Shown: piece after piece, positions 1 through 32,000 of the stretch
Layout of the letters: each line of letters begins with the position of its first letter
Position numbering within the stretch: the stretch's first letter is position 1
NCBI RefSeq assembly: GCF_014078525.1
Contig: NZ_MU078694.1
Span: forward strand, 357,885-389,884
DNA length: 32,000 bases
Origin: Nitrosopumilus sp. b3
Lineage (GTDB): Archaea > Thermoproteota > Nitrososphaeria > Nitrososphaerales > Nitrosopumilaceae
Direction: 5' to 3'
Translations under genes and position numbers: made by a program
Notes under the pieces: generated by a model
Database searches by the model: none
What the model was told of the DNA's origin: nothing
What the model saw: only the letters and a program-made list of their open reading frames with translations

Positions 1-53
1 CACCTAAACGCAGAGCCGCTCCAAAGAGAAAGGCAGCTAAACGTCGACGTTAA
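1..53 (+). CDS. 3' end of a CDS entering from upstream of the window; very basic C-terminal tail
   Basis: The frame starting at nt 3 is open from the window edge. It reads PKRRAAPKRKAAKRRR and ends at TAA 51-53. The Arg/Ala/Pro codons are locally G+C-rich, unlike the AT-rich spacer that follows. Too short to name. Confidence 0.3.
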   Translation, partial: PKRRAAPKRKAAKRRR

Positions 54-135
54 GCTGTCTATACTATCTTTTTTCTTATTTTACATGTTTAATTAATAAT
101 ATTTCTAAACTCGAATTTAGAAATATTTGAAATTG

Positions 136-543
136 CTACTCATTCATCTTTAATTCAGGCAAAACAAAAACTTTGTTTGGTTTAATTTTGAGGATGACTC
201 TTTTTTCATCATCACGTTTGAATGGATAGCGGTCCCGCCCCATGTATTGTTTGGTAAGTTTGTCTGCATGTTTGTATTCATAGTCTGGAATTAATTCCTC
301 AACTGTTCCACGAATTGTTGTCATGTCTAGTGGGTTATCTTTTGATACAACAGAGACTGCAACTCGCGGATCACGTAATACATTTTTGTGTTTTATTCTG
401 CCCTCTGCAGTATTTACAAGGACATACCCATTTTCAAAATTTGCCCACACAGGAGAGACTTGAGGAGAACCGTCCTTCATTACAGTTGCAATGAAAACAA
501 GATTTTTCTCAGAAAACAACTGTACAACTTTTTCATCAATCAT
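136..543 (-). CDS. Pyridoxamine 5'-phosphate oxidase (PPOX)-family FMN/F420-binding split-barrel protein
   Basis: 135-aa ORF. The N-terminal pattern 'LVFIATVMKDGSPQVSPVW...VLVNT....K.KN..RDPRVAVSV' is typical of the PPOX/general-stress-26 split beta-barrel family. Confidence 0.75.
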   Translation of the reverse strand: MIDEKVVQLFSEKNLVFIATVMKDGSPQVSPVWANFENGYVLVNTAEGRIKHKNVLRDPRVAVSVVSKDNPLDMTTIRGTVEELIPDYEYKHADKLTKQYMGRDRYPFKRDDEKRVILKIKPNKVFVLPELKMNE

Positions 544-547
544 TTTT

Positions 548-691
548 TCATTTCACCATAAATCCAAAGTAGTTTTTGTAACAGCCACAATTTGTTGTGT
601 TTTTTATTGATTTTTCATGAAATTTATCAAAATCAGCAAATACATTTTTGATCGTATTTGGGGATTCAGGTAGATGAAAAATCAATTGCAC
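548..691 (-). CDS. Candidate 47-aa small protein filling the ArsR-PPOX spacer (not in the ORF track)
   Basis: Hand translation gives GTG(689-691) MQLIFHLPESPNTIKNVFADFDKFHEKSIKNTTNCGCYKNYFGFMVK and TGA(548-550). It starts 1 nt after the ArsR-gene stop codon and ends 4 nt before the PPOX ATG, so it occupies the whole gap on the same strand. A 48-codon open frame is uncommon in DNA this AT-rich. No homology recognised. Confidence 0.3.
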   Translation of the reverse strand: MQLIFHLPESPNTIKNVFADFDKFHEKSIKNTTNCGCYKNYFGFMVK

Positions 692-692
692 A

Positions 693-1193
693 TTATTTTT
701 TGTTGGATTTTTCAAGTACATTTGTCATCGCTCTATTCATAATTTCCATTACAAGATACTGTGAATAGTCTTCAGATTTTTTTCCTTTTGATTTTGTTTT
801 TGGAGTTAGACTTTTGAGAATTTTTTCAATTTTTGTCGATGTGTTGTCAATGACTTTTGAGTATGTAGAGTCAAAATCATCAGGCGTTTGAAAATCCAAC
901 AGTTTAGTTGACGTGCTGTAGTATTTTGTTATTGCACCACGAGATTCCTCAATTCGTGCAATTTCAATTAATCCAGATTCTTTTAGAATTTCCAAATGAT
1001 GACGCACGGTGGTCAAGGCTTTTTTGTATCCTGTCTTTTTCAGAGCAGTTGAAATTTGGTCTGCAGATAGTGCTTGATGATACAAAATTTCTACAATTTT
1101 TGCTCGTGCAGGGTCTTCAATTGCACGTGCGTGTCCAATACTTGTCGTAACAATACGATTAACTTTGATTTGCTTTTCTAGTAACGTTGACAT
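693..1193 (-). CDS. ArsR/SmtB-family winged-helix transcriptional regulator
   Basis: 166-aa ORF. 'DPARAKIVEILYHQALSADQISTALKKTGYKKALTTVRHHLEILKESGLIEIARIEESRGAITKYY' matches the ArsR-type HTH plus wing. No obvious metal-binding CxC in helix 3. The C-terminal ~70 aa are family-unspecific. Confidence 0.8.
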   Translation of the reverse strand: MSTLLEKQIKVNRIVTTSIGHARAIEDPARAKIVEILYHQALSADQISTALKKTGYKKALTTVRHHLEILKESGLIEIARIEESRGAITKYYSTSTKLLDFQTPDDFDSTYSKVIDNTSTKIEKILKSLTPKTKSKGKKSEDYSQYLVMEIMNRAMTNVLEKSNKK

Positions 1194-1207
1194 ACAAAAT
1201 TACCTTC

Positions 1208-1240
1208 AAATCTGATCTAAAAGATCCTTGTATCAGATTT
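1208..1240. promoter_or_regulatory. Perfect 9-bp inverted repeat AAATCTGAT-N15-ATCAGATTT (nested GATCT-AAA-AGATC), candidate operator of the ArsR-family gene
   Basis: The arms are at 1208-1216 and 1232-1240, which is 15-47 nt upstream of the start codon (1193, minus strand). This is where an archaeal TATA/BRE and an autoregulatory operator would be expected. Confidence 0.4.
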
Positions 1241-1522
1241 TTTTGTCTAATAGCATTAATTTTTGTTTACTTTAATCAATATTGTAATGCTATCAAAAAT
1301 AGCACTACCACTACAATATTTTATATAATGCAGTATAAAATAATGGTATCATTACTACCATTATAGTGTCGGTCGAATGATTATTGTAATGGTTTTAAAA
1401 TTTTAAAAAAATATTAAAAAAATAAAAATCTGGAAAACAATGTAGGAAAATAGCCATCAAGACATAATTTTGTGAATTACTAAAAATGCAATTCGAGTTG
1501 AAGGAAAGATATTATGCGTAGA

Positions 1523-1828
1523 TTAAGAGTTCAGTGAAGATACAATCTCTTGTTTAATATCTGGCAATCGTTCATTGAATACTTCAGAAATCAAACTCAT
1601 CATTTTAAAAGTTGATTCAGCATTATTTTCTTGCTCAGTATCAGTACGTTTGTTATTGAGATAATCAGTTGCTTTTGCAACAAAAGAGTGATACACCATT
1701 CCAAAAATACAATCATCCAGATCGACATCCCAATGTTCAGAGTTTACCATGTTGGTGTAAGAAGGGATTTGATTAATTACAATGTTCAGCAATGTTTCAA
1801 TTTCTTTTTTATCTTCTATCCCATCCAT
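1523..1828 (-). CDS. Hypothetical protein (101 aa), acidic
   Basis: Long ORF co-directional with purC, 21 nt downstream of it. No motif recognised. Confidence 0.5.
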   Translation of the reverse strand: MDGIEDKKEIETLLNIVINQIPSYTNMVNSEHWDVDLDDCIFGMVYHSFVAKATDYLNNKRTDTEQENNAESTFKMMSLISEVFNERLPDIKQEIVSSLNS

Positions 1829-1849
1829 AGTCTATCAATTCATCAAGGG

Positions 1850-2674
1850 TTAAAGAGTATTTCCTGTTAGTTTTTTAAATGCTATCACATAGCGCTCAGT
1901 CATTTTCTTAATTATCTCATTTGGGATTTCAGGGGCAACAGGCTCCCGTCCTGCATCACGTTCATCATCAAATTGTTTTTGATATCCTTTATCCGTTAAC
2001 CAATCGCGTAAAAGTTGTTTATCATATGCTTCCTGTATTTCTCCAACTTTATAGGAATCTTTTGGCCATAAACGATATTCATCAGGACCTATAGAATCGC
2101 CTAAGGTAATTTTTCCATCCAATATCCCAAACTCTAATTTCAAATCAGCCAAAATAAATCCAGCATGATCTGCAATGGTGGCCATTTTTTTGTAAATTTC
2201 AATAGATGTTCTCTCCAACCAGATATACTGTTCCTCAGTAACCAAATTCATCTCTAATGCTTTTTCTTTGTTAATTGGAATGTCATGTTCTGATTTTGTT
2301 GTAGGATCAAAAAGTGGTTCCGGTAGTTTTGCAGCCAAGGTTGAGTCTGTTCCTTCAGGTACTGTAATCTCACCTTTTTTCCATCTACCGACTAAGCTCC
2401 CATAAAAATAGCCTCTCACAACACATTCTATTGGAAGCATCTTCATTTTTTTGACAATAATTTCAGTATCAGATTCTCTTCTGACAAAATGATTTGCTAC
2501 AGGCAATTCATTGAACCAAAATTCAGCAAATTTGCACAATACCTCTCCTTTTTTAGGAATATCTTGTTTGAATTTTACATCATATGCTGAAACTCTATCA
2601 GAGAACTTGAAAAGCAGTGTATTTTCATCCACATCATATAGATCCTTTACTTTTCCACTAGTTAGAAACTTCAA
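1850..2674 (-). CDS. purC: Phosphoribosylaminoimidazole-succinocarboxamide (SAICAR) synthase
   Basis: 274 aa. '[26 protein letters not shown]', 'ECVVRGY..GS' and '[10 protein letters not shown]' are hallmark SAICAR synthetase motifs. Confidence 0.95.
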
Positions 2675-2717
2675 ACAATCATCACTGAATTATATCGAAT
2701 TTAACTGCTAGGGATAA

Positions 2718-3104
2718 CTAAGAGCCCATCATTCCTACCATTTTAGGCATTTCTCTATATGCTTTATTTACAAAGATATCATTATCTGCACTTATCATTA
2801 CAAATTCCATCGGATTATCCGAAGGAGGTGAAACAATAATTTTTTCACCTGCATCAATAGTTCCCAATTTCAAAGTATCACCTGCACCAAAATTCACATG
2901 GACGTTGGTGAGAGGTTGGGAACCAGTATTTTGTATAGTTACACGTCCCATTACAAAAAGACTTTGTTTGTCTAATAGAGGATCCACAAAAATAGCATGA
3001 TCCTGAGTGGATACAGATAATTTCAAAATATCCATACCAAAAATTACAGCCATAACTGCAATGGCACCAATACCTAAACCAATAACTGCAGTATACTGTT
3101 TCAT
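2718..3104 (-). CDS. N-terminally membrane-anchored protein with probable beta-sandwich ectodomain
   Basis: 128 aa. It has a hydrophobic N-terminal helix (AVIGLGIGAIAVMAVIFG). This is followed by a 'V.I.NTGS.PL.NV.V.F..GD...LG.I.AGE' pattern reminiscent of CARDB/Ig-like archaeal surface domains. Confidence 0.6.
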   Translation of the reverse strand: MKQYTAVIGLGIGAIAVMAVIFGMDILKLSVSTQDHAIFVDPLLDKQSLFVMGRVTIQNTGSQPLTNVHVNFGAGDTLKLGTIDAGEKIIVSPPSDNPMEFVMISADNDIFVNKAYREMPKMVGMMGS

Positions 3105-3303
3105 GTATAATAGATTAATTTTCTAATAATTTAGTATATTGTATTTTAATCTAAAGCCATAGAATGTCTTTTTAACAAAAATGGAATTCGTCATAGTAAG
3201 ATAAAACAATAAAAACACATGATTTGTTATTTAAAACATGATTACCACTAGTTAATATTGCAATTAATAATTAAATACAAATTTTCCTTTAAACATTATA
3301 AGT

Positions 3304-3471
3304 TTGAATATCGAGGAAAGCATTTATGAAAAATTGGAAAAAGATTGGAATGCTAGTGATTTTAGAAAAATACCCAATATCGCAGAGTTAAGTTTCAATT
3401 GTATGTTAGATAGATGCAGTTATTGTTTCGATGTAGTTTGCAGATGTAATTGTCATAATAAATCACAATAA
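3304..3471 (+). CDS. Candidate 55-aa Cys-rich small protein (not in the ORF track; TTG start)
   Basis: Hand translation: TTG(3304) MNIEESIYEKLEKDWNASDFRKIPNIAELSFNCMLDRCSYCFDVVCRCNCHNKSQ TAA(3469-3471). Six Cys plus one His lie in the last 23 residues (C-x4-C-x2-C-x4-C-x-C-x-C-H). It sits in an otherwise empty 389-nt spacer. A TTAAATA TATA-like box (3271-3277) lies ~30 nt upstream of the start. The only in-frame ATG is internal. Confidence 0.25.
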   Translation: MNIEESIYEKLEKDWNASDFRKIPNIAELSFNCMLDRCSYCFDVVCRCNCHNKSQ

Positions 3472-3493
3472 TCGTATAATTTCTAGGCACATT

Positions 3494-3772
3494 TTACTGT
3501 ACTTTAATACCATTCCAAAATGCTACCATTCCTTTAATTTTTTTGGCAGCATCGTTTGGTTCTTCATAATACCATGCACAATCTTTGTTAGTCTTACCAT
3601 TTACTGAAACGGAATAATAATTTGCCATTCCTTTCCATCCACAAAAAGATGTAAAATCAGTCTTTTTAAAATACTCTTTTTTTATGGAATCAATTGGAAA
3701 GTAATGATTTCCTTCAACAACTACAGTATCATTACTTTCAGCAATAACTACATCGTTCCATATTGCTTGCAT
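3494..3772 (-). CDS. DUF427-domain protein
   Basis: 92 aa. 'W...VIAES.DTVVVEGNHYFP' ... 'CGWKG.A.YYSV.V.G' ... 'AWYYEEP...A..I.G.VAFW' is the characteristic DUF427 pattern. Confidence 0.7.
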   Translation of the reverse strand: MQAIWNDVVIAESNDTVVVEGNHYFPIDSIKKEYFKKTDFTSFCGWKGMANYYSVSVNGKTNKDCAWYYEEPNDAAKKIKGMVAFWNGIKVQ

Positions 3773-3809
3773 GACAGTCTTACCAATTTACTATATTTAA
3801 AAAAATACC

Positions 3810-5243
3810 TTATTCCCCTTTCATTTCTTCTCTACTTCTAAATTCAGGAGTTATGCCAAGGGATTCATAATTTCCTGACGAGCAAGTAAAACACATAGAG
3901 TCTTTTGGAATTCCGACAGCATTTGCAAGATTTTCAGCATCGTTGTATCCCAAAAAGTCAGCTCCGATACTTTGGCGTACCATTTCCGTGATTTGTTCTT
4001 GATTCATTTCTTTTCCATTTGAAAATGTTGCAAGTTCTTCTTGGGAAGGAAAATCAATTCCAGCATAACATGGGAATTTAATTGGAGGGTAAGTAATCAC
4101 CATGCTAATTTTTCTAGCTCCTGCTCTACGCAGTGCTTTGATAATTGCCTTGGAGCTAGTACCACGAACCAAACTATCATCAATTACAACAACATGCTTT
4201 CCTTCAATAATTTCTCTAATTGGAATAATCCAACGATTAATTTCTATTCTGTCTGATTGATGAGGTTCAATGAAACTTCGTAATGGGCCCTTCTTGCTGT
4301 ATCTATCCTTTAAAAGGCCCTCATCAAATGAAACACCAAGTTCTTGTGCATATCCTAATGCAGCAGGTCTTGCAGAATCAGGTACCGGTATAACTAAATC
4401 AGCATCATTAATTGGGAATTTCTTTGCCAAAAATCGTCCAATATTCTTTCTTGCAACATAGATGTTTGTACCCTCCATGTTGCTTGAAGGATGTGCAAAG
4501 TAAGTAAATTCAAAAGAACAATGTGCTCGTGCAGGATCATCAGAAAAACGTTCAGTCTCCAAACCGTTTTTACTTAATTTTATCAATTCGCCAGGATTCA
4601 CATTTCTCTCTAGTTTAGCACCAACTGCAGATACTGCAGAAGATTCAGATGCAACAATGTAAGTATCATCGGCTTCTTTATGACCTAGAACCATAGGACG
4701 GAATCCCTTTGGATCACGAGCAGCATAAACAGAATTATCATCAGAGATAAATGTAAAACAATAAGAACCAACCATCTCATTTTTGAGAATTGAAAGGGCT
4801 TTTCCCATTTGACCGTTCTCTGAAATTAATGTAACTAGTCTTTGGGCAGCAACAAGAGTATCACTTGCATTTTGTGGGGTAAACGAGCATCCGCCAACTA
4901 GATTAGATAATTCTTGTACATTTGCAATAGTTCCATTATGTGCAATACAAAGATCTTTTACTTTGAGCGGTTGTGCATTTTCTAATGAGCTTCTACCCAT
5001 TGTAGAATATCTCACATGTCCAATTACAGCAGGAGATGCATATTCCTCTGTAATTTTTTTAAATTCAGACGATGCTGCAGAAACTAATCCCAATCTCTTT
5101 AGTGGCGGTTTATTTGGAATTGCAAGACCCCAAGCCTCTTGCCCTCGATGCTGAAGTGCCCTTAATGCATCAATTACCATAGGAACTACATTAGTTCCAC
5201 TAAGACTAAAGATTCCAACAACGCCACAATTTTCTTTAACCAT
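3810..5243 (-). CDS. purF: Amidophosphoribosyltransferase
   Basis: 477 aa. It has an N-terminal nucleophile Cys after a short propeptide (MVKENC-GVVGI), 'GHVRYST.G' and the PRTase motif 'VVVIDDSLVRGTS'. Its start overlaps the purL stop by 8 nt. Confidence 0.95.
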   Translation of the reverse strand: MVKENCGVVGIFSLSGTNVVPMVIDALRALQHRGQEAWGLAIPNKPPLKRLGLVSAASSEFKKITEEYASPAVIGHVRYSTMGRSSLENAQPLKVKDLCIAHNGTIANVQELSNLVGGCSFTPQNASDTLVAAQRLVTLISENGQMGKALSILKNEMVGSYCFTFISDDNSVYAARDPKGFRPMVLGHKEADDTYIVASESSAVSAVGAKLERNVNPGELIKLSKNGLETERFSDDPARAHCSFEFTYFAHPSSNMEGTNIYVARKNIGRFLAKKFPINDADLVIPVPDSARPAALGYAQELGVSFDEGLLKDRYSKKGPLRSFIEPHQSDRIEINRWIIPIREIIEGKHVVVIDDSLVRGTSSKAIIKALRRAGARKISMVITYPPIKFPCYAGIDFPSQEELATFSNGKEMNQEQITEMVRQSIGADFLGYNDAENLANAVGIPKDSMCFTCSSGNYESLGITPEFRSREEMKGE

Positions 5244-7401
5244 GAAGTACCAAGTCCTCTAACGAATTTAACCACGTTTTTTGTGCTTTATCAACTCTTA
5301 GATCAATGACGGATTTTGTATCATGTACAAATTGAATTTTGTCTCCTCCAAATTGACCTATTACTTTGAATGAAACTTTGTTCTTTTTTAGTAAATCTTC
5401 TAATTTTTTCAGATTTTTCTTATCAAATGATAGCAGATATCGCGAATGGCTTTCAGAAAAAAGAATTCTATCAGCATCCAATTTTTCTCCAGGTACTTTT
5501 TCTAAAGAGATTTTGCATCCGATCATATTTTTCATGCATAATTCTGACACGGCAATTGCCAATCCTCCCTTGGAGCAATCATGAGCAGATTTTAAGAGTC
5601 CATTTTCAATTACACCTAAAACAGATTTCATATTTTTCTTTGATTCTGCAAAAGTAACTACAGGGCATTTTCCTCCGATAAAGTTGTGAATATATTCAAA
5701 GTATTCAGAGCCACCCATCTCGTCTTTAGTGTCCCCAATAATTACAAGACAATCATTTTCAGATATTTGTTGAGGAATTAATGGTTTTTTCTCAATTAAT
5801 CCCAAAACCCCAATAACAGGAGTTGGTTTTATTGGTCCTGCGGGAGTTTCATTATACAAACTAACCTTACCACCAACACACGGAATTTCAAAGTCTTTGG
5901 CAAAAGCAGTCAATCCTTTTAATGATTCTAAAAATGTCCAAAAAATTTCAGGATCTTTTGGATTTCCAAATTGAAGATGGTCAAGCATACCAATTGGTTT
6001 TGCTCCAGTACAAACAACATTCCTACATGCTTCTTCAAAACAACCTATTGCGCCTTCTCTAGGATTGATGTAGCATTGTTTTGGATTACCGTCAATTTTT
6101 GCTGAAAGGAATTTTCCATTGTCCAATCTTAAAACAGATGCATCCCCCCCAGGTTTCACAACTGTTCTAATTCCTACTTCATGATCATATTGCCCATAAA
6201 CCCATATCTTACTTGCAATGTTTGGCGATGCAAGTAATTTCATCAATGTTTTTGAATAATCAGAAATTTCTTCTAGTTTCTTTTCATTCTCAATTGTTTT
6301 CAGGTATTCAGGTTTTTTTGATGGTAAATCAAGCAATGTTGCATTTGCAACAACATCAGTGGGCAAATTTGCAAATGTCTTTGTGCCCTTTTTCACATGC
6401 ATGTTATTATCAGATGTGACATGACCAATTACAGAGCATTCAATATGGAATTTCTTACAAATTGTCTCAAGTTTTTTTAATTTTATTTTATCTGTAACAA
6501 TTAACATTCTTTCTTGAGACTCAGATACCATGATTTCATTTGGATGCATATCAGATTCACGAGTGTGGACTTTTTGAACATCCATTTCTATTCCGATATC
6601 TAAAGCATCAGCAGTCTCTGAAATTGCACAAGAAAGACCGCCACCACCTAGATCTTTCATGGCATGAATTAATTTCTCATTTCTAGCCTCCAAAATTGCC
6701 TCGATAATTAATTTCTCAATAAATGGATCTGGGATTTGAACTGCAGAACGATCTTCGGATTCTAGTGAGTCAGAGGCAAATTGAGAACCTCCAATCCCAT
6801 CCCTTCCAGTGGAACCTCCCAATAAAACAACAAGATCACCTTTCTGTGCATGGTTTTTTATTAAATTCTCTTTTTTGCCAAATCCTATTGCTGCAACATC
6901 AACTAATGCATAGTTTTGATAACAATCATCAAATTCAACTTCACCACCAATTGTAGGAATACCCAAACAATTACCATATGCGGCAACACCACTTACAGCA
7001 TTTTTGAAAAGCCATCTAGCTTGCTGATCTTTTTCAATATTTCCAAAACGCAAGCCATCAAAAATTGCAATGGGTCTAGTCCCAGCAGACAGAATATCTC
7101 TAATTACACCCCCAACACCGGTTGCAGCTCCACCAAATGGTTCAACAGCTGATGGGTGGTTATGACTTTCAATGTGTGCAGTGACAACATAGCCACCCCC
7201 TACATCCAAGACACCCGAATCATATCCTTTCTCATTTATCACTAGAGGTCCAGTCATTGGAAGCATTTTGAGATGTTTCTTTGATGATTTGTAAGAGCAA
7301 TGCTCAGACCACTCAGCAGCTACAATTTGTAATTCAGTTGAGGTCGGGTCCCTGCCAATTTTAGATTTTAATTCAGATAGCTCATGAGTTTCTAAACTCA
7401 A
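5236..7401 (-). CDS. purL: Phosphoribosylformylglycinamidine (FGAM) synthase II, large subunit
   Basis: 721 aa. Contains 'EHCSYKSSK', 'ESHNHPSAVEPFGGAATGVGG..RD' and two AIR-synthase-like repeats. TTG start at 7399-7401 overlaps the purQ TGA (TTGA). Confidence 0.95.
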   Translation of the reverse strand: MSLETHELSELKSKIGRDPTSTELQIVAAEWSEHCSYKSSKKHLKMLPMTGPLVINEKGYDSGVLDVGGGYVVTAHIESHNHPSAVEPFGGAATGVGGVIRDILSAGTRPIAIFDGLRFGNIEKDQQARWLFKNAVSGVAAYGNCLGIPTIGGEVEFDDCYQNYALVDVAAIGFGKKENLIKNHAQKGDLVVLLGGSTGRDGIGGSQFASDSLESEDRSAVQIPDPFIEKLIIEAILEARNEKLIHAMKDLGGGGLSCAISETADALDIGIEMDVQKVHTRESDMHPNEIMVSESQERMLIVTDKIKLKKLETICKKFHIECSVIGHVTSDNNMHVKKGTKTFANLPTDVVANATLLDLPSKKPEYLKTIENEKKLEEISDYSKTLMKLLASPNIASKIWVYGQYDHEVGIRTVVKPGGDASVLRLDNGKFLSAKIDGNPKQCYINPREGAIGCFEEACRNVVCTGAKPIGMLDHLQFGNPKDPEIFWTFLESLKGLTAFAKDFEIPCVGGKVSLYNETPAGPIKPTPVIGVLGLIEKKPLIPQQISENDCLVIIGDTKDEMGGSEYFEYIHNFIGGKCPVVTFAESKKNMKSVLGVIENGLLKSAHDCSKGGLAIAVSELCMKNMIGCKISLEKVPGEKLDADRILFSESHSRYLLSFDKKNLKKLEDLLKKNKVSFKVIGQFGGDKIQFVHDTKSVIDLRVDKAQKTWLNSLEDLVLHG

Positions 7402-8090
7402 TTACTAACACCCGTTTTTACTAAAAGTGACTCAAAAATCAATGAAGCAGGTTTGTTATCTATAGGATTGATTTCAGACTCTACTGCTCTTTCAGGATGA
7501 GGCATCATTCCAACAACATTTCCATCTTCATTGCATACTCCAGCAATTCTATCGGTAGAACCATTCACAATTTTACTATATCTAAAGACAATCTGATTTT
7601 TTTTCTTTAATTGTTTTAAAACATCATCATCTGCATAATAGCGACCTTCGCCATTTGCAATAGGGATTGGGATTTTTTGATGGAGTTTAAACTGATTTGT
7701 AAATGGAGTTTTATTATTTTCAACAATAAGATTTGTCCATTCACACATAAAATTAAGAGAATCATTTTTCAGTAAAACTCCAGGTAACAGTCCAGACTCT
7801 ACTAAAATTTGAAACCCATTGCATACACCTAAAATTGGAATTCCTTTCTCGGCCAATTTTCTGACATCATTAATTATTGGGCTATGAGCGGCAATTGCTC
7901 CTGCTCGAAGTCTATCCCCATATGAAAATCCCCCTGGAAGAATTACTGCATCAATATTCTTTGGAAGAGGATTTTCGTGCCAATAATATTGTGCATCAAG
8001 ATTAAACACATCAGTTAGAACATGAAACATATCTCGATCGCAATTACTACCTGGAAAAACTACAACCCCAACTTTCACATTTGCTTTCAC
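7398..8090 (-). CDS. purQ: FGAM synthase I, glutamine amidotransferase subunit
   Basis: 230 aa. Shows 'PG.NCD.D', the nucleophile elbow 'GVCNGFQIL' and 'MMPHPER'. GTG start. Confidence 0.95.
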   Translation of the reverse strand: MKANVKVGVVVFPGSNCDRDMFHVLTDVFNLDAQYYWHENPLPKNIDAVILPGGFSYGDRLRAGAIAAHSPIINDVRKLAEKGIPILGVCNGFQILVESGLLPGVLLKNDSLNFMCEWTNLIVENNKTPFTNQFKLHQKIPIPIANGEGRYYADDDVLKQLKKKNQIVFRYSKIVNGSTDRIAGVCNEDGNVVGMMPHPERAVESEINPIDNKPASLIFESLLVKTGVSN

Positions 8091-8345
8091 ATTCAGAGAT
8101 ATTTAATTTGAATTGAGACAAGAAGAATTTTACTTTAAAAGACATCTTGATCGCATTTATCCCATTCAGACATAAAGAATGAATAATCCACCAATTACGA
8201 ATATAATTGAGATAAACATTGTAATCATTTAAAAAACAGATCGTTTCCCCATCATCGCAAATTAGAGCAGAAGTATTTTCACTTTGTAAAGAAGCGAAAT
8301 TATTTGGAGATAGTCGATAAAAAGAATCTTAAATAGAATCTCATC

Positions 8346-8606
8346 TTAGGCGGTGAAAACATCAAGGGTTACTTTGCTAACCATGGGATTGTAAATCCGC
8401 AGTTCATCACAAATTGCTTTCACCTTGGATTGAGCAGATTTTTTATCATTTTCCTCAATGGTGAATTTCAACATTTTTGCTGTTTTTATTTTGGATACAG
8501 ATTTTTGGGGTCCTTTGAGAACCAAATCATTAAGAATTGTATCTCCTTCAGGATCACTTATCCCAGGTTTATTTTCAATAGTTACATGAACATTAAAAAT
8601 TGCCAT
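8346..8606 (-). CDS. purS: FGAM synthase PurS subunit
   Basis: 86 aa. 'V.V..KPGI.DPEG.TI...L...G' is the PurS signature. It is separated from purQ by a 255-nt spacer. Confidence 0.9.
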   Translation of the reverse strand: MAIFNVHVTIENKPGISDPEGDTILNDLVLKGPQKSVSKIKTAKMLKFTIEENDKKSAQSKVKAICDELRIYNPMVSKVTLDVFTA

Positions 8607-8742
8607 TAATAATTTGGAAAATAAATTTGAGGTTAATCTATCTTCCGAAAAAATTTATGCTTTTATACTTATTTTTAGATATTTGTCAGGTATCCGGTTC
8701 TGAGGACGTGTATTGTTGCAGATATAACCAGCCCAGAATCGG

Positions 8743-9150
8743 TTACTTTGAATCAAGATTTTCTTTAACATATTCAGTGTATTTTCGGTAGAGTCCTGAC
8801 TGATATTGGGGGTTAGTTACAATTAATGATTTATTTTTTAAATCCTCTTTTGATTGATACATGTCTTTTTCAATGATTCCTTTTTCATCTAGTGTAATGC
8901 AAACGTCTTGCCATGAATGAACTTCTTTAGGATTTCTGTTTGCTGTTGCATAATATACATACAGCAATCTTAGTTTATTGAATTCATCCAGAGTCAAATC
9001 TTTTCCCATAATGTAATTTCTTTTCAAAGTGTGAAAATAGATCAAACCATCAGCAGTTAAAACATAATCAAAAAGTTTTGGGTAATCATCAACTGAAATT
9101 GGATATAGAGGATTTTTTTTCTGAGATCCCATATTCATATAAAGAGTCAA
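8743..9150 (-). CDS. Hypothetical protein (135 aa), downstream partner of the mini-RHH gene
   Basis: Long ORF 26 nt downstream of the 9177-9332 RHH ORF on the same strand. No motif recognised. Confidence 0.55.
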   Translation of the reverse strand: MTLYMNMGSQKKNPLYPISVDDYPKLFDYVLTADGLIYFHTLKRNYIMGKDLTLDEFNKLRLLYVYYATANRNPKEVHSWQDVCITLDEKGIIEKDMYQSKEDLKNKSLIVTNPQYQSGLYRKYTEYVKENLDSK

Positions 9151-9176
9151 TCCATGCTAATAATCATTTTTTTAAA

Positions 9177-9332
9177 TTATGTTTTGTATTTCTTGAGTCC
9201 TTCAGTTACAACCAAATTAAGTACGTGTGAAAAACTTACTGAAGATGACGTGTTCTTAATCATCTTTGCTTGAATGTTTCGAAGTTTTTCTATATTGGAG
9301 GGATCCATTACAACGGTGATTCTGTTGCTCAC
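9177..9332 (-). CDS. Ribbon-helix-helix (CopG/Arc-like) small DNA-binding protein, 51 aa (not in the ORF track)
   Basis: Hand translation: GTG(9330-9332) MSNRITVVMDPSNIEKLRNIQAKMIKNTSSSVSFSHVLNLVVTEGLKKYKT TAA(9177-9179). It has a beta-strand (RITVVM) followed by two helices, the RHH layout. It is a clear paralogue of the 13724-13870 ORF, sharing RxT, IQA(K/R)xIK and SxS..N. Confidence 0.6.
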   Translation of the reverse strand: MSNRITVVMDPSNIEKLRNIQAKMIKNTSSSVSFSHVLNLVVTEGLKKYKT

Positions 9333-9425
9333 GCGAATAATCCCCGAATCACCTATAAAAACAACTAAGATTTTGCCAGTTTACTGTATTGGAATTTATA
9401 TCAGCATAATTTACAATAATGCATA

Positions 9426-9893
9426 ATGGCAAAAGGCAGAATGAGATATTGGAAGATCACCTCAGAAGAGTTGGGAGGTTATTCTTATGATGAAAGTAAT
9501 TTGTTAAATTGGGAGATTAAATGTGTAAGAGAGCCTGAAGATGAGGCTATCTTTATCGGTGTTTTCATGTATAGAAATGGTACTGCATATGACTATGAAT
9601 CAGTTAAAGGAATTTGTTATTTTCACAACAACATAGACAGAAAAGAGTTGCCATCCATCACCAGTTTTCTTCAAGGAAAATTCAATGGGAAAGAAATGGA
9701 AAAAGGAGACAGAATTTTCCTCAAAGATTCAAAAGAAATCTATTCTGCTAAAGATATCAGCGATTTGGCAATAGAGATGGAATCTAAATTTAATACCAAA
9801 GCCATTATTTCTTTGGAATTTGAAGGCATTACTGCAGAGCAACTCAAAGAGGCAGGACTACCTGAAGCAAAGTTATTGCCAATCCCCACTTAA
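9426..9893 (+). CDS. Hypothetical protein (155 aa) immediately upstream of tatC
   Basis: Long ORF with a 15-nt gap to tatC on the same strand. No motif recognised. Confidence 0.6.
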   Translation: MAKGRMRYWKITSEELGGYSYDESNLLNWEIKCVREPEDEAIFIGVFMYRNGTAYDYESVKGICYFHNNIDRKELPSITSFLQGKFNGKEMEKGDRIFLKDSKEIYSAKDISDLAIEMESKFNTKAIISLEFEGITAEQLKEAGLPEAKLLPIPT

Positions 9894-9908
9894 TTGATAT
9901 AGTTTAGA

Positions 9909-10715
9909 ATGCAAAGTTATCCAATGTCTGAATTGGATGGCATAAATCAGCACCTAGAAGAGTTAAGAAAAAGATTACTTCGCATTGTATTAATTATCGG
10001 CATAATCACTGCGTTCATTTTGACTTTTCATGCAGAGCCCATCGAAATAGCAGGGGTTACTATCTACTATCCTTTGCCTGAACCGCTAAACAACATTGCA
10101 GCTCAAATTACAAATCATATGAAAACTAATCTTGTCCCAGAAGACGTCCAGTTAATTCAGACAGCCCCCGGACAAGCTTTCTTTGCACAAGTGTACATTG
10201 CAGCACTGGTAGGAATCGTAGTAGGAATGCCAGTAATTGTAAAAGAATTGGTAGGTTTTATCAAACCAGCATTAAAAGAAAACGAAATTCATGTTAGTAG
10301 AAATATCACACTTCCTGCTTTAGGATTATTCGTTGCAGGGTGTATCTTTTCATATAATTTAGTAATTCCATATATTTTGGATTTTTTGTACAGATATGGT
10401 GAATCGGCAGGTCTTGTAACTTTTCTCAACGTTATAGAATTTGTCACATTTGTTCTACAATTTTTACTGGCATTTGGTTTTTCATTTCAGCTTCCACTTG
10501 TAATGTATGCAATTTCTGTTTCAGGTATAGTTGATTCTAATTTTTGGAGAAAAAATATCAGATATGCAATTGTCATAATTGTGATCTTTGGAGCAATCAT
10601 CACACCAGATGGCAGCGGTGTTACAATGTGGTTTATTGCGGGCCCAATGATTGCACTTTATGGCATAGGCATGGCAGTGATTGAGCGTAAAGAGCGCAAA
10701 AAGTTGAACACTTAA
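9909..10715 (+). CDS. tatC: Twin-arginine translocase subunit TatC
   Basis: 268 aa with six predicted TM segments. 'HLEELRKRLL' at the N-terminus and 'ITPDGSG' near the C-terminus match the TatC family pattern. Confidence 0.9.
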   Translation: MQSYPMSELDGINQHLEELRKRLLRIVLIIGIITAFILTFHAEPIEIAGVTIYYPLPEPLNNIAAQITNHMKTNLVPEDVQLIQTAPGQAFFAQVYIAALVGIVVGMPVIVKELVGFIKPALKENEIHVSRNITLPALGLFVAGCIFSYNLVIPYILDFLYRYGESAGLVTFLNVIEFVTFVLQFLLAFGFSFQLPLVMYAISVSGIVDSNFWRKNIRYAIVIIVIFGAIITPDGSGVTMWFIAGPMIALYGIGMAVIERKERKKLNT

Positions 10716-10742
10716 ATCCAAATTTAATCAAATAATATTACA

Positions 10743-10973
10743 ATGTTAGGGATGGAGTTATCAAATTTCATTGCAGGGCAAGAGTGGATTTTTATCATAA
10801 TTATCGCAGTAGTGTTCATTTTTGGTGCAAAGAAGATCCCAGAACTTGCAAAGACTTTTGGTAAAGCAAAGGGAGAATTTGAAAAAGGAAAGATCGAGGC
10901 AGATAAAGATCTAAAAGAATTCAAAGAGGGAGTAAGCAAAGCCTCCAAAGATAAAGAAATTAAATCAGATTAA
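10743..10973 (+). CDS. tatA: Twin-arginine translocase subunit TatA/E
   Basis: 76 aa. A single TM helix is followed by the hinge and amphipathic helix 'FGAKKIPELAKTFGKAKGEFEKG', the TatA hallmark. Confidence 0.85.
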   Translation: MLGMELSNFIAGQEWIFIIIIAVVFIFGAKKIPELAKTFGKAKGEFEKGKIEADKDLKEFKEGVSKASKDKEIKSD

Positions 10974-11398
10974 TTTTCTGCAATTTTTACAAAATCATCT
11001 AAAATTTTAGCATAGTCATTCTCGAAGATATTTTTTCCAAATAAGCTTGAAATCTTTAGTTTTCCTTTAATTTTAAAGTCAACTTCAACCATAACTTTGG
11101 TCCCAGTTTCAAGTTCAAGGAATTTTTCCTTAAAGATACTTCCCTTTGCATCCCCTCCAATAACAAAAACCTCATGAGATACAGGAGAGTCCGATACATG
11201 TTTTGCCATGATAAGAAATTCCTTATCACCAAGTCGCAAATATTCTTCTACAACTGAAACATTATTTCGAACAGAGCGAACTCGAATTGACGGGAAATGT
11301 TTTGGGAAAAATTTTGGATAGTTCTCGTACTCGGAAAAAATTTTAAAGACGGATTCCCTTTTTGCGTCAATAATTCGTTCTAAAGAAAATTTTGGCAA
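10970..11398 (-). CDS. SRPBCC (START/polyketide-cyclase-like) ligand-binding protein
   Basis: 142 aa. 'I.A....VF.IFS.YENYPKFFP....S..V' at the N-terminus is typical of the Polyketide_cyc2/SRPBCC fold. Its stop overlaps the tatA stop in a shared TTAA. Confidence 0.7.
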   Translation of the reverse strand: MPKFSLERIIDAKRESVFKIFSEYENYPKFFPKHFPSIRVRSVRNNVSVVEEYLRLGDKEFLIMAKHVSDSPVSHEVFVIGGDAKGSIFKEKFLELETGTKVMVEVDFKIKGKLKISSLFGKNIFENDYAKILDDFVKIAEN

Positions 11399-11405
11399 TA
11401 GTGAT

Positions 11406-11963
11406 TTAGAAGGTACCCCATCGAGGGTATAAATTGTGCTCTATGTCAAATTGGTCCAAACATTTTCCAACTCCATGATTTACAATATCATCAATGGATT
11501 TGGGTTTTGTATAAAATTCAGTTACTGGAGGCAAAATCACAATTCCCAATCTAGAAAGCTTTAACATATTTTCTAAATGGATTGCAGATAATGGAGTCTC
11601 CCTCACCATTAAAATTAATTTTCTAGACTCTTTTATCGTGACACCGGCAGCCCTTGCAATTAATGTGTCATCATAGCCATTGGCAATTGCTGCCAATGTC
11701 TTCATACTGCAAGGAGCAATAATCATGCCATCAATTCTATGTGTTCCACTAGAAACACTTGATGCCATATTTTTTTCATCAGAAATAGTTGATGCAAGAG
11801 ATTTTACATAATCAATTGTATAGTCAGTCTCCATAGAGATGCATTTTTGGGCCCACTCAGACATTATCAAATGCGATTCAATATCTAATTTCTTGAGGGT
11901 TTCTAACATCCTAATTCCATAGAGGACACCAGTACTACCAGTAATTCCAATAACTAATTTCAA
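11406..11963 (-). CDS. ubiX: Flavin prenyltransferase UbiX
   Basis: 185 aa. 'IGITG(S/A)(T/S)G' at the N-terminus, 'PCSMKTLAAIANG' and 'RAA.V.LKE.R.L.L..RETPL' are UbiX/Pad1 flavoprotein motifs. Confidence 0.9.
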   Translation of the reverse strand: MKLVIGITGSTGVLYGIRMLETLKKLDIESHLIMSEWAQKCISMETDYTIDYVKSLASTISDEKNMASSVSSGTHRIDGMIIAPCSMKTLAAIANGYDDTLIARAAGVTIKESRKLILMVRETPLSAIHLENMLKLSRLGIVILPPVTEFYTKPKSIDDIVNHGVGKCLDQFDIEHNLYPRWGTF

Positions 11964-12020
11964 TAACTGTTCTACGGATGTGTAGTATTTTATCTAATAG
12001 ATAAGAAGGAATTATTGGCA

Positions 12021-12164
12021 CTAGATGTTTTGGGTGTTTTCAGATTCTTCAAGTTCTGATTCTTGTTTCATTTTTCGACGCTTTATCCATAATGAAATTC
12101 CACCAACAGTCATGGCTGTGAGTAAAATTACTCCAGCCATTTGGAGTTCAAAATGATATAGCAT
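12021..12164 (-). CDS. Candidate 47-aa single-pass membrane protein (not in the ORF track)
   Basis: Hand translation: ATG(12162-12164) MLYHFELQMAGVILLTAMTVGGISLWIKRRKMKQESELEESENTQNI TAG(12021-12023). The layout is a TM helix, then a basic stop-transfer KRRK, then an acidic tail. It lies 57 nt upstream of ubiX on the same strand. Confidence 0.35.
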   Translation of the reverse strand: MLYHFELQMAGVILLTAMTVGGISLWIKRRKMKQESELEESENTQNI

Positions 12165-12254
12165 ATCTAAAATAGTATCAGTGAAGGGAAAAATCTTGTG
12201 ATTTTGGCCGATCTTGAAAATTAGCTATATTAGCTCCCCATATCTAGGCATAAT

Positions 12255-13346
12255 GTGATTAAAAGTTCTGAGATTAAAAAAATAGTTAATGACTACTCAG
12301 ATGTCAAAATTGGAGTTCTAGGAAGTCATTCAGCATTAGAAATTATGGATGGTGCAAAAGATGAGGATTTTCAAACCAAAGTTTTCTGCCAAAAGGGAAG
12401 GGAAGGGCCTTATCAAAGATTTAACAGGATTGCAGATGAGGTTATTGTTTTAGACAAATTCAAAGATATGGCTTCTGCAAAAAATCAGAAAATATTACGA
12501 GATTCAAATACAATTATTGTTCCACACAGATCACTCACAGTTTATCTAGGTTACAAAACAATTGAAAATTCATTCAAAGTTCCTATTTTTGGAAATAGGA
12601 AATTGTTCCAAGCAGAGGAAAGGACTGCAAAAAAAGGACAGTATTACTTGCTAGAAAAAGCCAGAATAAAATACCCCAAATTATTCAAGGACCCCAAAAA
12701 AATTAACAAGCCATGTATAGTTAAAGTTCAAGAAAAAAATAGGCCTCTAGAAAGAGCATTCTTCACAGTTTCATCATACAAAGATTTTGTAGAAAAATCA
12801 GAATCAAAAATCAAGCAAGGTGTAATCTCAAGAAAGGATCTTGAAAAATCAAGTATTGAGGAATTGGCAATTGGAACATACATGAATTTTAATTTCTTCC
12901 ACACACCAATTTCAGACCAGGTAGATTTTATTGGAATTGAGCGAAGATTACAAACAAACATTCATGATTATAATGCATTACCAGCAAAGCAGCAACTAGA
13001 CATTGATGTGGATTTACAAAATATTGAAGTTGGCCACACCCCAGCAAGCATCAGAGAATCCCTTCTTGAAAAAGTCATAAAGATGGGAGACAAATTTGTA
13101 GCAGCTGTAAAAAGAGAATATGCACCTGGAATTATCGGACCATTTTCACTTCAAAGTGTAATTACAAAAGATTTGGAATTGATAGTATACGATGTTTCAT
13201 TAAGAGTTCCAGGAAATCCAATAGTTGCCACAACTAGTCCATATACAAAATATCAATATGGTACAACATTTGGAGTGGGAAGAAGAATTGCCATGGAGAT
13301 AAAACGAGCCCAAGAGGAAGGCCGTCTAGATGAAATAGTCACATAG
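12255..13346 (+). CDS. purP: 5-formaminoimidazole-4-carboxamide ribonucleotide (FAICAR) synthetase, archaeal ATP-grasp PurP
   Basis: 363 aa. 'I..LGSHSALEI..GAK.E.F.T...C..GR...Y' at the N-terminus plus an ATP-grasp C-terminal half are typical of archaeal PurP. GTG start. Confidence 0.9.
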   Translation: MIKSSEIKKIVNDYSDVKIGVLGSHSALEIMDGAKDEDFQTKVFCQKGREGPYQRFNRIADEVIVLDKFKDMASAKNQKILRDSNTIIVPHRSLTVYLGYKTIENSFKVPIFGNRKLFQAEERTAKKGQYYLLEKARIKYPKLFKDPKKINKPCIVKVQEKNRPLERAFFTVSSYKDFVEKSESKIKQGVISRKDLEKSSIEELAIGTYMNFNFFHTPISDQVDFIGIERRLQTNIHDYNALPAKQQLDIDVDLQNIEVGHTPASIRESLLEKVIKMGDKFVAAVKREYAPGIIGPFSLQSVITKDLELIVYDVSLRVPGNPIVATTSPYTKYQYGTTFGVGRRIAMEIKRAQEEGRLDEIVT

Positions 13347-13347
13347 A

Positions 13348-13360
13348 TTTTTTATTTCTT
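13348..13360 (+). terminator. Oligo-T tract (TTTTTTATTTCTT) directly after the purP stop codon
   Basis: A T6 run begins 2 nt after TAG 13344-13346. Archaeal RNA polymerase terminates at oligo-dT tracts (established knowledge). Confidence 0.35.
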
Positions 13361-13401
13361 AAATTAAGATTGTCAATTACAAAATTCTAGCAGTTAATTC
13401 A

Positions 13402-13409
13402 TTATAGAA
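13402..13409 (+). promoter_or_regulatory. TATA-like box (TTATAGAA) about 26 nt upstream of the G+C-rich structured island
   Basis: The spacing to the first G+C-rich nucleotides (13431-13432) fits the archaeal TATA-to-TSS distance. The match to the box consensus is only moderate. Confidence 0.3.
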
Positions 13410-13431
13410 AGTTCCACAAAGAAAAATTAAA

Positions 13432-13538
13432 GGCGCAAACCCCTAACTGCAGAACTATGAGAGATTCCCTCTCGTGGTCAAACGTCTAAACGCTTGATTG
13501 CCTTTATTCGTTCTGCGGGGCAGCGCAATCTAATCGCC
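13432..13538 (+). ncRNA. Candidate structured non-coding RNA of unknown class (about 110 nt)
   Basis: By my count about 51% G+C over 13431-13540, in a spacer that is otherwise well below that. It has a long interrupted closing helix: GCGC 13433-36 with GCGC 13523-26, CCCC 13440-43 with GGGG 13517-20, and GCAGAAC 13449-55 with GTTCTGC 13510-16. This helix encloses two hairpins. The first is GAGAG 13459-63 with CTCTC 13469-73. The second is TCAA-a-CGT 13478-85 with ACG-c-TTGA 13490-97, closing a CUAA loop. A TATA-like box lies upstream and T5 (13542-46) downstream. There is no ORF longer than 16 codons. Strand assignment rests on the flanking signals only. Confidence 0.4.
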
Positions 13539-13541
13539 AGA

Positions 13542-13546
13542 TTTTT
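13542..13546 (+). terminator. T5 tract directly after the structured island
   Basis: The sequence ...CGCCAG-A-TTTTT-C follows the 3' half of the closing helix. Confidence 0.3.
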
Positions 13547-13723
13547 CAACTAACGACATCAATTAGTATAAGACAAATAACTATTTAACATTTAGTATGA
13601 TTATTTTGAATAAAAATAACAAATAATTATAAATTTTAGTTAGGCATTAGCAATCAAATTTGATGAATAGAGTTGGCACTATTAGTAATTTGAAATGTCC
13701 CTAAAATACGGTAATTGAGAAAT

Positions 13724-13870
13724 ATGATCATGGGAAAAAGAGTTACAATTATGATACCAGATGATCTAGATAAAAAAATCCGTACGATTCAAGCACGAAA
13801 GATCAAAGAACAGGCTGCATCATATAGTTATTCAAAAGCAGTGAATGAAATTTTAAAAAAAGGTCTTTAA
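13724..13870 (+). CDS. Ribbon-helix-helix (CopG/Arc-like) small DNA-binding protein, 48 aa (not in the ORF track)
   Basis: Hand translation: ATG(13724) MIMGKRVTIMIPDDLDKKIRTIQARKIKEQAASYSYSKAVNEILKKGL TAA(13868-13870). It has a beta-strand followed by two helices and is a paralogue of the 9177-9332 ORF. Confidence 0.6.
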   Translation: MIMGKRVTIMIPDDLDKKIRTIQARKIKEQAASYSYSKAVNEILKKGL

Positions 13871-13976
13871 AAAGTACAAAAATATATTTTCAGTAAAGAC
13901 TTTACAACTTTGTTAATTGGTTAGATTGGAAATATACTGAATACCATTCGTTCTAATTTTGAATGATTAAAGCGGT

Positions 13977-14312
13977 TTGACATTCAAAATGGAATTGCTG
14001 ATGCCAATTAACAATACAAACTCTTTAGTGGTCATTTATGATCAACACAGTATGGGGAAAACTATTTTCATAAAAGAGATAGTCAGTATTTTAAATGAAC
14101 CAAGACTTTGTCTTACATGCCAAAAAGAAGACAGATTAGAGAAGAACATAGTAAGAGAAGAAAGATCAAATGGAAAAACTATCTTGTGTACAAGATGCGA
14201 GACATTGATTGTAATAACAAACCACAATTTGAAAAAAGTGGAATTATCTTCAACTAAAGATGATATAATTATGCTAAAAGAGCCACATTTGATTAGAAAG
14301 GTAGGATACTAG
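13977..14312 (+). CDS. Small zinc-ribbon protein (111 aa; start may be ATG 13989)
   Basis: Contains CLTC-x22-CTRC (C-x2-C ... C-x2-C), a zinc-ribbon signature. It lies 106 nt downstream of the RHH ORF on the same strand. The track start is TTG, and an in-frame ATG lies 4 codons later. Confidence 0.55.
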   Translation: MTFKMELLMPINNTNSLVVIYDQHSMGKTIFIKEIVSILNEPRLCLTCQKEDRLEKNIVREERSNGKTILCTRCETLIVITNHNLKKVELSSTKDDIIMLKEPHLIRKVGY

Positions 14313-14557
14313 TTTTTGTATTTTCCAAGCAATTCCCGAATAACATAATTTCTGACATTTGCAAATTCCCATTCCTTGAGATTTGCATTTCTACATTCTT
14401 CCTTAATTATAAGACCGGCCAAACCATGACTCCAGATATGACGTTTAGTATCATAAACTTCGATGATTTTTCCATGTTTGGTAATTTTTATTGCTCCATG
14501 ACATCTTTGAATAACTTGTGATGCTACATTTTGGTATATTTTTTCAAAATTGACCAT
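14309..14557 (-). CDS. Hypothetical protein (82 aa)
   Basis: ORF convergent with 13977-14312 (4-nt overlap). No motif recognised. Confidence 0.5.
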   Translation of the reverse strand: MVNFEKIYQNVASQVIQRCHGAIKITKHGKIIEVYDTKRHIWSHGLAGLIIKEECRNANLKEWEFANVRNYVIRELLGKYKN

Positions 14558-14718
14558 AAGATTAACACATGGAATTACATCAAAAAGGTTCTGATTATTC
14601 AGTGCATAATATTATACGATAGAGAACATCAGAGAAAATGCTGATGATTAATCAACAAACTAAGCTATACTGATAGATGATGAGTTTGCCGAATTATGAA
14701 GCATTTTTAGAAATATAA

Positions 14719-15111
14719 TCAAGATTGCATATCAATAACATCCACAGTCATAGATAATGGTGGAGATAGTGCTGAGGGAATATCAATACTTTCCCAAACA
14801 AAGACTTGGATATGATATATGCCAGTTTCCTTTGGAATCCATGATTGTGCAGGAGAAAAAGATTGGTTAGGAGACAAAGAACCAGTTAGCCAAGATAATG
14901 ATATCACAACATTATTCTCATTACTTACTTGGGTAATGTATGCAAAATTTTGTTGGATGTCCTGATTGTTTGAAATATCGGCCACGATCATGATTTGCTC
15001 ATCGACAAAATGGGTTTTAATTTCAGAAGATACTTCAGTGTTAACTGGATCTGCAAATGCTGTGCTCACACCAATCATCATAAGAAAAAATGAAAGAAGC
15101 AAAAATTTCAT
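14719..15111 (-). CDS. Secreted protein with Sec-type signal peptide
   Basis: 130 aa. Signal peptide MKFLLLSFFLMMIGVSTAFA-DP. The mature part alternates beta-strand-like hydrophobic patterns, suggesting an Ig-like/beta-sandwich fold. Confidence 0.65.
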   Translation of the reverse strand: MKFLLLSFFLMMIGVSTAFADPVNTEVSSEIKTHFVDEQIMIVADISNNQDIQQNFAYITQVSNENNVVISLSWLTGSLSPNQSFSPAQSWIPKETGIYHIQVFVWESIDIPSALSPPLSMTVDVIDMQS

Positions 15112-15147
15112 AACCAGTATTAATAGGATGTATATTTAATCTAGCTA

Positions 15148-15348
15148 TTGGGAGAGCTGCCTGAAAAATATCCAGAGTATTCTATAATGTACAAAACACT
15201 GTCTAATCAAATCAAAGTTTTGAAAAAAAGAAAAGAAAACTCTTTACAAAACGAAGTCATTGAAATAGATCAAAAAATTAAAAATTACCAATTAGAGATG
15301 TCAAAAATAAAGAAAATGTTCCCAGAGAATTTTTTTGAAGAGATTTAA
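15148..15348 (+). CDS. Small coiled-coil protein, 'YKxLS ... IKxMFPE' family (66 aa; TTG start, alternative ATG at Met14)
   Basis: It is a paralogue of 20450-20683. Both have YK(T/S)LS and, 41-42 residues later, (K/R)IK(K/D)MFPE followed by an acidic tail. Confidence 0.5.
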   Translation: MGELPEKYPEYSIMYKTLSNQIKVLKKRKENSLQNEVIEIDQKIKNYQLEMSKIKKMFPENFFEEI

Positions 15349-15567
15349 CTATTCATGAGAATGATCATGTCCACAATCACATTGATTTTCATCACCTTTG
15401 GAAGACATTAGTTTTTGCACCATTTCATCTCGAATTTTGAGTAAATCTCCAACTTGGGATTTTAATGAATCAGAATCCCATTTGGTTTGACTAAGTTCTC
15501 TTACAACATCAATAATTTCAAGATCTACATTAAGTAAATTATCCATTAACTGTTCTTGCTCATTCAC
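15349..15567 (-). CDS. Small helical protein with C-terminal Cys/His cluster (72 aa)
   Basis: The C-terminus is ...GDENQCDCGHDHSHE, a candidate metal-binding tail. The remainder is predicted helical. Its stop abuts the stop of 15148-15348. Confidence 0.5.
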   Translation of the reverse strand: MNEQEQLMDNLLNVDLEIIDVVRELSQTKWDSDSLKSQVGDLLKIRDEMVQKLMSSKGDENQCDCGHDHSHE

Positions 15568-15624
15568 ATAATTCTACAAAGACACTATGAAAAAAACTAT
15601 TCTAATCAACAATAATTTCAAAAT

Positions 15625-16062
15625 TTATGCCTCCATGCTTTCTTTTAGGAGATTTTTTCTAACAAGAATAGGGATATTGTAAAATGCCCCCAGAGCCATG
15701 GCATCTGAGGCTCGATAATTTCGCAATACAAGATCTTTTTTGCCTGTAAAATACAAATTTGCACGTAAGACCTCCCCGCTTTCATAGATTTTTACTTTGA
15801 CTAAAACCAATTCATTTTCTTCACAAATCTCCTCTATCATTTTGTAAATTGATGGTGCAGACTCCCCATCAGTGTCACCAAAACTGGAGATATGTCTAGC
15901 AACCTCACCTGAAAAAGCTCTCATGTGAAATTCTTTTCCACTATCAGCTTTTAGGACAACCATTCCCTCTACAGCATACGGATCCACAAATCCAACATAA
16001 TCAATTTTTACAGATTCGTAATCAGGTTCTTGTGCTTGATCAATTTCCATGATATTACGCAT
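15625..16062 (-). CDS. Bifunctional nuclease (BFN/DUF151) domain protein
   Basis: 145 aa. 'V.LK...GKEF.M....GEV..I' ... 'P.IYKMI.EI.E...L.LV.V.I' ... 'RASDAMALGAFYNIPILVRKNLL' follows the DUF151 DNase/RNase domain pattern. Confidence 0.7.
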   Translation of the reverse strand: MRNIMEIDQAQEPDYESVKIDYVGFVDPYAVEGMVVLKADSGKEFHMRAFSGEVARHISSFGDTDGESAPSIYKMIEEICEENELVLVKVKIYESGEVLRANLYFTGKKDLVLRNYRASDAMALGAFYNIPILVRKNLLKESMEA

Positions 16063-16201
16063 AAACTATCGGTTTAAAGCTTATAAAGATAGCAAATTTT
16101 TCAGATCAAAAATTGAAGAGATAATTTGTGAACTATTTTTATTCGATCAGAGGCTACGCGTAACCCCAAATTATTTAAAATCAACAGCAGTGGGTAGCTT
16201 A

Positions 16202-18016
16202 ATGTCTGAAAATCCAGAGCGAGCAGTATCATATGTTCTGAGTAAATCAGTTACAAAATACATGGACAAAGATGTTTTGATATTGAGTATGGAAACTGAA
16301 ACCAGAGAGGCAGCTAGAATGTTGCGTCACTATGAAACTGACGACATCGTTGTTACGGATGCAGATAAACTTCCAGTTGGAATCGTTACAGATGATGACA
16401 TTCTAAGAAAAGTAAGTGATGTCACAGTTTACGCAGAAGCAACTAGACTAAAAGACATCATGACAACCCCACTAATTACAATTAATGAGAAATCAACGCT
16501 GCAAGACGCATTGCATATTATGCGAGATAATGGAATTAGAAAATTACCAGTAATATCAAAGAAAAATTTTGTAATTGGAATGATTTTTCAAGCAACAATT
16601 GCAAATGTGATTCGGGATGCAACAGGTACACCACCTCGTCTTTTGAGCCCTCCTGTAAAAGCTATTCTTGGTAATTTGGGATTCGTATTACAGTTTGCAG
16701 GAGTACTGTTACTGGTTCCAGCTATTCTTGCAACAATATTAGAAGATACAGTTATTGCTACTGGAATTTATCTCACAACAGTTCTATTACTTGTAACAGG
16801 ATTCTTTCTAAACTCTTATGGGGAAAAATCAAGTCTTAATCTTCAGCAAGCATCAATTCTAGTATTTTCTAGTTTATTTTTACTAACCCTATTTGGCACA
16901 GTCCCATATCTGTATGTGCTGCCAAGTGATGAAACAGGTATCGAGGCATTTTCAAATGCCTTCTTTTCAAGTGCTGCGGGATTTACAACTGGAGGAATCT
17001 CATTATTTCAAGAACCAGAAAATCTCTCTCAGAGTTTTACGTTTTTTCGTAGTTATACACAATTAGTAGGTGGAATGAGTTTCATCTATTTGGTAATTAC
17101 AGCATTTTATCCAGAGTCAAAATTGCAATCAATGCGCGGTTTTATTTCAGGCAGAACATTACACATGAAAGAGTTATTCCTAACAATTACAATCATATTT
17201 TCTATTTACATTGTCATTGTTGCATCTTTATTGTATGTTTTTGGGGAAAATAACATCATAGACAATTTCGCATTAGCAATGAGTACCCTTGCAACAGGTG
17301 GATTCGTTCCAACATCTACAATACTACATGATTTGGTATGGCAAGAACATTTGATATTGATGGGCGGAATGATTTTAGGAGCATTGCCATTTACATTCCA
17401 CTATGCATTTGTAAGAAAGAAATTCTTGTCTCCAAAATTAGGAAAAGAGGTATTGACATATTTTGCAATATTAGGTAGTGCAACAGTATTATTCATATCA
17501 ATTAGTGGATTGGATCCATTACAAAGCGCTTTTTATTCAGTATCGGCAAGTACAACAGCTGGATTGCAGATGAGTAGTCTTGCAGGTTTAAGTGGAGGGG
17601 CACATGCAATTCTAATAATTTTAATGATAATTGGAGGATGTGGATTTTCAACAGCTGGAGGTCTAAAGATTTTCAGACTAATGCATTTGAGACACATTGG
17701 ATCTTTTCTAAGTAAAGCAAAAAGATCAGGATTATCAATGGAGACAAAAAAAGAAATCATTTCAACTTTAATTATATTAGCATTATTCCCAATAATTTCT
17801 GCAATTGCAGGACTGCATCTTGCTGAAACCGAGCAGGTTTCATTTCAAGATGGATTCTTTGAAGCTGCAGGAGTTATTACTACAGGAGGGTTATCCGCAG
17901 GAGTTATTGATTTGGAGACAGATCCTGCAACAAAAATCGTCTTAGGATTTTTAATGATATTTGGCAGATTAGAAATAATTGCAATAATCTACATATTTGT
18001 GCCTAAACTTAGTTAA
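16202..18016 (+). CDS. trkH: CBS-pair domain fused to a TrkH/KtrB-family cation (K+) transporter membrane domain
   Basis: The N-terminal ~150 aa contain two CBS motifs (V..YM.KDVL...ETETREAARML....TDDIVV.D....PVGIVTDDDILRKV and IMTTPLITI....TLQDALHIMRDNGIRKLPVI). These are followed by multiple TM segments with repeated TrkH-type 'TTGG/TAGG' selectivity-filter-like motifs (FTTGGIS, LATGGFV, STAGGLK, ITTGGLS). I place the start at ATG 16202. The track's 16049 start would overlap the divergent gene 15625-16062 and adds 51 non-domain residues. Confidence 0.85.
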   Translation: MSENPERAVSYVLSKSVTKYMDKDVLILSMETETREAARMLRHYETDDIVVTDADKLPVGIVTDDDILRKVSDVTVYAEATRLKDIMTTPLITINEKSTLQDALHIMRDNGIRKLPVISKKNFVIGMIFQATIANVIRDATGTPPRLLSPPVKAILGNLGFVLQFAGVLLLVPAILATILEDTVIATGIYLTTVLLLVTGFFLNSYGEKSSLNLQQASILVFSSLFLLTLFGTVPYLYVLPSDETGIEAFSNAFFSSAAGFTTGGISLFQEPENLSQSFTFFRSYTQLVGGMSFIYLVITAFYPESKLQSMRGFISGRTLHMKELFLTITIIFSIYIVIVASLLYVFGENNIIDNFALAMSTLATGGFVPTSTILHDLVWQEHLILMGGMILGALPFTFHYAFVRKKFLSPKLGKEVLTYFAILGSATVLFISISGLDPLQSAFYSVSASTTAGLQMSSLAGLSGGAHAILIILMIIGGCGFSTAGGLKIFRLMHLRHIGSFLSKAKRSGLSMETKKEIISTLIILALFPIISAIAGLHLAETEQVSFQDGFFEAAGVITTGGLSAGVIDLETDPATKIVLGFLMIFGRLEIIAIIYIFVPKLS

Positions 18017-18132
18017 AAAAATATTTTTGACCATAAAATTTGATTTTAAGTCATACCAATACAATACCAGATCAATTAAGAACCAGTATCAGATTGGATA
18101 GAATTTAATTTCATTAAACAGAAGTAGAGATT

Positions 18133-18960
18133 ATGGAGGCAGAGTTTGAAAAAATTGTTAGTAAAGGTAAAAAGTTAATCATAGTAGGATTTGTTACAAT
18201 TTCAATACTGTTTTTGCTCTATTCGAGATATCAAGATCCTGAATTACTGACTCCAGCCGCAATTGATTCAATTCAAAGAATAGCTTATGGGTTTTACATT
18301 ACTTTAGTTGCATCATTTGGAACAATTGCCATTGGATTGTATCGGTATTGTAAAGGTAAGGTTGCTGGAAAACAAAAAGATCTATCAACAATAATTGCAT
18401 TAACAGTATGGAATTCAAAATCACGTAAAATTTTTGTTGTCACATTCATAGGATATGGAATATTTTTCTCACTAATATCAGGGACTTTGGTGTATCAACC
18501 AGAAGTAAATTTTGCAATTCATTATGGTGCAACAATCCCATCAGGGTTTATTGCCCCATGCTGTGACGGGCCAGGTTACATGCCAAAAATCATCGTGTAT
18601 CTAACAGAACATGTAGGATTACAAATCATTCCAATTAATTTAGTATTACAAATTACTGTCTCATACCTAGTAGGATTAAATGCTGCAATTGCTGTTAGTG
18701 CATACAGCATATCAAAAAAGGGGAGAGGGATTAGCACCATAGGGGCTGCAACAGGATTATTCATTGCATGTCCAACATGTGCAGGAACATTTTTGTCAAT
18801 TTTTATTGGAACTGCAAGTGGAATTGCACTATCAATTGCATTGGCTCAAATGCAGACATTTTTCATTGCAATCTCAATTCCAGTTTTAATAATAACACCA
18901 TATGTAATGGCAAAAAAATTAAGGAATTCAGATGGCAGTTGTAAAATAGATACTAAGTGA
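18133..18960 (+). CDS. Polytopic membrane protein with conserved-looking Cys motifs (CC and CPTC)
   Basis: 275 aa with 6-7 hydrophobic segments. 'APCCDGPGY' sits in a loop and 'ACPTCAG' inside a TM segment. No family name recognised. Confidence 0.65.
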   Translation: MEAEFEKIVSKGKKLIIVGFVTISILFLLYSRYQDPELLTPAAIDSIQRIAYGFYITLVASFGTIAIGLYRYCKGKVAGKQKDLSTIIALTVWNSKSRKIFVVTFIGYGIFFSLISGTLVYQPEVNFAIHYGATIPSGFIAPCCDGPGYMPKIIVYLTEHVGLQIIPINLVLQITVSYLVGLNAAIAVSAYSISKKGRGISTIGAATGLFIACPTCAGTFLSIFIGTASGIALSIALAQMQTFFIAISIPVLIITPYVMAKKLRNSDGSCKIDTK

Positions 18961-19204
18961 ATTTTTTAACTTCAGGGATTTTATGATTCCCAATATCATA
19001 GCCATCACGTCGAAGATACTTTAGTGTAAGTTTATACAATAATTCATCATGATCTACCTGTTCTAAAATTTCAGTCCACAAAACCTTTCCATTTTCCTCA
19101 ATGAATTTTTTAAAGTTAGGATTCATTGATTCTGCGATCTTTTTGCATTCATCAAATGTTTTACCATTTTTGTATGCGCGAACACGTCCATCACAACTAT
19201 CCAT
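18953..19204 (-). CDS. Hypothetical protein (83 aa)
   Basis: ORF with 8-nt convergent overlap with 18133-18960. No motif recognised. Confidence 0.5.
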   Translation of the reverse strand: MDSCDGRVRAYKNGKTFDECKKIAESMNPNFKKFIEENGKVLWTEILEQVDHDELLYKLTLKYLRRDGYDIGNHKIPEVKKFT

Positions 19205-19206
19205 GC

Positions 19207-19515
19207 ATGAATAATCTAAAAATTCTAAATAAACTTAGTTTATCTGGGTTCAAACAAATAGAAGACACAAAATTAGAGAACATGGGCATAAAGTCACCCA
19301 CAGAATATGTTGATTTTTTCATAAATCTCAATATGGGAGAAAATGTGAGTTTGTTGAGCTTTATTAATAATGAAAAAAACGTGCTCAAAAAAAACTTGGG
19401 TTTAAAAAATATCAACAAAGAGCCAATCAAAAAAGGAATAGAAATTTTAGAATTACTAGTAAAAGAGATTAATGAAAATGGTGAAAAAGCAGTACTGAGG
19501 AAATATCAAAAATAA
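19207..19515 (+). CDS. Hypothetical protein (102 aa from ATG 19207)
   Basis: The track ORF starts at 19126 but would then overlap 79 nt of the divergent 18953-19204 gene. The in-frame ATG at 19207 (MNNLKILNK...) removes the overlap. It lies 14 nt upstream of 19530-20096. Confidence 0.45.
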   Translation: MNNLKILNKLSLSGFKQIEDTKLENMGIKSPTEYVDFFINLNMGENVSLLSFINNEKNVLKKNLGLKNINKEPIKKGIEILELLVKEINENGEKAVLRKYQK

Positions 19516-19529
19516 TTCAGGGAGAAATC

Positions 19530-20096
19530 ATGGATAAAAATTCACAGATTATCAGAACTGAAATTATTCGAATTCTTAATGAAAATGGAAAAATCAGAGG
19601 TACTGAGCTGGCCAAAAGAGTAATTAAAAAAATGGGAAACGAAAAAACAGTTTATAGAGAAATCAGTTCATTAGTAGAATCAGGGGAGATTGAAAAGAAA
19701 GTCCTAAGCAGGTCGCACATAGAATATGAATTGATAAATTTATACGAATCAGTAAACAATCAACTCAAAAATTTACACAAAGAAATTGAAACGGTCTATG
19801 AAGAAATAAAAAATTATAGTAAATTAAGTAGCGAAGAGAAATTCTCATTTCATGAAAGATTAAGAGCTACCATTCACTTGATACACATCGTCCAATCAAC
19901 AGATGGGATAATGAAGTTATTATCATATTATCCAGCATTTAAAAAAGACAAAATGTTTTCACAGATTAATAGAAAAATTGAGGATTGCTGGGAAATTATC
20001 ATGGAAGATATTGCACATCAGCCAGAGGAGGATTTCTTAAATGAAATACTTGCAAATTTAAGAATATCACAAATGGATTCAAACAATGTTAATTAA
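19530..20096 (+). CDS. Winged-helix (wHTH) protein with helical C-terminal domain, paralogue of 25259-25837
   Basis: 188 aa. The N-terminal 'IRTEIIRILNENGKIRGTELAKRV....EKTVYREISSLVESGEIEKKV' is a MarR/ArsR-like wHTH. It shares the central motif IVQSTDGIMKLL with LLQTDNGFTIL in the other gene, and overall length. Confidence 0.6.
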   Translation: MDKNSQIIRTEIIRILNENGKIRGTELAKRVIKKMGNEKTVYREISSLVESGEIEKKVLSRSHIEYELINLYESVNNQLKNLHKEIETVYEEIKNYSKLSSEEKFSFHERLRATIHLIHIVQSTDGIMKLLSYYPAFKKDKMFSQINRKIEDCWEIIMEDIAHQPEEDFLNEILANLRISQMDSNNVN

Positions 20097-20364
20097 AATT
20101 TTTTAGTTTTTCTATAATTACTTTAAGAATTTCTTCATCATCCAGAAGAATTAGGGGGAAGTTATTTTCCTCACTTGCCTTACGAAATTCAGTATCTTTG
20201 GTTACTATGATCATGTCATTTTCACGAGCATAATTAATTATAGAATAGTCAGATCCTAGTTTTTTACCTTCTAACTGAAGCTTTCGTACGCTTTGAGCAT
20301 CATAACCTAATTTTTTCAGTCGCTCATCCATACCATCTAAATTTTCATCAACCAAAATTTTCAT
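20089..20364 (-). CDS. DUF5615-like (PIN-like/Mut7-C-like) small protein, possible toxin-type nuclease fold
   Basis: 91 aa. 'MKILVDENL......L..LGYD...VR.L.L.G..L.SD..I..YA.END.IIVT.D.EF' closely follows the DUF5615 consensus as I remember it. Confidence 0.55.
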   Translation of the reverse strand: MKILVDENLDGMDERLKKLGYDAQSVRKLQLEGKKLGSDYSIINYARENDMIIVTKDTEFRKASEENNFPLILLDDEEILKVIIEKLKNFN

Positions 20365-20449
20365 GATTTTGTATAGTTCAAATTCAATATTAGTGTAAAC
20401 ATAAAGTAAATCATCAAATACTTATTTTAAAACAAATTATCAATTTCTT

Positions 20450-20683
20450 ATGGATGTAAAAAAAGATGACAAATCAAAAAGATCCAAAATTGACCATATT
20501 GCTTATTACAAATCATTATCCCAAATCATTTCAAATATTCAAAAAGAGAAAGAAGAGGAAAGTGAGCAGGCCATTAAAGATCATCTAGAAAATAGAATTG
20601 ATGCAATGGAAAAAGACAGAAAGCGAATAAAAGACATGTTTCCAGAGATAAAAGAAGAGGAATGGGATGGCCACACCAACTGA
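20450..20683 (+). CDS. Small coiled-coil protein, 'YKxLS ... IKxMFPE' family (77 aa)
   Basis: Contains YYKSLSQ...RKRIKDMFPEIKEEEW and is a paralogue of 15148-15348. It overlaps the next ORF by 17 nt. Confidence 0.5.
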   Translation: MDVKKDDKSKRSKIDHIAYYKSLSQIISNIQKEKEEESEQAIKDHLENRIDAMEKDRKRIKDMFPEIKEEEWDGHTN

Positions 20684-20873
20684 AAAAAACCACAATAAAC
20701 ACTTGGACTTGCTTCAAGACTACAAAATTCACTTGGTAAAATACATTGAAGAATTAGAAAAACTAGACAAACAATCAGAATTTGCAAAAAAATGGAATGA
20801 GACCATCATAAAAGAAAGAAGAAAAGAAGTTCAAGTTGTGGATAAAATTTTAAAAAATCTGATTAGATTTTAA
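20667..20873 (+). CDS. Small helical protein (68 aa), translationally linked to 20450-20683
   Basis: Its ATG lies within the last 17 nt of the upstream gene. Predicted coiled-coil (DYKIHLVKYIEELEKLDKQ...). Confidence 0.5.
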   Translation: MATPTEKNHNKHLDLLQDYKIHLVKYIEELEKLDKQSEFAKKWNETIIKERRKEVQVVDKILKNLIRF

Positions 20874-21217
20874 ACATGATATTTTTGTGTCAAGTCATAT
20901 AGATTATTACAAAAATTTTCAACGTGCTCAGAAGGGATTCCATCAAACCATGCCAATTCCTCATCCATACTAAATTTTTTTGTATCAAGTGAAGATTTAG
21001 TAAAAATTATCTCCTCCCGGAATAGTTTTATAATTTCTTCTTGTTCTTCTTTTGTCAGATTGTAATTACAAGTAATCAAATCAATTTCAACATGATAATT
21101 TTCATTATTGGGGTTCATCCTTGCCTTTATGAAAGGTTTGTTTAGTTGTTGACACTCTCGAAAATGTTTGTCATATTCAAACATTTTAGAATCGCCAAGA
21201 TATTTGTGAAATATCAT
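20870..21217 (-). CDS. Hypothetical protein (115 aa)
   Basis: ORF whose stop shares a TTAA with the stop of 20667-20873. No motif recognised. Confidence 0.5.
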   Translation of the reverse strand: MIFHKYLGDSKMFEYDKHFRECQQLNKPFIKARMNPNNENYHVEIDLITCNYNLTKEEQEEIIKLFREEIIFTKSSLDTKKFSMDEELAWFDGIPSEHVENFCNNLYDLTQKYHV

Positions 21218-21246
21218 GAGATTAAGAATTAGAGATGAAATAAAGA

Positions 21247-21627
21247 CTAAAGGTCAGCAGTTATTTTCTTAATGCGGGTAATCAATCTAATTTTAGTATC
21301 AATTGGCATTTCAGGCTCCATAGTAAAATATACAATATTTCTTTTAGTGTAAATAACCATTTGAGAAACTCTTTCTCGTTCCACATGCACATATCTAACT
21401 TTTCCAAGTGAGCGATCAAATTCTTTTCTCATTGATCTTCTTTGAGCAACCTGCTGACAGAAATGCTCTTCTTCTTTTTGATTTTTCAAGTTGGTTTTTC
21501 CCGTTTTCATAATTGCTTCACGAATGTTACCCTTTGGATCAATTATAGCCGCAAATCTCATTTTAGGATCCAAGTTTAAGATTTTTTGAACAATGTCTAA
21601 AAGATCAATTTTTTTTGCTGATGCCAT
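21247..21627 (-). CDS. Hypothetical protein (126 aa from ATG 21627); possibly Roadblock/LC7-like fold
   Basis: I prefer the internal start MASAKKIDLL... (ATG 21625-21627). The track start at 21708 adds a hydrophobic, low-complexity 27 aa that runs into the divergent promoter. 'RFAAIIDPKGNIREAIMK' weakly recalls Roadblock/LC7 domains, so the domain call is low confidence. Confidence 0.5.
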   Translation of the reverse strand: MASAKKIDLLDIVQKILNLDPKMRFAAIIDPKGNIREAIMKTGKTNLKNQKEEEHFCQQVAQRRSMRKEFDRSLGKVRYVHVERERVSQMVIYTKRNIVYFTMEPEMPIDTKIRLITRIKKITADL

Positions 21628-21726
21628 GTGTTTGAAAAATATTTTTGGTAAATATAAGCTATCAAAACGTTTTAGAAATAAAAAGCGTGGAATTATAGTT
21701 AAATTCATTTGAGAGTATGCTAATTT

Positions 21727-22344
21727 ATGAAAGAATCAATCGTAAAGGTTCTCGAAGAATTAGAAGCGCAGTCATCCCTTGAAAAATCTAGGAAAGTAAA
21801 TATCCCACCGGAGGACAGGATGCTGACAATAACTAAAGAAACAGGCGAATTGCTAAACATGATTTTACGCCTAAAAAAGGCAAAAAATATGCTCGAGGTA
21901 GGCACGTCAGTAGGATATTCAACCATTTGGTGTGCAGAAGCAATTGCTGAACAATCAGGTAATATCATATCAATTGAGCAAAACCCATCCAAAATTAGGC
22001 GAGCAAAAGCAAATTTTCAAAAAGCGGAGGTCAATGATTCAATATTTATCAAAACAGGCAATGCAATGAACATCCTAAAGGAGTTAAGTAGACAAGAAAA
22101 ATACAAGAATTTTTTTGATTTTGTTTTAATTGATGCAGATAAGGAAAGCATCATAGAATACTTTGATTTAATTTTACCAATGGTCTCATTGCAAGGAGTA
22201 ATAGTTACAGACAATATGTTGTATCCAGAAAAATATAGAGAAGAGATGAAGAAATTTTCAAATTATTTGAAGGCAAATCCTGATTTGATAACTATCACAT
22301 CAGAAATTGGTAATGGTGAAGAAATTACGATCAAACTAAAATAA
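21727..22344 (+). CDS. Class I SAM-dependent O-methyltransferase (caffeoyl-CoA OMT-like, Methyltransf_3/24)
   Basis: 205 aa. SAM motif I 'LEVGTSVGYSTIW', 'FDFVLIDADKESIIEYFD' and 'GVIVTDNML' are typical of the cation-dependent OMT family. Confidence 0.85.
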   Translation: MKESIVKVLEELEAQSSLEKSRKVNIPPEDRMLTITKETGELLNMILRLKKAKNMLEVGTSVGYSTIWCAEAIAEQSGNIISIEQNPSKIRRAKANFQKAEVNDSIFIKTGNAMNILKELSRQEKYKNFFDFVLIDADKESIIEYFDLILPMVSLQGVIVTDNMLYPEKYREEMKKFSNYLKANPDLITITSEIGNGEEITIKLK

Positions 22345-23784
22345 TTATTTTTTCTCTTGCTTGATTTTTTTTGGTAAAGATTTCTTATTTTTTGGTTTAT
22401 CGGATTTTGGTTTTTTTTCAAGTGATTTTAATTTTTTGCTTTTAGCGTCTATTTGTTTTTTTATTTTTTCTTGTTGTTTTTTTAATTTTTTATTTTTATT
22501 CTGAATTTGGCGGTCAATTTTTTCATGTTTCTTTTTGAGTGAATCATAAATCTTTTCTTCTTTTTTAATTTGAGCAGTCAATTTAATTTGAGATTTTAAT
22601 TTTGCTTTTTCTTGCTGAGTCTTTTTTGTAATCATTTGTTTTTCTTTAGAAATTTGATTGATTGATTCTAATCTATCTTCTTTTGCTTTGATTAATTCTT
22701 CTTCTTGTTTTTTAATTAATTTTTTTAATTTCTCAGATTCCTCAAATTTTGCTTTTTCTTCATTTACTTGAGAGAGAATTTCATCATATTCATTTTTACT
22801 TTTTTCTAATTCATCTTGTTTCAATTTGATCTCGTAAGCAATTTTTGCCTGTTCTCCTAGGCGTAATTTTTGCTCTTCAACCATTTTAGCCAACAATTTT
22901 TGCTCAGTTTTAACCTGTTTTTCAATATCTTCCTGCTCTAATTGAGCTTGTACCAATTGCTTTTTTTGTTTGGTAAGTTCGTTTGTGATTTTATTTTTTT
23001 CAGAATCAATTTCTTTAAGAATTTTTTCTCTTTCTTTTTTTACTTTGATTAATTCTTCTTTTTGGGCAATAATTTCTTCAGAGAGTTTTGTTTGAGATTC
23101 AATCCTTTCCCTCTCTTCTTTAATTTGTAATTCCAGAGATGATTTTTCTTGAGTTATTTTTTGATCGTATTCTTTTCTATGATTAATTAGTTGTGTCAAT
23201 TTTGTTCGCTGATGACTAAGTTCGTCAGATATTTTTTCCTGTTGTTCTATTTTGTGCTCTTCATTTTTAATATCCTTACTAATTTCTACAAGTTCTTTTG
23301 ATGTATCATTTGAATTCCATCCTTTTGGCATACTTCCACGAAGATTATGTTTTGATTCCTGGTTTTCATGTATTTCATTAACAGTTGATGAGGAGTTGGA
23401 TGTTTGAGTTAATTCTTTAGACATATTTTGTAATTTGACAGATGAATGAAGTTTAGATTCCAAGTATCGAATGTCAGATTGATACAGATATCTATCATTT
23501 AGAATTGTATCATGTATGTGTTGTAATCTTCCAGGATCTCCATTTCCAGATTCTATTAGTTCTTTAATTTTATACAGTAAATCATTTTCCTCATTGTTAG
23601 AATCATCTTCAAGAGAAAATGATGAATTTAGTTTGTTTTCTAGATAGACTTGATCAGAGTGATAAAGAGGTTCTCTATTTTTTACATATTCTAAAATATG
23701 GTACAGTCTACCGGCATCACCATTACCAGAATCAATTAGCGATTCTATTCTTTCAATGGTTTCTGTTAAGCTTAATTGGTTCAA
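22345..23784 (-). CDS. Large K/E-rich coiled-coil protein with duplicated N-terminal 'SGNGDxGRLxHI' module and poly-Lys tail
   Basis: 479 aa. Residues ~10-58 and ~70-118 form a 60-aa-period tandem duplication. About 300 aa of heptad-like K/E/Q-rich sequence follow. The C-terminus is KKLKKQQEKIKKQIDAKSKKLKSLEKKPKSDKPKNKKSLPKKIKQEKK. No NTPase motif. Confidence 0.8.
   Translation of the reverse strand: MNQLSLTETIERIESLIDSGNGDAGRLYHILEYVKNREPLYHSDQVYLENKLNSSFSLEDDSNNEENDLLYKIKELIESGNGDPGRLQHIHDTILNDRYLYQSDIRYLESKLHSSVKLQNMSKELTQTSNSSSTVNEIHENQESKHNLRGSMPKGWNSNDTSKELVEISKDIKNEEHKIEQQEKISDELSHQRTKLTQLINHRKEYDQKITQEKSSLELQIKEERERIESQTKLSEEIIAQKEELIKVKKEREKILKEIDSEKNKITNELTKQKKQLVQAQLEQEDIEKQVKTEQKLLAKMVEEQKLRLGEQAKIAYEIKLKQDELEKSKNEYDEILSQVNEEKAKFEESEKLKKLIKKQEEELIKAKEDRLESINQISKEKQMITKKTQQEKAKLKSQIKLTAQIKKEEKIYDSLKKKHEKIDRQIQNKNKKLKKQQEKIKKQIDAKSKKLKSLEKKPKSDKPKNKKSLPKKIKQEKK
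23431..23757 (-). repeat. Intragenic tandem duplication (2 x ~49 aa, period 60 aa / 180 nt) in the coiled-coil gene
   Basis: IERIESLIDSGNGDAGRLYHILEYVKNREPLYHSDQVYLENKLNSSFSL aligns with LYKIKELIESGNGDPGRLQHIHDTILNDRYLYQSDIRYLESKLHSSVKL, about 26 of 49 identical by my alignment. Confidence 0.7.
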
Positions 23785-23976
23785 TTTTCAGTCCTTTTTG
23801 ATTATTTTTGATATAATTTGGTAAAGATTACTGTTTAAAAAAAATTTACACATACATGAATTTTAGGTGCTTTGAATCACTACTAGAATCTAAATTAATT
23901 CCAGATATAGGATTACATTGGAAAAATTATCATTCTAAATATTCTCGTTTATTAATTAGAACATAATACCTGGGGT

Positions 23977-24201
23977 ATGAAAACAGGGTTTCCGATAATA
24001 ATCATAGGATCAGTCATGTTTGTATCTGGTCTTGTAATGTTTTACTCTATAGAACTAGGTCAAACAGATTACAATTTGAGATTGATTAAAAATATTGGAA
24101 CATTTATTGGTCTTGCAGGAATGGGCGTGACTTTGGCAGGGATTTTGCTTAACTTGATTAGTAAAAGTCAGCAACCTATACAAGAAAATTATGACGTTTA
24201 A
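23977..24201 (+). CDS. Small two-TM membrane protein (74 aa)
   Basis: It has two hydrophobic helices (FPIIIIGSVMFVSGLVMFY and IGTFIGLAGMGVTLAGILLNLI). Confidence 0.55.
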   Translation: MKTGFPIIIIGSVMFVSGLVMFYSIELGQTDYNLRLIKNIGTFIGLAGMGVTLAGILLNLISKSQQPIQENYDV

Positions 24202-24292
24202 TCATCAACGAATAACACCTTCTTATCAAAACACATTCAAGATAGAGTAGTACAAAACTAAATTATATATTCAAAATTTAGATAATTAAGAA

Positions 24293-24718
24293 ATGTCAGA
24301 AAAATTTTGGCTCGGATCAATCTATTTGAAGGATGAAGGCGGTTACGAAATAATCATCAAAGCATTGAAGCATTATAGAAACAGACTAAAAACTATAGGA
24401 AAAAGTCCAGAGCTAAAAGATTCTGCAGCAATGTTTTCATCAGTTCTAAATCAGCAAGCTGTAAAAACAATTCCCGTAATTGACAAAACAATACTAAAAA
24501 TTCAAAACAGTCTATCAGATATTGATTCAATAAAGAAATTAGAAGAAGATATTCCATTTATTGAGAAAGCATTATCCTGTTATGATGCAGACATAAAGAA
24601 AGCACAGGATACGGGTCACGAATATTTTGTAAAACTCATAGGCAATATGGTTGAAGCAAGAGACGATCTAAATACCATAAAAATGGCATTACGAAAAATA
24701 AAACTATTTTCAGAATAA
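24293..24718 (+). CDS. Hypothetical protein (141 aa), helical
   Basis: Long ORF. No motif recognised. Confidence 0.55.
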   Translation: MSEKFWLGSIYLKDEGGYEIIIKALKHYRNRLKTIGKSPELKDSAAMFSSVLNQQAVKTIPVIDKTILKIQNSLSDIDSIKKLEEDIPFIEKALSCYDADIKKAQDTGHEYFVKLIGNMVEARDDLNTIKMALRKIKLFSE

Positions 24719-24720
24719 TA

Positions 24721-24951
24721 TTACAATCCTTGCAAATACCAATCCAAGTATGGTCTTAATGCCTTACACTGTTTCTTTTTTTCAGATTCATTATCCAAGT
24801 CTATTATTTTTTGTATTTTTCCCTGAAGATATTCAGATGTCAAATTGCTTTTAAATTCAGGCATTATTTTTTCTAGAATTTCAAGAATTTGTGTGGATGT
24901 CGTATTCTCAAAGTCATCTATGACCATATTTACTTGCTCCTCTAGAGTCAT
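24721..24951 (-). CDS. Hypothetical protein (76 aa)
   Basis: ORF convergent with 24293-24718 (2-nt gap). No motif recognised. Confidence 0.5.
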   Translation of the reverse strand: MTLEEQVNMVIDDFENTTSTQILEILEKIMPEFKSNLTSEYLQGKIQKIIDLDNESEKKKQCKALRPYLDWYLQGL

Positions 24952-24988
24952 ATGATTATTTTAAAAATCCCATTATTATTTGATTCAA

Positions 24989-25216
24989 CTAGAAAACGTC
25001 TTCATCATCCCAAGTAATACGGAATCTTCCAGTAACTCTAAACATATGCAGTTTTCCACCTTTTTTAAAATTCAATTTGTATAACTTGTGTGATGAATCT
25101 TCAATATCTATGCCAACATTGTCTTTTAGGGTTTGAAACACTATTGGATTGTTAGAGATTTGTTTCCAGTCATTTTCATCAAAATCAAGATAGAATTTTG
25201 TATATAACAATCCCAT
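24989..25216 (-). CDS. Hypothetical protein (75 aa)
   Basis: ORF co-directional with 24721-24951 and 25259-25837. No motif recognised. Confidence 0.5.
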   Translation of the reverse strand: MGLLYTKFYLDFDENDWKQISNNPIVFQTLKDNVGIDIEDSSHKLYKLNFKKGGKLHMFRVTGRFRITWDDEDVF

Positions 25217-25258
25217 AGTGATCTAAAGATTACCCCGAATAAATAACTAGATAGGATT

Positions 25259-25837
25259 CTATTTATTCAATAGATTTTGAGGCAGCATAAACCCCAAATA
25301 ACTGACAATAGCTGGAAATATTATCTGAGAATGAGAATCATTTCGGATTATTTCAAAAATCTTATGGATTAATTGCTGAATCTCCAAATGCTCATCTTTA
25401 TACAATGTCTTCTTTGGATTTTTAACAGCATCCAATATCGTAAAACCATTATCAGTTTGAAGCAGATTTCTAAGGAGTAGATTAGCGAGGTTTATTTTCT
25501 CATCAATATCTTTATGTGAATAATCCGTATCCAGTCTATTAATCTGTGATTTTATATCATGAAAACAGTTTGTAGTGTTTCGTTCAACATAGTGCTGAGA
25601 TTTTGTCTCATAGTTATTTGACGGGGCATAAAATTTCCTATTTGCTTTTGTAATGACAACAATGATTTCTTTATCAATCAGTAAATTGCGTGTTTTTTCA
25701 AATGTTGTTTTTGCCATATATTCTGGAACAATTAACTTCATCAAGGCATTATGATGCAAATCAGGGTGTTTTCTAATAGTTTCAAGAACTATCCTTTCAC
25801 GCTCATATGTTTTCAGATTAGGCTCATAATGACTCAT
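25259..25837 (-). CDS. Winged-helix (wHTH) protein, paralogue of 19530-20096; divergent from the response-regulator gene
   Basis: 192 aa. N-terminal 'ERERIVLETIRKHPDLHHNALMKLIVPEYMAKTTFEKTRNLLIDKEIIVVI' is wHTH-like. It shares architecture and the LLQTDNGFTIL motif with the 19530 gene. Confidence 0.6.
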   Translation of the reverse strand: MSHYEPNLKTYERERIVLETIRKHPDLHHNALMKLIVPEYMAKTTFEKTRNLLIDKEIIVVITKANRKFYAPSNNYETKSQHYVERNTTNCFHDIKSQINRLDTDYSHKDIDEKINLANLLLRNLLQTDNGFTILDAVKNPKKTLYKDEHLEIQQLIHKIFEIIRNDSHSQIIFPAIVSYLGFMLPQNLLNK

Positions 25838-25965
25838 TTTATTTAGGTCGACCTATAATATACAGGTCATCTATTAATCAATATCGGTCTAGATTTTCCA
25901 CAGAGGAATTATCCATCGATATTAAATACAAATTTTGAGAGACAGATCACCTAACACATGTGGGA

Positions 25966-25985
25966 ATTGATGAGAAATCATCAAT
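25966..25985. promoter_or_regulatory. Perfect palindrome ATTGATGA-GAAA-TCATCAAT in the divergent promoter region, flanked by TTCCACAG direct repeats
   Basis: The 8-bp arms are at 25966-73 and 25978-85, about 72-91 nt upstream of the RR start codon. TTCCACAG occurs at 25896-25903 and 25987-25994. Confidence 0.35.
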
Positions 25986-26056
25986 ATTCCACAGTAATTT
26001 AGATTATTTTTGTGCGTTCAAGCCATTCAAACATCTGAATATTATCCCAAAAACTC

Positions 26057-27061
26057 ATGGAGATCATGGGATTTTACAATTCAACTATTTTGGTCATAGA
26101 GGATAGTAAAGCTGTACGAATTATGCTATCTCAATATATTAAAAAAATTGGATTCACAAAAATTATCGAATCAGAAACGGGTCAAGAGGGAATTCAAAAA
26201 TTTAATGAATTAGTGGAAATTGAAATCACACCCATTGTATTTGTAGGATATCATTTGCCGGACATGAGTGCAGCTGAAATTATTCCAAACATATTATCAA
26301 AAATGCCAATAACAAAAATTATTCTAGAGACATCAAAAGACAGACATGAAGAATCCGTACGAAGTTTATTTTCATTAGGGATTTCACATTACATGCCAAA
26401 ACCATTACGTTTTGAAAATATGAAAGAGGTGATCAGTACAATTAAAGAAGAATTTGAACTTGATGAAACGTCTGGAGTCGAAACAGAATCAGATAGAATA
26501 AAAGAACATTTGAAAGCAGTTCATCGCACAACCATAACTAGAATTTCACAAAATTGCGGATTACCAACAAAACAAGTTTTGACATATTTGCAAAAATTAA
26601 AATCAAAAGGAGATGTTATGCAAATGAATCCAATTAGAGAAATACTATGTTCCAATTGCAATTCAGTAAATACATCAACAATATTTTCTTGTCCAAAATG
26701 CACAAGTTCAAATTTTTCTGAAACGAGATTAATCGAGCACTATGATTGTGGCTCAGTTCATCCAGATAAAATGTTTAAAGATGATATTTGTCCACAATGT
26801 CAAAAAGAGATCAAAGCGATAGGGGTAGATTATAGGATAATGTCAAATTTGTTTATCTGTAAAGACTGTGAAGAAAGATTTCCAAATCCAGAGATTGATC
26901 TGAACTGTATTAAATGTGGAAATAAATTCACATTTTTTGATGGTAAATGGATTGACAGTCCAACATTCATGTGGATGAAAGAACCATTAGAATCAAAGAA
27001 TATGAATGAAGAAATAACTAATCAGGAAATAATCAATACTATTTCAAATTTAAGTCAGTAA
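26057..27061 (+). CDS. Response-regulator-like protein: atypical receiver (no phospho-acceptor Asp) + wHTH-like segment + multi-zinc-ribbon (TackOD1-like) C-terminal domain
   Basis: 334 aa. In the REC fold, 'ILVIEDSKAVR' keeps the acidic pair, 'IILETSKD' keeps the T/S and 'YMPKPL' keeps the Lys. Aligned with CheY 'FVISDWNMPNMDG', the sequence 'IVFVGYHLPDMSA' puts Gly at the Asp57 position. The C-terminal half has paired Cys motifs CSNC...CPKC, C..(H)...CPQC, CKDC...CIKC. Confidence 0.8.
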   Translation: MEIMGFYNSTILVIEDSKAVRIMLSQYIKKIGFTKIIESETGQEGIQKFNELVEIEITPIVFVGYHLPDMSAAEIIPNILSKMPITKIILETSKDRHEESVRSLFSLGISHYMPKPLRFENMKEVISTIKEEFELDETSGVETESDRIKEHLKAVHRTTITRISQNCGLPTKQVLTYLQKLKSKGDVMQMNPIREILCSNCNSVNTSTIFSCPKCTSSNFSETRLIEHYDCGSVHPDKMFKDDICPQCQKEIKAIGVDYRIMSNLFICKDCEERFPNPEIDLNCIKCGNKFTFFDGKWIDSPTFMWMKEPLESKNMNEEITNQEIINTISNLSQ

Positions 27062-27093
27062 ATGTTTTTTGCCACAGATAGACCCAGTCCAAT

Positions 27094-27246
27094 ATGCTTA
27101 AGTTTGGAGAAATTCTAAAAAAATCCATGGACCTAAATGAATTGCATCAAAAAGAGATTGATTCGCTTAGAGATGAAAATATAGAATTAAGGAACAAAGT
27201 AAAAAAACTAGAAGAGAGAATTCAAGAATTAGAGAGAAAAGAATGA
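27094..27246 (+). CDS. Micro-ORF s1, 50-aa coiled-coil peptide (not in the ORF track)
   Basis: Codon-by-codon translation: MLKFGEILKKSMDLNELHQKEIDSLRDENIELRNKVKKLEERIQELERKE. It starts 33 nt after the RR stop. Its TGA (27244-46) overlaps the next ATG (27243-45) as ATGA. Confidence 0.55.
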   Translation: MLKFGEILKKSMDLNELHQKEIDSLRDENIELRNKVKKLEERIQELERKE

Positions 27247-27383
27247 CGTCATTTGAAGATAAAATACGAGAAAAGATGATTAGACAAAAAGAAGAGTATG
27301 AGAAATATAAGAAAAAAGAGGGAGATTCAGACCTACTCTTTAATGAAAAAGACAATAAGAGTAAAATTCAGGATAAAGAATGA
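27243..27383 (+). CDS. Micro-ORF s2, 46-aa highly charged peptide (not in the ORF track)
   Basis: MTSFEDKIREKMIRQKEEYEKYKKKEGDSDLLFNEKDNKSKIQDKE. It has ATGA overlaps at both ends, and the two junctions share the 10-mer AAAGAATGAC. Confidence 0.55.
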   Translation: MTSFEDKIREKMIRQKEEYEKYKKKEGDSDLLFNEKDNKSKIQDKE

Positions 27384-27550
27384 CTGAAAATGCCAATGAT
27401 GTCTACTCAGAAATAGACGAAGAATTAGAAATTACAGACGAGCAAGCACAAGAACTTTTGAAATTAAATGAAAAAGAAATTCAGATTTTAATTCTTTCTG
27501 AATTAAAAAAAATAACATCACTTCTTAATCAAAGAAAAACCAAAAAATGA
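27380..27550 (+). CDS. Micro-ORF s3, 56-aa peptide with acidic N-terminus and basic C-terminus (not in the ORF track)
   Basis: MTENANDVYSEIDEELEITDEQAQELLKLNEKEIQILILSELKKITSLLNQRKTKK. Its TGA (27548-50) overlaps the ATG (27547-49) of the 3D-domain gene. Confidence 0.55.
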   Translation: MTENANDVYSEIDEELEITDEQAQELLKLNEKEIQILILSELKKITSLLNQRKTKK

Positions 27551-28275
27551 AACTAGGAATTATAATTGCAGTGATTTTGATTGGAATAATTGGAATAGAA
27601 GAATCGTTTGCAAAAGAGTCAAAAATCCCAAATTGGATATTAGATGTTTATGATTTTTGGGCAGAAAAGAAAATTTCGGATGCAGAATTAATTAATGCAG
27701 TAAAATTTCTAAATGAAAAAAGTATCTTACCATTAGTACTACAAAAGGAATATGACTATAAATCAAATTTTTTATTGACTATATTACATAACGACTTTGT
27801 ATACGAAGAAAATTCTTGTAATGATGGATGGTATGTTACAGGGTACTTCATACCTGTAGAATCAGATTACTCTAGTTATGCCATAGAAATTAAAATTGAT
27901 GATCAGTTCTTTGAATATGATTATGATTTTGTAGATTCTGTGAAGAGAGAAGGTTGGGGGAAAACAAATAATGGAAATTATTTAGGTTGGTATTCAAATG
28001 AATTTCATCTAAATGAAGTTCCTTTGGATAATTTTGGGAATACATTAAAAGTTGGAACCATTGCTATTGATCCTTTATCATATGAATTGGGCTCTAAAAT
28101 ATTCATTTCATCCCTTATTGAACCATGGAATGAGATAATTTTTACTGCCAATGATGTTGGCGAATCAGTAAAGAACAAGCACATTGATGTTTTTACAGGA
28201 GAAGGTATAGAGGCTGAAAAGGAGACCTTCAGAATAACAAGTTACAATAATTCGGCATGTTTTATAGATGAATAA
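27547..28275 (+). CDS. Secreted protein: signal peptide + 'IPxW...W..KISD' module + MltA/3D-like (double-psi beta-barrel) C-terminal domain
   Basis: 242 aa. N-terminal hydrophobic signal MKLGIIIAVILIGIIGIEESFA. The C-terminus 'GWYVTGYF.P.ESDY' ... 'EGWGKT..G.YLGW' ... 'VGTIAIDP......GSKIFI' ... 'FTANDVGESVKNKHIDVFTGEG' carries the three spaced Asp (AIDP / NDVG / IDVF) that define the 3D domain of MltA-type lytic transglycosylases. Confidence 0.7.
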   Translation: MKLGIIIAVILIGIIGIEESFAKESKIPNWILDVYDFWAEKKISDAELINAVKFLNEKSILPLVLQKEYDYKSNFLLTILHNDFVYEENSCNDGWYVTGYFIPVESDYSSYAIEIKIDDQFFEYDYDFVDSVKREGWGKTNNGNYLGWYSNEFHLNEVPLDNFGNTLKVGTIAIDPLSYELGSKIFISSLIEPWNEIIFTANDVGESVKNKHIDVFTGEGIEAEKETFRITSYNNSACFIDE

Positions 28276-28479
28276 TTTTTTGGTAATATTTTTGAGAGTA
28301 AAAATTTTCTTAGTTAAAAAAATCCACATCAATCCAGTAAACTATCATGAAGATGTATTCAAGATCTCAATCCAGAAATAATCATCATTACTACAAGGAA
28401 AACGCCCAATCCCATTACTCCGATTGTAATGAGTTTTAGTATATGATAATATGTGATTATTGGTATATGAGTTTAGAAT

Positions 28480-28668
28480 CTAAGAATTTATGAAGACTTT
28501 AGAATTTGATACTGTAATCATCTCAACTGCTTCAATTTCCATATTCTCTTTATTTGAAATTTCGAGAATTTCATCACGATGTACTTCTTTCAAATGTTTC
28601 AAGAATTCTTCCTCTTCAATATCATTATGTTTGTAATTACAAGAGGTGAAAACACAGTTGAAATTCAT
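28480..28668 (-). CDS. Small protein with C2H2-like zinc-finger signature (62 aa)
   Basis: The N-terminus FNC-VFTS-C-NYKHNDIEEEEFLK-H-LKEV-H gives C-x4-C-x14-H-x4-H with the aromatic/hydrophobic positions of a classical finger. The spacer is 2 residues longer than canonical. Confidence 0.45.
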   Translation of the reverse strand: MNFNCVFTSCNYKHNDIEEEEFLKHLKEVHRDEILEISNKENMEIEAVEMITVSNSKVFINS

Positions 28669-28746
28669 TGAATATTATTTAATATAGAATATTTTTATCT
28701 TTTATTCCTAAAAGATGTGCTTTACTTTTAATGGCAAAAATGCCAT

Positions 28747-29151
28747 TTGATATTATTGCTAAATACATTCCTGATTTTCGGATTGACAGTTACTTTGTTT
28801 ATTGGGCTGATTTCATTTGTAATGGCTGACTCTGATGAAGAATATTTGCAACTCAAAAGAATCTATGATGAGCAAAGATGGAATCTTGAAAAGGAATTTA
28901 AAGAAAAATTCAAACAATCGAGTATTCAGTTTAAGGAGAAAAAACAAGAGATCTATGAAAAAAGTGAATCAGACTCAACATCGACAGTTGAACAAACCAA
29001 CCAAATGCTCAGAAATGCATTTCATGAATTTCTAGATAGGCAAAAAGAAATCAAAACAGAGTATACCTCCAAAGTAGATGCACTAAATGAAATGTTTACA
29101 AAAAAATTTGAACAGTTTGAAAATAAATACCTCTATGGGTTAAAAAAGTAA
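28747..29151 (+). CDS. N-terminally membrane-anchored coiled-coil protein (134 aa, TTG start); reading frame appears interrupted at its 3' end
   Basis: A TM helix (LLLNTFLIFGLTVTLFIGLISFVMA) is followed by K/E-rich helical sequence. It ends ...YGLKK-TAA-TAG, with the heptamer A-AAA-AAG (29142-29148) directly before the stop. Confidence 0.6.
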   Translation: MILLLNTFLIFGLTVTLFIGLISFVMADSDEEYLQLKRIYDEQRWNLEKEFKEKFKQSSIQFKEKKQEIYEKSESDSTSTVEQTNQMLRNAFHEFLDRQKEIKTEYTSKVDALNEMFTKKFEQFENKYLYGLKK

Positions 29152-29300
29152 TAGAGTTATGGGATGAAGGAAAAATATCAGATATTGAATTTGTAAACTT
29201 TTTATCATTTTTAATCAATAATGATATAATCACAGTAAACCAACTAGATTTTTTAAAATATGACAGTAAAATTGTGCAGTTGATTAACGTGGCAAAATGA
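29127..29300 (+). other. Start-codon-less -1-frame continuation encoding a second 'IPxW...W..GKISD' module (frameshifted 3' part of 28747-29151, or product of -1 frameshifting)
   Basis: The -1 frame is open from 29127 to TGA 29298-29300. It reads IPLWVKKVIELWDEGKISDIEFVNFLSFLINNDIITVNQLDFLKYDSKIVQLINVAK. That is 15/37 identical to residues IPNWILDVYDFWAEKKISDAELINAVKFLNEKSILPL of the 27547 protein. There is no ATG/GTG/TTG before the motif. Confidence 0.5.
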
Positions 29301-29397
29301 GGTATTTTTTGTTTTTCGAATTCATTATTTATTTATATCAAAAAAATTAACTTCATATCTTTAGTAATTCCACATAATTTTTGACTGTGAGGTTTTT

Positions 29398-29895
29398 TCA
29401 TTGAATAAATTCATACTTTTTAACAATCCTCCATTTGTCTATATCTTCATGAAATTTTTGAATCCACATTCCTGTTACTTTGAAATTATTTTTGATGGAA
29501 ATAGAAAATGCTAATTTTTCTTGCTCATCAGGGTTCATTTTTTTGTAAATCAAACTCACATGTGGAATGAACTCATATTTACTAATAGAATCAAGAGATT
29601 CTGTTAATTTTTTGTTTATTCTTGTCAATGGTTTGTTTGGATGAAATTCTACAAACAACGTCTTCCAAAAAACATCAGAATAGGACACACTGCTTTTTTC
29701 AATGATAAACTGTTTTTCACCTTGAATACTATTTCTGACGATATTGTCTAATTCATCAAGATCGATATTGACTAACCCATAAGCTGTGATATGGGGTTTG
29801 AAGGGATGAGCATTATATTTAGAACTTAGATCATTGATGATATTTGCAAAGTAGTCTGTATCTTTTTTTTCGAATACAAACCAAATAGCACACAT
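29398..29895 (-). CDS. 2H phosphoesterase superfamily protein (cyclic phosphodiesterase / LigT-like)
   Basis: 165 aa with two H-x-(T/S)-x motifs at the expected spacing: 'PHITAYG' and 'PHVSLIY'. Confidence 0.7.
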   Translation of the reverse strand: MCAIWFVFEKKDTDYFANIINDLSSKYNAHPFKPHITAYGLVNIDLDELDNIVRNSIQGEKQFIIEKSSVSYSDVFWKTLFVEFHPNKPLTRINKKLTESLDSISKYEFIPHVSLIYKKMNPDEQEKLAFSISIKNNFKVTGMWIQKFHEDIDKWRIVKKYEFIQ

Positions 29896-30000
29896 TGTAT
29901 TTTTACTGAATTTTTGGTTTTAAATTCTATTCAACAAACAACCTCATATCATAATTCTAGTTACAGTACAATTTTACTCACAAAGAGGGTGCGTATCCTT

Positions 30001-32000
30001 TTACTCTTTGTCGATAAATTCGTTGACACTTGGTGGTTCTGGTGCAAGTCCTTTTCGCTTTCTAATATCAGCAACTGCTGGTCCTAACATTGATTTTGGC
30101 ACTTCAGTCCATTCCTTAAACGAAGTATTCCATGTTGCACGTCCTGCCGTCTGACCTCTCATTTCTTCAGATAGTGTAAATGTCTCAGAAGCTGGAATTT
30201 CACCAGTGATGATACTGGAGGCACCTTTTTGGGACATGTCAAGTACTTTACCTCTCTTTCCAGAAAGAACTGTTGCTACGTTTCCAACTAAATCAGTTGG
30301 TACACGAACTTCAATAGCTAAAGTTGGCTCTAAAACTGCAGTTCCTGCAGTTAACAATGCACCCATACATGCTCTACGAGAAGCAGGACCTAATTGAGAG
30401 AGTCCTCTGTGTGCAGTGTCTTCGTGAGGAACAAAGTGAGTAAAGATAAACTTGCAATCCCTCATCTGCTCTTTACATAGAGGTCCCTCTTTCATCACTT
30501 CTTCAAATCCAGAATTAATTGAATCAGTAGATTCTTGTACAAATTGTACACCCTTTGTTCCATTAATCAAAACATTTCCTCGAGAATCAAATTTCATTAC
30601 TCTCTTAATTGTATCAGTGTCCCATCCAGCTTTCTTCAATAGCTCTGCAACCACTTTCTTGTCTTTCATGTCACTGATTTCACCAGTTCTTAACATGTGT
30701 GCAATTTCAGGCTCTAGCGGTTCTACTTTCATGAAAATTTTATTGTGTCTATTTGGAGATTTTGCCATGATTGGTTCGCAACCAGCCTTTACAGTTTCTC
30801 TATAGTTAATCAAAGGTTCAGATGTAACAATTTCACATTTTGCATCTTGGATTCTATGTGTAGCAACATCAAGATGTAAAACTCCCATACCTGCAACAAT
30901 CGTTTCGCCACTTTCCTCATCAATTTTTACAATAAGATTAGGATCTTCAATTGTTAGTTGCTTGAGAATTTCAACAAGTTTAGGTAAATCTTTAGGATGT
31001 TTAGGTTCTATTGCGATTTGAACAACAGGTTCTGAAACATAGTGTACTCCTTCAAACATTGGGATGTCTTTAACAGAAGACAAAGTATTTCCTGCTCTAG
31101 CTTCAGTAAGTCCAAGTAATGCAGGAATGTTTCCAGCTCCTAATTCTCCTACTTGCTCTCTTTGGTTGCCCATAAAGAAATTTACAGATTGTATACGTCC
31201 CTCTCTCTTTGCATCAATAATGTTAATTGTTTGGCCATCTTTGACTTTGCCTGAAAATAATCTACCAATCGCTACAGGTCCCGCTGCAGGATCTAAAACC
31301 ATGTTTACAATCATCATAATGGTTGGGCCCTCATCGCTACATGCAAGCAATGCTTTTCCAACATCAGAATCTAAATCACCCTTCCAAATTTGTGGAATTC
31401 TATACTTTACTGCTTCATGGGGTGCTGGATGATGTTTTACTACCATTCCAAGTACAGCATCAGCTAGGGGTGCTTTTTCAACTAATTCAGCAACTTTTTC
31501 ATTTTCATATGCATCAATTACATCTTTAAATGAAATTCCACGCTCTTTCATCAAATCAAGGTTAATTGCCCACCTATCCTTTGCAGAACCAAATGTCACA
31601 CTAGCATCCTGAATGGATACTTTCCATTTTTCCTTGTATTCAGGTTCAGCGTATGTATCAATTAATTGGTTAAAGTTCGATACAACATCTGCTAATTGCT
31701 GTTGCATTTTTTCAGGAGTTAATCTTAGTTCTTTGATTAGTCTATCAACTTTATTGATAAACAAAACTGGTTTTACACGTTCTTCCAGAGCCATTCTAGT
31801 TACAGTTTCAGTTTGAGTCATTATACCTTCAACTGCATCACATACTACAACTGCCCCATCAATTGCTCTAAGACTTCGAATAACCCTTCCACTAAAGTCT
31901 ACGTGTCCAGGAGTATCAATCATGTTAATGACATATTCTTTATCATTTTTTGTAAAGTGTAAAGTAACGTTAGCTTGATAAATTGTAATTCCTCTTGCTT
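30001..32000 (-). CDS. fusA: Translation elongation factor 2 (aEF-2), 5' end beyond the window
   Basis: 'DTPGHVDF', 'NKVDR' and the diphthamide-site region 'HEDTAHRGLSQL' are present. The frame stays open upstream of the track's Met (31923) to the window edge (...ARGITIYQANVTLHFTKNDKEYVINMIDTPGH), so the gene is truncated by the window. Confidence 0.95.
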   Translation of the reverse strand, partial: ARGITIYQANVTLHFTKNDKEYVINMIDTPGHVDFSGRVIRSLRAIDGAVVVCDAVEGIMTQTETVTRMALEERVKPVLFINKVDRLIKELRLTPEKMQQQLADVVSNFNQLIDTYAEPEYKEKWKVSIQDASVTFGSAKDRWAINLDLMKERGISFKDVIDAYENEKVAELVEKAPLADAVLGMVVKHHPAPHEAVKYRIPQIWKGDLDSDVGKALLACSDEGPTIMMIVNMVLDPAAGPVAIGRLFSGKVKDGQTINIIDAKREGRIQSVNFFMGNQREQVGELGAGNIPALLGLTEARAGNTLSSVKDIPMFEGVHYVSEPVVQIAIEPKHPKDLPKLVEILKQLTIEDPNLIVKIDEESGETIVAGMGVLHLDVATHRIQDAKCEIVTSEPLINYRETVKAGCEPIMAKSPNRHNKIFMKVEPLEPEIAHMLRTGEISDMKDKKVVAELLKKAGWDTDTIKRVMKFDSRGNVLINGTKGVQFVQESTDSINSGFEEVMKEGPLCKEQMRDCKFIFTHFVPHEDTAHRGLSQLGPASRRACMGALLTAGTAVLEPTLAIEVRVPTDLVGNVATVLSGKRGKVLDMSQKGASSIITGEIPASETFTLSEEMRGQTAGRATWNTSFKEWTEVPKSMLGPAVADIRKRKGLAPEPPSVNEFIDKE

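Follow-up and report, generated by a model that had tools for sequence, protein, structure and literature searches.

A divergent TackOD1 regulator pair and a probably separable accessory cassette beside ef-2 in Nitrosopumilus sp. b3

Results

Layout of the locus

The DNA analysed was a 32 kb stretch from Nitrosopumilus sp. b3, an ammonia-oxidising archaeon (AOA) of marine origin (32,000 nt, hereafter the window). An earlier note had described seven linked elements here (a, b, s1-s3, d, e and f), and the ORF listing confirmed that all are present. These elements and their neighbours are as follows; gene b is called RR below.

25259..25837, minus strand: gene a, 192 aa, divergent partner of the RR (ORF listing)
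26057..27061, plus strand: gene b, orphan response regulator (RR) of the REC-(wHTH)-TackOD1 layout, with Pfam Response_reg and TackOD1
27062..27126, plus strand: RR-s1 spacer, 65 nt, from the spacer alignment across lineages
27127..27246, plus strand: s1, 39 aa, leucine-zipper-like, with Leu at 14, 21, 28 and 35
27243..27383, plus strand: s2, 46 aa, highly charged, with a conserved EGDSDLLFNEKDNK motif; ATGA overlap with s1
27380..27550, plus strand: s3, 56 aa; ATGA overlaps with s2 and d
27547..28275, plus strand: d, 242 aa, secreted; Pfam 3D and an MltA-like model
28480..28668, minus strand: e, 62 aa, C-x4-C-x14-H-x4-H, convergent with d
28747..29300, plus strand: f, coiled-coil, secreted or anchored, with a C-terminal IPxW module; frame 1 at 28747-29151, tail at 29127-29300
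29398..29895, minus strand: CPDase / 2H-phosphoesterase-like gene (Pfam CPDase, E 1.4e-8)
30001..31923, minus strand: ef-2, listed ORF of 640 aa; relatives encode 730 aa

The response regulator lacks the phospho-acceptor Asp

The RR comprises a Response_reg domain (residues 11-126, E 4.7e-10) and a TackOD1 domain (PF18551, residues 168-290, E 3.8e-25). Its more likely start is the ATG at 26066, which gives 331 aa and has a TATA-like AATATTAT at -28 to -21. REC-(wHTH)-TackOD1 proteins are a named response regulator type of Thaumarchaeota (arCOG06883), and such proteins have been noted in type IV pilus loci (Galperin et al., 2018; PMC5847659). The RR shares with this type the domain order, the occurrence in Nitrosopumilus, and five CXXC motifs and one HXXC motif that are invariant in the alignment of its relatives. 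It differs in carrying Gly for Asp and in having neither a type IV pilus locus nor a kinase nearby.

As had been proposed, Gly occupies the phospho-acceptor position of the receiver: Gly64 (26246-26248) aligns with CheY Asp57, and E15-D16, T92 and K115 of the active site are kept. The proposed lack of a histidine kinase also held, as Pfam found no HisKA or HATPase_c domain in any ORF of at least 90 aa in the 32 kb window. In the alignment, P0121-P0126 and P0129 all have Gly, and Asp is found in more distant members; Gly64 is a derived residue fixed in a subclade. With a dN/dS of 0.06 against L001, the receiver is under strong purifying selection. The Asp has been lost but this selection persists, so that the RR would presumably act without phosphorylation. 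Atypical receivers that lack the Asp and work independently of phosphorylation are known in bacterial response regulators, for example HP1043, FrzS and those of the AmiR type. As in these proteins, the receiver fold of the RR is retained under selection, and the acidic pair, Thr and Lys are partly kept; the RR differs in being archaeal and in its output domain.

Gene a adjoins the RR in every lineage, whether cassette-bearing or cassette-free (locus comparison and alignment). Its ORF is present, and the one Pfam match bearing on the wHTH assignment made earlier is Penicillinase_R, which at E 0.028 falls below the cut-off; an N-terminal winged helix is possible but unproven. Gene a gave no match against the PDB, and its AF2 single-sequence model was unusable (pLDDT 41).

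Three microproteins and their overlapping junctions

Variable sites by codon position numbered 4/3/15 in s1, 9/3/21 in s2 and 4/1/25 in s3, and dN/dS ranged from 0.05 to 0.31 across s1-s3 (0.05 for s3; 0.11 for s2 against L002). This third-position bias, together with the dN/dS values, shows that s1, s2 and s3 are real coding genes. The conserved start of s1 in the lineage alignment is the ATG at 27127; an alternative ATG at 27094 (50 aa) is in frame in the window and L001 and reads AAG in two other lineages. The length of 50 aa and the 33-nt gap given previously are therefore replaced by 39 aa and a 65-nt spacer. All three ATGA overlaps (s1/s2, s2/s3 and s3/d) are present in the window, as first described, and are maintained in N. 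adriaticus and the L002 lineage. Every lineage retains stop/start overlaps, those of L019 being 14 and 11 nt at two junctions. These overlaps argue that s1-s3-d are most likely translationally coupled, and s1-s2-s3-d would form a four-cistron operon. The s1-s3-d half of the single unit proposed in the earlier note thus stands, as a conserved unit whose real genes overlap tightly. The microproteins would act in the cytoplasm, since they carry no signal peptides.

Searches of Pfam and the PDB with s3 gave no match. Matches at E<=1e-3 were obtained to 29 cluster representatives, and family members were found in Nitrosarchaeum limnium and in hundreds of marine contigs; these matches place s3 in an unnamed microprotein family that is widespread in Nitrosopumilaceae. 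In addition, an s1-like protein of 83 aa occurs alone elsewhere (P0162, L011), s1-like genes adjoin s3 relatives in L024 and L063, and an s2-like gene is divergent from s3 relatives in L030, L032, L033 and L034.

Protein d is predicted to have an MltA-like fold

Protein d consists of a signal peptide (approximately residues 1-22), a two-helix IPxW module (residues 27-60; 27625-27726) and an MltA-like domain (approximately residues 88-242) with invariant D175, D203 and D214 and a C91/C238 pair. It scored 32.2 bits against Pfam 3D (cut-off 23.8), and the top Foldseek matches of its AF2 model (pLDDT 83.7) were MltA structures, with E values from 6e-8 to 2e-5. The model thus predicts an MltA-like fold, in agreement with the secreted MltA/3D-type protein suggested at the outset. 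All named members among its 303 relatives are Nitrosopumilales. Compared with the MltA/3D lytic transglycosylases (PF06725; PDB 2pi8, 2ae0, 7esj; YuiC 4wjt), d shares the 3D score, the predicted fold, secretion and three invariant Asp residues in the 3D region; it differs in coming from a host without murein, in its AOA-specific two-helix N-terminus and in its identity to MltA of 11-14%. No family had been named for the small components of this block; the output domain of the RR (TackOD1) and d (3D) both belong to named families.

The tail of f matches the N-terminal module of d (46% identity over 35 aa, E 2.6e-7), which bears out the report of one module in both proteins. The private paralogy read into it does not hold: a matrixin-like protease and a polysaccharide deacetylase carry the module too, and 'IPxW…G-I-S-D' is, as these sequence matches indicate, a common module of AOA secreted proteins. 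Protein d would be exported by Sec and held at the cell envelope via this module. There it would cut or remodel a glycan, which may be of the GlcNAc type because these archaea are without murein.

Gene e accompanies d in all four cassette lineages (76-100% identity in L001, L002, L019 and L013 by tblastn) and has a dN/dS of 0.19. It encodes a small C2H2-like protein, whose Cys and His residues are conserved by inspection; no Pfam zinc-finger match was obtained for e.

The cassette was seen in four close lineages only

The cassette was found only in the window/L001, in L002 with L013-18, in L019 and in N. adriaticus (L022/L023; NF5 is cultured). L005 and L006/7 do not have it, and the stop codons of the RR and the convergent ef-2 are 67 and 21 nt apart there. 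Among the genes that a published comparison of three strains (PMC6593220, Dataset S1) assigns to N. adriaticus alone are the RR, two hypotheticals, the 3D protein and the CPDase. The CPDase gene is present in N. adriaticus and L001 and absent from L002 and L005; it falls in the variable stretch that separates the RR from ef-2 and is unlinked to the cassette. The boundary of this stretch is ef-2, whose syntenic genes in relatives carry EF-G/EF-2 Pfam domains.

Discussion

The block of about 4 kb probably consists of two adjacent units that are separable, and its seven parts are no conserved system. The first unit, the divergent pair of gene a and RR, is core to this Nitrosopumilus subclade. The second is an accessory cassette (s1-s2-s3-d with e and f) that was seen in the N. 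adriaticus / sp. b3 clade alone; it lies within the variable region that the RR and ef-2 flank.

It is unlikely, in our judgement, that the block is instead one dedicated system, in which a phosphorylation-independent RR is co-transcribed with three stoichiometric microproteins and a secreted enzyme that they control or escort. In all four cassette lineages the cassette immediately follows the RR in the same orientation, with a spacer of 62-72 nt and overlapping junctions. A second, independent adjacency of an RR-TackOD1 and a 3D protein, in another arrangement, exists in L008/L009, and two-component genes (HK or REC) near 3D genes in L003 and L010 hint at a real regulatory link. However, the joining of RR, s1-s3 and d into one system, as the earlier note had it, is not borne out by the nearest cassette-free relatives, whose RR orthologues are 76-80% identical and also of the Gly type yet stand without s1-s3, d, e and f. 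None of the four further locus contexts fetched for 3D relatives of 47-58% identity contains s1-s3 or this RR. Of 80 metagenome loci with s3 relatives, 74 have the s3 relative on its own, and none places it next to a 3D gene or the RR. Furthermore, the cross-lineage alignment of the spacer revealed a conserved, degenerate TATA-like GCTTAAGTTT at -31 to -22 from the s1 ATG, close to the -30 to -26 peak of TATA-like hexamers in 272 upstream regions of related loci. No canonical TATA box was found in the 62-72 nt spacers of the cassette-bearing genomes; GCTTAAGTTT may be an internal promoter. In the two-unit reading, co-transcription of the RR with s1-d is possible, and control of the cassette by the RR is also possible on the basis of adjacency.

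A view of the cassette as cargo or remains of mobile elements that integrate at the 3' end of ef-2, in which it decays piecemeal and has no host-adapted joint function, is in our judgement quite improbable. The cassette does lie between the RR and ef-2, which is a known, and the commonest, casposon integration target; N. adriaticus NF5 has two casposons there (PMC6563490). A Cas1 gene occupies the RR/ef-2 spot in L023. Gene content varies along the stretch: L002 lacks f and the CPDase, the window lacks a 117-aa gene and SnoaL, and b3 has a frameshift in f. The composition is AT-rich (28-29% GC). Against this, the window stretch yielded no Cas1, integrase, TIR or TSD, and there were no notable PHROG matches and no relatives on viral contigs. 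Purifying selection acts on s1-s3, d and e across four lineages, and throughout Nitrosopumilaceae members of the s3 and 3D families are ordinary genes of the chromosome.

Exopolysaccharide loci offer a working analogy only. Bacterial loci of the PNAG type combine a GT2 synthase and a polysaccharide deacetylase. In L008/L009, an Asp-type TackOD1 regulator gene overlaps a chitin-synthase-like GT2 gene, followed by a deacetylase with two IPxW modules, and a 3D protein is encoded upstream. The likeness concerns a 60%-identical paralogue in the L008/L009 lineage; the GT2 and deacetylase synthesis genes are not in the window.

Programmed -1 ribosomal frameshifting was considered for f, which had been described as split behind an A-AAA-AAG heptamer; such a heptamer exists in the correct phase at 29142-29148, but this mode of expression has next to no credibility, as a slip there would skip the IPLW motif, a stop codon immediately precedes IPLW in the tail frame, and f is one ORF in L001, L019 and N. 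adriaticus. The lineage comparison refutes it and shows a one-base deletion instead: the window has one A fewer than L001 in the A-run at 29125-29127, upstream of IPLW, and L001 encodes a single 181-aa ORF. The deletion was seen only in strain b3, whose genome thus carries an inactivated f, and C6990_04235 of Nitrosopumilus sp. b3 matches the truncated 131-aa form exactly. The L002/L013 lineage is without f.

The orphan regulator and its downstream cassette in close relatives

All ORFs listed in the earlier note are present in the window, where its three ATGA stop/start junctions lie at 27243, 27380 and 27547. The features considered here are as follows.

25259-25837 (-): gene a, the divergent partner of the regulator gene
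26057-27061 (+): gene b, encoding the orphan response regulator RR
27127-27246 (+): s1, first microprotein gene
27243-27383 (+): s2, second microprotein gene
27380-27550 (+): s3, third microprotein gene
27547-28275 (+): d, encoding a secreted protein of the 3D family (Pfam PF06725)
28480-28668 (-): e, small gene convergent with d
28747-29300 (+): f
29398-29895 (-): CPDase gene
30001-31923 (-): ef-2

The earlier note had taken RR, s1-s3 and d for one system. The observation is largely real, but the single-system interpretation was only partly supported. In our best reading, a known-type orphan regulator, in an Asp-less variant, stands beside a clade-restricted accessory operon encoding three genuine microproteins and a secreted MltA-like enzyme. 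The value of the locus lies in its by-products (the Asp-less TackOD1 regulator, the MltA-like family, the s3 family and the IPxW module) rather than in the claimed system, and all four are testable in cultured N. adriaticus NF5, in which the locus is intact.

The gene order a, RR, s1, s2, s3, d, e was found in the related locus L001 (95% identity to the window in d), in the lineage of L002 and L013-18 (81%), in L019 (84%) and in both N. adriaticus genomes. Stop/start overlaps were kept in all cassette-bearing lineages, with overlaps of 14 nt and 11 nt replacing ATGA at two junctions in L019; e was present with d in 4/4 lineages, and f in three. Further downstream, the N. adriaticus stretch contains the CPDase gene, a 117-aa gene and SnoaL, the last two of which are missing from the window, and the L002 stretch lacks both f and CPDase. 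In a published comparison with N. piranensis and N. maritimus, RR, the 3D protein, CPDase and two hypotheticals were listed for N. adriaticus alone (PMC6593220). The next RR orthologues, in L005 (80%) and L006/7 (76%), are of the Gly type and keep a and the genes upstream of it; nothing lies between RR and ef-2 in these loci, where 67 and 21 nt separate the stop codons of the two genes. In addition, 3D relatives with 56-58% identity (L003 and L020) occupy another locus without s1-s3. The expectation that the components co-occur and keep overlapping junctions was borne out in four close lineages, but not in L005 and L006/7, which carry RR without the cassette, nor by the mostly solitary s3 relatives or the 3D relatives lacking s1-s3 elsewhere.

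Gene a, for which a wHTH had been proposed, exists as an ORF, but the domain gave only a sub-threshold Pfam match (E 0.028); PDB sequence and profile searches with the protein were empty, and its single-sequence AF2 model was unusable. Upstream of a (22345-25216) lie the gene for a 479-aa coiled-coil protein, with a weak JetC/MukB-like match, and genes of 74, 141, 76 and 75 aa to which Pfam gave no matches, a run that is syntenic in all relatives, cassette-free ones included. The window is AT-rich (GC about 26-39%), and its other genes are purC, purF, purL, purQ, TatC, a flavoprotein, a CBS-TrkH transporter, an O-methyltransferase, ef-2 and unknowns.

RR is a TackOD1 regulator with Gly at the phospho-acceptor position

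The N-terminus of RR (residues 11-126) matched Response_reg PF00072 in Pfam (40.1 bits, cut-off 30.2) and CheY by BLASTP (E 2e-11), and its C-terminal part matched TackOD1 PF18551 (89 bits, cut-off 32, E 3.8e-25); for a winged helix between the two domains there was only a sub-threshold HTH_24 match, at residues 157-185 (E 0.059). TackOD1 was defined as an output domain of Thaumarchaeota in which 11 Cys are conserved, arranged in five CXXC and one HXXC, and was reported in the architectures TackOD1, REC-TackOD1 and REC-wHTH-TackOD1 (Galperin et al. 2018, PMC5847659). The putative ligands C198/201, C212/215, H228/C231, C245/248, C268/271 and C284/287 were invariant in an alignment of 23 sequences, and RR has REC and the full TackOD1 Cys/His ligand set in common with the REC-(wHTH)-TackOD1 type.

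Alignment with CheY placed Gly64 of RR at the position of Asp57, the phospho-acceptor at the end of beta-3, in agreement with the Gly-for-Asp replacement claimed earlier; the acidic pair E15-D16, T92 and K115 are retained. VF[VL]GYHLPDMS is found in RR of the window and in the related proteins P0121-P0126 and P0129 (62-95% identity), and FLD[YF]xLPD, with the Asp present, in more distant members (≤60% identity). Judging from these alignments, the Gly64 substitution is no error, and a dN/dS of 0.06 against L001 indicates strong constraint on RR. The stated absence of a histidine kinase also held, since Pfam found no HisKA or HATPase_c among ORFs of at least 90 aa across the 32-kb window. Unlike a canonical phosphorylatable response regulator, RR has neither the acceptor Asp nor a kinase gene within 32 kb. 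TackOD1 proteins have been reported in type IV pilus loci, with a function called 'obscure' (Galperin et al. 2018, PMC5847659), whereas no pilus ATPase, membrane platform or pilin gene was found among the window genes. A TackOD1 subclade that is without the acceptor Asp yet strongly selected offers a handle on the switching of orphan archaeal regulators.

An exact database look-up of the RR protein gave no match, probably because the gene was called from a different start codon. A TATA-like AATATTAT lies at -28..-21 from the second RR ATG (26066), and this position, together with the starts of the homologues, suggests that the product begins at that ATG and has 331 aa.

s1, s2 and s3 belong to small families of ammonia-oxidising archaea

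The length of 50 aa first assigned to s1 was not upheld: in the L002 and L019 lineages, AAG stands in place of its ATG at 27094, and stops lie upstream of it. The start that is conserved, the ATG at 27127 (MDLNE…), gives a product of 39 aa and an RR-s1 spacer of 65 nt. Substitutions were counted by codon position in five sequences from four lineages (the window, L001, L002, L019 and N. adriaticus L023). Variable sites at the first, second and third positions numbered 4/3/15 in s1, 9/3/21 in s2 and 4/1/25 in s3, and shifting the frame of the alignments displaced the peak accordingly; dN/dS between the window and L002 was 0.31, 0.11 and 0.05, respectively. This codon-level pattern marks s1, s2 and s3 as genuine genes. 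They are not pieces of one broken gene, as the ATG of each is conserved and relatives of s3 occur as independent genes. By inspection, the 39-aa s1 has Leu at 14, 21, 28 and 35, the spacing of a leucine zipper, and no signal peptide or hydrophobic segment was found in s1, s2 or s3.

A word-indexed search with the concatenated s1+s2+s3 recovered one s1-like protein only, although the microproteins are in the collection. Longer s1-like proteins of 68-83 aa (L011:1059-1310 and L063:66-191(-)) have the MDLNE…DSLRDENIELRNK zipper in common, followed by a C-terminal extension that is acidic; their genes are free-standing, and one adjoins a Thiamine_BP gene. For s3, an exhaustive HMMER search yielded 29 representatives (E ≤ 1e-3) of about 45-60 aa with the core TYxKINEEIKFTEEETxELLKLSEKEILVLILSELKK, including a Nitrosarchaeum limnium protein and sequences of marine lineages found on 188 and 273 contigs; neither sequence nor profile searches of the PDB gave a match for the family. 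In the metagenomes, sequences close to s3 gave no match, and the family alignment gave 80 loci (L024-L103). The s3 relative was solitary in 74 of the 80, with neighbours that vary by locus; an s1-like gene adjoined it in 2/80, an s2-like gene lay divergent to it in 4/80, and a 3D gene or TackOD1 regulator stood beside it in 0/80. Because s3 loci are mostly solitary with few s1-like or s2-like neighbours, s1, s2 and s3 are three small families of ammonia-oxidising archaea (AOA) with a loose mutual affinity, chained to a 3D gene in this clade only. The s3 sequences define a conserved, as yet unnamed microprotein family of about 50 aa throughout the Nitrosopumilaceae.

Upstream elements were surveyed in 272 regions from the window and the compared Nitrosopumilaceae loci. 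TATA-like hexamers peaked sharply at -30..-26 from the ATG (66 versus about 12 per 5-nt bin), which suggests that transcription in these Nitrosopumilaceae mostly yields mRNAs with a very short leader or none. In the RR-s1 spacer, GCTTAAGTTT lies at -31..-22 from the s1 ATG and is conserved in all lineages (GCTTAAGTCC in L019); it is in the right position for a TATA element, but degenerate. The T6 run after the RR stop in the window is not conserved.

Protein d is predicted to have an MltA-like fold

The description of d as a signal-peptide protein with an MltA/3D-type domain proved correct: it has an N-terminal signal sequence by inspection (…ESFA|KE), and residues 171-225 matched Pfam 3D PF06725 (32.2 bits, cut-off 23.8). 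When d was modelled with a 50-sequence alignment (pLDDT 83.7), fourteen MltA-type chains matched at E ≤ 2e-5 with a query-normalised TM of 0.41-0.49; the best matches were MltA of E. coli, A. baumannii, Neisseria and others (E 6e-8 to 2e-5), and YuiC and expansins matched far more weakly. D161, D175, D203, D214, K211-H212, E226 and the C91/C238 pair were invariant in the 50 sequences. Thus d resembles MltA and the 3D lytic transglycosylases in its 3D domain, its predicted fold and its invariant D175, D203 and D214. The family comprises 303 relatives, often annotated '3D domain-containing protein'; all named ones are from Nitrosopumilales, and some genomes have several paralogues. A genome-contig search with d returned one locus only.

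It is established that Nitrosopumilales lack murein, so the substrate of d must be a different one. From its fold, the export signals and its context, we infer that d may be an envelope-anchored glycan-remodelling enzyme co-made with cytoplasmic microproteins. A conserved MltA-like family with intact Asp in murein-less ammonia oxidisers poses a question for the AOA envelope or exopolysaccharide.

The IPxW module is shared among AOA secreted proteins

The tail of f is significantly similar to the N-terminus of d (E 2.6e-7), so the shared module noted earlier is real. It spans about 35 aa and two helices (residues 30-39 and 45-57 in the model of d), with the consensus IPxW[IV]K…WW.eG.I.D.eF..gIq[FY]Li..gII, and Pfam has no model for it, its canonical tandem form included.

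Occurrences of the IPxW module
27625-27726: window, N-terminus of d
29127-29230: window, C-terminus of f
L010:1389-2879(-): two copies, C-terminus of a matrixin-like metalloprotease
L008/L009, in L008 at 11322-11582(+): two copies, C-terminus of a polysaccharide deacetylase
Every 3D relative examined: one copy, N-terminus

As it is found in a protease, a deacetylase and all examined 3D relatives, the module is a general one of AOA secreted proteins and gives no evidence of a special relationship between d and f. It marks many such proteins and is without a database model.

Regulators and 3D genes at other loci

In L008 and L009, a gene for a 322-aa 3D protein precedes that for a TackOD1 regulator of the Asp type, 60% identical to RR. 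The regulator stop is overlapped by the start of a GT2 gene, chitin-synthase-like, after which comes the gene for a 911-aa deacetylase with a pair of IPxW modules. This stretch (L008:4786-11585, the same in L009) looks like an exopolysaccharide locus. Its 3D protein combines a TM anchor with a Met/Gln-rich linker, and the stretch is immediately preceded by a set of genes, PriX-containing, that may represent a mobile element. In L008, the small ORFs that precede the 3D gene were rejected as analogues of s1-s3, being Cys-rich, zinc-ribbon-like and unrelated. Elsewhere, a 3D gene and a histidine kinase gene are divergently arranged, and genes for an MCP-like protein and for a REC of CheY-like type lie nearby (L010:3357-7857), and a REC-only gene lies two genes upstream of a 3D gene (L003:8560-8967). 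The proximity of 3D genes to two-component or chemotaxis genes may be due to chance; the cases are too few. The four contexts, too few for statistics, hint at an envelope glycan under two-component-type control and keep that idea alive.

A more elaborate proposal, which we consider improbable, is suggested by the L008/L009 arrangement of 3D gene, RR-TackOD1, chitin-synthase-like GT2 and deacetylase. TackOD1 regulators and MltA-like 3D enzymes would form a recurrent AOA pair governing both the synthesis and the trimming of a surface or extracellular polysaccharide of the GlcNAc type. The Asp-less regulator of the N. adriaticus/b3 clade would drive the enzyme constitutively or via a ligand, s1-s3 would be cytoplasmic adaptors, and s3 would be a pan-Nitrosopumilaceae regulatory microprotein.

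Mobile-element and defence readings of the block

The gene most often targeted by casposons in Thaumarchaeota is ef-2, at which NF5 has two of these elements (PMC6563490). A Cas1 gene was found in the N. adriaticus NF5 locus (L023) only, beyond SnoaL; the Cas1-containing insertion (NitNF5-C1/C2, L023:11639-16117) lies between SnoaL and ef-2, and both the second N. adriaticus genome (CP167059.1, L022) and the window are without it. Pfam and repeat searches of 27062-30000 found no Cas1 or integrase, TIR, TSD or att repeats. Because the window stretch has no integrase, Cas1 or flanking repeats, a mobile-element origin of the cassette is no more than possible.

PADLOC gave no match for a, b, s1-s3, d, e or CPDase and a weak match only for the 479-aa protein upstream of a; for f the sole match was a weak one to the model of a candidate system, PDC-M44A (E 0.0038), which was taken as chance. 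PHROGs gave weak coiled-coil or 3D-like matches only, a viral-contig scan returned a 22-residue fragment only, and Rfam found zero RNA families in 24.5-30.2 kb. The block fits no defence system, phage module or RNA element.

Genes e and f

The supposed frameshift of f behind an A-AAA-AAG heptamer turned out to be a 1-nt deletion: one A is missing from the run at 29125-29127, upstream of IPLW (AATAAAATA in L001 versus AATAAATA in the window). In L001 (181 aa), L019 and N. adriaticus (168 aa), f is in one frame. The truncated product is identical to C6990_04235 of Nitrosopumilus sp. b3, and the shortened form was seen only in b3. As the products of a, s1, s2 and e also share 90% clusters with b3 proteins, the window comes from b3 or from a strain that cannot be told apart from it. 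Programmed -1 frameshifting was rejected, since the relatives have a single ORF and the deletion lies 15 nt upstream of the heptamer; furthermore, a stop codon immediately precedes IPLW in the tail frame, and slippage at the heptamer, which lies downstream, would not restore the conserved f. The best reading of f is a decayed neighbour gene after the cassette operon.

In e, inspection showed C5, C10, H25 and H30, candidates for a C-x2-4-C…H-x3-5-H ligand set, to be kept in four lineages, and Pfam gave no zinc-finger match at E ≤ 0.1. Next to the 3D relatives of 56-58% identity lies a convergent gene for a 69-aa protein with several CxxC, which is probably zinc-binding.

Convergent genes for the 69-aa CxxC protein
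L003:10812-11021(-)
L020:943-1152(-)
L004:1302-1511(-)

This protein and e, which is likewise convergent with its 3D gene, C2H2-like and 62 aa long, are unrelated in sequence.

Follow-up and report, generated by a model that had tools for sequence, protein, structure and literature searches.

Three consecutive short reading frames upstream of a 3D-domain gene in Nitrosopumilus evolve as small-protein genes and probably belong to one compact unit

In a stretch of 32,000 nucleotides of DNA from Nitrosopumilus sp. b3 (the whole of which is called the window below), the interval between a response-regulator gene and the gene of a 242-aa 3D-domain protein contains three short open reading frames, s1, s2 and s3. 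The locus raises the question of whether these micro-ORFs are genes and, if so, what kind of unit they form. A preliminary description of this DNA had proposed that they are chained by ATGA and that the last junction leads into the 242-aa gene, and we reproduced all of its ORFs and junctions at the same coordinates (Table 1). The frames of s1, s2, s3 and the 242-aa gene are 0, 2, 1 and 0. ATGA is found at each of the three junctions: neighbouring genes have these 4 nt in common, and TG belongs both to the stop codon of one and to the start codon of the next. Nowhere else on the two strands of the window do ORFs of 35 aa or longer meet at ATGA, and a search of the window for paralogues of s1–s3 found none. 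The G+C content is about 30%. Our best explanation overall, to which we give a probability of roughly three in four, is that three real small-protein genes and the 3D gene make up one compact leaderless unit, with termination-reinitiation at the downstream genes.

Table 1. Features of the locus and their positions in the window.
Feature	Position	Strand	Description
Response regulator	26057-27061	+	Pfam TackOD1 'Thaumarchaeal output domain'; upstream of s1
T6 run, putative oligo-T terminator	27065..27070	+	4 nt past the response-regulator stop; would separate that gene from the operon
Promoter-like box CAATATGCTTAAGT, BRE/TATA-like	27090..27103	+	Conserved; contains the ATG 27094 used by gene callers
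s1, 50-aa form	27094-27246	+	Form given in the preliminary description
s1, 39 aa (MDLNELHQKEIDSLRDENIELRNKVKKLEERIQELERKE)	27127..27246	+	Single-helix coiled-coil small protein
s2, 46 aa	27243..27383	+	Lys/Glu-rich, low complexity; ATGA overlap on both sides
s3, 56 aa	27380..27550	+	Acidic (pI 4.6), helical; invariant core ELLKLxEKEIxILILSELKKI
242-aa 3D-domain protein	27547..28275	+	Hydrophobic N-terminus; C-terminal Pfam PF06725 3D, E = 1.3e-7, 32.2 bits vs cut-off 23.8
T6 run, putative oligo-T terminator of the operon	28276..28281	+	Immediately past the 3D-gene stop
Antisense ORF	27167-27355	-	Ser/Phe/Leu-rich

The segment was aligned from five genomes, and Nei-Gojobori dN/dS was computed in all three frames. 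The results showed that dN/dS in the proposed frame was 0.04 for the s1 core, 0.10 for s2 and 0.03 for s3, compared with 1.50 and 0.68, 2.45 and 3.76, and 3.06 and 7.97, respectively, in the shifted frames. Variable columns at codon positions 1/2/3 numbered 3/3/14 in the s1 core, 7/3/21 in s2 and 4/1/28 in s3; codon position 3 holds 63 of the 84 (p = 7e-15), and the enrichment is found in each ORF separately (p = 9e-4 for s1, 9e-5 for s2 and 1.5e-9 for s3). The dN/dS values of the neighbouring genes were 0.06 for the response regulator, 0.21 for the 3D gene and 0.08 for a 192-aa gene upstream. In distant contexts, synonymous sites are near saturation and the core residues are invariant. Length, frame and synonymous bias in orthologous loci had been named beforehand as the features to compare, and in all of them the three ORFs look like coding sequence (dN/dS 0.03-0.10): frame, length and start codon are kept in orthologous loci, with the exceptions of s2 in one genome (L015, GCA_001674955.1) and s1 in the loci L013 and L014. 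These alignments establish s1, s2 and s3 as genuine protein-coding genes under purifying selection at the amino-acid level. The exception in s2 is a 1-nt deletion in an A-run, which shifts the second half of s2 to another frame. Since a comparable homopolymer-associated frameshift occurs in the next gene in the window, an assembly error in the A-run is plausible; otherwise, the shift may be a sign that s2 is dispensable.

The preliminary description had called the three ORFs unannotated. This applies to its ORF track with a 60-aa cut-off, which hides three strongly constrained genes within 460 bases, and it does not apply to NCBI nr, which holds the exact s1, s2 and s3 sequences. Among the members of their 90% clusters are proteins of N. 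adriaticus and of Nitrosopumilus MAGs that carry the name 'hypothetical protein', and by the exact matches the DNA comes from a close relative of N. adriaticus NF5 and of several Nitrosopumilus MAGs. The N. adriaticus NF5 annotation (CP011070, locus L002) lists genes of 38, 46, 56 and 242 aa with 4-nt overlaps directly after the response regulator, and the same four-gene chain is annotated in three further assemblies, MAGs included. As hypothetical proteins, s1–s3 are already known in public annotation, and on the loci compared the four-gene order is kept in related genomes. In several public annotations the start of s1 is probably misplaced by 11 codons, giving the 50-aa form.

That form had also been taken for s1 in the preliminary description, and here the comparison led to a different start codon. 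ATG 27094 is not conserved (three of the five genomes have AAG or AGG there) and lies inside a conserved 14-nt box, whereas ATG 27127 is invariant, and the homologues of s1 are mostly 37-42 aa long and start with MDLNELHQ. The box pattern, CAAT[AG]N[CG]CTTAAGT, occurs a single time in the window. Its distance to the start codon is 22-23 nt for every intact s1 homologue among the fetched loci (11 loci), and the same spacing before a start codon was found in 14 of the 14 loci carrying the 14-mer. TTAAG begins at -29 from ATG 27127, and in a set of 26 other genes of the window it is at -29/-28 that TATA-like 5-mers are most frequent. Given the unconserved upstream ATG and this box geometry, we read the 14-mer as the promoter of s1, with a leaderless mRNA; s1 is then probably a protein of 39 aa rather than 50 aa, and the 27094 start an over-extension, which arises because the box happens to spell ATG-CTT-AAG-TTT (MLKF).

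A leaderless start would be in keeping with the lineage. In the GeneMarkS-2 classification, 11 of 11 Thaumarchaeota fall in the class with prevalent leaderless transcripts, in which the promoter box is found at a distance of about 26 nt from the gene start (PMC6028130). The proposed s1 resembles such 'group D' first genes in the distance of its box from the start codon, and the same geometry is seen at many other genes of the window; it differs from them in that the box, a 14-mer with CTTAAG at its centre, is unusually well conserved and is not a plain A/T-rich TATA. No promoter box of their own was found here before s2, s3 or the 3D gene. Concerning the ends of the unit, T-rich runs are present at the corresponding place after the response regulator in related genomes, runs of T5 or more are absent within s1–s3, and T5-6 runs are present inside the 3D gene. 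Because of these internal runs, T runs are weak evidence for a single transcription unit, and their pattern may fit one unit reaching from s1 through the 3D gene.

The three small genes differ in how widely they are distributed. Close homologues of s2 form seven clusters, all of 46-47 aa and all from the N. adriaticus-like clade. The s1 homologues form 15 clusters, in which the N-terminal half is invariant, and those of s3 form 29 clusters, including a 49-aa Nitrosopelagicus protein (296 contigs) and a 53-aa protein (222 contigs). The s3 alignment has 22 invariant columns, and a profile search with it against 1.84 billion representatives gave 43 matches, which range in length over 30-215 aa and in 38 cases stay below 100 aa. 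We read eight of these matches: over-extended ORFs or artefacts of assembly seem to account for seven, and the eighth, of 215 aa, is an unrelated repeat protein that matches weakly. Both the s1 and the s3 family were seen only in Nitrosopumilus-like genomes and Nitrosopelagicus. In Nitrosopelagicus (L004-L007), s3 stands alone between a PRA-CH (hisI-type) gene and gatB, and in L018 it stands alone between genes with PurK-type and AIRC (purE-type) domains. In L010-L012, s1 and s3 follow each other with a 28-nt gap and no s2 between them, downstream of a class II aminoacyl-tRNA synthetase gene (tRNA-synt_2). In L019, L021 and L022, s1 precedes a 229-aa gene, and in L020 it lies 20 nt before an Aminotran_3 aminotransferase and radical-SAM/BATS pair, which we read as bioA-bioB from the Pfam domains. 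A different box, AAAGTTTAATC, was found 24-26 nt before the s3 ATG in L010 and L018; the box in L004 is similar and more distant. Thus s1 and s3 are often apart and are adjacent in two independent arrangements. We read s1 and s3 as independent, presumably older small genes, and s2 as a clade-specific addition between them.

The promoter-like box of s1 appears to travel with its gene into unrelated operons, and this is the one feature of the locus that seems to go beyond the ordinary. The box precedes intact s1 homologues across at least four other gene neighbourhoods. In L013 and L014 the 14-mer heads a 251-aa gene instead, whose protein has a hydrophobic N-terminus resembling that of the 3D protein, and the s1 copy there has decayed (ATG changed to ACG, plus a frameshift), so that s1 is not indispensable everywhere. 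A broader interpretation of these observations, which we consider rather unlikely, is that s1 and its invariant 14-nt box are a portable leaderless micro-gene heading unrelated Nitrosopumilaceae units, that the box alone drives the 251-aa gene of the L013/L014 type, that the coiled coil or the box acts as a lineage-specific regulator, and that s1 and s3 could form a new heteromeric complex. If this were true, these units would be linked either by a coiled coil of 39 aa or by the box, serving as a regulatory site that they share. In a narrower form, s1 with its box would be a portable regulatory module, either a small regulator of the coiled-coil type or a signal shared by a regulon, and not a structural partner of s3. 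The same 14-mer does occur at the same spacing before s1 ahead of s2-s3-3D, of s3, of the 229-aa gene and of the putative bioA-bioB (20 nt), and the gene headed by the box in L013 encodes the 3D-protein-like N-terminus just described. However, the gene after s1 begins anywhere from -14 to more than +300 nt from the s1 stop, hence there is no uniform coupling, s1 is without a basic DNA-binding segment, and a promoter travelling with its gene is the simpler reading, so we regard a regulatory module as unlikely.

The preliminary description had also tied the three ORFs to the 242-aa gene, and the wider comparison did not bear this out. The 3D gene is the last cistron in the window, and this position is likewise occupied in L002, L008 and L015. 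In L009, however, the 3D gene is destroyed by a stop after 12 codons and a deletion, and s1–s3 are intact. Homologues of the 3D protein at 47% and 49% identity have no adjoining micro-ORFs. A 3D-protein scan of species-representative genomes found one distant locus (L001, 47% identity), without micro-ORFs, and a metagenome scan with the response regulator found two loci, of which L016 is incomplete and L017 (60% identity) lacks micro-ORFs downstream of that gene. These data bear on the possibility that the micro-ORFs are leader peptides or uORFs, in which the act of translation alone matters and controls the 242-aa 3D gene. Their position directly upstream of a larger gene, with which they overlap, would suit such a role, and given the stop/start overlap the 3D gene would rely on them for its translation (PMC6728339). 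Against it, the peptide sequences are strongly conserved, which is unexpected if translation alone matters, s1 or s3 occurs in five or more other neighbourhoods that have no 3D gene, L009 has kept s1–s3 after losing the 3D gene, and the 3D homologues mentioned above do without upstream micro-ORFs. The comparative data largely refute control by leader peptides, and we judge it improbable. From the other neighbourhoods and the loss in L009, the tie of s1–s3 to the 3D gene would be one of operon packing and not of functional dependence.

We then compared the junctions across the five genomes. The s2/s3 ATGA is invariant (5/5). At the s1/s2 junction, ATGA is present in three genomes, and in L008 and L009 a 1-nt change gives an s1 of 42 aa with a 14-nt overlap; at the s3/3D junction, ATGA is again present in three genomes, and the same two have an 11-nt overlap with an s3 of 58 aa. 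Thus the ATGA junctions are conserved in L002 and partly in L015, and where ATGA is lost (L008, L009) it is replaced by longer overlaps, never by gaps. The results showed that the overlaps persist across genomes while their exact form drifts. An exact hand-over at ATGA, as first described, is therefore too strict, since two genomes have the 14-nt and 11-nt overlaps and one has the frameshift in s2. The 10-mer AAAGAATGAC is present at both the s1/s2 and the s2/s3 junction of the window, as had been noted. We rejected it as a functional junction signal: its s1/s2 copy is not conserved in L002, L008 or L009, and for this reason the 10-mer was taken as incidental.

Overlaps of this kind have been studied experimentally in other organisms. 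Of 14 gene pairs with ATGA overlaps tested in Haloferax volcanii and E. coli, 13 were strictly coupled (Huber et al. 2019, PMC6728339), and termination-reinitiation works only where genes overlap or lie a very short distance apart (Huber et al. 2023, PMC10666635). The genes analysed here are like these -4 nt pairs in being co-directional, in having stop and start share ATGA, here at three successive junctions, in having no clear Shine-Dalgarno sequence before two of the three downstream starts in the chain, and in retaining the overlaps in related genomes as 4, 11 or 14 nt. They differ from the Haloferax volcanii and E. coli pairs in that the cistrons are unusually short (39-56 aa) and the host is a Nitrosopumilus, known here from sequence alone.

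It was also considered whether the micro-ORFs could have arisen by chance between genes, in DNA rich in purines and in A and T, or could be a side effect of a conserved non-coding element, RNA or DNA. The region is indeed strongly purine-rich (GC skew 0.27, AT skew 0.22), and s2 is of low complexity. The preliminary description had judged the chain very unlikely by chance, and our simulations agree with it: when the 32-kb window was shuffled 1000 times with its dinucleotides preserved, no shuffle produced a chain of three junctions and a chain of two came up four times, and a Markov model with the local purine-rich composition gave single junctions at most. Moreover, the micro-ORF segment has no match in Rfam and no excess RNA structure (folding z-score 0.17), and the substitutions are concentrated at codon position 3 as described above. 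For s1 and s3, a chance or non-coding origin is already refuted by these data, and for the locus as a whole we find it very improbable.

Hardly credible is a single longer gene, either broken by frameshifts into a pseudogene or read by programmed -1 frameshifting, for although each ORF is in -1 relative to the preceding one and homopolymer indels do occur between assemblies, each piece has its own conserved ATG and keeps its length across genomes, no longer protein that combines s1 and s3 with genuine added sequence was found (s1 word-index hits of 37-83 aa, s3 profile hits mostly of 30-102 aa), s1 and s3 are separate genes with promoter-like boxes of their own in other lineages, and purifying selection matches that on the neighbouring genes in strength.

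The AlphaFold model of s1 is one helix over residues 3-38 with a pLDDT of 95.6. In the best heptad register, the a/d positions are occupied by N-H-I-L-N-L-V-L-I-L-E, which places Asn18 together with I/L/V/L/I/L in the core. The leucine-zipper-type coiled coil that had been suggested for s1 thus agrees with the prediction of a single long helix and with heptads containing a core Asn. Like a GCN4-type parallel leucine zipper, s1 would have one continuous helix of 4-5 heptads, an I/L/V core and a single core Asn (N18); in contrast to it, s1 has no basic region, its family scores are sub-threshold, and it is known from a predicted single chain. The N-terminus of s1 is acidic and invariant (MDLNELHQKEIDSLRDEN), and no basic DNA-binding region is present. 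Its best Pfam match, FlaC_arch (PF05377), scored 18.5 bits against a cut-off of 27.8, as a generic coiled coil, and bZIP_2 scored 14.3 bits against 22.3; all of the coiled-coil matches in Pfam and NCBIfam (FlaC_arch, bZIP_2, DivIC and GpsB) remained below threshold.

The model of s3 has helices at residues 5-10, 20-27 and 31-55, with a pLDDT of 81. The s3 alignment profile gave no match at E <= 10 against PDB, and a Foldseek search of PDB with the model gave none either. Neither s2 nor s3 matched any Pfam or NCBIfam family. With regard to toxin-antitoxin and anti-phage defence systems, PADLOC gave no hit at E <= 0.01 for s1–s3, and there was no relevant match in Pfam or NCBIfam.

Taken as one compact leaderless unit of four genes, the locus would work as follows. 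Transcription would proceed from the CAATATGCTTAAGT box and start at or next to ATG 27127, giving a leaderless mRNA, and one transcript would span s1 to the 3D gene. Termination-reinitiation at the stop/start overlaps would account for the translation of s2, s3 and the 3D gene and would result in roughly fixed product ratios. The s1 protein may form a parallel coiled-coil dimer and s3 a helical hairpin with a hydrophobic ILILSEL face. It could be speculated that the two make up a small cytoplasmic complex, since s1 lies next to s3 in two independent arrangements and the subunits of heteromeric complexes are enriched for short overlaps (PMC10666635); this idea is weakened by s1 and s3 being often separate. 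Equally speculative is a cellular role of s1 and s3 that is independent of the 3D protein.

Stop/start overlaps and a leaderless first gene are standard archaeal genome architecture and not a new kind of system, and s1–s3 leave the understanding of how such operons work unchanged. What the locus adds is two conserved small-protein families without a known domain, s1 and s3, and a well-defined promoter-like box that can be used in further studies. Few ammonia oxidisers of the ocean are as abundant as Nitrosopumilus and its relatives, and to our knowledge their small proteins are essentially unstudied. The three genes are a clean candidate set for Ribo-seq, peptidomics and interaction work, and N. 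adriaticus NF5 is in culture. Small proteins of up to 70 aa have been catalogued by Ribo-seq and peptidomics in the archaea Haloferax volcanii and Methanosarcina mazei (PMC10117724, PMC11456600). s1–s3 resemble them in being short, conserved, lineage-restricted, without a known domain and easily missed by fixed ORF-length cut-offs, and differ from these catalogues in that they were already called by NCBI annotation and are read here from DNA only.

The minus-strand ORF opposite s1 and s2 exists as had been described, and it contains stops in three of the five related genomes, in agreement with its proposed nature as an antisense shadow.

The response regulator gene and the 3D gene, which flank the micro-ORFs s1, s2 and s3 in the window, were also found side by side in a more distant relative (L017), with identities of 60% for the response regulator and 49% for the 3D-domain homologue. 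There the 3D-domain homologue lies just upstream of the response regulator gene, whereas it lies downstream in the window, and no micro-ORFs were found at this response regulator/3D-homologue locus; therefore, the regulator/3D neighbourhood may be older than the micro-ORF insertion. At one related locus that contains the s1-s2-s3 region (L009), the 3D gene is destroyed: only residues 198-242 are still recognisable further on, and its place is taken by a 96-aa Cys-rich protein carrying CEFCGCRGG..CYY.CGCHK twice. At another (L015), the second half of s2 is read in a different frame, giving a product of 47 aa, and the frameshifted s2 shares an 8-nt overlap with s3.

Coordinates of the features at the window and related loci
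Feature	Position	Remark
Destroyed 3D gene	L009 3178-3743 (GCA_025450675.1)	stop after 12 codons
3D-domain homologue and response regulator	L017 1733-3538	more distant relative
s2 with 1-nt deletion	L015 3001-3144 (GCA_001674955.1)	deletion within run AAGAAAAAAGAGG
~35-aa module, copy 1	window 27620-27730	N-terminus of 3D protein
~35-aa module, copy 2	window 29127-29231	C-terminus of gene following 3D gene
~35-aa module, copy 3	L013 1907-2300	N-terminus of 251-aa protein
Frameshifted gene next after 3D gene	window 28747-29300, +	comparison with orthologues
s1 homologue and neighbouring gene pair	L020 1729-5027	same promoter box
s1 promoter-like 14-mer CAATATGCTTAAGT	L013 1871-1884; L014 907-920	ahead of 251-aa gene
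Three further called small genes (38, 81, 41 aa)	L010 3167-3748	downstream of s1-s3 pair

A module of ~35 aa, IPxW(I/V)..V..(F/L)W..(G/K).ISD.E(F/L)..(A/F).(K/S)FL, occurs three times, and no Pfam family matched it. One of the genes that carry it, the next after the 3D gene, encodes 159-171 aa in L015, L002 (N. adriaticus NF5) and L008, and the window copy is frameshifted. Its frame 0 ends at 29151 (...FENKYLYGLKK, then two stops), and the +2 frame carries on beyond this point as IPLWVKKVIELWDEGKISDIEFVNFLSFL...VAK before its own stop. The frameshift is due to an indel close to an A-run at ~29120-29130, which is either an assembly error or the mark of a recent pseudogene.

In L013 and L014, the s1 promoter-like 14-mer stands 22 nt upstream of the GTG start of the 251-aa gene, whose product has a hydrophobic N-terminus, and not ahead of s1. 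Further downstream, the start codon of the s1 copy reads ACG in place of ATG, and a 1-nt frameshift affects the 3' half of this copy. Upstream of ~26 window genes, TATA-like 5-mers (TTTAA, TTAAA, TATAA, TTAAG and the like) show a sharp maximum at -29/-28 relative to the start codon, suggesting that most first genes of the window are leaderless.

s1 homologues also occur in other surroundings. In L020, one with the same promoter box is located 20 nt upstream of an Aminotran_3 aminotransferase and radical-SAM/BATS gene pair, which we read as bioA-bioB; this s1 homologue is oriented divergently to a gene carrying CbiA/AAA_26 domains, read as bioD-like. In L010, a class II aminoacyl-tRNA synthetase gene is followed by a five-small-gene cluster made up of s1, s3 and the 38-, 81- and 41-aa genes, and the hydrophobic 38-aa product is likely a membrane protein.
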